Assembly (NCBI GenBank): GCA_022813865.1
Contig: JALDZX010000042.1
Location: 124,001 to 188,000, forward strand
Length of the DNA stretch: 64,000 nucleotides
Source of the DNA: Xylographa opegraphella
Taxonomy: Eukaryota
Direction of reading: 5' to 3'
Part shown: positions 1 through 64,000 of the stretch, one piece after another
Layout: each line of letters begins with the position of its first letter
Position numbering within the stretch: position 1 is the first letter of the stretch
Position numbers and translations under genes: made by a program
The notes under the pieces: generated by a model
Database searches by the model: none
Seen by the model: the letters and a program-made list of their open reading frames with translations, nothing else
Told to the model about the DNA's origin: nothing

Positions 1-16
1 CTGCAGCTGAACTCAC

Positions 17-274
17 CTATCTTTATTGAAGTCCTGAGTAGCCATAGAACCCGGCTCGAGGATTCTGTGCTGTTTAGGGAGGTCTTGCCGGGCGAAGCTC
101 TAGAGTAAAGTCAACACGTGTTCAACATGCTGAAAACGTGATACAGAAGAGGGTCCGGGATACCGTTTCATCATGCTTGTCGCCTAGTTTCTTGCCTGCC
201 AGTTTGCTGAGCCATTGCGATTGCTGATTGTCTCCCGTGAGACTGGAGTTGATGCCTGGGACGACAAGAGGCAT
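17..274 (-). CDS. Small conserved fungal protein, peptidase inhibitor I78-like; 3' end runs off the window
   Basis: Manual translation: exon 274-164 MPLVVPGINSSLTGDNQQSQWLSKLAGKKLGDKHDET, GT..CTAG intron 163-100, exon 99-17 SFARQDLPKQHRILEPGSMATQDFNKDR, then GTGAGT donor. The RILEPGSMATQDF..R segment resembles the I78 reactive loop. Confidence 0.75.
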
Positions 275-724
275 CTTGAATATTTGTATTCGATTTATTT
301 GACTAGAGGTCTGCTATGATTTGGGGTTTGGGGTTGACGTTGAAGCACTGGATATATAGTCGTGGGAACCAAGATATTTAGGTACTTACTCTATCAAGCC
401 GGATATGTCACGTAGCCGTAAGGTACCAAGTACCAAAGTACGAAGCTACCCGGTGATAGCTTAGCGACACTGGGTTCTCAACGAAGGCGCGATGTTCGGA
501 CTTCACGATCGAGCATTGCAACTGATTCTACAAATGACTATTTGAGCTTCTGGAATAGTACTCCTCACGACTTCTGATCATATGCCTGTTTGTCGAAGAA
601 GTGGGTCTCTGGTCTAGCATACATAGACTTGTACGAGAAACTACTTGTATTTGGTTCATGAGTTGTTACTAGTGGACTTCGACGGTGCTTCTCTCCTTTT
701 TTCTTTGTTACATGATCGAACGAA

Positions 725-1578
725 ATGTCATCGGGCTTTGTATCGGGCGGCACAGCCGATGAACCTATAGAGCGTAACGATGAATGGTTAGAAGCGCAAA
801 AAGAGCTGGAAGCTGCACGAAGACGTAAGGAGGAGGACAGTAGGCAGACTGGTGGCAAGTCACTCTATGAAGTTTTACAGCAGAACAAAGGTAAATCTGT
901 GTAGCCGAACTACGTGCTTCGTGAGGCTTGCTTGTGGACTGACACATCAGTTACCTTTATCTGACAGCTGCAAAGCAAGATGCTTTTGAAGAGTCTCTTC
1001 GACTGAAAAATCAATTTCGCAATCTCGATGAGGATGAGATTGAATTTCTGGACTCGGTGCTGGAGTCTACCAGAGCAAAGGAAGAAGCGATCAAGAAGGA
1101 GACCGCTGAGCAATTAAATCTGTTCCGACGACAGCAGGAGGATGCCGATCGTGCAATGGCGCACGAAGCGGGAGAAAAGAATGCAGATTCCATACTTCCA
1201 CAATCAGGTTCGCCAGACGATGATGATTCGCAGTGGACCGTACATCGGAAGCGGAAGCGAACTAAGGAGACCGAGATAGCGAAAGGTGTCAAATTGCGCA
1301 GGTCGTCCTCAGCGATACAGTATTTTCCGACTTCAAGAAACGAGACGCGTGTATGAAATCCTTAATTGGCTAGAATGGGGCTCCGGTTTGCTGACCTACT
1401 GCTTCAGTCTATTGAAAATGATCTGGACGGTTCCAAACAACCCAGAAAGCTCGGTACAAACTCGAATGTATCATTGGTCAAGGATTCAAACATTTATTCT
1501 AGGACAGGGAAACCTTCTGCGCAGAGCCCACGACCCAAGGTTCACAGTCTCGGCTTAGACGAATACAGCTCCGATTGA
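725..1578 (+). CDS. FAM192A/NIP30 (PSME3-interacting protein) N-terminal domain protein
   Basis: MSSGFVSGGT..EW..AQ..LE..R..KSLYEVLQQNK | intron 891-967 | AAKQDAFEESLRLKNQFRNLDEDEIEFLDSV | intron 1351-1407 | ..LGLDEYSSD*. Both introns keep the frame. Confidence 0.85.
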
Positions 1579-1991
1579 GATATCTAAATTTTCGAGTTGA
1601 CGATTGGCATTTCCTAGGAGAACTATCACAAAAAAACCGGCTCATTTCGATACTCGAAGAACGAGATGGTACAATTATTTCCACACCGATCACAGAAAGG
1701 CGACATAACAGGCCGCATACCCATACGAAGAGTACGAGCTCCTTTAGAACTGGATTCCGAAACAAAGGCAGTTGGAAAAGGCTAGATTTGAAATACCACC
1801 TTGCTGAATGCGGTCCTTGATTGCTTTCCAACGGTGAAAATTGGGACAAAGCTCTTTGACTTCGAACCACCAGAGAGGTTGAAGATCAATATAGGTAGAA
1901 ACTTGCGGCATGATCCATATTGAGTGCTGAGCAGTTCCTATCGACTGGTGCGCATTTCGTTTGGAATTTCTACGTATTCTAGAACTGGGGC

Positions 1992-4345
1992 ATGGCTTTC
2001 CGAACGCCTCTGTCAAGCGCATTGGCTTTCACTACTGTACCCGAATCTGTGTGGCAATGTTGCGACTGTCATAACACGAATGCTGTTTTTGATCATTCAG
2101 ATAGTTGCGAAGCTTGTCATGCTGTTAAATGTGCGAACTGCCTTGATGGTACTCGTTCTTCGAAGCCCTGGCAGCCAGCGACATTTTCCGAGGAGATCGC
2201 AAGATACAATGCATTCCCACCAAGAGATAACGAAATTGACGAGGTCGAAGAGGTTGGTGAGGCTGGTAATGACTTGACTGCTTCACCAAAAATCTCATCT
2301 CCTAAACTACCCAACGTTTCCAAGGTATCCAAAAAAAATAATGAAGCAAATTGCAGCAGTCACACCTCAGGCAATTCAAATAGACGTGGATCGTGTGACA
2401 AAAGAAAACCCTGACATTCATGTGCTCCGCGGTTACCAACCATTTACAACGTCCGACCTCAAGCCTGCGGTATATTATAAGAATCTGGATCTCTTTTACA
2501 AGCTGCCACAATTGCCACCTTCTAGAGTATACGAAGGGCAACAAATACATTATGGATTTAACCCAGAGCACTTGAACGCTACAGGTGCATTGTTTAAAGA
2601 AAATACGCTTCCTAACAATCTGAATAATCCTATTCATGAGATTCTTAATATAAATCATTGGACAAACACGGAAGACAGTATTTACAAAACTCTAGAGCCG
2701 GCACTGCGCTTAGCCTCCATGTTCCTTCAACAACCAGTTGCTTTTCAGGTCAGTTGACTTCAAGTTCAGAGAGTCTCGGTGTGCTCACATCAGGTTGCAG
2801 TGGTGGTGTACCGTGATGTTTGGAGAAAGGAGCCTAGACCTTGCAGCACCAGGGTTATCCGGGCTACCCGCTCAAAGGATAAAGGAACATATTCCGATAA
2901 CTAATGAGAACAGCTCTATACTCACAGAATATCTTAAATTTCTTGGAACCCATGTAGTACCGGAAGAGGGCCATATCTTTACTTTCAGATTTGCAGAGCA
3001 GAACAAATTGGACGATTTGGCGACGAATGCCTTGCAAAAACCCTGCGGAGACACTTATGGACTTTCACTTACTATACTAGATTACAAATCTACGCGAGCT
3101 ATTGGTAGATCGTGGTTGGAACACTGGTTCGTGGCAAAGCCGAAGAGAAAATATAATCGTGTTCGTGTGCTTATGCACGGCGACTTCTATATTACGGCCC
3201 GTAAATTTCGAGACACCACTAACCTCGATATTAACCATTTTCTCAGATTTAATTTCATATTTGCGGCGACTCTTTTACACGAGGTAAGTGGCTATTATTT
3301 CGAATCTCTGACAGCGCGTTGATAACTGATCTTGCCAAGATTTCCCATTGTGTGGGTTTCATAAATGCGCGTCATGGAGAGGATGATAGTCTATATATTC
3401 CGGAGCCTTTCTTGGGAAATGCACTTGAGAGGGAAAGTGGTTATAATTGGGAACGTTCCACCTTTGGTGGCCGAATTACACCAATCAATGGCGACTATTC
3501 TGGCAGGTACGGAGTCTCGATCTCGGAATGGCCCATGATAAAACAGTATGAATGAATGGCAGAGGTCCTTCCACGCGATCCGTATGGACTATATGGAGCG
3601 AATTCAACAACAAAATTACTGGAAATCGACCGCGAAATTGGTGGAAGGCGAGGATAGGTCACGCTATCTTTATGTGCCGAGGGACGGATGTGCTGTTGCT
3701 TGGAGCATGCCTCACGTTATGCCAATGAGGTTCGAAGACTTGGAGCTCGAAAGATTATGGAACCTTGCGGACGAGCAAGAGGCCGAAGAAGACCGGCTGG
3801 AGGAACTGGAGTATGCAAAAAACGACAAAATTCAGGACGAGCTGGATCGCCAAGAAGAGGAGCGGAAAGCAAATGAACAAGAGTTGATCTTAGCCAAAAA
3901 AGCTGAAGAATTGCTTGAAAGGGAGAGGAGCCGACAAGCGAAAGAGAAGCAGCGCTTGGAAGACGAAGCACGAGCTAGATACAGGGAGCTCTTTGGTGAC
4001 AATGATCCGTGGACGTACGAAAAATTACTGGAGCAGCAGGAGAAATCGAAAAGACCATCGATGCGGCTGCCAGCACGAAGGCGGGTCCCTGACAGGAGAA
4101 GCCAGAGTCCGGAAGCAGAGCGAGAAAGTATCCCGAACATTGATAATGCAGCAACCAGAGAGATAGCGCGGCTGAGAAGGGAGGAGGAGAGAAGAAAGGA
4201 TAGGGGCCCACATGACAGGATGTGGATGGACCGTGACATGGAACGTAGGGCGGTGGAAGTTTGGCAAGACCGTGCAATAAATCAACAAAGAGAGGGTGAG
4301 AGAGCGCTCTGGAGAGAGCGCGAGAATGAGCGTGAAAGAGATTGA
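1992..4345 (+). pseudogene. Uncharacterised fungal protein (CxxC Zn-ribbon, HEXXH zincin-like motif, charged C-terminus) with two apparent frameshifts
   Basis: ORFs 1992-2414, 2341-2757, 2738-3322, 3319-3555 and 3548-4345 join via introns 2749-2800 and 3284-3339 (giving ATLLHE|ISH). Frame breaks remain at the A8 run 2331-2338 and the tandem TGAA 3549-3556. Confidence 0.6.
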
Positions 4346-4677
4346 TGGCCCGACGATCTTGAACTCTCCTGAGTTCCAGAGGTTCAACCAAGGTACGCGG
4401 CAATGCCCGTAACGCTTTATTCGCAGCGCTCACGAGTGAAGGAGAGGAGATTCGTTGATCCGGGAAAGCTCTTCTGTTAAAGAGACCGCTCAGAAATCGG
4501 ACTTGGATCCAGGACTTATATGAACCCAGTACGTAGTGTTGTCATGATATGTAGCACCAATTGGTGCTGCTAAAATTAAGTAATATAGTTGAGTGGTTTG
4601 AAGGTCGATAGCTCTCTTCCCTAGATATTTATTATGTAGAGAACACTGTGATATTACAAGCCTTTTCCAGATCTGTT

Positions 4678-6033
4678 TTAACGTTTTTGCCGTGTCTCCT
4701 CAAACCCGTCCAGTACAGTCCTGGCAACTTCATCTGCTTTACCGCTGGCGTGATTTTGGTTGGACGATGATATTTCGCTACCGGCTACTGAAGCCTCCGG
4801 CTCGCTCCGCCCTTCGAGCATCTTCCTCTGCCCTTCACTGACCTTACCGTACACGGCCATCGCACTCGCGATCATCCCCCCCATATCCCCCATATTGCCT
4901 GGCACAACGACCGCCGTACCCTCTTTCGCGAGTTTCCCAAAAGCCTCCACGTATTTCTCCGCGACGCTCAGACTCACGGCCCCTTGAGCACTCTCTCTCC
5001 CTTCGCGAATGCTGCTTGCCACAGCATCAATCCCGTTCGAAGTTGCGTGAGCTTTTAACTTGATAGCCTCGGCTTCTCCCGTAGCCATGTTGATCTGCTC
5101 CCATTTCAGAGCCTCACTGGCCAAGATGACGCTCTGCTTCCTTCCTTCGGCAATGTTGATAGCCGACTGCCTTTGTCCTTCGCTGTCGAGGATCTCTGCT
5201 CGTTTGGTCCGCTCCGCCGTCACTTGGCGGTGCATGGCGGCCACCACGTCTGTCGGGGCATGGATATCCCGAATCTCGTACCGAAGGCATACCACGCCCC
5301 ACACTTGGGCGGCTTCGTTAATGGCTTGTGTGATGTTGATATTGAGGGCCGCACGCTCTTTCAGCACGTGGTCTAGGGACAACTGCCCGATTTCAGAGCG
5401 CATCGTTGTTTGCGCGAGCTGAGAGATGGCGTACTCGGCATCTTCCACACCGTAGCTAGACAGCTGTCAGCAAGTGAATACGGAAATGGAGGATTTCGAG
5501 TTAGGAGGTAAACCGTACCTGGCCTTGTAAGCGTCGAATACTCGGGTATAGAGCACGCCGTCCAGCTCGAGAGTGACATTGTCAGCTGTGATAGCGCTTT
5601 GACTAGGTATCTCGATAGCTGCTTCCTTCAGACTCTTGACGTAGGCGATACGGTCCAGAAACGGTAGTAGTACTGCGAGTCCAGGCTGTAGGATACGGTT
5701 GAACTTCCCCATACGCTCTACTATCCATGCTGTTTGTTGAGGCACGAATCGAATAATAGTGTTTGCGGGGAGGGAGGGGCGCTGAAAATATGAGGAAGGA
5801 GTCGAGGAGGAAGAGGCATTCCCGAAGAGTGAGGTGTTCGGAGCTGCAAAGTGCGTGGAAGTGGAGAGCGCCCGTCTCGAAGACTGCTTTGTGGTATGCC
5901 GAGACGGTTGTGCGGAGACGTTGCCATATAGGCAAGAGGCTCTGGCTACCGGTATTCTGGAGAGCTTCGAGGTGCGGGATTGTCGTAGAGCCGTCGAAGC
6001 TAGTCGAGCTGTTCTCACAGTGGAAAGCTCCAT
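4678..6033 (-). CDS. Stomatin-like (SPFH/band 7, SLP-2 type) mitochondrial protein
   Basis: IRFVPQQTAWIVERMGKF..IPSQSAITADNVTL..AQTTMRSEIG..LRYEIRDI..QVTAER. Intron 5518-5456. Arg/Ser-rich presequence-like N-terminus. Confidence 0.93.
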
Positions 6034-6236
6034 CTTGAGTGATTCCGAACACAATAACCAGAGTTTGAGGGTGGGTTATTGAAAAGCATCTACTCTACTC
6101 TAGACACTTTTAATAACAGGAGCAGATAGCCCTTGTCGAGTTCAGCCCTACAGCCTTGCTTGTCCCGCTGCATTGCCATCAATTTCTTGAACTTCCACTA
6201 GATTTGCTTCGTGCAAGTCATTGTCAAGTGCCCAAG

Positions 6237-7194
6237 ATGTCCGAGTACTGGAAATCTACTGTAAGTCTTTCGTGAATCGTACCAAGTATCTTTGAATCTA
6301 ACTGTTTGGTTGTAGCCTAAGTACTGGTGCAAGCACTGCAAAACCTACGTACGCGACACGAAGCTTGAGAAGCAAAATCACGATGCAACTCCCAAGCATC
6401 AGGGAAATGTCAAACGCTTTCTACGTGATCTTCACCGTGGTAACGAGCGAGATGAAAGAGAAAAACAAAGGGCCAAAGACGAAGTGGCTAGATTGAATGG
6501 TGAGCCTGGAAGCTCGAAAGGAAATGGACCGCGCGATTTTCCAAGTCGCAGGACTGCTCCAGCTGTTGCTTCCGGCGCTGGTCTGCGACAATTGACTCCT
6601 GCCGAATATCAGCAGCAGATGGCCAAATTGGCCGAGCTTGGTGTGGCAGTTCCGGACGAATACCGGAAAGAGGTAGCCATGGCAGGAGACTGGCAGGTGA
6701 TGTCTGAGACACTAGTACACGATAGAGTGAAGAAAGAAGAAGAAGATGATAATGACGTAAAGCCGAACGGCCTAAACGTGGGCATCAGGAAGAGGAAACT
6801 CGAAGGGCAGGAGGACGAGGAAGAGGCTGTCGAGCCTACTGCTAGAAGAGTCTGGGGATCTTCACTGCGTACATTTCCCGGTACCACGGACGATGACGGC
6901 GAGTTGGATGCGTTACTGAGTAAAACATCTACAAATTTGAGAGGAGAGGGCCCGGCTGGAAATACGGAGACTGGTATAATCACTCCGACCACTGACCGTG
7001 CTGTCATTGCCAGAACAGATGGATCGATCCCCCTCATTCCGCCACCGTTGAAGCAAGAGGACTCCACCAACGACCTTCTCGCTACGCTGCCACTCGCTGA
7101 CAGTGCCGGTGACGTTGTCAAGCATGAGACGGATCAGGAAGAAGCAGCTGTGCTTTTCAAGAAGCGCAGACCGAAAGCGTCACGACACAAGTGA
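6237..7194 (+). CDS. U1-type (matrin) zinc-finger protein, WBP4/FBP21-like splicing factor
   Basis: MSEYWKST | intron 6261-6315 | PKYWCKHCKTYVRDTKLEKQNHDATPKHQGNVKR, then ORF 6484-7194 ending in basic FKKRRPK. Confidence 0.85.
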
Positions 7195-7542
7195 TGTGGA
7201 TGTATCAGCTAATCGGCAGTGGTTGTGACCTGATCACATCCAGCACAATCCGTTGTACTCAGGAGCCGTCAAAGCCAGGGCTGTACAACGGCAAGACGAT
7301 TTGCCGGAACTCGGTTCGACATTGACGTGATACCGGACTTAAGAATTTCGCATCGTTCTGGAGTTAAGATGCAGCCCCACCGGACCCCACATCGCTGCAC
7401 GATGCGCATATTTATCAATCAACAACTTTTTCGCAAGCCATCTATACATCGCTTACAGCTTCTGAGAACCCCAGGCTGGCTCCATCATCCATCGTATCGT
7501 TTCTCAAGCACGCGTGTTGACGTACCGAGCTCAAAAAGCATC

Positions 7543-8734
7543 ATGAAGGAAGCAATCATCAAGAAAGGCCCGAAGGTTGAGATCGTTGACTCTCCAGTGC
7601 CAACGCCGGCTCCTGAACAGATTGTCACCAAGGTCGTTGTAGCTGGTTCGAATCCCAAGGATTGGAAGGTGCTCTCAATCTCCATGACCCTTGAGCTTTC
7701 GGAGCAACGAACGGAAGAGCTAACAGCATGGGCAGCGGGCAGAAATGGTTGAACCGTCTGTGAATCAAGGAGATGACCATGCCGGAATAGTCCACGTGGT
7801 TGGAGAGAATGTCACGGAATTTAAGCCTGGTGATCGTGTTGCTGGATTTCACCAGATGCTTGCCCCGGGTGGGAGCTATGCTGAATATGCGGTCACCTGG
7901 GAGCACTGTACCTTTCATGTACCAAAGAACACATCTTTCGAAGGTAGGCTGTATACTACAACTTTGATTACTTCTGGTTTGCTGACAATTGTGGTACTTA
8001 TTGTAGAGGCAGCCACTATCCCGCTTGCAGGCATGACAGCCGCAATGGGTCTTTACCAACGTCTCTCGTTACCTCTTCCATGGCACCCAGCGACGAAGCC
8101 TACCCCTTTGATCATTTACGGTGCTGCCTCAGCTGTTGGGTCTTTTGCCATCCAACTTGCTCAGCTGTCAAATATACACCCGCTTATATGCGTCGCTGGT
8201 CGTGGCATCAAGCATGTTGAAGGTCTTATTGACAAGAGCAAGGGTGACGTGATACTCGATTACCGGTCTGGAGATGAAAGTGTTGTGCAAGGCTTCAAGA
8301 AAGCCGTAGAACAGTATGGCAAGATAGAACACGCTTTCGATGCAGTCAGCGAAAAGGGCAGCTACATCAACATCTGCCAAGCACTCGACAAATCTGGGGC
8401 GATCACCCTTGTGTTGCCCGGGAAGAAGTACCCCGAAATCCCCGACACGGTGACACAGTCCTTGACGACTGTGGGAAGTGTTTTTGAAGACTTTGATCAG
8501 GATTCATGGCAGAAGAAGGTCGGGACAAAGACAGGCAACCAGGAATTTGGCTATGTTATGTTTAGGTTCTTCAGCCGAGGTCTCGCCCTCGGGTGGTTCA
8601 AGGGCCACCCGTATGAGGTGGTGTCTGGTGGGCTGGGTGGAGTGGAAGGCGCCTTGGCCAATCTGAAGGCGGGTAAAGCGAGTGCGGTCAAGTATGTGTT
8701 CAGACTAGCAGACACGGAGGGTGTGAAGAGCTGA
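7543..8734 (+). CDS. MDR-superfamily NAD(P)H oxidoreductase (enoyl-reductase/quinone-reductase-like)
   Basis: VAGSNPKDWK | intron 7669-7735 | G.D.AG.V..VG..VTEFKPGDRV..GSYAEYA | intron 7944-8006 | EAATIPLA..IIYGAASAVGSFAIQLA..ASAVKYVF. Confidence 0.92.
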
Positions 8735-9388
8735 GCTATCTGGGGATATCCCCAAAACATATGTGTGTCAGTCTATGATCACATATTAATAATTTGATTC
8801 ACTCGAACAGCTATCAACGTCTGCTGGTGGAGACCCTCAGATATCTTACACAAACAATACAAAATAGCCTGGGACTGCTTCGCCAGCTCTTGTGGCTTGA
8901 GCTTCTATGTGTCTGCTCCGTGCTCAATCGAAGCTCGCTCGTGGCATTAGATGTGGCCATCTGATCCAATACTACAATCTTCTGAGCCTTATATCCTTCG
9001 ACGGCCCTTGACCAACGTCCTTTCCAAATGTCGACAAACATGAGTGGTCTGATACAGTCGACCCCCAAAAAGTTGGAAAGTAGAGGACTGATGGAGAGAA
9101 TTTTGAGAACTCTTGGAATCAGTTGGAGCCACTTTCCGTGCAGTGATGAGTCTTTCAAGACTTCACTATAACAATATATACAGCAATGCCATCAGATCGA
9201 TATCATTGTGACATCTGATCGTGCCCTCACCTGAGACAAGGCTACCCCACCCTGTGTGACAGCGGTCAGTCTTGCCAGAGCACTACTTCATCTTTGACTC
9301 ACTTCTCGATTCTACACTCCATCTCTGTACACCCATTTCCTTGTTCATTTCGCACTGACCTTCCATCAAGTTCGATCCTGCAGTCATC

Positions 9389-10276
9389 ATGGATATTATC
9401 AAGACTATTTTTCCTTGCATCCCAGCTCCGCGCAAGATGGATCTCCAAACTTCTCCCATCGGAGGGCAACGCTTCGTTGCTGAGAAGCAGCCTTTCCTGC
9501 CAAACCAATCTGCAGGCTACCCCACGGAGAAGCAACCTTTGCTATCCACACAGGAAGCCTCTACTCAGATTATCACGGTTATTCTCACTTCTACAGTCAA
9601 AGGCCCTTCCCTTGACAGTCAGATCCAAGACATCGTCTACCAAGCTGGTGGCTGGCGAGAGTATGTCCTCCTCATTCTCCTCTCCCTCCTTACCTCTGGG
9701 CTTTATGGCTGATCACCAGCAGATCACTTGCAGCGTCCATCCTCTCGGCCTTCGAGCAAGCTCTCCACAAGGCGTTCGAGCTGAAGGAAGCACTAAACCC
9801 AATCATCCAAGATGCCATAACCAAAGTCATGGCAGCTGGCCGACAAATCCAAGACTTTGCAGAGTGGTTCAAGGATGAGCATCCCATCTGGACTGGAGTG
9901 ATCTTGACGCTCGTCGCCTTGGGCGTTCTCTGGCTCATCTTTCCGTATATCCTGTCCGCTCTGGGATTCGCGGAAACCGGAATCGTGAGAGGTGAGTTTT
10001 GGAAATCATCTGAGTCGGACGAAACTTCTCCTCCCCTATCAAGTCCCCTTGCTTTCGTCTGTTTGAAGCACTCACTTGCTGTCTCGCGAGCTCCTATCAC
10101 TCGCGCCGTTACACATACCATTTGGTCTACGAACTAAGAGAACAAATTTAGGCTCATGGGCTGCGCTATGGCAGTCGAGCTTTAGAGGTTTCGTGCCGAA
10201 GCGAAGTTTGTTCAGCTTTTTGCAAAGATTGGGAATGCTCATTAGAGGGGCCGCGGCGGGCGGGTCAGTAATCTGA
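9389..10276 (+). CDS. Small membrane protein with IFI6/IFI27-like C-terminal motif
   Basis: Three exons (introns approx. 9662-9722 and 9992-10151). TM segment WTGVILTLVALGVLWLIFPYILSALGF, then GIVR|GSWAALWQS..GFVPKRSLFSFLQRLGM. Confidence 0.7.
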
Positions 10277-11634
10277 ACTGTCATCTTCCATTCCATTGAG
10301 GGCAGCAGTGTGAGGCTGGGCGGAGAAAGAGCCACGGCGGAGCGGAAGGCTGTGGCCTGAAAGAACGGGAACTCGTAGTTCGAATATCCTACGTAATGCG
10401 CTACGTAGACAATCTCTCTATACGTGTCGCTTTAGCATGCACAATACCATGCACAAAGATAGAGTTCGGAGGTTGTTTCAACGGTCTCTTTTGGTTATAT
10501 AATGCCGAACGTGTTCGTTGAAGGGGCGGGGTGGTAAGCCTACATCGAAGACGTAAGTTGCATCGAGCCGGGCTGTGCGGCTATCAAAAAGAGCTTGGGA
10601 ATTTATATATCATATATCACTTGCGCACCGACGTTGATTCCCAACTTCACCTCGTGCTGTATTTGATAGCTAGAGTAAGTGGCCAATCTACCTCACCAGT
10701 AGAAGCTACTTGAAACTTGTACGATACTGGTCATATGGTCGCCCTTACATCTTCATCGAGCAGACAATTTGCTGGCATACAGGACACTTGATATACCACT
10801 GTTCTGATTTCGCTCCGTTCTGCTCGCTTCGATGATCTTGATTGCGCTGAAATAAGTTTCTACTCGTCAATGTGGTATTCCTTTCCTCAGCCACAAGTAT
10901 TTGTGGTCAAAACACGTCCGTTGGGATTTCCACCGAGTTCATCATTCCATGTGGCGATACTTCCCGCTGTATCATCGTGTCCCGACTGTCAGATAGTCTG
11001 AGAGGTCGATGTCTCCAAGGTGGATCTCTCAATTACTCGGCATGCTTGTACCGCAAACCGTAATTGTGACCTCTCTCCAATGATGTTGATGTTGAACACA
11101 TTAAGTGTTCCCGTGGAATATTTCCGAAAACTTTCCTTTACTAGATAGTGAGCGGGCCACGGCTTTACTTGTGTTTCTGGATCAGATCAGATATGTCTGG
11201 AGGCACTGTCCATGGGGCGTTTAATATTGCATTTGCTCTGTTACGACTGCAGATAATGTTGCTTCTGTTCTAATACGACCCGTTGCTGACAGAAGGCTTG
11301 GGGTTCGGCTTTGTCATTTTGCTGACTTGAATAAGAACGAATCAATGAAAATGCATTTTTTCCAGAGTGTACTCTGGAGTGGATCTATCGCGTGCCCTGT
11401 ATGCTGGTGGGCAGTGATGGAAGATCCCTGTTACTTCACAGAAGCATTGGTCGACCGGGAATAGAGCTTAATCATATGGGGAAAGGAGCGACCGTTGTAC
11501 ATTCAGATTTGTAGGTTATACGTTACATGCAAGTGAGGAATATGTTTTTTAGAAAAATACAATGTCTGTACTAGAATAGTCTACATGTCTTGAGGATTTC
11601 TAATGATCTTCGTTCTTTGTGCTTCTCTAAGGCT

Positions 11635-12639
11635 TTACTCGTCATCTCCGAAGAAGACCTTGACCGGTAACCAGCCATCGCCGCACACCTTGAAGCGATC
11701 TGGCAGGTTATCCAGCTCCTGCACCTCCTGGCTGCTCAATTCCCATCCATCCAGCTCATAGTTCTTCTCGATCCGCTCCTTGCTGACGCTCTTGGGGATG
11801 ACGCTCCAGCCCTTCTGGATGCCCCAGGCGAGGAGCAACTGCTGCGGCGTCTTGCCCTTCTTCTCCGCCATCTTGAGCAGGGTCGGGTCCTTGTACAGCG
11901 GGCTGTTGGTGCTGCCGAGGCAGCTGTAGCCAGTGCAGTGGATGCCCTTCTCCTTGCAGTACTGCACCAGCTTGGGCGAGGGGCAGTTCGGGTGCAGCTC
12001 GATCTGGTTGACGGCGGGCACGATCTTGCATGAGGGGTCGTTCAGCAGCTTCTCCAAGTTCTTGATGCCGAAGTTGGAGACGCCGATGTTCCGGACCTTG
12101 CCGGTTGCAGGCAGCTTCTGGAGCTCCTGCCACGTCTTGATGAAATCCCAGTCAGGGAGGTGCTTCTTCGTGTCATTGGGGTCGGTGGAGGACGGCCAGT
12201 GCATGAGGTACAGATCCACGTAGTCAGTGCCCAGGTCCTTCAGCGAGGAGTCAATACCGTCGGTCACGCGGTGATGCCATGTGTTGTCGAGCTTGGTGGT
12301 CAGCCAGATCTCGTTGCGGGGGACGCCGGACTCCTTGATGCCCTTGCCGACCTCGGCTTCGTTGCCATATGCGAGCGCGGTGTCGATGTGGCGGTAGCCT
12401 TTCTTCAGCGCGATCTTGACGGCTTCGGTGACCTCGTTGGGCTTGCTTTGCCATGTGCCGAGGCCGATAGCAGGGATTTTCGCACCCGTGTTGAGCGTGA
12501 AGGTTTTCCTGGTGCGGGAGTCAGTCAATTGCCCTACTCAATGCCGCAATGGATGGGTAGGAGGGATTGTGATATTCGCGTGCTGCCAGGACGAGGCCTG
12601 CTCGTGGACTTACTTGGTGACTTCCATTGTAGAACCCAT
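11635..12639 (-). CDS. Aldo-keto reductase, GCY1-like NADP-dependent glycerol/aldehyde reductase
   Basis: MGSTMEVTK | intron 12613-12509 | KTFTLNTGAKIPAIGLGTWQS..GYRHIDTA..Y.NE..TKL..DLYLMHWP..IGVSNF..NQIELHP..VIPKS. The AKR tetrad D/Y/K/H is present. Confidence 0.95.
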
Positions 12640-14790
12640 GCTGACTGTGCCGGGGAGTATGGATAGTTGTCTTGTTTGTTGTTGATGCTGCTGGAAAGGG
12701 TGATTGGCAAACTGCTTGTGTGGTGTTTGTCGTCTCAGGTTTGTGTGAAGGAAAAGAGAATTCGTGGCGAACAAGCTGGCCTGATATCCATTCCGGCGGA
12801 CTGTGGATTTTCCCCCAACGCTGCCCCGCAACGATAGTGGGGCAGCTTCTAGAATTCTCGTTGATCTTCGCATCCTCGCCCCTTTCGATTCGTTCCACCG
12901 CCACGGTTGAAGCCAAGCCAGACAATTCCGAGCCCTGGAGCGCGATGACGTACTGCGGACTTTAGCCGGCCGGTAGGGCTCTTCGGCCGCTAGTTCCGCC
13001 CGGCCGACGTGCCATCCAACGACTTTTCTTTGTTTCGGATTGGGGTCGTGGCAGGATTTTTGCTCTCCAGCTCCGGCGCATCTGTGACACGTTCCATCTT
13101 ACGGTCTCGTCTCCTCCCTTTGCGAGAATCCCGAAGACTGCTCTGCAAAGATGAACGGTGCAGGATGCTCGGTGTCCTTGGGCAAGGCAGATTGATCCTG
13201 CCAGAGACCTGATTCCACAGGTGGTGTCGATCCTAAGGCGACCTGACCAGCTCTGTGGCTGATGATCATCGCGACTTTACTCTACATGCTGCTAGTGAAG
13301 AACAGGCTGTGCAACTTCACTTATACACGTGGAAGGGTTATGAACAAGTGCACCCTGACAGCCTGGATACTATCAGATGGACATGGTCTCATCTCTTACC
13401 TCAATACACACCTCCATACCAAGCGTTTCAATGGCGACGCGAAGCCTTCTGCATAAGACTGTAGCTGTCGCTCTATTTGGCAGCCTGATCTCCGAGCCCG
13501 ATGGCTTTCCGCCTTCATTGAGCTCGCACACGACTTTCTAGTCCACCATTCTCAAACCGAGTGCCAGACCACGTATGTAAGAGTTTGTGCTAGTGGTCGG
13601 GCTTGAAAGCTTTGGATTCGCTCCTCTCGTGCATTGAATTCCAAGTCTGCGAGCCCTCGAAGAGGATTTCGTTGATATATATTACACTGTCGTGTGTGTA
13701 GATGCTACGCATCTACGGCTGGACCGAGGTCCAATGTAACCATCGTATTAGTTACTGTTCATGCACTGGAATAACGCTGCAATTGCATCGTTGCAGAAGG
13801 CTTGTCATTTATGACCTCGCGCTGCTTTTACTTAGCCATCATCTTGCAACCTAGCAGTGCTTTCTCACGACTTTGTACTCTTATCATGCGAATCTCGATG
13901 TTTCATCTGAAAGCCGCAGGCTTGTTTCGCGTTGTGATCATATGGCTAGGATATCTCTAGTGATGCCGCAGTTGGCACGTTGAATCCTTCTGCTAAATTC
14001 AGACGAGCTAAGCCTTTCTAGCCATGCTAGCAGTGGTCGAGATGGTCGAGACAGAGAGGGAGCCTTTCCTATGACTCTTGAGGATTGGAAAGTGAAAGAA
14101 TTTGTATGTTAAGATGGGTGAATAAAGGTACGCAATATTGGTGACAACTTGCCTCCAGAAAAACCAACAAAGGTCCACCTGCTCTTTGGCCATTTTGGAA
14201 TAGGCTACCAGTTGACACGAGCTTAGGACGTCCTAAGCTAGAAATGGTAAGCAGATGGAAGTCTCGTGGAAGCACGGTAGGAGTCTGTCGTCTTCACCAA
14301 TGATAGGTCCGGGATTTTCTGCGACCCGGTGATCCTTCAGGATGCCACATGCTTCGCGCATTACCATTGCAACCCAATGAATGCATTGCAGTCTTCTTGA
14401 TGGCCTCCTTCTTGACGGTTGTGACTACTACGACTGCTTGCGTGTCTTGCGACCAGGAGTCTGGCCATGCGGTTCCACTACATCAGGTGTCTCCTACGAG
14501 CATGGCTTGCTGGATCCGTAGGATTTGCCATCCTAGGTAGTGACTCTGGGATGTCCCATACCATGTGTACCTTGATGATTGTATATGTACTTGTGAGCCT
14601 TGTCCTGTCTTTCTTGGGTACCAGGTTCGGACTGAGGCCGCCTTCGTCAATACAATTCCGACAGCTCATCGCATTCTCTCTCACGGCCTCTCGCTGCCAA
14701 GTAAACTTGGCTCATCCTTGGTCGGGGAAAGAAATCTCATCGAAATATCTCCACTACCCTCTGCCATCTCCTATCCCTTCAGACTGAATC

Positions 14791-15762
14791 ATGGCGAAGA
14801 GGCATCTATCAACAACCGAATCCGCCCTTCCAAGTGCTTCCACAGCTGCTTCATCCACAGTCACTCTTTCCTCGGCAGCAATATTTGCAGTCTCCGACCT
14901 CATTGCAGCATCTCCCACAATATCCCCATCGTCGGCGGCATCTTCCACAATCGCTGCCTCAGCAGCGTCTGTGTACCCCACCATACCGCCTAATCTAGTC
15001 GACAATCAAATCAGCCCAGGAGGCATCGCAGCAGCAACGGTCTTCAGCTGCGCGGTCCTCCTCTCCTGCATATACCTTGCCTACCTCGCCTACCGCAAGT
15101 TCCAGAACCACCAGCGATACCGGAACAACTTCAGCGACCAGGAGACTGCCCCTGCGGCAGACGAGAGTCTCGCAGCAACACGGCCCATGTCCTACCTCCA
15201 ATTCGGCAAGCTGCCCCACGACGATGTGATTGAAATAGTAATCCACCACCCTGAGCAACCCCAATTTACCAAACCCCTTCCGCAGTCGCCCGGCACATCC
15301 ACCGTGGCATCAAGCCCCGACTCGCCGAAAGAGATGAACTCCCCGCGACTACCCGCCAGTCTAGTGAGCCCGAACCAACAAGCCCTCCCTCCAGATACGC
15401 CACAACTCACAAGATACTCCACGCCCCTCCTCTCCAGCAAGCTCTACTCCCCCTTCCCCCAACCCCACCCTTACCTCCGCTCACTCCCCTCCCTCTCGCC
15501 TCCCCTTCCTATCCATCTGGGCCCCCTCGCCGCCCCCACCAACAATTCATCCCCAGCAAGCACCCGCGCCCTCGGCCCCACCTCCGCCACCGCCGTCCTA
15601 GCGGGCCACCCCACCCCGCATGGCCGCTGTCTCGGCCCCGTCAGCCCGGGCCTGAGCTCCGAACGCCCATACCCGACAAACCCGCCGCCTACCCGGGATG
15701 GGCGGTCGCCGGGCTCGTTAGGAAGGAAGCCGGTGGAGGGAGAGGCCTTGGCGCGCGGGTAA
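14791..15762 (+). CDS. Hypothetical single-pass membrane protein (Ser/Ala/Thr-rich N-part, Pro/Ser-rich tail)
   Basis: 323-aa ATG ORF with TM segment GGIAAATVFSCAVLLSCIYLAYLAY followed by basic RK. No recognisable catalytic domain. Confidence 0.55.
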   Translation: MAKRHLSTTESALPSASTAASSTVTLSSAAIFAVSDLIAASPTISPSSAASSTIAASAASVYPTIPPNLVDNQISPGGIAAATVFSCAVLLSCIYLAYLAYRKFQNHQRYRNNFSDQETAPAADESLAATRPMSYLQFGKLPHDDVIEIVIHHPEQPQFTKPLPQSPGTSTVASSPDSPKEMNSPRLPASLVSPNQQALPPDTPQLTRYSTPLLSSKLYSPFPQPHPYLRSLPSLSPPLPIHLGPLAAPTNNSSPASTRALGPTSATAVLAGHPTPHGRCLGPVSPGLSSERPYPTNPPPTRDGRSPGSLGRKPVEGEALARG

Positions 15763-16230
15763 CAGGGCTATGAATCGGGTGAGTTGGATATGGGCGAGAG
15801 GGGAGGAGTTCAGATGACGACGTGTGGCATGGGTGTGCTGGCAATCTTGGAGGGGAGTCGATCACGCCGCTGGAGGCATCGGATCCGGCGCGCCGGTTGA
15901 ATAATGGCTGGTAATTACTCCATACAAAAGGGACGGAATGGCTTCGTGCATGAATGGGCACAGTTGCGGAAAATGCGGGATTATGATTATGATTTGTCTC
16001 TTGTGGAGCAGGGGTTGTCGAGCTATAGACTAAAAGTGTTTTGCAAGCTATTGATAAAGCTCCGGTACGGCATCGGATGAAATCGACCCTGTTTCCGCTT
16101 TGAGAATCTATTTTTAACAAATGAGTATCGTGCTCGTAGAAGAAATATTAATCCGCAGACCCAGTATCCCGGCCTCGGGATTTCCCGACTGCGGCCTCGG
16201 AACTAAGCCGTGTGGCCTGATCACTGCTGT

Positions 16231-19200
16231 TTACCTCCTGCTCGCCCGATTCTTTTGATTATCCAGATTCAACGTCTCCCTCAACAGGCCCCTCACCGAC
16301 CTCTTCATCCCGTCCAAGCGATCCTTCTCCCTGACCACCACCCCCCTCACCAGCCTCCGAAGGGCCCTTTTCATCATCCGCCCATGCAGATCCTGCCAGC
16401 CCGCCAGCTCGGCAGCGACGGTCTGCTGGGTGTAGCGCAGCTCGCAGCCGATGGTCCTGAGCTCCTCCTGGGATTTCTCCATACGCTCCTGCGCGTCTAG
16501 ATGGATGCCCTTGCGCGTTTCATCAAGAAGGCCGAGCGGCCAGCGGTCGGAGCGGCGCAGCGAGCCTTTGTGTCGGTCGATGGCCTTCTGCGTCGATTGC
16601 AGGGAGGTGATGAGGGTCTGGGGGCGGGAGAGAGAGGAGAGGATGGCGAGGATGGTGGAGGAGGCGGCTTGGAGGTCTTGGTGGAAGAGTTTGAAGGCGT
16701 CCGACTCGTGCGGGGTGGTGGTGCTCGCGTAGCGGGTGAAGGCTGAGATGTGCGATTGAGGGAGGAAGGCAAGGGTGCTGAGGGCTTTGGTGGCCAGGTC
16801 GAGGGAGACAGAGAAGTCTGGTATATGTGTTAGCAAGGAAAGAGTCCCGAGAGCTGGTACGGACCTGAGGCTGCGTTTCTGATACTGTTCACTCTCCGGA
16901 TGACGCTCTTGGTGGAATGATTGACCCCTCTGATTGACTCTCTGGCATGACCAACGAAAGACTCAACATCTCTCACGTCTTCTACGGGTTCGTATTCGTC
17001 CTTGACGTTTTCCGCACGGATCTCAGCTTTCTTGGTACTTCTCTCGCCCATCATCTCGGGCTGGATCTCAGGAACTAGGATAAACTCCCATAACAATTCA
17101 TGGGTGGAGAAAGTCGAATGTGCTAACATAATACTTAGGAATTTATCCAGTCGTACCTGGATATCATGCAGGACCGCTCGCGACGGACGAGATGGAATTT
17201 GGAACGGCGACCGGAAGTTGAAGATGGATGGCAACCATGAGGCAGGATGTTCAACTGACAGCCACTTGGCGAGATTTTCAAAGTCCGCCAAAGACCTTCG
17301 ACAGGTAGTCACCGCAATCATACCTTCGCCGCTACGAGCTGCAGTCTTGATGATCAGTCGTACGGTAGCGTCCTCAACAAAAAACGAGCGAACAACTGCA
17401 GTGACTCGACCATCTGGTGCTGGTGTTTTTGACACAAGTATCATATCGTCGATTCGATTCCGCACCTCGTCATCCTTTGCCAGTTCCACCGCGGTCATAC
17501 CTCGATTCTCTTTAGCCTGGACATCCACCCTTTTATCCAAGAAGATTGCCCTGACCATGTCGAAACGTCCGAATTTGCTTGCAACCATCAGTGGCGTAAA
17601 GCGCTTGTCATTCGTCGCATTAGGGTCTGCATCACAATGCTGCAGAATCCGCAGAGCTAAATATGGATCGTTAACAACATGAAGTAGCGAATTGCCTTTT
17701 CCGTCAATATGATTGTCGAGGTGTAGGCGACTGTAATCATCCTGCTCGTCCATTGCAGATTGCAAAGCATTGTTCACCATGTCTATGTACTTGGGATGGT
17801 CATACGACCTGCAAATAGCCAGAAGTGGTGTTTGACCATTCTTATCTTTCTGTCGCCACGGAAGCAGTGTTCGAAACCGCTGCACCAGTTGTGGTGTGTT
17901 GAAGGCATAATGAGCCACCGTACGACCTCGGTTATCTTGTCTCGACACGTATTTCTCTATCTGCTTGGTATCACGGATATGGAGGACATATTCCATCAAG
18001 ATCTCGACGAGGCCTGCATGGGCTAGTTGTACCGCTGCGCTCAAAAGGGTTGTTCCCTCAGCATTAGAATCTTCCAGTATGATATGGCTAGGATAGAACT
18101 CTTCCAATGAAAGAAGATACTCCAAGACTTCTAGTTGACGAGCCTCAACGGCCATCATAAGCACGGAATTGCCCAAAGAATCTTGAGTTTGGCAGAGCTT
18201 CTCGATCGAAGTATCTCCCTCTATTACACTACTTCTAGAATTCATCGTACTTGTTCTCGATCTGAACGAATATTCGGAGCCATTTGATAGACTCCGAAGG
18301 TCCATTGAAACGCGCTTCTTAGCCCCCGGTGTTTGATAGGATGACTCTTCCTTTTCCTGGGCCTGAAATGGAAAAACATGAGCTAGATTCGCCACCTCTG
18401 ATGAGTTGTCCATCTTGTCAATCGTATGGTCTTTATCACTTATATCGGAATACTTCCGACGAGAGCGATCGTCTCCCGGAGAAAAGGTCTTATTATCCTT
18501 GATCGGTTCTGGGATGAGAGCATGAGCACTGGGTTCACTAAAATTCGAGTCTTCATCATCAGTCAGTGAATCGCCTTCCGGTTGCAGGATTGCCTTTAGT
18601 TCTGATATATTTCCGCTTTTTGTTGCTTGCCACAATCGACGATTCCTCCGACTGGCCACCCGCAATCCACCAGAATCTGTTGTTATGTATGAGAGTACTG
18701 CCTCAAAGGTGCTCAGGGCATAACCCATTTCTCCACCTTCTACATCATCGATGAAGATAAAGCTGCGCATGTAAGCAAGCCTAGCTTGTAAATGGCGAAC
18801 CTGTGCACGGATGACAATAATCAATAACAAAGAAACAAGCGTGTCAGCATTTATTGTCACCACTGCCGTATGCTTCTCCGAAATAGAGGACCTGAAGGAT
18901 CCGTTCCCGTGCTGCTTATGGTCTTGAGCTTCGCTCATGGTGACAGTCTTCACAGTCGCCAGCAAAACATCCATCATTTCCTGAGGGCTTCCGGCAACGC
19001 TCAATTTCTTGAATTCCTCCACACCGGGGCTCAATCGTTGCGCAAGTTGCTGTTTACCCTCTCTACCGCCATCGATCGTAATACCCACTTGGGCGATATC
19101 TATATGAGCCATGTGGTGTATCCGGGACTCAAGCTCAATGTCCTCAAGCCTATGGATATCACAGATACGGGGGAAAAGTGCCGTACCATGTAACTGTTGT

Positions 19201-20317
19201 GTAACGTATCGTTCAATTAAACGCTCCACAAGTGGTCCGGTAAGCTCTGTTGTCGCACCTAGCAGAGAGAGCTGCTGTTTGTCTACCAGCTGGAACAGCT
19301 CTATTGCAGCCGTCACAGCCGTTTCAAGCGTCTTTCTCATATGGTCTTCTTCATCATCCGCATACGTACTAACGCTTATGGCTGAGGGTGATGTAATATG
19401 GCCGTTGATGACCTTGTCTCGAACTGAGCCATCCGCAGTGCTCTGCGAGAAGCTCAGTGAGGCCCGTCTTGATGAGGCACTAAATCGCCTTGGAGTCACC
19501 GACGGTAGTGGTTTCCCAACGTCGCTGTTGAAATCTTTGAACACTTTCTCCAGACCTGGCTGCATTTGCCGCGCAATCATTGGGAAGCTATTCAAAAGGT
19601 CATTGAAGCTCTTGATATCTCTTTTCTCAGGAGATGAGTTGGAAGACTCAGATTCTGCATTGTTGGCCTTGACAGGACTTTTCTTGTCCACAGCTGGTAG
19701 TGTGTTATTGAACTGCGGAAGACTCGCAATGGTAACTTTGATCGGTTCTAGCGTTCCAATGAGCGGTTTCGAAATGTAATATACGAGCCACTGTTGCGCT
19801 TCAAGCCCATCGTGATAGTAAAGCGCGTCCGTGAGCAGCTGTGCTTGGTTGAGATTTCGAAACCCTGGAAGAGATGAGATTGGCCAAATATTCAGGAGAT
19901 ATACCGAGAAGCACACCTTTGTTGCTGTATACATATGACTCTTTCACCACAACAGTTCTTCCGTTGGCCGTGGTGAACTGTTTCGCCCTTCCTCGGCTGT
20001 CTCGTACACTTCCCACCTCCTTCGTGCTTTCGACGCCCCCAAGCCCAGCTGCACGAAGGACATGACTGCCGAGGAAATCGTCCGAATAAACTAGGTCGGT
20101 GAGAAGAAATCCTGTCTCTCGATCTTTGTGAGTGATGAGTACTTCGGTAGTTGGAACTAGCAGTATCTGTAACCACGGGTCAGTTTTGTTTTCAATTGGA
20201 AGGGGAGAGATATAAAGCGGCTTCGACATCACGACTTACGTGCTGGCTTACGGGGTTGCACTGAGATGGGAGTGCGCTCTTGAAGAAAGCCCGTAGAAAA
20301 GGATTGAGGGAGTGCAT
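16231..20317 (-). CDS. VPS9-domain / ankyrin-repeat / PX-domain endosomal protein (Vrl1/VARP-like)
   Basis: MHSLNPFLRAFF.. | ILLVPTTEVL.. | ORF 16830-19934 with VPS9 motif NADTLVSLLLIIVIR..GEMGYALSTFEAVL, ankyrin repeats (GTTLLSAA, GQTPLLA, FTPLMVA) and PX-like RRSLADF..L..EHP | helical last exon 16802-16231. Confidence 0.9.
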
Positions 20318-21218
20318 TCATTCAGGACCAAGGGGCGGCCAAAGCTCCTTGCCTGGTAGGCGCCCGGAGATAAGGACAGTATGTTACAAGCCGAGAATGA
20401 TCGCAAGTATCAGCACTTCACGCAGCTGGGCTCACTCTAGCTTCATACAGCTTTAAGTAGAGTGGCGGCAGCTGCGATGACTTGCACGATTGTGACTTCC
20501 AAGCTTTCAATACGAAATCCGCCGGCTCGTGATTATGTTGTATTCTTAGCAATATGTGATTGACGGTATCCTAGGATAACGCCGCTCCGAGCTAACTTAT
20601 ATATGGTATGGCACGCCGGACCTTGACTTGATTTGCGCTAGTGGGATATCAATGCTGAAGGACTACCTTACCTTGCCTTACGACGTACAAAGTGTGCTCT
20701 GTACACAGTGTGCAGAAGGAGAAGCTCTGCGTGCTTTCCTTTAACAAGAGAATGTGCAAATCATCCGCACCTGTCAACTTCACCTCCAAGACACCATCCC
20801 AAATGTACCCAGCGACGATGACTTCCCCTGCGCCTTGCCAGCATGAAGCCTTGGAAAGGACGATACTATCCGTGGTATCAGAGTGTAGATAGCACGCTGC
20901 ATTCGCAGACAAGTTTGACGAAATCCCGTGATTGTTCAATTCCCAGCATAAAGCCCTCGCGGATCAAAGGACGAGTTTCGGATCGATCGTCTCATGCCCT
21001 GCTCCACAAGCTGTTTTATCCAGAACCATGTACTACGTTGCTGAAATCCTTTCAAGTTCAGGCAAACATGTTGTAAGGCTTAGCAAAGACTCTCCATCTC
21101 TACTCAAGCTACCCAACATGTTTTCTCTGCATATTCTGGTGTGTCTTTTGTAAGTGCGACGGTTTTGATCAGTCGTGCGATATCATGAGCTGCTTACTTC
21201 GTATGAATGCTATCATTA

Positions 21219-22213
21219 CTACCTGGAAATAGTTATGCCATGCCATCCATCCTTGGGGATTCTAATTGCTTCTGCAAGAGGATAAACCATGGTCTGCCAG
21301 TTACCAGCCACGTCTCCAGCCCGCATGTTCTCAATAGCAGCCAACATTGATGCTTCAGCTTCATCTATGGACGCACCGCTCACCAGATAGTTATGAGGGA
21401 ATTCGTCGTAGTAGTACTGGGCCACTCCGAGGGCCAGACCTCCCACGACTCGAGGGTCTGTGGTACCTGGCATTAAGTCAGGTAGATGTGCCTCCGTGAT
21501 AGTAATAGTCATAAAGCTCTTTGGGGCTTTCTGATGTTCAGCTTCATTCGGAAAACTGGGTAGTCTACATACCCAGTCTAAACTCTGGCTCGAAAAACAC
21601 GTCGATAACACTATCGAGATCGTATGTGACGAAGCCACCCAGGCCTAGCTCCCCAGACCTCCCGATACCCATGAGACATGGCTTGATTACCATTGATGCC
21701 CAATACTGGACCCAGTTTGGCTCGAGATACCAATACCGATTGCCACCACGATGAGGTGCCACATCGACTGTGATGGTGCATCTATGAGGACCATCTGCGC
21801 CGCTTAGCTTCTGTCATGGCGGTAGTGTCAAGAATGGATAGCAGTTTGTTGCGTAAGATTAATGACAATTCGTCCTATCCCTCCACGAAGCCGGCTTAAT
21901 GTACATACAAAACCCACATACTGACAGGATCTGTGTACACCAAGGGCAAGGTCAGAGACTCAACATCAGGATCATATCCCGGTGGACGAGGATCTCCAGC
22001 GTTGGCTCGATAGAGTGCGGCTGGTTCCGAACCGCTAGGCATTTGCTCAAAAGCGCGAACGCATGACTCTAACACAAGTCCGCTGCCGTAAACTGCATCG
22101 CACATAACAAGGTCGTTGAATACTGCGATGGTCAGGGAGAAGGAATCGAAGAAAGTAAGAGAAGCTATAAGAAAAGGCAACAGAGTCCTCGTGAGACAAT
22201 TTTTCCTTGCCAT
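21219..22213 (-). CDS. Hypothetical secreted Cys-containing protein
   Basis: Hydrophobic N-terminal signal-like segment; C..YG..L..SC..A..P ; intron approx. 21919-21795; RCTITVDV..IKPC..GGFVT; 46-nt intron approx. 21572-21527; SFMTITIT..PGTTDP. Introns restore the frame across three ORFs. Confidence 0.65.
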
Positions 22214-22973
22214 GGTGGTTAATGGTGATACGGAAGGGAGACAGAGGAGGCACCGACAAAAGCAACGGGTAAAACAATAGCTAACATGTTACCTTTTTAT
22301 TACATATGATCCAGAGTAAAAACGTGTTCGTAAGCAACAATTAGCGTTATCAAGCACGGTTGGACTTTAACTTGGATCCGCGAAACAAGTCCAACGGAGT
22401 CTCAACGGATTAAAACGTTCAACGTATAGTTATGAACACATCCCACGAACGTCGACCACAGCAGGATCCACGTCTAGAAACCATGCAAGAGCATGGGAAA
22501 GATATGAGAATTCAGAGAAAAGGTAGGTCTGCACGATGGGGTGCATGGCGCCGATCCCGATAACCGCATTAGCAGAGCCAGTCAGTGTTCGCTCTGCTGT
22601 TCAACCACTATACATGAAGGTCGACTGCTTTCAAAATCGGCTGCCTGTATACAAGTCAACAATACTATCTTTGAGCATAGACGTAATGCCCCTTCCACGT
22701 AAGCTTTAAACCTGTTTCTTTTATACACTTGACACTGAAGATGTCAAAAACTATTATACATAGAGTGGCGACGGATATCCTCACATCCTCACGCTTTTTC
22801 CGTGTTCCACGTCCCACGTAGACCGGTAAGGTGGGCTCTGAAATGCCTTGAACGGAGGTACCTACCTAAGGTAATGTACAAGAATTCAGATGATCAAACC
22901 CCCCTGAAGCCGCTGCCACATGCACGCTAAATGCCGCAGATGATTGTCCGAAAAAGATCATAACTTCCAATGA

Positions 22974-24685
22974 TCATATGTAATCCCTGTTGCTTTTCTG
23001 CAGCTCGATCAATCGCCATCCCCGAGTCTCTGGGTTATTAACGTCTTCTGCGGTCCGTGTAACTCCTATGGCATAAGTGACCAATTGAACTTTGTCCTCC
23101 ATACCAGCTGCCAGCTCGTTTGTCTTGATTTGCCGGTACACATGAACTTCTTGGGTGCGGCAAGTTATGATGAAGACCGGAACCTCACCAGGTTCCAACA
23201 TGCGTGCGGATAGGATGTCCACGCCCCGAATATCAAGAATACGGCCATCGACTTTGAGACCGGCCTTTGTCCATTGCTCGGCGAGAGCAGAATAAACTTG
23301 ATATTGTGCCGCAGATAACCAGAGCTTCAGTGTTTCGACATCACCTTTCACATACGCATCAAGAACCTCGGGCAAAATGTATTCCCTCATCTCTCGCAGG
23401 AAAGGTTCGATCTGAAAATTCGGATCCATTTCGCGGAACTTCTTGATTACCATAGCTGTCTCATTTTCGGCAAAGAAGCCGGCGACGCGATCAGAGATAC
23501 TCCTAGCTGTCGATATTAAAGGATTTTCAGACTCGTTGTAGCTGGATTTGAGAGAGAAAAGAGACTGCATCAAACGATTAGAGTCCTTAAACCCCCTCCA
23601 TGACTCCTTCCAAGCAGCGTCTTTGTGCAACGTGACGTTGGTACCAGCACTAAGCCGCTCATTAGCGAAAAGCATATAGCAGTACCGAATAAACCCTACT
23701 TCGGATCTTCCTCTATCTTCTCAATTCGCCTTCCAGGTCTCCCACTTGCTTGAGACTCACGAAACTCACGTAGCTCCCTTTTCTTCCGCCGTTCTTCCTT
23801 TTCTGTCCATCCACCGTATCTCGAGCTGCTGCCATCGTCGATAACCTCTTTCACACTTTTGAAAGCAGCGGTCTCCCGAACAGGTTTTGTGACCCTGTCG
23901 ATACCCTTTCCTGTGGCATTGACCCCGGCCCTAACACCTTTCACAACCGGCGTGTCCCAAGTCCATGCTGCAGTCTTACCAATGACTTTGCCGGTGCCTT
24001 TTAAAGCGGAGGAGGTAGTTGACGCTGCCGTTCCTGATGCCGCTGAATATGCTGCTCTTGCGCGCTTTACGGACTCGTTTTCAGTGAACTGATGCGCCGA
24101 GGATGCGAGTGCCTTAGTAGATTCATTCCATTCCTTAGAAGCCTTGAATTCAGTACGGAGGGTTTCGGTAAAAACTTGCCAAGGAGTCTTATCTCCATGA
24201 GGAGGTGGCGGCGGGGGTTCTGAATTCTTTTGCTTCTGCTTCTCCCTGCCGGATTTGTTCCTAGCTTCGTCCGGATCTTCCTCCTTCTGCTTACTCTCAG
24301 AGGACTCCTGGGACCTTTCAGATGAAGCCTTGCTGGATTCTGACTCTTTCTTGTCTGATGAGATATTGTCTTTCCGGGGTGGATCCTTCACATCATTCCG
24401 ACTTCCATGTTCTTCATGTGCAGCCGGCCGAGTAAAGAAGGATCTGCTAGCAGTGAACTGGGGTAGATTTGAGTGTAACGTCGAGCGGAGAAGCGCAAAT
24501 GTCTGAGTCTGTGCATACTGAGTAACAATAACAGGAGTTACCTGGTCAGATCGGGAGTGCATATGTCGAAGCACCGAGTATAGTCGACTGCATTGTGTTG
24601 ATCTGCCATACGGACTGACAGTGGAGATCGCGAGCCGGTAAGCTCGCGGAGCCGATGCGGTAAGATGACGTGAACGGTAACTCAT
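22974..24685 (-). CDS. TIM44: Mitochondrial import translocase subunit Tim44
   Basis: Presequence-like N-terminus, KTPWQVF.ETL..EF, SSRYGGW | intron 23699-23650 | ESENPLIS..FFAENETAMVIKKFREMDP.F..E.FL..YILPEVLDAY..GWRLIE. Confidence 0.95.
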
Positions 24686-24971
24686 GCTATGCCTTCCCCA
24701 GTGACCAGATGTATGAAGAAGTGCCAACAGGTTAGAAGTACCAGAGAACCTCTGACACAGATTGATGAGCGGCAAACAATCTCATGCGCAAAAGATGAAT
24801 ATAGCGGCAACTCCCGCCTCCATCCTGGAAATAATGGACACATGGTCCGTGCCTGTAGCATGCCACGCTTAGCTATCCTAGTCATAGCGTAGAATGGCGC
24901 TCGGTACAGCGAGTGATGAAGCTGCGGAAGGTTCGAATATCACGACTGTCCTGACACCAAACTGTTGTACA

Positions 24972-25607
24972 ATGGAGAGGAACACGCTCGTTCGGTTGGG
25001 TTTCGCTGCACGTATCTGTATCTGCTTCAAGCAACCCAGGGCACTTCGTCCTTTCACCATTGCGTCTCAAGGCACCTCAGCACCCGCCTCTTATCAAAAT
25101 GCCCCTTTCAATCGGCCTACGAACAACTCTCAGTCCGGTCTGGGTCGCCTGAGCATGGACTTTGGTTTAAAGCAAGATTCATCAATCACCAGTTCTCTTC
25201 CCCAATACCTCTCCCCACCAGCAGCCCCTGTTGCGCCCCCTCACCACCTTCACGTCTTCTCCAGCAAGCACAACACGCATATCACCCTCACGCGACCGGA
25301 CCGGAATCCAATAATAGCTGTCTCAACTGGCAATCTGGGCTTTAAGAAGGCTGCCCGAGGGACGTACGATGCGGCGTACCAGCTTGGGGCCTATATGATG
25401 AACCGGATACAACAGGAAGGCTTGTTGGCAAAGATCCAGAAATTGGAGCTCGTGTTGAGAGGTTATGGGGATGGGAGGGAAGCCATCAAAAAAATACTCC
25501 TAGGGAGTGAGGGAATGGGCCTCAGGCCTCGAATAGTGAGGGTGACGGATGCAACGCGGCTGAAGTTTGGCGGGACAAGGAGTAAGAAGCCAAGGCGTCT
25601 GGGTTGA
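24972..25607 (+). CDS. MRPS18: Mitochondrial ribosomal protein uS11m (yeast Mrps18-like)
   Basis: HHLHVFSSKHNTHITLT..STGNLGFKKAARGTYDAAYQL..LRGYG.GREA..VTDATRLKFGGTRSKKPRRLG. An upstream in-frame ATG at 24894 gives an acidic leader, so it is a less likely start. Confidence 0.9.
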   Translation: MERNTLVRLGFAARICICFKQPRALRPFTIASQGTSAPASYQNAPFNRPTNNSQSGLGRLSMDFGLKQDSSITSSLPQYLSPPAAPVAPPHHLHVFSSKHNTHITLTRPDRNPIIAVSTGNLGFKKAARGTYDAAYQLGAYMMNRIQQEGLLAKIQKLELVLRGYGDGREAIKKILLGSEGMGLRPRIVRVTDATRLKFGGTRSKKPRRLG

Positions 25608-26169
25608 GAGGCCAGCAAAGCCCTTTTCGCTACCCAGTTTATGGCATATTCGATGATAGGGATGAAATTTGAGGCTGAGGCAGAGCAACACCAAAGCCCC
25701 TTCTCGGCATGTAAGGGCAGTGACCAAGACCGCGTCACTTTTCCGCCATTGTGCAGTTTTTGGCGAGTCACATGCTCTCAGAAAGGACCAGGTACGCAAT
25801 TATTATGAGTGGAGGGCAGACTGCGTCTAGGTCCATTGGTAGTGATGCTAGTCAACTCAGGTCTTGTGATGAGAGCACCATCATAGCTACAAAACGCCGG
25901 TCAGGTTACACGGTACATTACCCAAAATGGCCATCTAGCTGGTGTCGGAAAAGGTCACGATATGCGACGATTGAGATTCACTAGCCAACAGATGCCGAAG
26001 ATCCTCTCACATATCGACTACACCATGCAGATTAGTTTTTTCCACTTCTTAAAATTCCATTTGTTGGGGCTACATAGGAAGTATACTATACACGATGCTT
26101 CAGTGTGAAACTTTCCGATAATATATGCACATGTTGGCTGCCATTCGCACATCGTACACTCCCCGAGAG

Positions 26170-27722
26170 TTACTTATCAAAGTTGTATCGAAGCCATTCC
26201 CCTACCGCTTTCAAGCTCTCATATCTCACGTTCTCGTCGGGTTCGGCCATAAGCTCCATGACTCTTCCTTTCAAGCCCAGTTTTTCCAGCTCTCCTCGCT
26301 TCTCCGGACACTCCTTGACTAACCAGCCAACATCGTTGCATGCAATTGCGAGAACCTGTTTATCACTATCCCAGCTCTTACCCATGATTTCTGCAAGTTT
26401 TTTTGGCAATTCGCCCTTGTTATCAGTCACAATCTTGCTTGCGTTCTCTCGCCAGAAAGTCTGATCACGGTGAGGTGGAGACCACTTCAGGTGACCCGCA
26501 AGAACTTCAGAGGAATACTCGTCCAACGTCGTCTGTGAACTTGTATAATCATCTAACATATCCGTAAGACTTTGAAGGTCATCAAGCAGGTCTGGATCCG
26601 TAAGGTGGCGACCTTTGAGGTTGGATAGTAAATTTGGTAGGCGTACAGATACAGCGGTAGTGAGAAGGTAGGGACGATTTGACGTAGGAGTTAGCAGATT
26701 GAGGAGGGTAGAGAGGAGGAGGCGGGTGGTTTTTTCTTTGGGTGAGAGGCGGAGCAGCTGTGTATATAGGGGAATAATTTCGTACTCCCTGACGAATAGG
26801 GTCAGCGACGAAGACCTGATCCAGCAATCCATGCGAACTTACTCTTCGAGACCTTTTCCGACCAGGGAGCTTTCATAGCTGAGTTGCCAAATTACAAGTA
26901 GCACATGATATAGCACTTGGAGGCCTACCCCACCACCAAGGCCTGCATCAGTAGCACTTCTGATGCTTGCCCCTCCTGACCAGAGAGTAGAGTCTGTGTC
27001 CTTGCCTGCACCACCAGCTGTACGTAGGATTTCCATAAGTGGACCGACCGTTTCTTGGCGTTGTTTCCAGAACAACTCTCGAGACTTTTTCGTTCGGAGA
27101 ACTGTCGAATACTCCTGCACTGCTATATCCTGTAGGCCACTGTCTTGACTTTTGGTTAGACCAGACAGGTATCTGTAGAGCTTCGGGAGAGCTTCATCAG
27201 TCTGTGGTGTTGACTTAGGGAATTTTGTCTGCGCTGCCGAGATGAGGCTTGCTAGTACCGAAGACGTAAGCAACGGAATCGGGTCTTCCGAATTTGTTGA
27301 GTGGGTCAATAGTGGTAGGAATGGTTTGTATGGGTCTGAATGGTCAAGCAGAGCGGAAGGTAGACCAGGAACGTCTAAGGGCGAGCGTCAGTCACATACT
27401 CTGAGTGTCTCGATACACATAGTCTACCATTGAGTAAGTCGCCAGTCAAGACCAGAATATATTGTACTACGTCTGCTCTTTTCGCAGCGGACTCCAGGAC
27501 ACTCTTCCCGCTATCTCCGCCCAGCAGTAAGTCTCGGTATGTTCCTATGTCAGCCTCAACAGTTTGCTTCCTTTGTTCCTTCCTGACTTTATCAACAGCT
27601 TTGATCTTCTTGAGATCTTGGTCGGTGATTGTACCAGCTCGAACAGCACCTTCCCATGGTATTGGCCGAGCTCGGATGTTGTTCTGTAGGGAATTGAGGT
27701 ATGTTGGTGGATCGAGAGACAT
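26170..27722 (-). CDS. VMA13: V-type ATPase V1 subunit H
   Basis: MSLDPPTYLNSLQNNIRARPIPWEG..GLQVLYHVLLVIWQLSYE | ..KEKTTRLLLSTL..LKWSPPHR...FWRENA..AIACNDVG..KGRVMELM..VRYESL. Two introns. Confidence 0.95.
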
Positions 27723-28040
27723 TCTAGTGAAGTTCTATGTACACAAAAGGGATTGAGATAAAGAGAAATTGCGTGCAAGTTGTGGAATAGTCCAGCAACT
27801 TTCGTGATCAGAGTGTGAGCTCCAGTTGGCCTTATCGACGTTCAGATGTGGGCTGAGAGCTCAAAGCTTGGCGTCATCGACCACGGAACTGTATTCCACT
27901 GCAAGCTAACTGCATTGAGCTTGATGATAGGTTCGGGGTACAGCTCACAGCCTGTACTTTCATGTTGCTGCCCCGAAGCGGTTTCCACACTCTCGTGTTT
28001 GTATAGAGCGCTGTGGTTTACTTAGAGAATCAGGAATCTA

Positions 28041-31000
28041 ATGATGACAAGTCTCAAAAGAAGTCTTGCGACTGATCCCCAGGCAGCAAATATATCTAGC
28101 AAAGTCTTTGTAAGGTCTACGAAAAATGGCAAAGTCCAAAAGATTGTTAGAGAGCTGTACTTGAGACAAGACATTCCGTGCTCATCGAGGTTATGCTCTC
28201 TCTGTCTCTCCAGTGCACCAGCCGACGCTGAAGGCAATGGTAATCAAATTTTATATCCTTATGGAGCCTATTGTCTGATGTATAAATAGTCGCTCCTTTC
28301 GTTCTTTCTGAGAAGCCCAACAGAATTAAAAAATACTCAAATGGTCATTATCTCGTACCGGACACCAATGCGTTACTCAATGCTATGGATCTGTTTGAGC
28401 AATCCTCGGCCTTTTACGACGTGATTGTACTCCAAACAGTACTTGAGGAACTGAGGAACCGGTCACTTCCATTGTATAACCGTCTCATTGGACTGACTAA
28501 GAGCGAGCAAAAAAGATTCTATGTATTTTTCAACGACTTTCGGCTTGAGACCCATGTTGTGCGGGAACAGGGAGAAACCATCAATGATCGAAACGACAGG
28601 GCTGTTCGTCGTGCTGTCAAGTGGTATAGCGAACATCTCGAGCAAGCCATCCAGTCCTCCACACGAAAAAGACCCTGTCCTACTATTGTCATGCTTAGCG
28701 ATGACAAGGAGAATTTACGAAAGGCAAGGGAGGACAAACTTACAGCGTCTTCCCTCTCAGACTATGTTTCGCAGCTTGAAGATGCAGATCGTCTTCTCGA
28801 CATGATGAGTGCCTCAGATTCTAGCCAGATAGTTAGAGATGGTAAAGTGGAGCTTTTGTATCCAGAATACTATTCAATGTCAAAGATCAATACCGGCATC
28901 AAGGCCGGTAATCTGCATCAAGGTATTTTCAACGTATCAACATACAATTATCTGGAAGCCTCTGTTCATGTAGCAGCTTTTGACAAGTCACTACTTGTCC
29001 TGGGTCGAGACAACAGTAATCGGGCGGTTCAAGGCGACGTTGTTGTCCTCGAAATCCTCCCAAAACCACAATGGAAGTCACCCTCAACTAAAATCATTGA
29101 AGAGGAATCTCTAAACAAGAACGAAAATGCGGATGCTGATTATGTCGAACCAGTGGTAACAGAACAAGAACGTATGGCATTACAAGATGAGGTTAGGAAG
29201 ACACACGGCAGAAGTAATGAAGGTCGGCCACAACCTACGGCTCGAGTGGTTGGCGTCGTGAAGCGAAACTGGCGACAATACGTGGGCCATGTTGACAGTA
29301 GCTCAAGCTCGATATCGAAACAGGGTCGAAAACAACAGACTGTGTTCCTCATACCGATGGACAAAAGGATTCCAAAGATTAGAATTCGAACTAGACAAGC
29401 TGATGAGCTCATGGGTAAACGAGTGCTCGTGACGATAGATGCGTGGGACCAAGAATCCCGCTACCCTGTTGGCCACTTTGTGCGGTCTTTGGGAGAACTC
29501 GAAACAAAGGGTGCCGAAACCGAGGCTCTCTTGCTCGAGTATGACGTTCAATACAGGCCGTTTCCTAAGGCCGTACTAGATTGCTTACCTGCCGAAGGCC
29601 ATGAATGGAGAGTACCGGCAACCACTGATGACCCTGGTTGGCGCGATCGCAAAGACCTCCGAGACCTTTTGGCCTGCAGCATTGATCCTGTGGGATGTCA
29701 AGACATCGATGATGCGCTTCATGCCCGCCCTTTAGCAAATGGCAATTTCGAAGTCGGTGTGCACATCGCAGACGTTTCTCACTTTGTCAAGCCAAACAAT
29801 GCCATGGATACGGAGGCTAGTATTAGAGGTACTACCGTATACCTTGTGGACAAACGAATTGATATGTTGCCCATGCTTTTAGGTACCGACCTTTGTTCCT
29901 TGAAGCCGTATGTCGAGCGATACGCATTCTCAACAATATGGGAAATAACACCGGAAGCCGATATCGTCAATTCGATGTTCACAAAATCGGTTATTAGGTC
30001 AAGGGAGGCATTCAGCTACGAACAAGCACAACTCTGTATCGATGACAAGTCTCAAAAAGACGATCTCACCAAAGGTATGCGGACGCTTTTGATGCTATCG
30101 AAGAAGCTCCGGCGAAAACGTATGGAAGCAGGAGCGCTAAACCTGGCTAGTCCGGAAGTTCGCGTGCAGACCGAGAGTGAGACGTCCGATCCAGTGGATG
30201 TCAAAACCAAGGAGATGCTCGATACAAACTCACTCGTCGAAGAGTTCATGCTTCTCGCCAACATCAGTGTTGCTGGCAAGATTTACTCCGCGTTTCCCCA
30301 GACCGCACTTCTTCGTCGCCATACCGCTCCTCCAAAGACAAACTTCGAGGAACTTTCCAATCAACTGAAAGTCAAAAGAGGCCTTGAGCTCAAAACGGAA
30401 AGTTCTAAAGCGCTTGCCGATTCACTCGATACGTGCGTCGACCCAAAGGAGGCATTCTTCAATACTCTGGTTCGCATCATGGCCACTAGATGCATGATGT
30501 CTGCAGAGTACTTTTGCTCCGGCACCCAAGCGTATCCCGAGTTCTGTCACTACGGTCTCGCGAGCGAGATCTATACCCACTTTACGAGTCCTATCCGGCG
30601 ATATGCAGATCTTGTGGCTCACCGACAACTCGCCGCTGCCATCGAGTACGAAGGTATCGATGCGAGTTTACGCAGTAAGAACAAACTCGAGGGCGTGTGT
30701 AAGAACATTAATGTCCGGCATCGCAACGCACAGATGGCAGGACGAGCCAGTGTGGAGTACTACGTGGGACAAGCATTGAAGGGAAGGATTATCGAAGAGG
30801 ACGGATTCGTCATGAAGGTATTCTCGAATGGTTTCGTGGTGTTCGTACCCCGGTTTGGGATCGAAGGTCTGATTCGCTTACGAGATCTGGCCACGCCGGA
30901 GCCGGAGGGTATATTTGATGCGGAGCAGTACGTGTTGAGGACTACAGGGAGCAGGAAAATGAAGGTCGAGCTGTTCGAAAAGGTCAGGGTGAAAATCAAC

Positions 31001-31057
31001 GATGTGAAGGAGGAGAGCACGGGGAAGAGGAAGTTGAAGATGGAGTTGATTGGCTAG
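28041..31057 (+). CDS. DIS3: Exosome catalytic subunit Dis3/Rrp44 (PIN + RNB)
   Basis: KIVRELYLRQDIPC | intron approx. 28239-28289 | VPDTNA..ETINDRNDRAVR (PIN), SIDPVGCQDIDDALH (RNB catalytic Asp), YTHFTSPIRRY. Confidence 0.97.
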
Positions 31058-31747
31058 AACCAATGGAAGCGAGATTTGCGATGGAAGGAGTGAATATCAG
31101 AGTAGTGTGCCTCAAGGCAATCCAAAATGTACGATGGAGGGATTGTAAACCAGAGCACTAGAAGGCTTTCAATATCGCCCATCAGGGCCTTCGTCTCAAT
31201 CCAGCTCCACTGGTGAATCTGCCTCCCCTTTGCCTCTCATTGCCCTCGCAATAGCTTCTTGGTAAAAGCATTCCGGCAGGTACAGTTGATTGCTTCAAGG
31301 ATACTTTAACAATTCTTTAAGAATAATCCTATAGTAATGCTAAGGCCCTATTACCAGGTCACGTTCCGGGCGACGTTCATACATCCTCGGAAACAAATCC
31401 CGTTTCTTCGACAAGCGATATCCGGTGCGATCAGTTTATGAAATCTGGCCCGTCGTGGGTACTTTCTCAGATGCCACACATCTGAACGATACTATAGAAA
31501 GATCCAAGCACAGTCATGGTGGGAAATCCGTCACTAGCAGCCACATAGATACATTTCTGTATTTAACCATACATACACTAGACACCACAAATGTAAAGAC
31601 TCCCTGCCCCCTCCCAAAGCCTGCGATCGCAAACATGCCAATGCAACACGAAGCATCCCTACTCCTGACATGAAATTTCAGCCCACGCACCCACAAGCCC
31701 CTATCAAGAAACCACCCTTCCCCCCCCTTCTTTTCCCAGATCACCCC

Positions 31748-33124
31748 TTAAGCAACCAACGGACACCCACTCCCTTTAAACACCGGATTCAGCTTCCCCG
31801 CCGCCCACATAACGACCTCCAGCGGCAAGGTCAGCACGCCACTCAAACTACTCGGCACATTCTCCGTCGCGAACTGATACAGCAAACACTTAACCGCGGC
31901 CCCGTTCCCCGTCAATTTGCCGCCGGTGATGACGGAGCCGAAGGAGCCCACGGCGTCGAAATTGCCCAGCCCGGCATTGCCGCCGAAGAGGACCGGGTGC
32001 TCGAGGTACTGAGCGACGATCTCGTTCCCGACGTCGAGGTTGGAGTACGCGCTGACGCGGTTGTACCAGTTGGCGGGGATCTGCTCGGGCACGTGGGACC
32101 AGCCGCCAGCGCCGTCGCGGACGGCGCCGAAGAAGGAGGCGATGGTCGGGAGGTCCGGGGTGCCGGCGGGGCCGAAGGAGGGGAAGAGCTCGTAGAGGAA
32201 GGAGGCCGCGCCGTAGAGGAGTAGCGCCTTGGGGCCGTAGTAGAAGTTGCCGTTCTCAGCTTTGGACTGGGCGTAGCGCTGCGAGCGGTAGAGCGCAAGG
32301 CCGTCGCGGTTGAAGGTACCTTGGCAGGTGACGTCCATGTAGCCGAAAAGGGTGCCGTTGAATGAGTGATCATCGCCGGTGAGATAGTAGTCGTCGCGAG
32401 TGAGTGAGGTGTCGCCTTCGAATTTCTGGGGGCGAGTGTCAGTATGGTAGCAGTTGTGACCGTTGCATAAACAAGACGGTATTGGACGATGGAAAGAAGC
32501 GTACGTTGTGGCCGTTCAATCCCAGTTCGTCTCCGAGCAGATCACCTGTAGCAGAGGTGCGAGAAGTGGCATCGCAACCGATGGAGAGCTTCTCCGTTAT
32601 GACATCGCCATCCAAGGCAATGCCGAGAGTTGCAAGCAGCACAGCAAGATCATAGCCGACATTGTATAGGTTTTGCTGAGCGTCCACAAGTTCGTCAAAG
32701 TTAGTGATACCGTCATGGCTGAGGAACTGTTCCTAGTCAGCTCATTTGTGGTATCCCAACATGAACAACACTTGCTTACGTTGTGATTGGCAGCTGCGTT
32801 CAGCCCCGGACAAGGACCCCGGATATCGTTTGCTCCTGGAGCGGTGAAGGCGTGGGCAGTATCGCCTTTTGCTGGAACTAGGATACCGCCCTTCTGTGTC
32901 CCAGCAAGACCATTCTGCGCTCCAGTATAGGGGTATTTCGAGCTGTATGGTGCAGCGCCCGGGTGATTGGCATTGAATGGGCATGTCGCTTGGTCTGACT
33001 GACGCTTCATGGGGGTAGAACGTCTACCAAGCAGAGATGAATCAACACCAGGCATACTGGCAACCCATGGGAAGGCGGCCGTCACTTGAGCCATAATGGC
33101 AAGGGAGTAGATGAGTTGAGACAT
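31748..33124 (-). CDS. Secreted heme-thiolate peroxidase / unspecific peroxygenase (chloroperoxidase-like)
   Basis: Signal peptide, RGPCPGLNAAANH (proximal Cys PCP motif) | FLSHDGI.. GLNGHN | KFEGDTSLTRDDYY (EGD motif)..IPANWY. Two GT-AG introns. Confidence 0.92.
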
Positions 33125-34056
33125 GATGCTACACAGTTTACAGTTTCAGGCAGAGGCTCCAAGGCAGTTATATAGTTCAGAGAACATGGCACTTGTACAA
33201 GGATCAGTAGAGGTTTGCGTGACACAGTTGTCAATGGTCTGAATCGCGGTCGAAGTGTGGGACGGTTCCCACGGATTGAGGACATCAACTCGGTCAAGAG
33301 ACGCAGGACCGCAGCCGGCGTTCTCGCCCACGCCTCCAATGGGAAGAAAGTGTTTGCATCGAAAAAAGAAAACGAGCACCAAGAGTGCGTAGGACAGACT
33401 TGCGATTGGCGGTGCTGTTGACAAGCTGAGCATCGAGCTCCTCGTTCCGGCCACTTCTCCCTCCAGCCTCTAGAGCGAATGGAGCATTAGCCCCGGACGG
33501 AATGGCGCAATAGGAAATCCACGATGACGATGGTGGCCGGTCTTAGCGCGGATCTCCACAAGCCATCACCCGATCCGGCAACGTCACAAACCCTAACCTC
33601 ACCGTCTTCCCCACATCTCTTTCTTTCGCTGTTCTCGACGGTGTGACATCGGTGAGGGTCAAGGCGGAGAACCTCGGCAGTGCAATCACGCAGGTGCACC
33701 CCATGGCCACGTACGAAACGGACATGAACACGAAGGATGGGATGATGAAGGCTTTCTGCTATAGCGCACCCGAAGGCTTGTACAGTATATGGAAGTCTGG
33801 AGGAGGACACCATGGCCGGTTTGGAGCAACAAGGCAAGTGCACGTAGTTACCGAGCAGACCAAACGCTGATAGCGTTAGCAAAGTGTAAGCCAGGATTCC
33901 TTATTAAGCCAATGAAGGGCAGCAGCCTTTGTTCAGACACTCAATTGGATGACCTGCGGTGGAAGCTTTCTGCCGAAAGGCGAAGGTAATTCATCATTGT
34001 TCTCCCTTCGCCTACCATAACCGGTGGACTTGAAATAATACTTTCGAGTCATCCCT

Positions 34057-35689
34057 TTAAGCTTTGGCCGCCCCCGCTTTGATTAAGAGTATATCGCCGT
34101 CCATAACCTAGTTCGCAAATGGTCAGTACCGATCGTAACGGCGCGAGGGAGGAACCTACCACATAGTCCTTCCCCTTCGTCAATACCTTGCCGGCCGCTT
34201 TCACCCCGGCTTCGTCGCCGACTTCTTTCAGGACTTCGAAGTTATAGACTATACACTGGATGAATGTCTTTTCAAAGTCTGCATGATCATCATCAGCTTC
34301 ACGCCTGCGCCCGTCTCCCTATCATAGGCACTCACCGCCATGGATGACACCGGCAGCTTGTGGGGCTTTAGTCCCGTTCCGTATGGTCCATTGCCTCACC
34401 TCATCGGTGCCGGTGGTGAAGAAGCTCCCCAAGTTCAGCGCTTTCCTCATCGTCACTATGATCTTGGGCAGAGCAGATTTCGTCCCCAATTTCTTGCACT
34501 CCTCCTCGACCTCGGCTTCAGTGTCGAATCTGGTCAGGCGTTCCTCGAAAGAGATTGATAAAGGCAAGATCGGGTCCCCAGTCGCATGCTCCTTGACCCA
34601 TTCCGCGATCTTTGGAAGATGCTTGTTCTTTTGTCGTATATAATCCTTCTCACTGAGATTGACCAGGTAAACAACGGGTTTAGCGGTGAGCAGGAATAGC
34701 GGGTTGATGACCTCGACCTAAGAACATGATTTAGCTCAGGGCACTTTCTGGCTAATTCAAGTTCAAGGACGTAGGGAATTTGTATCAGACAGGGACTTCA
34801 TCTCATTCGGCCTCTACGTGAGATTGTATATGAGACCTATCGTAGAGCTGGGATTATGTCGAGCGTATCGCTCTTGTTCATCATGAAGGATATATGCTGG
34901 GGAAAGATGGGAATGGAGTCGTTAACATACCTCTTTCGGACTCCAGCTCTCCTTTCGGACATCCTTGCCGTCCTTCAACCAAGCCAAGATCTTCTCAACT
35001 GTAGCTTCCTCTTCTTTCAACTTCTTCATCTCGAGACTTTGTCCACCTCTTCGGGTCTGCTTTTTGAGATTCTCTAATGCTTTCTCCACAAATTCGATGT
35101 CTTTTATCCGCAGTTCCTCGCTGATAATGTCTAGATCTCGAATTGGGTCGACATCGCCCTCGACATGTATAATCTCAGCATCATCGAAGCATCTCACGAC
35201 TTGGAAGATAGCATCGACAGCTCTGATATGCGAAAGGAACGCGTTTCCGAGCCCAGCTCCAGTGGAGGCGCCTCGCGTCAATCCCGCGATATCGTAGACT
35301 GTTAGGTTTGCAGGAACTTGAGATTTCGGTTTGTAGTGATCGCATAGCCAGTCATATCTTACATCTGGTACAATAACTCGAGCCTCTTCAGGCTCTATGG
35401 TAGCATAAGGGAAATTCTAAAGCATTTCAGCTCCTGCGACTTCGACTTGAACCATTTTTTGTAGGCTTCTTACTGCAGGATTGCCCAGCGAGCATTTCGT
35501 AATCGCTTGGAACAGGGTCGACTTCCCAACGTTGGCAAGCCCAACCTGGAGAGAAAGCCGTGGTTAGCGCTTTGCGTCTTGTCACTGGAAGAGCCGATGA
35601 GGAGTCCTACATACGATACCACTTTTCAAAGAGTTCCCTGGTCTTCCCAGGAGAAGCTTCTTCTCTTCTTCCTTCTTCTTGGGAGGCAT
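34057..35689 (-). CDS. OLA1: Obg-like ATPase Ola1/YchF
   Basis: MPPKKK..LLGRPGNSLKSGI | VGLANVGKST | NFPYATI.P..DIAGL.RGAS.G.GLGNAFLSHIR..FFTTGTDEVRQWTI..APQAAGVIH | ..GKDYV|VMDGDIL. Multi-exon. Confidence 0.96.
34780..34889 (-). ncRNA. Candidate intronic C/D-box snoRNA
   Basis: Lies in the 213-nt OLA1 intron 34930-34718, on the sense strand. Box C ATGATGA at 34884-34878, box D CTGA at 34788-34785. Antisense tracts to recalled LSU rRNA sequence are described under findings. Confidence 0.6.
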
Positions 35690-38062
35690 CTTCCCCCTTC
35701 GGCTTGCGAAGAAGCGCGAGTATGTAAGTGGGAAGGTGACCGAAGCTGGAGTGTATTGTGCACCGATGTGCGTTCGGGTTGCAGTACTTGCTGCGGACCG
35801 GTTCAAAAAGAGGTTGAATGAAGTGAAGAGAGCGAAGGTCGGAAACGTCGTGTTGATGATTGACGGTGAGGGAGACACCAGGCCCCTCACTGAACTGGGT
35901 ATTCTAAAGATTGGGGTGAGGTTGGCTACCAAATTTTCAGTGGATCAGAATCGGGAGGACCCCTAGATTAAGCGAGTAACGAATTGAAATTGCAGCTTTT
36001 GTATGATAAACCTTTTTCCGTACTTTACGTCCAAAACAGTGAGAGTTCTGCGCTCCTCTTTTGACAGTTCAGAACAATAATCTCGAGGCAGTTTACCGGA
36101 ATACTGTTTACATGGGCTAGACATAGAATAATAAAATACACATTGGCAATAGCTCCCGAGCCCAAGCAGACCCTTTAATCCGCTTCCGAAACCCTCCACA
36201 ATGCCAAGTTACTATCATGGTACTGTTCTCGATCGACCCTCCTCGTGTCCTAGAAGCCGTTCCGACCCTTGCCATCACGAGCCAGCAGCTCAACAACTGC
36301 CCTTGTCCCGTCCAGTAGTTCCATCTTCCCAGAAAACCCTTAAAGACCGTTCGACAATGACTCAGACTGACATTTTATGCTCTCACGTTCGGCTCAAATT
36401 TCACCATTTTGATACTGAGGTCGTTCAAAGCGAGTTTTGCTCACATTGAACGCTGCTACTCGGACTGGCGGCCAAATTCCTGCCTTTGAAAGAGCCAAGG
36501 TGGCGCGTACAGAGGCATCGTTGATAATCACCGGGGTAGATTTCCGTTTCAGAAGAGGAAGGAAAGCACTGGTAAGACAGGCGACCCATGTAAAGTTAGT
36601 GGATAGCGTTTGGGTCCAGCTGGCCTGCAGGTTCGAATTGGAGGGTTTGATTGGGTATAAAGGCCATTCCCGCGTTGTTGACAAGGACTAGGGCAGAGTT
36701 AGCAGCACATTCGATGGTTCCACAGTAGATATAGCAACAGATCGACCTGGAGAGAGTGACACGTAGCAGTTTTTCTAATGGTGATGTGACGGGCTGCCTT
36801 GGTCGTAGCAAGAAGCGAAACCATGAGATGTACATATCGAATAACTCGCATAGAAATACAGAGAACAACCGGAAAATAGTGGATTCAAAAGCAACATCGG
36901 GAATGACTTACCATCCAAGCCGCGAAACCGCTTCTACATCCACTCCTCCGCCTTGGCAATACTCTCATCACTCGTAACCTCAAGATCCAAGACGTCAATC
37001 GCAGCCGTCACACCCAGCTCACGCAGCCACCGAACAGCTACCTCGCCATTTGCCGGGCTCCTGCAGTCCAGAAGAAACCAATCTCGTAAAAAACACCAGG
37101 CGAGACTTCAGAGCACGACCAAACCACAGCCTACCCAACGCCCATCAGCAATGTCGCAAAGTAAACAGAAAAAACAACCTACTTCTGTTTGCGCCGGTAA
37201 CGGACACTTTCCCTGCTGCCATTACTCCTTCCTTCCGAAACTCCCTGCGTTTGTTCAGCGACGCAGGCGTCGTACGTTTGAAGGATGACGTCTGCGTACA
37301 TCATGGCTGCTGATTAATAGCCTTCAGGAACTCCGTACGGGGAAGACGCATGGATTGCAATCCTGTTCTTATAGTTGATGTCTCGACTCTGGAGCCTAGT
37401 GGTAAAAGCCGACGGACATTGTTGCATGAACCGGACTTAACGTTTGGAGTCCGAGAAGGGACGCGCGGGCCGAAGGACGAGACAGCGATGCATGGGGTAC
37501 GGACTTTGATGCACCTACTCGAACTCAAACTAGGTAGGGATGATTGTTACTCGTCGGAGCTGATTTGTCAAGCTTGGCCACGGGAATAGTAACATCGTAA
37601 TGGTAGTCGATATTTAGCAGTAGCGCCACACCACCTGTGATCCATATTCCGCTACCTTATGCAGCTTTTACTTTAAGAAGTTTTAGACAAGGTAGTCGAT
37701 TCACCGCAGATATAAACCTATCTGTACCAGCCGTTTAATAATCTAGTTTTAATATTCGCCAGTCGTTATAAATCATTTCAAGATCGAAATCTCAAGTTTT
37801 GATGACAGTAATAGCATACAAGAAATATTTATCTCGAACCATTCACTAATTCGAATACATATTTGCACAATGACGTTCAAATCGCTCTGAGAGACCCGTA
37901 CATCCGTCCAGTTCTTTCCGTATCCTAATGGAACTATTTCCGGGTGTCTTTCGATCCAATGTGACCGCCCATCGATGCCTTCGTAATTTTGCGATTGCGA
38001 GCGAAAGATTCTTGCGTTCTCGAATTGGTTGTGATTTTGTAAAAGTATTCAAATCCACATCA

Positions 38063-41033
38063 TCAGCTTCTGTGCGTACTGGTTTGTTGCGGTCTCCATG
38101 ACGCATCCATACCAACGGTGTGTCCATCCCATCCCATCCCGTCAAGCATGTGTCTCCAGCCCTCTCCTAGCGGACTGAGACCTGAGGCTGGAAGTCCAGG
38201 ATCTTGGCCAAGTTCCCACACCGGATGCACCGAATATTGTTCGGCATCGGAGATCATACGACCATCAGCCTGCGGAAATCCTCCTTCGGCGGACGGAGTA
38301 AAAGCAGCGAAGGGGACAGAAGGATTGTAATAAGGTGAAGGACCAGCAGTATTGTGTACTGGAGGCTGCTGGGACGGGTCCATATCGTCGTTGTTCTGTG
38401 GAGAGTATGAGGTATTCGAAGAGCCGTGGTGGGAAGTCGTTGGAGTTGGATGATTGGATATGGAATGATGTCGATCGCTGGTATGATCCGACGACATCTC
38501 GGTATCGAAGTTGTTATTGCTACGAATGTGGCTCATATTCCCATCGGGTCCACCAGTGAATACCTCACTCCAGCCATGATTCGACGCAGCGCCTTGCAGC
38601 TGCGACGACGGGTCATTGGGTTGGCCATAATTTTGCAAGGGGCTCCGGTGTTCCCTGGTAGGTACGGTGAAACTGGTCATCCGATATCGAGTGCTTGGTA
38701 TATCGAGTCCGGAATCGGGGGACTCTCCCGTGGAAATCTGGCTTGGCTTCAAGGTCGAGTTTCGAAGCGAGTGGTAGCTTGGTTGGGTGGCGGAGTGTAC
38801 TGGAAGTAATCCAGAGCAGTTTGTTCCCTCCTCGTAGATTTCAGACTGCAGCATGGTTAGTTGCAAAAGCGAGTGACGGAGCAAAGCGATTGCTTACCAC
38901 GGCCTTCTTCAACCCGAACGAGAACCTGAGATTGTTGAGTGGGTTTTCAACCCCACACCCATCGAGATCAACCATCAGCTGAACCAGGAAGGATTCCGAA
39001 AGTGGATTCTTCTTCCTTTGGGCCTGCATCGCATTCAGGAGAAATTCTAAGTTGCTCCGAGTGAGCATATCGTCCGGTTGCTTTTTGTAGGTATGGATGT
39101 AAATACGTGCAGCCACGTATAGACAGAACGACATGAATGGGTTCATCTACCAGAGACTGTCAGCTTCGCCACAGCGGTGATACCTAAAGGATCTATGGCG
39201 TACACTTCCGATATCAATGTGGGTAATCAGCCTCATGATACTAATGATCTCACTTGCGGCAAGGAAGCACCGGTCTGTACTTTGCTTGATCATTTCCATT
39301 CCGAGCTGGTACCGCTCAGCTTTGAGAATGGCGGCCTGATGTAAGCAGATTGTAGAAGTGTGCAGGTTCAGGTTAACAAAGACAATGTTGGCATCACGGA
39401 CACCCTCAGGCAACCGCAAATGCTCGGGCAAGAACATAGCAATATTGGTAAGGATATTATCCATGGCACGGTGGCGTTTCCAGAATTCACCATTCGCAGG
39501 ATCTTCCGGACGATCGTTAGCATCGGGTCGATGGAGATGTGTAAGATTGCGACCGAAGAGTGTCGCCAGGACCACCACGGCAGCATACGGCGACAGAGAA
39601 GCTGCGCCCTCGGAAGTCATGGATTCACTTAACGACAGCGTGGTTTTAGCTTTGCTCTGTTCGAACGCACCTTCAGTCGAGGGGAGCTTTGTCAGAATCT
39701 ATGACTGTGGTGAGCTGGTTGACAAATAGAGAAGTTGGTAACAAAGATGACAACTTACGTCTTTCTCTTCTATGGTCATCGGCCAGCCAGTCCCTATGCT
39801 GGCATAGCGATCCCCACAATAGCACGCCCAGAACGTCCTCCGCCGCTCCTCACGATCAGTCCAATCTCGAGGCGGTCCGAGAGTCTGTTTCACTTCCAGC
39901 GCATCTCCATCGCATCGATGAAGACCCATCATTTGAGCTAACCTCGTGCTCTTGCCAGCGCTCATCCAAGCTCGTGGGAAGTACATCATCTTGAACTCAT
40001 ATGTTGCGATCAAACACCAACACTGGCAGTGTCCGATGGTGATAAAAGATTCACCGTGACCCTTGAGTTCGTCGGTCTCGGCGTATTTTCGAGCTCTATG
40101 GTAAAAGACGTCTTGATAATGAAAGTATTTCTCCGTCACCGAACATGCAATACTCCACATAGCGTAGCGAAGACACACGGCGGGTCGCATGTGAGGCGCT
40201 AGATTCATGGCCGCCAGGTAGCGGTACTTGTGCATCATCGGTACCGAAGGGTGAATCTTTTCGAAATAGATTTGGTGACTGCAGACATGTCAGCGCACGA
40301 CTCGCAGGGCAGAAGCAAGGCAAACTCGCAGCTCGTCAATCATGTCCTGTGGCGGAAGTTGTTCCTCTAAGCCTAGACCTATCATTTCCCACGACAGCGG
40401 CTCCCCAAATCCGAGGCCTATCTCGCCTGACTGCATGATGTTGGGCATCACCGGCTTCGACTGTGCACTGGAAGTGTCTAAGAAACCACTGATCATGTCT
40501 TCGTCCCCCATTGCCATGCCAATATCCAGGTCATTCAGCTGGAAACCTGGGCGAGACACATGCGGGGCGGTTGTCGAAGGAGAGTGATTCGGTATCTGTG
40601 ATCGAGTCCGATCTTTGTACTTGAGCTGAGTTTCCACGTGTGCTGCAACGCAAGCCAGCCAAAGTCAGCGTAGTCCAGGCATCCGATTCCGGTAGGGAAA
40701 AGTCACCGAGCACTCACCCAGTCTTGCTTCCAATTCCTTTACATAACCACGCTTTGGTCCACTCTTCCGGCGAACCTCGTCATACCCACACTTGTGACCG
40801 AGCCTTTTGCAAGTCCCACAGCTGGGTTTGTCACCATCGCACTTCAGTTTTCGCTTTCGACAGATGACACATGCTATTCTCTTTGGTCTCGGGATCCCGT
40901 TCTCCATTCCCTCGCCAAGCATGGTGGAAGGATCGCGCGGGCTATCGGAGCGATTCGAGCGGAGGCTGGGCTGCCGCGAAAGGTCGTTGAAGTAGTCATC
41001 CTCGGGAGAAGTGGAATCTTGCTGCGACATCAT
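38063..41033 (-). CDS. Zn(II)2Cys6 transcription factor with fungal TF middle-homology region
   Basis: ACVICRKRKLKCDGDKPSCGTCKRLGHKCGY..KSGPKRGYVKELEARL, then RAWMSAG..LAQMMGLH..EERRRTFW..DRYAS..GWP. Several introns. Confidence 0.92.
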
Positions 41034-43334
41034 AAAGCAGCAGAGATGCGAAGCACCGCAAAGCCCTCCGCCACCCGGTGGTTTTGCAGAGTGAATCCTT
41101 CACCAGCCGGGGACGACAACGACACGAGGATAGACGTAGTGAGTTTGAACTGGTTGGCTGGTCGGTCAACAGGCAGGAATGAAGGCGGTAGGTCTCGGTA
41201 GATGAAGCGTTACGAATCCAAAAGTACGGCGTAGGCCAATATAGCCCCCAGGAGGATCTCGATGGCCCTCTGACCCCGCGGCGTCGTCGACTGTGTCAAC
41301 AACGTCAAGCGATCCAAGGATGCGCGACAACAATCAGAGGAAGACAGCAGATGGAAATAGAGAAATTCTTTTCAGAGCATGGCAGGGACGCAGGCAGCAC
41401 ATGGTGGTTTGAAGCGCAAAGGAAATAAGGCAGGCTCCTGATAGCCAGACATTATTACTGGTGCACACTAAGTCGGGAGGTAGACTAGGACCTAGGTAGG
41501 ATAGAATACCATGCTACAGCAGCCTGCCCCCCAACATCCCTGCCGCGCACGCGGACGCTCACCGGCTTTTGTGAGTAGTAGTAAGGTAAGCTATCTCCAT
41601 ACCATAGTGAGGTACACATTATTGCAAGGCCCGTTGGTGCGTTGGGGGCTGGAAAAGCCGCGCCCCTCCACTACTGTGCTACGTCGGTAGGTGCTAACTT
41701 TGATACTAATACTAGCCCCGTCGTCAAGCGAACCGCTGATAGTGATCTATTAATGTCGACCAAGTACTAAGTATGAGCAACGAGTAATGTCTTCCTCCCA
41801 ATCACTGCCGTCGATCGATGACCCTATATCGTCATGGGTGGAAGAACGCATATGACAAGCTTGTGGGAGGGACGAGTCAGGGAAGGAGATGAGAGGAATA
41901 TGGGGAATAGGGATATTGCGGCCATCCTCAACGGCGAGGATCTATGCTTTCGATAATGTGCTCCCACGAACGAGCAAGTAGTCGTCCACTCCCCCGGCAC
42001 CCAGGGGTTGCTGGTGGCCATTCCAGGCCAACAGCTCGTCCGTGTTCGAGACCAGTTCCTGAGGCACAAAGGCCGCCAGGAGATCGAGTTATCAAGCACC
42101 AGCTGGATTCAGATCGTGGTTGTAGTAATCCCCTTTTGGCCTTGTGCTTTCGGCGGTTAAACCAGAAGCTTGGCTGGATCCATCCAATCAGATCCGCCCA
42201 CGAGCTGATTAATACTCTGTATCATCCAGTTGGCAGCGGGCAGCTGAACCGCAATCCCATGCGTTCGCTCCGCATTGCGTCCGTCTCCCAGACCGCAAAT
42301 GCAAACAGCCAAGGAAGCCCCGGTTAGTCAAACCGAGGCGCAATCATGAACCATCGCCTGGAAGAGCTCGTCGTTTTAGCTTATGGGGTGTTGGATTGTG
42401 GACGTTCTTGTCGCAGTGCCTCCACCGTCCGTAGTGTGTTTCTTGCCATGGATCGAGAGAGGCTGTGACGCTGGCGATCTCGTTTGATCGGAAGCCATCC
42501 GACTGTCCAGCATAGTCGGGAGTGGTGTTGATAGCTACTACCACCACACTTGCCACGAGTCCACGACCATCCATGTGCCAGGACAACGGCTGCAGAAAGC
42601 CCGCCGGTGGGCTGCATATCCCAGTCTTTGGACGGTGGTCTGCAATTCGTAGTAGTATGCACGAATACAGGTATAGACCACGTTGGCGTCGAGGGTTCTG
42701 GCAGCTGGCGTGATGCCTACCTACGCGCCGCTGCCTTGTCCAGCCACGCTAAACCGAATAAGCACGTCCCTCCAATGACGGTGAGGATGACCCGACCCGC
42801 CTACTCTGGTCATGAATGTGCGTACACACGACTCGACTCGGTGCTATGACTCGATGGGACTGCGGAGCAAGATTAAAGGGAGTCTAAGAGGAGGCCGGAT
42901 TGTGCCGTGGGAACACCGTGATGATGACGATCTCCGTTAAGCATAACGCTCGAACTACAGCGCATCCAAAACACGCTTCACTCCTGCAAGGGTTACTGTG
43001 GTGAGGTGGAGATAAACTACAGTTCAACAAACCCCGTCGATCTAAATCCTTCAGCATTATCCACATTGGGTCAGAGCGACTCAGGCGATCGACCAGTCCG
43101 GAGGCCCTTTCATGGGGTGCATCTCACGTTCTGCTCTGGGAAGCCCCTGGTTGACCTAGTAAGCATGGACGTTCGGATCTGCAGCCCAAACACAAATCTT
43201 GAAACGCTTCTCGGTCCACAAATTGCCAGCTTGCGCTAAGATTCCACCCTGACGGCTGCCACTACCGTGCTGCGCCTGGGCGACCAACGATCAGGTCGAG
43301 TGCCAAGCTCATGAGCAGCAAACCATGGCTGCAA

Positions 43335-44548
43335 TCATCGCCGTGTCCCCCCTCCGGATTGATCGCGTTTCCGTCGGCCCTGGTTTCGGAACCGCGGAAT
43401 CACTACTGCCCGGTTGACGTTGGACTTCTTCCGGGTCTTATATCCACTTTTCGCCTGTCCCAAGCGTGTTAGCCTTCGCCCTGTCGTGCAACCCGAGTGT
43501 TCGTTGAAGAGTAGGAACTTACCGGAGTTCTCCCCCAGATACTGATGGGAATCACATTGCCTTTGGACTTTCCCCGACCACCGCCGTGGGGATGGTCGGA
43601 AGCATTCATCGCCACTCCCCGCACTGTAGGTCTGATCCCAAGCCACCGACTCCTTCCCGCCTTGCCTAGTTGCCGACGGTTGTAGTTGGCATTGCTCGCC
43701 ACACCGATCGTGGCGCAGGCCTGCTTGTGGATTTTTCTGACTTCACCGCTCTGGAGCTTCACGTTGACGTAAATATTCTTGGACTTCGGTGTCGTTCCAT
43801 CGGTCACCTGACGTTGGGCGTCGCTCGAGCCAACAAGCTGCCCATATGTGCCTGCACTCCTACACAACTGACCATGTGCGCCAGGTCGTAAGCCGATGTT
43901 GTAGATCAGCGTTCCCGGCGGGATCATATGGAGGGGGAGGCAGTTCCCTCTCCACGCAGTTTTGGCAGCGATCATGGCGGGGTCCATCACACCTCCCATA
44001 CTCTTCAACAGATCCGCTGGAATCCCCTTCCTGTAACTCTGGACCACGTCACCGGCTCGCATCCCCTCGGCCGCGACGATATAGGACTTCTCCTGGGTAG
44101 CGTCGTGGTTCAACAGCGCAATATGAGCACTCCGGCCGGGGTCGTGCTCGATACGCTCCACAGTGTGCTTGCCAGCCTCCATGCGCGAGAAATCAACGAC
44201 TCGTATCCTGCGTTTGTGCCCTCCTCCCCGATGCCTGACCATGACCCTGCCCGAGTTATTTCGCCCTCCGATTCCGTGTCCTTTTCTTGGGTAGGTCAAA
44301 GGAAGGTGGGCTCGCCCCTTCCACAGATGATCGTTTATAGGCCGCTTGAGATGGCGTACTCCAGGCGTCCGAGGCTTGTAAGTCCGCATCATGTTGCTCA
44401 GATCGTCTTCTCTGATGGGCGGAGGGGCTTCGAATGCCGAGGTCGTGGCAACTTCCGCGACTCCCGTTGCATATTGTCGACGAGCCAGTGAGTGGAGGCA
44501 TTGCCGGTGCCATGGTAAAGATAGACCACATATTCGTGGCTGCAGCAT
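43335..44548 (-). CDS. RML2: Mitochondrial ribosomal protein uL2m
   Basis: RTYKPRTPG.RH..GRNNSGR..VRHRGGGHKRRIR..IEHDPGRSAHIAL..RSAGT..GKAGRSRWLGIRPTVRGVAMN..DHPHGGG | intron | AKSGYKTR. Confidence 0.95.
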
Positions 44549-45514
44549 TTGTGCGACAGCTCGGGGATAGCGAGCGCGCAGGAGAAGTGCGAAGGCGTGG
44601 AACGTCAACGGCCTACTCCATCGACGAAGGTTCGGACGACCACCTGTACAATAATGTTACACTATTCGTGTACTTCGTTCGGAGTAGTGATGAAAATCAA
44701 GCTTGACACTTTTGCAGCGCCGTCCAATAGGAAGACTGCCACCAAGTCGCCAGTCGCGCACCAAAAGTCCACGCTAGGAAGGCGGCTGACTAAAGCAGCG
44801 CAGATTCCATCTTGTTTACCATGACAACGGCACGATGCTCTCCACCCATCAGCACTCGCGAATCTTTTTGATACTCCTTCCCACGCACGCTATACAACAT
44901 CGTAACCTATGAGTAGACTTCTACTTCCTACGATTCCTTGTATCTCTTCTTCCTTCATCTTCTGAAGGCATCGCTCATCCTCAGCCTCTCGAGTCGACGT
45001 GGGTCCCACGCCTAAAGCTTGGACGCCATTCAAGTGGTTAGTGCAAAACACCCAAGCGACGTGACTTTGCACGACTTCGACCTTGCACCTTGCAGACTCT
45101 TCACAACAACACTTTACCACACAGCATATAGAACCTCAACCTTTTACCAGAACAGTTCTACTGCTGTGTATCTCCGCTGGTCGAGTGACCCAGTGCTCAA
45201 TTGGATAATACCCCGCCATCCTTGCAGTACCTTGCAACTGCCATAACCAGCTACATCTTCAGAGGTCAGTCTCCTTGCTTCGCTTCCTACAGTTTCTTCG
45301 GTGTGTGCGGGTACATCGCTGAGTATGGCTTGCCACGAGAAGGACGTCAATGCACCCTTGGGTTTGTGATGACCAGCTCAGCTGCTAACGCTTCAATAGA
45401 TCGGCATAGATTTCAAAAGACTCATACTAGCACCAGAAATATCTCCACCCGTCCGCTTTCTTCGGAAGGGTTCGACGCGTCGGATCTTTCGTCTCTTTGT
45501 GGTAGCGTGCAACC

Positions 45515-47237
45515 ATGCCTCCAGTAAGTCATCACTGTCTAGCACGCAAACGCATCAGCCGCACCTCACCTCTTCATGCCGTCACATATGCTTGGAATAG
45601 CTTAGGATAAATGCTCACTTTGACTTCAGGCACGGTCGATACGACAACGCGTTGTCAACAACGAGAATGACGAAAACAGTGGCTCCATCCGCCTTACCAG
45701 GGCCAAGACAGCCGCTTTAAGCGGGCCCGAAGATCTGGTTGACGCCGGTCTGGCCAAAAAGGTTCTGCAGAGCAACAAATCCAGCATCAATAACCTCAGG
45801 ACCGCACCTTCACAGCGAAAACGAGCTGTGTTAGGTGACAAAAGCAAGTTTGCCACTAACCAGGTGACAACGAATCTGATTACGGATGGGAAAGACACCA
45901 AAAAGCCAGGTACAACCAAGACAACTCTTGTCTCGAAAGCATCACAGAATGCTGGTGTCCAGAAGATCTCCCGCTCAGCATCATCACGCTCGGTTCTAGG
46001 TGTGAAGGACACCAATAAAGGTGCTGCAGCTGAGTTGAAGCGTCCAGCTAGCGGCTCAGGTGTCATGGGCGTGGTGTCCAAGAAACGCTCAAAAACAAGC
46101 GATAGGGCGGTCAAAGCAGAGACACCACCGACCGAGAATGAGCCACAACGGAAAGCCGGCTTCGCAATTGAGATCGAGAAGCGAGTGCAGCTTGACACTA
46201 CGGAGGTTATCAAGGTGGAAGACCCATCCCAAAACGTAGGCGACGTGAGACAAGCTTTTGAGGATGGCGTTCCCGACCTCGACGCGGAAGATTTCGAAGA
46301 TCCTCTCATGGTTGCGGAGTATGTGGTGGAAATCTTCGAGTACTTCAAGGATCTCGAATTGACCACAATGCCCAATCCAGAGTACATGGAACATCAAGAG
46401 CATTTGGACTGGCAGGAACGACATGTCCTCATAGACTGGTTGATCGAAGTCCACGAGAAGTTCAATCTGCTACCGGAGACTCTGTACCTGGCCATCAACA
46501 TCATCGATCGCTTCCTCTCAACCAAGGTTGTCCAGCTCGAAAAGTTCCAGCTTGTGGGTATCACGGCCTTGTTCATCGCATCCAAGTATGAGGAAGTTAT
46601 GTCGCCTCACGTGTCCAATTTCTCTTATGTCGCACGTAACGATTATTCGGACACTGAAATATTGAGTGCCGAGCGGTACATCCTCTCTGCGTTGAACTAC
46701 GATCTAAGCTATCCCAATCCGATGAACTTTCTTCGAAGGATATCAAAGGCCGACAACTATGATATCCAGACCCGCACACTTGGAAAATACTTACTCGAGA
46801 TCAGTGTGGTTGATAACAAGTTCATGGAACACTTACCAAGTCATATTGCAGCGGCTGCAATGTACATGGCACGACTGATCTTGGATAGAGGGGAATGGGT
46901 AATTTCTGTCACTCGTGTATGGTTGTAATAATCTGACTTAGCGTAGGATGCCACGCTTTCTCACTATTCTGGATATACAGAAGAAGACATTATCCCGGTC
47001 TTCAAGCTTATGGTTGACTACTGTGGAAAGCCGATTAAACACGAAGCGTTTCACAAGAAGTATGCCCGTAAGAAGTACTTGAAAGGTATGTCTGGTTACC
47101 ACGACGAGCCACATTAATACTGATCGCTTCGATCAGCTTCCCTTCTCGTACGCCAATGGGCAAAGAAGTATTATTCCGTGCAGCTCGATGACGAATCGCC
47201 GAGATGTATACAAAATCCTAATGCCAACGGGGCGTGA
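45515..47237 (+). CDS. G2/M B-type cyclin (NimE/Cdc13/Clb2-like)
   Basis: MPP | intron 45524-45629 | ARSIRQRV..NENDEN..RAVLGD (D-box)..DPLMVAEYV.EIF.Y..LIDWLIEVH.KF.LLPETLYLA.NIIDRFLS..FIASKYEE..YPNPMNFLRRISKAD. Two further 3' introns. Confidence 0.94.
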
Positions 47238-48475
47238 CACCGCGACATTCGACGGCCACACACACTTTACCTTACAGCATCTCCATCCACATCTTTAAAG
47301 CTGTCGGCCACTACCATGTGGCCTCTCGTGGTGCTTCCACAACAACTTCTTCGCAGACGAATGAAGTAAAAAATATTGGCCAGTCACCATTTGCACATCC
47401 ACCACTTCACTGAGTGCTTACCGCACGAATCGATATTTCTGGCGTCCATGGCTTTACGAGTATCACTATCTCAAACTTGGCGTTTGCTTTTGCTCTTGAA
47501 TATTGCCCGCATCCAATCTGACGGTTACTTTCTGTTCAAAAGGCGGTGGTTATGACATCTGAGGAGTGTAGGACAACACGATGCGGTGCAAGATCACTTT
47601 TCTGGCAACGGTAGGATATTGAGTCTGCCTCTTTGTAGAGGATCGGGCATGGGATATTTGTCTGTGCTGGCAAGTACATTTGCACATTGTCCCCACGCAT
47701 GCCTCTTCGCCCTCAGTTGCTGGAAGTCGCTAATAGAAGCACCTTGCTCGTGATGTGACATTCGAACTATGTTGAATCATGTGCATAACAAACGATCCAA
47801 AACTTTCACAAATCCTTGCTTGCTGGGTGTAATACAAAGTTGCGGCTGAATACTCCTATTGCTTTCACGAATCCTCTCCTGACTTGCCAAAGTGATCACT
47901 CGCCGGCCGAGACATAATCACGGACGATTCTTGAGTATCTGTTGCGAGGCTGAAGGTAACATTATGATCTTCCCCGTGATGTGGTGGCTTCCGTTCCATC
48001 AGCTGTTTCGCAGTATCATAGATTGGTATGAATTTTTACTACACTACTATTGTAAATTACCAAGACGGCGCTGCATGATACCATGAAGAGGCACCCCACT
48101 CGAATGACAATTTCTCTTCGATCAAAGATCTGGGATCCGGATCTGGCGGCATATATCGCATGGAGTGGCTCATTTTCTTCGTTTCTTCCCTTATCCTGCG
48201 GGAGGAGTTAGTGGCTACCCGAGGTACTGGGGTCTTACAAGTGGGCTCTACACATATTTTGTACTTCAAGGTACGTCTATTATCAATTGTCCTTTTGTCG
48301 CAGTGGTCAAACCCTTTTGTTGTTCATCCATAGTTCTTTGTTCTACCACTCGCACTCGAAGCATGATTCCCCAACTATTTAAACGTTATTGATTACCAAA
48401 CGGCCCGGAGCATCTCACACACTGGAAGCGCAGAGTGACTCTATACGCCTGGAAGAACATCAACAACCAGAAGTC

Positions 48476-49394
48476 ATGAATAGTCTTTCGGCCATTGAAA
48501 TGAAATTTCTCGTCATCTCCGACACACACAATTTCGACTTCGATGAGCCTCCTAGCCGCTCACAGCCATTGCGACTGCCGATCCCGAAAGTCGATGTGCT
48601 TCTTCACTGTGGGGATCTAACCCAAGTTGGTGGGGTCTCGTCCTATAGAAGGCACTGAAAATGCTCGAAAGTATCGATGCAGAGCTCAAACTCGTTATTC
48701 CTGGCAATCACGACCTGGACCTCGATAAACAATACTGGGAGGCGCACTGCGATGACCTGGAACAGCACACCTCGGCTGTCAGTACTATGACGGGGCGTCT
48801 CGCGGAAGAAGCTGGGGTCTCCTATCTCGTTGAAGGGACGCACTCGTTCACTTTGAAGAGCGGAGCGAAGTTTACAATCTACGTTTCTCCATACACACCG
48901 GCCTTCTACGATTGGGCGTTCGCGTACGAGCGCAACGAGGACCGATTTAACAGCCCACGACAGGTCGCGGACGCTGTCACATCCATTGCCACCGAACCAA
49001 TTCCGGATGGAGTGGATATCGTTATGACGCACGGTTCACCCAGAGGAACTCTAGACTCGTGCTTAGGGGGAAATGTGGGATGTGACAACCTCCTCCGCGC
49101 TATACGACGAGTGAAGCCGATAATGCATTGCTTTGGCCACATCCGTGAAGGCAATGGAATTGAGATCATTGAGTGGCAGAAGACCGCTACCGGTCAATCC
49201 CCTCCGTCAGACGTAAACGCCATACACTAAAACTCCGACGAGAACACGATCAAAAATCCGTATCCTCAACCATTCAGGTGGAAACATGGTCAAGGAGAGC
49301 GGACGCTTGTTGTCAATGCTGCTATTATGACAGTGGATTACAAGCCCGAAAATGCACCCTGGCTCATCAGCTTGAACCTGCCTCGCTCCTCATG
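48476..49394 (+). pseudogene. Calcineurin-like metallophosphoesterase (MPPED/239FB-like), disrupted
   Basis: Motifs VISDTH, HCGDLT, PGNHD, MTHG, FGHI(R)E, NAAIM..N.PW. 1-nt frameshift near 48649, in-frame TAA at 49228-49230, and His-to-Arg at 49144. Confidence 0.8.
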
Positions 49395-49504
49395 AAATGG
49401 AAAGGGGAAACGTTTCATCCGGTAGTCTTCACGGGGCCGACGAGAATTTCTCCCATCGACCAAGGACCATTCACCGGTTTAAAGTATCCAAACACTAGGC
49501 CAAC

Positions 49505-50915
49505 TTACAAAGTCCCTCCCCCCGCTCCTACGATCTTCAAACCCATCGCATCGCCCGAATATGCCAGCCAGTAACGCGTTGGATGCCATGCTACACACGT
49601 CGCTGGCGCGCTCGTCTCTACCTTGCATACATATTCCCCCGTTTCAACGTGCGCGATCTCGAGGCCGTTGCCCTCGTCGCTTCCACCCACCACGTAGCCC
49701 CCATCCCAGCTGAAGCCAACGCTTCGTACACTTCCCACCATTGCTCCCAAAGTGCGTCGGCACACCCAGTCTGTTGTATCCCAGAGTGTGATGAGCGCGT
49801 CGGATCCGCCCGTTGCAAGATAACGACCGGAGGGCGAGAGAGCGAGCGTTGAGCACGACGACGTGTGCGCGTAGAGGGTATGGAGTGGGGTGAGGGCAGG
49901 GTAGGTGGCGATGACGACGGAGCCGGTGCCGGTGGTCAGAAGGATGGTGTTTGGCGGAGTGGAGGGCGCGAACAGTGTTTGATTGGTCTGTGTAGCTTGC
50001 GGCAGTGGACTGGAAGCTGAGTAGGGAGGGACGGAGATTGGAATCAGAGTATCGTCCTGTTTTAATGGGCTTTAGTGTGACCGTCCTACAGAATATCTGC
50101 AAGTGGATTATGAAGAGAGGATCTGGGGCATGTTACATGTTTTTGGAGACTAATGCGAGAACTGTGATTGAACGATGAACAAGCTTGGAAAATTACGGAA
50201 GTATGGCTCTGGAGGAGACAAAGAAGGTAGGTGTGAAGGCAATGAATGACTACGTTGCCTGGAATAGCCGTGGATATTGGCGATTCTTGGTGCACGTCAA
50301 CAGAGGGTCATCTTGTAGTAAGCACTGTTTTGGGTGAATGCAATAATGGGGCAGGAAACCGCAGCTTTTGAACGCTCGATTAAACACGTGTGGTGGCGGT
50401 AGTGACCTATATTGGCAAACGCACCTTTCGTCCAACCAGTACAGCGCTACCATCTGCTGACCAACTGATCGTAAGCCCTTCCCCACCGAGTTGAACTGTC
50501 TCCACACAAGTCTTGCTTCTCACGTCCCAGAATTTGCAGGTCCCGTCGCTCGAGACTGACGCGAGCTCGGCTTCTTTGACCGGGTTCCACGCCACGCGTT
50601 CAATCACGCCCGTGTGGCCGCGGAGCTCGGTACTGTTCTTGACTTGCGGTTTTTCCGGATTCCAGATCCGCAGTGTACGGTCTGCGGATCCCGTAGCTAT
50701 CAAGTGGCCCGTAGGATTCCAAGCGATGGTGCGGATGCTAGAAAGTTTTCTTAGCGAAGTGCTCGGTTTTTATATCGCACCAGCGGTGTCAAGCCGTACG
50801 TATGCGATCCTGGACCCCTTGATGCCGGATCATGATACGTCTGAGTTTTGAGAGACGAAAATACTGCAGAAAATCTGTCTTTGGGGATGGAGCGCCGGGG
50901 GGTAGGCGGTGCCAT
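49505..50915 (-). CDS. THO complex subunit 3 / Tex1-like WD40 protein
   Basis: MAPPTPRR..GSH | IRTIAWNPTG.LIATGSADRTLRIWN..ELRGHT..LVGRK | 368-nt intron 50424-50057 | DDTLIPI..HTL.AHTS..GRYLATGGSDALITLWDT.DW.C..AHVETGEY..VAWHP.RYWLAY. Confidence 0.88.
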
Positions 50916-51206
50916 CGCTGATGCGAAGGAGATCAAACGTAACAGAATGCTACGTGATTTACAACTGGAAACATATCATACGGTGCTCTGAGGTGACTTC
51001 CACCAATACAACATCTGTCGTGGACAAGTCGAGCAATTCACCAATGCGGTATCAATTCTAATAACTCTTCTTCGGCAAACAACATTCAACAAAGAATATC
51101 CATCGGCGACGCTAGCCTGATTAGGGACTTTTCGACCTTTGTTCGTATTTCTGGCTTCACAGGTCAACAACTGGATGGGAAGGTCATTGAGTAGGAAGAA
51201 GAAGCG

Positions 51207-52754
51207 ATGTTAAAGGTCTTTCCGGACGAAGCGTCAACTGCGAAGTGCTTCATAACTCATGGCGAGCTCCCCCGCTCTATCGATCCCCAGCAACCGCCAA
51301 CCAAAAAAAAGCCATTTTCGACTATTATAAACCAGCCCTTTTCTCACAGGGTACTTGCTGTATTCGTGTAGCATATATTATCATCCTTGTGTTAACGATG
51401 CTTACCAGGTTGATCTTGTACTTTCTGCTGAGCTCTATGATGCGATTTCGACTCAATTGAGGGATAATATTCATGAGTGCAGATACTCGAAAGTGAACCT
51501 ACCTCTTTCCGCACTCCTTGAAGCGGATTTCTTTATATCGTACATCAAAACTGGTACTACTTGTATTCTATCTATGTTTTTGTATTTTTGTACGCGCTGA
51601 TCTAAATGCGTTTCAAGGCAACATCACAATGCTCTCGGAAGGTCGTGCTGGCATCGACGATTTGTATTCTTTAAAAGACGGCAAGTGCGCTATTGACCAC
51701 AAGATCTTGATCGTAGGTGGATATATGCTAAATATATTCCTGCTATCATGTAGGTCAGCTGCGACTTGAGCTGTCTCGTGAGATCTACGAGCGAGTCGGT
51801 CTTGTCGGACATCCGATCCGAGACACAGGTCGGAAGCACATGAAGACCAGATATGGTACACTTCTTTCAGAGATAGCAACTGGTTATGCTCATGCTAAAG
51901 GAGAGATACAGCTATCGAGATCAACCTACGACTTCCGTCTATGCTTCACGGGAAGAAGGGGTTCGAAAGGATAGTTTGGGCATTCAAGAATGTGCTGAAT
52001 CGTTCTGTGAGTTGGCTATTCTACGACTTTAACACAAAGCTTGATTCTACTGTATCGGGTCAGTAGGCTACCCAATTACCAGAACTATTGTGGTACAGTA
52101 ATGCTTACCTGAAGAATTAACTTTAGAGAACCGACCGATCGACAGACATCACCCTATCACCAAAGCGTGTCAACTTACAACGAAGCATTTTGAAGTAGTC
52201 ACCCCGCCACTAGCGCCATACGTAGGAACAAGAAACACCTCAGAAGATGCTGAAGATACCGACCTCGGGCTTCTCGAGTGGCTGGACTTTGTTGCGCTTG
52301 AGAGTCCTCGAGTACTGCCCGGTGATAGAGTCGACCCGTTTCTGTGTCAGTATGAAGTACCGAACAGCGATAGGGCGCGGCCGACTAAGATTACGATGCT
52401 ATCGTGGCGGGGTTTCATGCCGGCAGAGTGGATCAAGAAGCTACATCTGGAGTGCTTGTAAGTTTTTCTCTTGAATGGGGAACGAGTACATTAGACAGAA
52501 TTCATGTGCTGAAATTTGAGACCAGTTGGGCTATCCAGAAGCAAAGCTCGGGATGGATCGCGCTGAGTGCGGGTGCCTTCAAGATGGAAGCCATTGATGG
52601 ACCAGAGGGCTACGTCCTACTAACAATACCCTCTAGGAAGATAGGTGATAGCGATCATGAATCCGTTTCAATTGATGCTGGAACACTCCGGACACCTGTG
52701 TTGATGGCGTATACGCTATGGGAAATGACCAGTGGCCATGGTCGATCCTCATAG
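51207..52754 (+). CDS. RPP40: RNase P/MRP subunit Rpp40-like
   Basis: Multi-exon reconstruction: KCFITHG..KKPF | VDLVL..FF..YIKT | GNITMLSEGR | LRLEL.RE.YER.GL.G | NLRLPSMLHGKKGFERIVWAFKNVL..EWL..V.L.SPRV...D.VDPFL..W.GF..W.AL..YTLWE. Confidence 0.85.
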
Positions 52755-53066
52755 ACTTAAGTTTGGGAGATTTGACCATCGTCGAGGGACATCAGCAACA
52801 ATACTCTACAGGTTACTACGATTTGGCTGACAGCCAATGAAGAGGCTTCACGCCATTCAAGGTCCATCAGCGGCAATAACATACGGGTTACCCACGAGGC
52901 CAACCGCTAATGAAGAGGTTTCACACCAAACGTCACACAATTGTTTACTGAATCATCTGGAAGCGTGCGTTGTCCTATTATTGAGTGATACTTATCCAAT
53001 AAATACTTATCCAATATGATACCAGCCTCAAAAGATATTCCAGTTCCAATCGCACCCAAACTCTTC

Positions 53067-56000
53067 TCATGTCGAGGCCTCGTTGAAGATATCCCTCATC
53101 ACTGGTCTACTACCCAGTAATTGCCTTACATCCATCGTCCCCTTCTTTTCAGGGGTTTTCCGCTTGCCTGCACCTCTCCTGAGAGCGCTCCTATCTTCTC
53201 CTCTGACCTTCCCAGTTCTTTGTTTCACAGGTTCATCCTCATGGACCTTTACACTTGCTTGCGTCACCAGATCCTCAAAGAGATGCACCTCCAATGCGTT
53301 CTGCGCCAAATCGAACTTCCAGCCTTTCTCATCAATCAGCCCACAGAGTTTGCCTAGTAGCTCGCTGCCTTTCTTCATGGTATCCCAGCTCCCCACTATG
53401 AGCAGTTTTGTTCGCGCCCTTGTCAACGCAACGTTCACCCTTCTCCAGTCTTTCAACAACTCACCCACGTTGCCCGTCTCGTTACTCCGCACCAGCGAGA
53501 GGACAACAACCTCCTTATCGCGACCCTGGAACCTGTCTGCGGTGTGCATTTCGACCCCGCTAGCTCCTTGGTTGTCTCTCGAAATAGAAGATTTTAGGCG
53601 AAGGTTCTGCTTGAGAAGCGCCAGTTGACTGCGGTAGAGCGTAATGACACCAATATCGGTAGCTTTCACGCCGACAGTGAGCAGAGATTCAACCAGCTGC
53701 GTCGTCACACTTGCTTCGATTGGATTGGTTATTCGCGAGCCATTCGCAATCTCGCGGGATAGCGGGAAAAGCCGATCTGTGTTTATAAAAGCAACCTTGA
53801 CTGCTGGGTCGAACAAGTCACGGATCCAGCATGCCCCGGGGTTAGCGGCCGGACAAAATGCGGACGCTGTAGATGAAATAGTGGAAGGGGTGTAATGATG
53901 TGCGCACATTGCTGACATATCAGGTATAAAGATCTCGCTGTTTGCGACTTCAGAAGTGCCACACTTGAGACGGCCGTTGTAGATAAGAGTATTGCTCAAT
54001 GTCATAATATCCTCGCACATGCGGTATTGGTGCTCAAGATTGACAACAGACAATGGATGTTTCTCGGACAGTAACTTGAAGAGACTGATGTCCAATCCTC
54101 CTTCCTGGGCCTCCCTGTTCTGCACAAGTGGAGGGAGTTGATAGTGGTCCCCAACAAGGATGAAAGTTCTGGCCATTCGGATTGGACCAAGGCAAACGGG
54201 CAGCGTGATCTGCGATGCCTCATCGACAATACAGTAGTCAAAGATACGCTGATTGAATATCGGATGGTTGATGCCGAGGCAAGTAGTGGCGACTACTTGG
54301 TTGCTGTACGATCTCTTTAGTTCTTCCACTGTAGTCTTCGGTACGGCGGCAAGATCTGCAAACTCTTGCACTTGAGAATGGACCTTAGCAACGGCACCCA
54401 GCCGAAGGACCCCGATCCCATCATTGCGGATCTTTAGAAGAATATTATCCACGGCCGTATGCGTGTAGGAGGTGAGAAGGACACTTTTTCCTTGTGCTGT
54501 GAGAGCACGGATGATGTGCGCAATTGTGGTAGTTTTTCCGGTTCCTGGCATTCCAAGCACCAGAGCATAATCCCTAGCACACATGACCTTCTCGATGGCG
54601 TTTCTCTGGCCAACGTTCAGACTCGATTGGCTAGCTGTGTCGAACGTCATGGGAGCAGCATTTACGAAGGTTGGGGCGACGCCTTCGACAACCAGTTTCC
54701 GAAGTGCTTGCGCGCCAAATAGATCCAATTCCATGATGCGAATCAGATTGCTACGGACCATTGCCATCCCGTTGCTAAACTCATCTTTGTCAAGTCTATA
54801 TAAGACTGGTTCTTCCGGCTGCTGAGGCATCATCGTGGACTGATGGTCCCCTTCCTCCACAATCTCCATGATACCTGAAAACGACTGGTTGGTTTCGGCA
54901 TCAAAGCCCTTACTCCTAACTCGAACATTGTGAAGACGTCGGTCAACAGCAACAGTAATACGGTGCTTTCGGACATGTGTGACGTATCCATTCGCCAACG
55001 CAAAATGACCCTTCTCGTCGGATATCACGATGGGTTCGCCGATGGTGATCTGCGAATCTGTGAACGCAAATGTTGGCTGAGCCTTTTCTTTTATAAAAGA
55101 ATAACGAAAGCGATTGATTTTGGGAGCATCCGTTAGCTCAACAGCAGAACCAGGCTCGATTACGACGTTGCCAAAACATCTACCGACTCTTTCTCTTTCC
55201 GAGCTAAGCATTGTCCACAATTCTCTCCTGAATTTGAGCACGTCGGCTTCTTCTTTTGTCAAGAGGTCATCCCACTTCTTGAAGAAGTCTTGATGGATTG
55301 GTTGCAGATGACTCACAAGCTCATCAAACTTTTTGTTCATACCGCTCGTGGTCCCATTTCCATTGTCGACGAGCTTATGGTAGATGAAACAAGGAGTCTT
55401 TGCATAACATCGGCCGCAAAGATGGGGACTCTTCAGCATAGGAGGAAGTTCAAGCCGACGACGAACATAACAGGCAAGCTCATTCCGTTGCATGATCATA
55501 TGTCGTAACTCGTGCCGGATAGCTGGAATGCGGGAAATTTCAGAAGTTTCCATGTAATACAGTATCCCGTAAGCAATCTGAACATCTATAATGCTACATT
55601 CAGCAACTATTAACATTCGACCGGACGAATTACTCACCGTATCTATCGGACAGCAGGAGTGTATATAGTGCGGTTTGAGCCTTATGAGCAGCATTCGAGT
55701 TGTTCTTACCTGTTTTGACCTCGAAAGGTACTGTGAGAGTCCTCTCCTCTTCGCCGTCTTTCATCAGAACTTGCACGGTGGCATCGACGTTGCCCTTGAG
55801 ACCGTACATAGGTGACCAGACATGCTCCTCAACGTCTAAAAGCTTGTTGATACTCATGAGAGCCTGAGCACCGTTACGATCCTTGACTACAGCTTCATTC
55901 TGTATCTAGTCAGCAAATGACATCTATGTTGTTAGGAGAATCACGTACTCGGGGTCGGACTGTAACAAATACTTCAGCCCATGACTGCAACTCTGGAACC

Positions 56001-58507
56001 TTGCTTGTGAGATGATCGACAGCTTTGGCCATGTCGACATTAATCTCGAAAAGTGTCTCCAAGTAGCGAGCTGCAATGACTTTAATTGTATGTGCCAACC
56101 AACTTGTATCCCAGCGGTTTGCTTTCATAGCCTCCTGAAAAATCTCATGCAGTATATGTCCATAGACTTGAGGCTCATTGGCTGCATTAGTAGCCTTGAC
56201 TCTATCTTGCAGGACTGCTCGTCGTGTACAAGAGAATGAATCTGCCACGACCGTTGCCGATATTAAATGATCAGGGTGCAGAATCAAGATGTGATGCGTA
56301 TCATCAACAATGCACTGGCCATTCTTATCAAAAATGCCAAGAACATGAATGTACGAGCCTGGCGTACAGGGGCTATCGAACCACGACTGCCGTAGGATGA
56401 CTACCTTGTTGGCTTTCGTTTTCTCTTCGACCACGAGCAATACCTTCGTTGATCAGTAACTGACTTGAAGTGGAGCATGGATCATCACCTTTTCTGGACA
56501 AAGTTGGCCATTGTTGATTTGAAACTGGCCCGTCGCAACAGTCACGATTAGATAGCGCTGAATCGTTGAAAATTTGCTACCATTCTTCGTATAGATTTAG
56601 CAGCTATCTAGACGGCTGTATGTCAGACCTACATACGAGCGATGGAGTCGATATATCTTCTGCCTGAGCAGCACGAGCATAATCCTCAGCGATGTCTTCG
56701 AAATCAAATCCAGCACCAAACTCGTCGTCAGACACGAGATCAACAACTCCTTCCTTCTCTGTGCGCACGTCGGCTGTCAGATGTCTCCTCGTAGAAACAT
56801 CTTGAGCTGGAAACTTCATTGCAGAGATCCCAGTGTCTGCAGATAGGGGAAAACGCTGATCAAATTCAGCTGCTAGAGACACAAAACCCTCACCAAAAAA
56901 GTCGTCATACTCGTCATCAAATTCGTCCTGTTTAGACATCGATTCGTGTTCAGATGGTTTCTCAACTCGCGCCATATCTAGTAGTGTAGGCCCATCGGAG
57001 TTGAGTTCACCACGCTGGCGGGAGATATTCAACTTGGTTTCACGTGTTTCATGAACCATCGGAGGACCATATAAATTGTCGGTTCCTGCTTGACACTCAA
57101 CAGGCCGTGCATTAGTTTCGTCCAACGCATTTCCCACTATGACATCTGCTGGCGTTGTGGTACGTATGGTAGCATCGACTTCGTCAAGTAATTCTTCGTC
57201 AAACTCGTCGTCACCATAATCCGAGGAGGCCTTGCCAATTGTCTCGTCCTTCAACGGTTCGAATTTTTCGAGATCGTCCCGAACCTTGTTGAGCCTCGTG
57301 TGTTCTGTTGTATTCAGTCGAGTCCTGGCATCGGAGGACGAGATATGTATTACACTGACCCGAGATTGTTCAATAGGCGAAGAAGGGAAAGCCGCATCCT
57401 GAATCCGAGCTAGTGCGGGGGGTGAAGAGCTGGGGCGGCGAGTCACTGTGGATTCTCCTTTATTTTCAATCAATCCATCATTTATCTTACCCAAGAGGAA
57501 ATTCACTCTCGATGCTTTCAAATCACAATAAGATCTTACCATCCCACCACGGCTGATATCTTTGGTTTGGTCCCCAATTTGACTCAGACTCTGGTGGATC
57601 TTTCGCCTTTTAGTTGCAGAAGTTGGCCACTCCATGCCACAACTCATAGTTCTCCTAAGACCACTGTACTCAAGCCTATTGACATTCGGTGCTGGAGTTT
57701 GAGGTGATGATGTATGGAGAAGATTTGACGGAGACAATGCTGGAGGCTTGCTCGGTGTCTGATTTGATTTGGGATGTAGAGAATAACGGCTCCATAGGTC
57801 TTTCGCTGGGTCTACTTGAGGTGACATAAGAGATTTCTGAAGGGTCTGTGTATTAAATGGGGCTTTTTTGCTGGGAGATTGAAGGCCAGTAAGTTCTCCA
57901 CGTGGTGAAGATTGCGGCGACGAACTTCGAGCTCGTTTCAAGCCCCGCTTTGTGAAGGGAGTGGCAAAATTGCTGGCAATGTCCATACTTGATTGGGAAA
58001 GATTCCACAAAACCCTTTCCACAGGCGTGAGTAGTGGTAATTGGTCAAATGTATCTTCACCATTACCGATGAGTTCGGCAAGAGGAACTCTGCCTACAGG
58101 CGTTGCTGGGAAGGCGGTCTGAACATCGTTTGATGTCTTCTGGGATTCGTCTAAGGAGGATTGCGGTTGTTGCTGCGATGCTTTGTGTTTGTGTGGCTTG
58201 CCCAACGATTTGTTCTCTTGCTCTTGACTACCACCAAAGAGCTCGTTATCCGACGGAGCGCCGCCATTGCCAGTGAATTCGAAGGCCTTGAGTTTTGTTC
58301 TCGATTGCGACGAGGCAGTTATTGGACGTGCAGACATATTCGGTTTAGTAGCGTGTGCTCCTCTGTTATCCGCATAGTTTGGTCGTTGTTTCTTCTGCCA
58401 GCGGCGACGGTACTTTTATGACTGTCAGATAGAGTATTTGGAGGATCTTCAACTGGACTACTCACAACAGGTGACTGGTCAAAAAAGTTCTGCTGCTGGC
58501 TCGACAT
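53067..58507 (-). CDS. DNA2: DNA replication helicase/nuclease Dna2
   Basis: Long disordered N-terminus; LHPDHLISATVVADSFSC.RRAVLQDR; DVEE.VWSPMYGLKGN.DATV..EVKTG..AQTALY (nuclease); Fe-S Cys C.RCYAK..C; GMPGTGKTT; DEASQ; GDHYQLPP; TADRFQGRDKE..RVNVALTRAR. Confidence 0.96.
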
Positions 58508-58531
58508 CCTAGCGGGGCATCATCCTACGGG

Positions 58532-58566
58532 ACGCGACATGTTATGATCATTACGCGTGGACGCGA
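58532..58566. promoter_or_regulatory. Cluster of three MCB-like (ACGCG[T/A]) elements upstream of DNA2
   Basis: ACGCGA 58532-58537, ACGCGT 58553-58558 and ACGCGA 58561-58566, 25-59 nt upstream of the DNA2 ATG. MCB boxes mark G1/S (MBF) genes in ascomycetes. Confidence 0.6.
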
Positions 58567-58985
58567 CTTGGAGCGCCGAAGTCACGTGCTGATTGGTTCC
58601 TTAGCCCAAATAGCAAAGTTTCTCTAGAATAGATATCGTGAAGTCAATGGATCTGGAAAGCTCAAAGCTAACCGCACGTGCTGCAGTGAATGTGCTTCTA
58701 CTCCGTCATGCTTTACTACAAAATTGTCTTGAAGAAGCCGATGTTGTGCGGATTGGTCGGCAGAACCTACAGCCGATTGGCTGTCTGTACTTAGCGCTAC
58801 ATGAGGATTGAGTTTAGGCACTTCATGATTGCAGATACTCCGTAGTAAGATCTCAATATTTTCAATATAAATTTTGGGTATTGCGCTTGTGCAGATATTC
58901 TAGAATCCCATACATCCGGCTTATTGGTGCTGCTATCTTCTGCAACTTCCAGGACACCCAATCTAGAGAAATCTAACGCGGCACT

Positions 58986-60100
58986 ATGAGTCAGGAGAAG
59001 CCGCTTCCCTTCATATACCAGTTCGCGGCGGGTGCCGTAGCTGGTGTATCGGAAGTATGTCACTTCACACGGCTTACCCTATGGACCATGTGCTGACTTT
59101 CAACGTGTAGATCCTTGTCATGTGAGAGAACTACTTTCCAACTGACCTCGAGAAGCCAAGCTAATGTTGCAACTAGGTACCCCTTGGACGTAGTGAAAAC
59201 ACGAGTGTAAGTGCGCTTGTGTCTTCGTAGCCTTCTTTGCTCAATATTTCGGGCAGACAGTTGCAGACTGGAAAAGGGGTGGGAGATGAATACTACAATG
59301 GCATGGTCGACTGCTTTCGAAAGATTATCAAGAATGAGGGTTTCTCAAGACTTTATCGAGGAATTTCTGCCCCAATCCTTATGGAGGCCCCGAAGAGGTA
59401 TGGCTTAATCATATGACAAACCACGTTGCACGTCTTACAAGTCGTTAGAGCCACAAAGTTCGCCGCCAATGACGAGTGGGGCAAGGTCTACCGCAAGATG
59501 TTCGGCATCGCTAAAATGGACCAAAAGTTATCTATATTAACCGGGGCATCAGCGGGTGCAACGGAGGCGTTTGTCGTGGTGCCGTTCGAGCTTATCAAGA
59601 TCAGGCTTCAAGATCGAGCCTCGGCTGGGAAGTACAACGGGATGATAGATTGTGTCGTGAAAACAGTCAGGGCAGAGGGGCCATTAGCACTCTATAACGG
59701 ACTAGAGAGCACATTATGGCGGCATATATTGTGGAATGCGGGATACTTTGGTTGTATCTTCCAGGTCCGGGAACTCTTACCGAAGGCGTCGGGCAAGAGC
59801 GAACAGATCCGCAACGATCTATTGTCGGGAGCAACAGGAGGGACTGTTGGAACGATACTTAACACGCCTATGGATGTTGTCAAATCAAGGATTCAAAATT
59901 CGCCCAAAATTGCCGGATCAATACCCAAATATAATTGGGCTTGGCCTGCGATCGGGACGGTCATGAGAGAGGAGGGATTCGCAGCGCTCTACAAAGGATT
60001 CGTGCCAAAGGTGCTGCGATTGGGTCCAGGCGGTGGTATTCTTCTTGTAGTTTTTACGGGAGTGATGGATTTCTTCAAGAGCATGAAGAGTAACAATTAA
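58986..60100 (+). CDS. ODC1: Mitochondrial 2-oxodicarboxylate carrier (Odc1/Odc2-like)
   Basis: MSQEKPLPFIYQFAAGAVAGVSE | ILVM | YPLDVVKTRV | QLQ..ILMEAPKR | ATKFAAND..PFELIKIRLQ..PMDVVKSRIQ..PKVLRLGPGGG. Three carrier signature repeats; includes 11-nt and 30-nt exons. Confidence 0.93.
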
Positions 60101-60427
60101 CAGTAATGATTGTTAACCGTATTATATCAGAACGTTGGTCACTTGTTACGTCGAATGTTTGATATCTCTCTTGTGATTAGCTGGCATATCCGCGTCGTTC
60201 GCGTCGGACTGTTCTAGGGGCGAGATCCACAGCATCAGAAGCTTAGGGGCCTGCTTCCTTCTAGATTGCGTCTTTAAAAGGCCGTGACAACAGGAAAGCA
60301 TTCTCCCTCTCTCCTATCGATATGTTGACACTTTCGTGGAACTTTACGGGATCATCGCCCGGTCGTTCGTATGAGTCATTAGAGCTTGTTTGACTAATCT
60401 GCCTGAGGATCGATTGACACTCGGCTC

Positions 60428-61093
60428 TCAGCTCTTCCGCCTTCGAACCTCCCTCTCTCTATCCGATCCTACACCTCTAACAGCATCCTTGACCAAATCC
60501 CGCAAGTCTTGCTGACCTTGCTCCGCCTCGAAGTCGTCTCTTCTAGCCAATTCCTCGATTCTTTTTCTGAACTCAGGGTCAGGTGTCTGATCGTTGCCAT
60601 CTCCAGCATCAGCACTGTCTAACGTGCCTACGTTGATGGTAACATTTGGCGGTAGCGGTGGAAGGTGTTGAAAACCACTGCTTGTGGTACGGCTAGCATC
60701 GCTGCCTGACACGGTACGGATTCGAGCTTCCAAGAGATAGTCAGCTATTGTCGGGTAGTCTCCTTCCGCCCTGATCTTTTCCTCGGCTGTAACACCATCT
60801 GCATTTGTGATTGTCGGATCCGCATTCAGCTCGTCAAGAAGAACGTGTGCTGCTTCTACTGTCTCAACGACGAACAGCGCCGTTTCTCCATCTTCATCGC
60901 GAATATTGACATCAGCCTTGAACTCGGCAACAAGGATTCTTAGAAAATCCAGGTGGTTGTACGACGCTGCAGCGTGCATACAAGAATAGCCGTGCTCATC
61001 CTGTGACAAGGCGAGCTCGGGCTTCGACCGTAGCAGAGGAAGAAGTTTTGGACTGTTGTCTGCTGCGAGCAAAAAGGGATTGGTCTGCGCCAT
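60428..61093 (-). CDS. Small ankyrin-repeat protein (YCR051W-like)
   Basis: NPFLLAAD..QDEHGYS.MHAAASYNH.D.LR.LV.EF..DVNIRDEDGETALF..DPEFRKRIEELA. Confidence 0.85.
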   Translation of the reverse strand: MAQTNPFLLAADNSPKLLPLLRSKPELALSQDEHGYSCMHAAASYNHLDFLRILVAEFKADVNIRDEDGETALFVVETVEAAHVLLDELNADPTITNADGVTAEEKIRAEGDYPTIADYLLEARIRTVSGSDASRTTSSGFQHLPPLPPNVTINVGTLDSADAGDGNDQTPDPEFRKRIEELARRDDFEAEQGQQDLRDLVKDAVRGVGSDREREVRRRKS

Positions 61094-61258
61094 ACCAGTT
61101 CTTTCGTCTGCAACGATCCCTCTTGGTCCGGAGCAAGTCGCGTTTCTGGCCCTTACGAACCGTCGAGCTTGTGAAAGTCTCAAGACAGCTATGGCGTCAT
61201 AGGGCTGTAGATTAGGACTGTAAACAATGAGGCGCTTCCGTATTGTGACACCGCTGGC

Positions 61259-61265
61259 TGAGTCA
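61259..61265. promoter_or_regulatory. Possible Gcn4/CpcA (AP-1-like) site TGAGTCA
   Basis: Perfect TGASTCA between the divergent ankyrin and TRL1 genes, with a second GAGTCACTC copy at about 61295. The motif is short and may be chance. Confidence 0.3.
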
Positions 61266-61440
61266 CTCCATATGTTCGCAAATCTTTGCGGAAGGAGTCA
61301 CTCGATTCTTCTCAAGTCGTCCAAAATGCCTTTTCTCTTATGTCAAATCTTGTAGCCTCGCTGTAGACAGAATCTCTTGTTTTGCAACTCACCATTTGAA
61401 TCGTTCGCTCCTGCGCACACAGCTCTTCAGTTTCTCGACC

Positions 61441-63897
61441 ATGGCATCACATACCCGTCCCCCGTATGTACCACAAACCCCTCAGCATGTTGCGGATCTC
61501 CTCCTGAATCTCGAGGCCGGGATCAAGAAGAGCAGAGGCGGTTTCTCTTGTAAAAAGTCGACCTTCAAAGTTTCCTCGGCTCATGGCGTGACTGTGGACT
61601 CATGGCGCTTTTCGGACTGGGATTACAAGCGCGATGATTTACCAACTTATGCTCGCGGTTTTTTCACATACAGAACCAAACAAGGGACTCCTGAAATTGC
61701 AGTTAGAGGATACGATAAGTTCTTCAATGTTGGCGAAGTGAACGATACCCATTGGCGGAACGTTGAGACCGGCACCAAAGGACCGTATGAGCTCAGCGTG
61801 AAGGAGAACGGATGCATTATATTCCTTGCAGGCCTCGAAGACGATGTACTGCTAGTGTGCAGCAAGCATTCTACGGGCCCAAGGCAGGACGCAGACCTGA
61901 GCCATGCTGTGGCAGGAGAAAAATGGGTCGACAAGCATTTGGCCGCCATTGGAAAGACGAGGCTAGATCTAGCACGAGAGTTGAGAAACAGAAATATCAC
62001 CGCTGTTGCAGAGCTCTGTGACGACACGTTTGAGGAACACGTTCTTGCTTACGACGAAAAGTCAGCTGGTCTTTATATTCATGGTATGAATCTGAATCTT
62101 CCAGAATTTGTGACTTATCCAGGTCCATTGGTACATGAATTTGCGGATCAATGGGGATTCAAGAAAGCTGAGTATCTATTCAAGGACGACATAGAGACCG
62201 TCAAAACGTTTCTTGACGGTTGTGCAGAAACGGGTTCTTTTGAGGGGAAAGACACCGAGGGGTTCGTCATACGATGCCAAAAAAGCGTCGGTGGTAAGAG
62301 TGGCCCTTACGCTGATTGGTTCTTCAAATATAAGTTTGAAGAGCCATATCTATTGTACAGACAATGGCGCGAGTGTACAAAAGCCATAATTTCCGGAAGG
62401 GTTCCAAAGTACAAAAAGCACAAGAAGATCACAGAAGAATATCTGCTATACGCACGACGTCAACTTGCACAGAATCCGCAACTTGGAAAGGCATATAACG
62501 CTAATCATGGTATAATTAAAATGAGGGATGGGTTTCTGCAGGAACGTGGACTGAAAGCCTCCGATATCATTCGTGATGAGCGCTCCGAGGAACCGCTAAC
62601 CGCTGATATCCTCCGCAATGTGGTTCTGGTTCCTATTGCCACTATTGGATGCGGCAAGACAACTGTTGCCGTAGCCCTGACAAAGCTCTTTGGCTGGGGC
62701 CATATTCAGAATGACAACATAACTGGGCAGAAAGGGCGCCCCAAGCAATTCGCTATTCAGCTGTGCAACAGCATGGCACAGCATGCAGTCGTTATTGCGG
62801 ACCGAAACAACCATCAGAAGCGAGAGCGGAAGCAAATAATTGACGATATATCCCAGGTTGTCCCCGATGTTCGATTTGTTGCACTTCATTACGTTCACGA
62901 CCCAAAATCTCAAATGCTCCCCGAAATACGTAGAGTTACACGCGAAAGGGTACTGAATCGGGGGGACAATCATCAGACAATCCAGGCAGGATCGAAAGAT
63001 CAGTCGGAAATAATTGGTATTATGAATGGCTTTCTGGATCGATTTGAGCCTCTTAACCCTGAGGCTGAGCCAGACAGCGGGTTCGACGAGGTAATCAACC
63101 TGGATGTTATAGAGTCCTCTCGTCATAACCTGGAAACTGTTGTCAATACCCTTCGTGCTGCCTATCCGAAGCTCATTCCGGAAGCACCTACGGCCATGGA
63201 ACTCGACGAGGCAATAGCAGCGGCATTGGATGAATATCAGCCAGATATCAAGCATGATTTGAGTTTTCAATCAAAAAATAATAACAAGGGTCTCGGTGAT
63301 GCACAGAGCTCCAATTGGCGTGAAAATCGGAGAATTGCTCAAGAACCAAAGTCAAAGTCGGACAAGATCGAATACTTTTGTCTTCGGGTCCCAACGACCC
63401 AAATTGTTTCAATCCTTGAATCAACATTTCGTTCGCAAGCCCCGATAGTGTCCAGATTCTATCATCAGCTGCAGCAGACTCGCCGTGTTCAGCCATCGTT
63501 TCACGTCACCCTCATTCACCGAAGTGCTATGCCTCAACATAAGGACCTCTGGCAGCGGCTCACTTCCCTACATATAGGTGCTTCGGCTTCCCAGAATCAC
63601 ATTGCAGAGCCAGTTTTGGGCAAATGCCGTGCCCAACTCGAAAGGGTAGTTTGGGACGACCGGGTGATGTGCATCATTGCACGAATAGTGGATCAGCAAT
63701 GGGAAAGTGTCAACACCGTCCCCCACGTGACGATCGGAACTGCTAGCCCGTCCATCAAACCCAAAGAGAGTAACGACCTGCTATTACGGTGGTTAAACCA
63801 TGGAGCAAGCGAAGAGACTGGTATTCACGATGTCTTACTCCTTGGGGAAGCTGACGTGTATGGGGAGGTGAAGGCTGTGCTGCCCGGGACAAGGTAA
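61441..63897 (+). CDS. TRL1: Fungal trifunctional tRNA ligase (adenylyltransferase, kinase, cyclic phosphodiesterase)
   Basis: RGYDKFFN, KENG (motif I), SKHS, AELCDD.FEEH, EGFV, FFKYK; P-loop GCGKTT; two HxT motifs FHVTL and PHVTI. Confidence 0.96.
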   Translation: MASHTRPPYVPQTPQHVADLLLNLEAGIKKSRGGFSCKKSTFKVSSAHGVTVDSWRFSDWDYKRDDLPTYARGFFTYRTKQGTPEIAVRGYDKFFNVGEVNDTHWRNVETGTKGPYELSVKENGCIIFLAGLEDDVLLVCSKHSTGPRQDADLSHAVAGEKWVDKHLAAIGKTRLDLARELRNRNITAVAELCDDTFEEHVLAYDEKSAGLYIHGMNLNLPEFVTYPGPLVHEFADQWGFKKAEYLFKDDIETVKTFLDGCAETGSFEGKDTEGFVIRCQKSVGGKSGPYADWFFKYKFEEPYLLYRQWRECTKAIISGRVPKYKKHKKITEEYLLYARRQLAQNPQLGKAYNANHGIIKMRDGFLQERGLKASDIIRDERSEEPLTADILRNVVLVPIATIGCGKTTVAVALTKLFGWGHIQNDNITGQKGRPKQFAIQLCNSMAQHAVVIADRNNHQKRERKQIIDDISQVVPDVRFVALHYVHDPKSQMLPEIRRVTRERVLNRGDNHQTIQAGSKDQSEIIGIMNGFLDRFEPLNPEAEPDSGFDEVINLDVIESSRHNLETVVNTLRAAYPKLIPEAPTAMELDEAIAAALDEYQPDIKHDLSFQSKNNNKGLGDAQSSNWRENRRIAQEPKSKSDKIEYFCLRVPTTQIVSILESTFRSQAPIVSRFYHQLQQTRRVQPSFHVTLIHRSAMPQHKDLWQRLTSLHIGASASQNHIAEPVLGKCRAQLERVVWDDRVMCIIARIVDQQWESVNTVPHVTIGTASPSIKPKESNDLLLRWLNHGASEETGIHDVLLLGEADVYGEVKAVLPGTR

Positions 63898-64000
63898 TTG
63901 GGTGATGGAAGACTGGTTCATGGAAAGACCTAGTGGAATGCCATTATGATAGATGACGTGTATGATACAAAAGTTGGGGTTAAAAAAGTTTATGCTTGAT

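Follow-up and report, generated by a model that had tools for sequence, protein, structure and literature searches.

The third intron of the OLA1 gene in the window (the whole 64-kb stretch of DNA analysed) contains a box C/D snoRNA of about 107 nt. Judged from its sequence the element is a real snoRNA, and it is very probably the local ortholog of the Aspergillus fumigatus Afu_304 snoRNA, the Pezizomycotina counterpart of yeast snR69. The nine nucleotides that precede its box D also match the rRNA site of yeast snR38; this 8-bp match is real, and it may act weakly as a second guide, serve as an accessory contact or be due to chance.

A box C/D snoRNA in the third intron of OLA1

The host gene, the intron and the snoRNA lie on the minus strand:

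34057..35689, minus strand: OLA1/YchF host gene, coding sequence of six exons and 394 codons
34718..34930, minus strand: third OLA1 intron, host of the snoRNA, 213 nt, GTATGT...TAG
34782..34888, minus strand: box C/D snoRNA of about 107 nt, Rfam RF01511 (Afu_304)

Joining exons 1-6 gives a single clean open frame, the translations of which match the Pfam domains MMR_HSR1 and YchF-GTPase_C, and all five introns are of the GT-AG type. An earlier note on this DNA had placed a candidate C/D snoRNA in an unusually long OLA1 intron; both the host and the length hold, the five introns measuring, in order, 69, 57, 213, 57 and 52 nt. Orthologous host introns range from 167 to 267 nt, with a median of 212 nt (51 loci). 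The candidate itself is borne out by a scan with Rfam: it matches RF01511 over the whole model (1-107 of 107) at 73.2 bits, the curated cut-off being 35, with E = 2e-10, which is far beyond chance. The sole further Rfam family that it matches is the yeast-type snosnR69 (RF00475), weakly, at 29 bits against a cut-off of 50, with guide and D' aligned alike; it matches no snR38-type Rfam family, and the 64-kb window holds no further Rfam snoRNA.

The four boxes are placed as follows:

34878..34884, minus strand: box C (AUGAUGA), read from the sequence; invariant in the alignment of 59 members, yet part of the search pattern
34840..34843, minus strand: degenerate box D' (ACGA), TCGA in 57/59 members and CCGA in 1/59, ACGA being found here alone
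34798..34805, minus strand: box C' (UGAGAUGA, i.e. UGAUGA with a 2-nt insert), from the alignment of 59 members
34785..34788, minus strand: box D (CUGA), read from the sequence

Boxes C and D, which had been noticed at the outset, span 100 nt from the start of the one to the end of the other, and box D ends 67 nt before the 3' splice site, a distance with a median of 69 nt among the orthologs (range 48-88, n = 59). Box C' and box D' are both degenerate, and their positions are conserved over the 59 members; within the C' box of the alignment conservation of TGAG reaches at least 90%, and one A never varies. By eye, this sequence has no complementary flanks that could form a terminal stem around boxes C and D, a stem which many intronic snoRNAs lack. 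The whole RNA folds no better than its shuffles (z = -0.46), as is usual for C/D snoRNAs.

Conservation of the family and its hairpins

The pattern search gave 116 matches. Those without the C'/D arrangement, 43 in number, were left out of all family counts, so that the family comprises 73 snoRNA-like metagenome loci and 59 distinct members. By eye, the 43 excluded matches look like chance occurrences in GC-rich coding DNA. The same two OLA1 exons flank 64 of the 73 loci, and comparison of this orthologous intron, by which the candidate was to be checked, found the boxes, the guide and the geometry kept, together with two covarying hairpins. Among 20 loci scanned with Rfam, Afu_304 was found in 14, of which 13 lie in the OLA1 intron, and snosnR69 in three (L012, L051 and L099), which are not flanked by OLA1 exons. 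In a relative, X2, the snoRNA body differs by 1 substitution in 107 nt, against 18/64 nt and 7/42 nt in the intron flanks.

The hairpins are as follows in the window:

34861..34873, minus strand: 5' hairpin GAGCG-AUA-CGCUC, between box C and the D' guide, from folds of the 59 members
34809..34837, minus strand: internal hairpin GGUCUC...GAGGCC, stem 34837-34832 with 34814-34809

Since subgroups are not properly aligned to one another at the 5' hairpin and box D in the MAFFT alignment, members were parsed and folded one sequence at a time and pairs were not counted. The 5' hairpin, already seen in the earlier note as GAGCG/CGCTC, has at least 4 bp in 58 of the 59 distinct members, with 23 distinct stems, and is stabler than shuffles in 51 of them; the internal hairpin has at least 4 bp in 57/59, with 39 distinct stems, and is stabler than shuffles in 37/59. 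A second helix named at the time, CTCTACG/CGTAGAG, is present in the minimum-energy fold of this RNA but is not conserved among the members. It needs the unusual D' ACGA, where 57/59 members have TCGA, and hence is not the conserved internal hairpin; that role falls to GGTCTC/GAGGCC.

These observations bear on whether chance motifs in a long intron could have been taken for a snoRNA. The whole-RNA fold would agree with such a reading, as would the fact that the sequencing runs listed for this DNA include a single RNA run among 20, sharing 0.04 of words. Chance would, however, have to account for the score of the family match, for the same position in the same intron at 64 loci, for a near-invariant body between diverged flanks, and for the A. 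fumigatus member, which was cloned and detected by northern blot (Joechl et al. 2008, PMC2377427). We regard it as effectively refuted by the family match, the synteny, the conserved body and the A. fumigatus RNA, and its probability as negligible.

As general snoRNA biology would have it, the snoRNA would be freed from the OLA1 intron after splicing and then cut back to ends protected by Snu13, Nop58, Nop56 and Nop1 at C/D and C'/D'. Its D' guide would then act on GAGCTGGGTTTA in 25S rRNA, with methylation of the C equivalent to Cm2948, in the peptidyl-transferase region, and short antisense tracts may help the snoRNP to dock on this highly structured part of the rRNA.

The D' guide and the snR69 site

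Pairing with rRNA was computed on the rDNA of another fungus (L155), in which T denotes the target C of the D' guide; there was no eukaryotic LSU among the viral contigs.

34845..34856, minus strand: D' guide UAAUCCCAGCUC, from pairing with the L155 LSU and from the Rfam consensuses

The guide, TAATCCCAGCTC as DNA, pairs at 11 of 12 positions with GAGCTGGGTTTA of the L155 LSU, the duplex (-17.5 kcal/mol) consisting of eight contiguous pairs, a U-U mismatch at position 10 and three further pairs. G34848, the fifth nucleotide upstream of the D' box ACGA, faces T, the equivalent of yeast C2948, so that by the fifth-nucleotide rule the guide addresses the methylation site of yeast snR69 (Cm2948); pairing and register are those first proposed for this site. 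The guide is common to the Rfam consensuses of Afu_304 and snosnR69, and it is invariant across the family. From T to the middle G of ACAGGGAT, the rRNA site of snR38, there are 133 nt in L155, which equals 2948-2815 in yeast, where snR69 is listed for Cm2948 and snR38 for Gm2815, as well as 2925-2792 in A. fumigatus and 2906-2773 in Neurospora crassa. That the D' guide addresses the snR69 site is supported by the Cm2925 prediction for Afu-304, by the yeast listing of Cm2948 and by this shared spacing.

Probable accessory antisense tracts

The loop of the internal hairpin contains ACAAUCU and a further element:

34816..34823, minus strand: loop element UCUCACGU, antisense to ACGTGAG (T-7..T-1) or CGTGAGA (T+15..+21) of 25S rRNA

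In the snoRNA CTCACGT pairs with ACGTGAG (T-7..T-1), TCTCACG with CGTGAGA (T+15..+21) and GTCTCAT with GTGAGAC, and the two duplexes of the loop element amount to -10.3 kcal/mol each. The CTCACGT and GTCTCA tracts reported earlier are real, and they are enriched beside the target relative to shuffles: there are five 7-mer matches to T-40..T+25, as compared with 0.58 in shuffles (P = 0.008). In the family, CTCACG occurs in 14 of the 59 members and TCTCAC alone in three more. A possible analogy is provided by van Nues et al. 2011 (PMC3116282), in which snR69 is listed among the snoRNAs with extra base-pairing, uniquely by a tract adjoining a D box, and is given a split C' box, and in which methylation is stimulated up to five-fold by extra base-pairing in other snoRNAs. 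By complementarity and this single published analogy, UCUCACGU, ACAAUCU and GUCUCAU most likely serve as non-catalytic extra base-pairing that would aid docking of the snoRNP. A further pairing that was considered joins CCUGUCU, made up of spacer nucleotides and the CU of box D, to AGACAGG on the downstream side of the target; it was dropped because it requires nucleotides of box D.

The D spacer and the snR38 site

34789..34797, minus strand: 9-nt D spacer AGUCCCUGU, with antisense tracts to 25S rRNA (L155)

As the earlier note had claimed, a tract directly before box D is antisense to the snR38 site in the register of that guide. Within the spacer GUCCCUGU is antisense to ACAGGGAT, and GTCCCTGT pairs with this site over 8 bp (seven Watson-Crick pairs and one terminal G-U, -13.0 kcal/mol), with C34793, the fifth nucleotide upstream of box D, facing the middle G, the equivalent of yeast G2815. 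The UCCCUGU of the same spacer is also antisense to ATAGGGA (T-14..T-8), at -9.5 kcal/mol. A tract in the snR38 register is present in 3 of the 59 distinct members, and the relative X2 has an identical spacer; spacer length is 8-10 nt in 49/59. For random 9-mers, 53-63% have an anchored 8-bp match somewhere in 18S, 5.8S and 25S rRNA. Separate snR38-type snoRNAs are described both for A. fumigatus (Afu-328, Gm2792; Joechl et al. 2008, PMC2377427) and for N. crassa (CD23, Gm2773; Liu et al. 2009, PMC2780460), and a search of the 64-kb window for antisense matches to the 39-nt 25S stretch around the snR38 site gave none above 10 nt. The further suggestion that one RNA may do the work of both snR38 and snR69 is not supported in that form, given a tract in 3/59 members only, of 8 bp, in a 9-nt spacer, and separate snR38-type snoRNAs kept in the two fungi; this dual-guide idea, drawn from complementarity, is unproven.

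It is rather unlikely that the D spacer would also methylate the G2815 equivalent and so back up or replace snR38 in this lineage. The 8-bp duplex begins at the first nucleotide upstream of box D and brings the fifth onto the middle G of ACAGGGAT, which precedes the D' target by 133 nt, the distance also found in yeast, A. fumigatus and N. crassa; by our own estimate, an in-register match to any of about 55 known sites would come up by chance in about 1% of cases. The hexamer CCCTGT abuts box D in three sequence backgrounds, those of the window, L107 and L089, and seems to have arisen in this register at least twice: L107 is sister to L018, which has the common CCAAC spacer (support 99/97), and a clade of the window plus L107 is rejected on the exons and the rest of the snoRNA (p-AU 0.02), although not on the exons alone (p-AU 0.18), and this group was named post hoc. 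The CCAAC spacer, for its part, is in register for the G at T-31 in 17 of 19 cases, and T-31 is the predicted site of N. crassa CD17, Gm2875 (Liu et al. 2009, PMC2780460). The accepted D' guide has likewise only eight contiguous pairs. On the other hand, 56 of the 59 distinct members are without the tract, an anchored match of this length is found in more than half of random 9-mers, the same spacer pairs over 7 bp with ATAGGGA beside the D' target, and A. fumigatus and N. crassa are described with dedicated snR38-type snoRNAs. The spacer between C' and D is moreover only 9 nt long, as against about 12 nt in archaea, and Yang et al. 2020 report halfmer guides with 11- and 15-nt spacers as inactive. 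If the tract did work, one could go further and imagine the D spacer as an evolvable second guide, directed at the G at T-31 in most Pezizomycotina and re-aimed to the snR38 site here and, independently, in the lineage of L107, through four nucleotides next to a fixed GUCC core. One snoRNP would then serve two peptidyl-transferase bases, perhaps after loss of snR38. Such a switch would be possible because the rRNA sites at T-31 and of snR38 both contain GGAT; we consider this extended scheme unlikely.

A tentative reading is that the spacer pairs with ATAGGGA or ACAGGGAT as an accessory contact only and would, along with the loop element, keep the snoRNP in place at the rRNA near the D' target, without guiding methylation. 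In 25S rRNA the partners of the spacer (T-14..-8), of the loop (T-7..-1) and of the D' guide (T-3..+8) together make up a continuous 23-nt stretch in co-linear order, as expected for an interrupted antiparallel duplex; different tracts in the spacer and loop of other members target the same neighbourhood (CCAAC with GTTGGA, AACGC, mostly in CAACGC, with GCGTTG, and AAACCCG with TGGGTTT); and both the local enrichment over shuffles and the extra base-pairing described for snR69 and others (PMC3116282) agree with it. The duplex with ATAGGGA is, however, weaker than that with ACAGGGAT and has an internal G-U; its perfect partner would be CCCTAT, whereas all three lineages have CCCTGT; and of 30 eukaryotic LSU fragments only 18 contain ATAGGGA, the pairing partner used here being L155 rRNA. 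As to ACAGGGAT, some 130 nt separate it from the D' target, whereas the cases described in PMC3116282 are immediately adjacent. It is also possible, though far from assured, that the spacer has no function of its own beyond that of a fast-evolving linker, whose sole constraints would be a UCC core and 8-10 nt of length, and that its match to the snR38 site is coincidental. No other part of the family varies as much as the spacer, of which the 59 members have several types; its length is kept at 8-10 nt in most of them, more than half of random 9-mers match as well, and the snR38 match was picked post hoc. Against a mere linker stand the register with a known methylated site (the 1% estimate above), the recurrence of CCCTGT beside box D in three backgrounds, and the comparison of L107 with L018, which differ at 5 of 9 spacer positions and are 92% identical elsewhere, a pattern suggestive of a switch rather than of drift.

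Comparison with known snoRNAs

The snoRNA is not new as a family: the family was described in 2008, and what the window adds is an unannotated ortholog. Afu-304 was obtained as a 106-nt cDNA, with a 95-nt northern band, in sense orientation in an intron of Afu1g09800, with Cm2925 as its predicted target (Joechl et al. 2008, PMC2377427). The RNA of the window resembles it in the full-length covariance-model match above the curated cut-off, in being intronic and sense to its host gene, in its D' guide, in its length (about 107 nt against the 106-nt cDNA) and in its target, the predicted Cm2925 being the same rRNA position. It differs in that D' is ACGA, the consensus and 57/59 members having UCGA, in the 9 nt before box D, which depart from the Rfam consensus, and in lying in the third intron, whereas Afu-304 lies in intron 2 of Afu1g09800, a host given by locus name only.

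With yeast snR69 (RF00475) it shares the guide core CCCAGCUC, followed by N and a UCGA-type D', and the target nucleotide, and snR69 is itself described with a split C' and extra pairing by box D (PMC3116282). By its score against RF00475, below the cut-off, it is a functional counterpart of snR69 and not a member. At the yeast-type locus L051 the D spacer measures 17 nt and the guide is a perfect AAACCC, in contrast to AAUCCC with its U-U mismatch here. N. crassa CD27, compared by its description (Liu et al. 2009, PMC2780460), is likewise an intronic Pezizomycotina homolog of snR69, acting on 26S Cm2906 through D', but it measures 85 nt, and Am2904 is also predicted for the same element, which would combine the functions of snR71 and snR69. 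As for the snR38 family, its rRNA site is matched in identical register by the antisense tract of the D spacer, but over 8 bp as compared with 11 bp without mismatch in CD23 (PMC2780460), and the snR38-type snoRNAs described are separate intronic genes of 72-75 nt. The snoRNAs with extra base-pairing in PMC3116282 carry, as here, short conserved tracts of 4-11 bp in the D'-C' region or the second guide region, complementary to rRNA next to the methylated nucleotide; ACAGGGAT differs from their targets in not adjoining the D' target. Target switches and redundant guides are called common in fungi by Canzler et al. 2018 (PMC5824354), who assign to the non-conserved guide region targets that are redundant or particular to a lineage.

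One ortholog added to a family of 2008 is in itself of minor weight. The family is, in addition, shown to occupy the same OLA1 intron with the same geometry across many fungal metagenome contigs, and to combine an invariant D' guide with a loop and an 8-10-nt D spacer that carry interchangeable tracts toward the A loop/peptidyl-transferase centre of 25S rRNA. If these tracts work, the family would offer a compact natural system for how extra base-pairing aids a snoRNP in gaining access to tightly folded rRNA, and also for the gain, switch and loss of second guides.

Among the 20 sequencing runs listed, one has a full share, and it may be the source sample; the other 19 have small shares.

An intronic ortholog of a described snoRNA family

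Judged from its sequence, the intronic RNA flagged by the earlier note as a candidate C/D snoRNA is a genuine, ordinary ortholog of an already described family. The Rfam scan proposed in that note identified box C/D family RF01511 (Afu_304), which matches 34888..34782 (minus strand) over its complete model (positions 1-107 of 107; 73.2 bits, cut-off 35; E = 2e-10) and is the sole above-cut-off match in the whole window. A permissive scan of 451 nt around the RNA added only snosnR69 (RF00475): guide and D' fall on their snR69 consensus counterparts, but the score is below the cut-off (29 versus 50 bits). In Aspergillus fumigatus, Afu-304 is represented by two 106-nt cDNA clones, gave a 95-nt northern band, sits in sense orientation within an intron of Afu1g09800 and has 26S Cm2925 as predicted target (Joechl et al. 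2008, PMC2377427). Our RNA resembles it in matching the full Afu_304 model and in being intronic, here in OLA1, all of whose five introns are GT-AG (69, 57, 213, 57 and 52 nt). Boxes, hairpin and tracts are all present in the 213-nt intron where the earlier note had placed them; the 3′ splice site lies 67 nt beyond box D.

Host gene and RNA elements in the window (RNA elements read from the sequence)
35689 to 34057, minus: OLA1/YchF, six exons, one open 394-codon frame; Pfam MMR_HSR1 and YchF-GTPase_C on the exon translations
34930..34718, minus: snoRNA-bearing OLA1 intron, 213 nt
34884-34878, minus: box C, AUGAUGA
34873-34861, minus: hairpin GAGCG/CGCUC
34856-34845, minus: D' guide tract, UAAUCCCAGCUC
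34843-34840, minus: D' box, degenerate, ACGA
34837-34809, minus: internal hairpin GGUCUC...GAGGCC, loop with UCUCACGU
34805-34798, minus: C' box, split, UGAGAUGA
34797-34789, minus: D spacer, nine nt, AGUCCCUGU
34788-34785, minus: box D, CUGA

Conservation among relatives

Metagenome contigs were scanned with a pattern in which box C is followed, after a gap, by the D' guide, which gave at least 116 loci (L001-L116); because the pattern required both elements, neither can be counted as independently conserved. The C'/spacer/box D arrangement occurs in 73 loci among the at least 116 matched, giving with the window 59 distinct sequences. The other 43 listed loci, probable chance matches in GC-rich coding DNA as judged by eye, were dropped. 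In 64 of the 73 listed loci the end of OLA1 exon 3 lies just upstream and/or the start of exon 4 just downstream, on the same strand; the nine without these exons are L034 and L042 (one shared sequence) and seven AT-rich loci, three of which (L012, L051, L099) match Rfam snosnR69. Intron geometry is close to that of the window: among the matches listed, median intron length is 212 nt (n=51; window 213), 5′ splice site to box C 43 nt (n=54; window 46) and box D to 3′ splice site 69 nt (n=59; window 67). An Rfam scan of 20 listed loci returned Afu_304 for 14, snosnR69 for 3 and no match for 3.

Both hairpins (at least 4 bp) recur with varied stems: the 5′ one in 58 of the 59 listed sequences (23 different stems), the internal one in 57 (39 stems). 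Stability exceeds that of 95% of shuffles for the 5′ hairpin in 51, and for the internal one in 37, of the 59 listed. In the related organism X2, a substitution at 34808 and a base insertion immediately 5′ of box C separate the 107-nt RNA from that of the window, and the intron flanks show 18 differences over 64 nt and 7 over 42 nt; X3, another relative, has a 156-nt contig with one difference over 34782-34887 and divergent sequence on both sides. A short 82-nt form, without the long internal loop, is found at L041, L084, L113 (and L116).

The D' guide and the snR69 site

Ribosomal RNA for the pairing tests was taken from eukaryotic LSU fragments contaminating prokaryote assemblies, found with a published LSU primer as pattern. 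At least 40 bacterial or archaeal genome assemblies carry such fragments (L117-L156), which looks like contamination of public assemblies; the stand-in, L155, is filed in a bacterial MAG. It is a full rDNA unit of another fungus (SSU 483-2282, 5.8S 2489-2642, LSU 2772-6568, interrupted by a group I intron at 5109-5451). In its LSU, the target C of the D' guide (T) is the C of GAGCTGGG, and the middle G of ACAGGGAT lies 133 nt upstream. Published site pairs have the same spacing: 2948-2815 in yeast (snR69, Cm2948; snR38, Gm2815; 2021 review table, PMC8307265), 2925-2792 in A. fumigatus, where a distinct 75-nt intronic snoRNA, Afu-328, is assigned to Gm2792 (Joechl et al. 2008, PMC2377427), and 2906-2773 in Neurospora crassa, whose CD27, the snR69 homolog, is given for Cm2906 and also Am2904, and CD23, the snR38 homolog, for Gm2773 (Liu et al. 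2009, PMC2780460). Since, in addition, the L155 bases at T-27, T-26, T-25, T-4, T-2, T+11 and T+27 fit 2921, 2922, 2923, 2944, 2946, 2959 and 2975 of the yeast table, the transfer of numbering is sound.

Against this rRNA of another fungus, the D' guide pairs with T-3..T+8 (8 contiguous pairs, a U-U mismatch, 3 pairs; -17.5 kcal/mol) and G34848, its fifth position, lies opposite T. The proposed snR69-site register is thus borne out, and an snR69-type function of the guide is well supported by these sequence comparisons. Within the guide (34847-34856, minus), U faces U at position 10 (AAUCCC) in 48 of the 59 listed sequences, the fully complementary AAACCC being present in only 11 of 59 distinct sequences among the matches listed. 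Yang et al. (2020, PMC7229835) found the enzyme to be inhibited by duplexes longer than 10 bp, and the kept mismatch, which limits pairing to 8-9 pairs, may be linked to this inhibition. Because D' reads UACGA in the window, CUCUACG (34840-34846) can pair with CGUAGAG (34812-34818, minus), an alternative helix of the minimum-energy fold that would hide D' together with the guide's 3′ end; it is missing from the other 58 family members among the matches listed.

A second guide in the D spacer?

The earlier note was also right about the snR38 register: GUCCCUGU pairs with ACAGGGAT of L155 from the first nucleotide before box D (7 Watson-Crick pairs and a terminal G-U, -13.0 kcal/mol), the fifth nucleotide upstream of box D being opposite the middle G. 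That the spacer would be a second methylation guide, merging snR38 and snR69 in one RNA, however lacks support from conservation across the family. Among random 9-mers, 53% of uniform and 63% of composition-matched ones can form an anchored duplex of 8 bp or more with some part of 18S/5.8S/25S; what stands out is solely that the match falls on a known site (about 1% by our estimate). CCCTGT precedes box D in only 3 of 59 distinct sequences among the matches listed; the other listed spacers are CCAAC (19), AAACCCG-like (8), TTATCCT (3), those keeping a TCC core (11) and other kinds (15). The spacer is 9 nt in the window and 8-10 nt in 49 of the 59 listed, against an archaeal standard of 12 nt; halfmer guides whose spacers measured 11 and 15 nt were inactive, although Chaetomium RNPs modified 9-10-bp substrates well (Yang et al. 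2020, PMC7229835). Moreover, two other Pezizomycotina have dedicated snR38-type snoRNAs, Afu-328 and CD23 (PMC2377427, PMC2780460).

On the other side, the CCCTGT tract occurs in the window, L107 and L089, which represent three sequence backgrounds. L089 is a 645-nt metagenome locus in which exon 3 and the snoRNA share one strand and the exon 4 match lies on the other, perhaps through chimeric assembly; it was excluded from trees. In the tree of flanking exons and snoRNA minus spacer, L107 and L018 are sisters (support 99/97) and the closest to the window are L088 and L063; L018, L088 and L063 all have CCAAC spacers. Forcing a clade of window and L107 costs 21 log-likelihood units (p-AU 0.02), but with exons alone this clade, picked after the data were seen, is not rejected (p-AU 0.18). 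Outside the spacer, L107 and L018 share 92% identity; within it, 5 of the 9 positions differ. Furthermore, the CCAAC spacer is in register for the G at T-31 in 17 of 19 listed cases, the site (2906-2875 = 31) of N. crassa CD17, which Liu et al. (2009, PMC2780460) predict to methylate Gm2875 and list with homologs from plants and human; the yeast table lists no Nm at the equivalent of T-31 (PMC8307265). GGAT is common to the snR38 and T-31 sites, opposite the spacer's conserved GUCC core, so that a change of the four nucleotides adjoining box D would suffice to re-aim the spacer.

A rival partner for the spacer would be ATAGGGA at T-14..-8 (-9.5 kcal/mol); so paired, spacer, loop element and D' guide would tile T-14..T+8 gap-free. 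Among 30 eukaryotic LSU fragments, GTTGGATT is found in only 19 and ATAGGGA in only 18. The commonest spacer, ..UCCAACN before CUGA (L018, L021, L063, L088 etc.; 19 of 59 listed), is antisense to GTTGGAT(T), T-34..-27, and UUAUCCU (L041, L084, L113 and L116) to GGGATAA, T-134..-128, overlapping the snR38-site region in another register.

Additional antisense tracts near the target

The 7-mer matches to T-40..T+25, each with no more than one G-U, number five in the loop and spacer of the window RNA; 20000 shuffles gave 0.58 (P = 0.008). Restricted to Watson-Crick pairs, the figures are 2 and 0.14 (P = 0.03).

Loop/spacer 7-mer matches to L155 LSU
CUCACGU: antisense to T-7..-1
UCUCACG: antisense to T+15..+21
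GUCUCAU: antisense to T+16..+22
ACAAUCU: antisense to T-31..-25
UCCCUGU: antisense to T-14..-8

Of the 59 family loops listed, 14 contain CTCACG, 3 only TCTCAC and 23 AACGC, mainly within CAACGC, which is antisense to GCGTTG (T-36..-31). Van Nues et al. (2011, PMC3116282) name snR69 among 11 snoRNAs with extra base-pairing and single it out as the one with its extra region adjoining a D box, mentioning its split C' box as well; the window RNA likewise has a split C', with tracts in the loop and the D spacer. That one RNA contacts several peptidyl-transferase-region segments is plausible in this sense of extra base-pairing; the stronger idea, a merged snR38/snR69 dual guide, is unproven. In a subgroup (L002, L005, L013, L048, L083, L086 and similar), loop AACGC is antisense to GCGTT(G), T-36..-31, and AAACCCG of the 10-nt D spacer to TGGGTTT, T+1..+7, overlapping the D' target; compared with the tracts of other lineages, different regions of the RNA would thus be aimed at one and the same rRNA neighbourhood.
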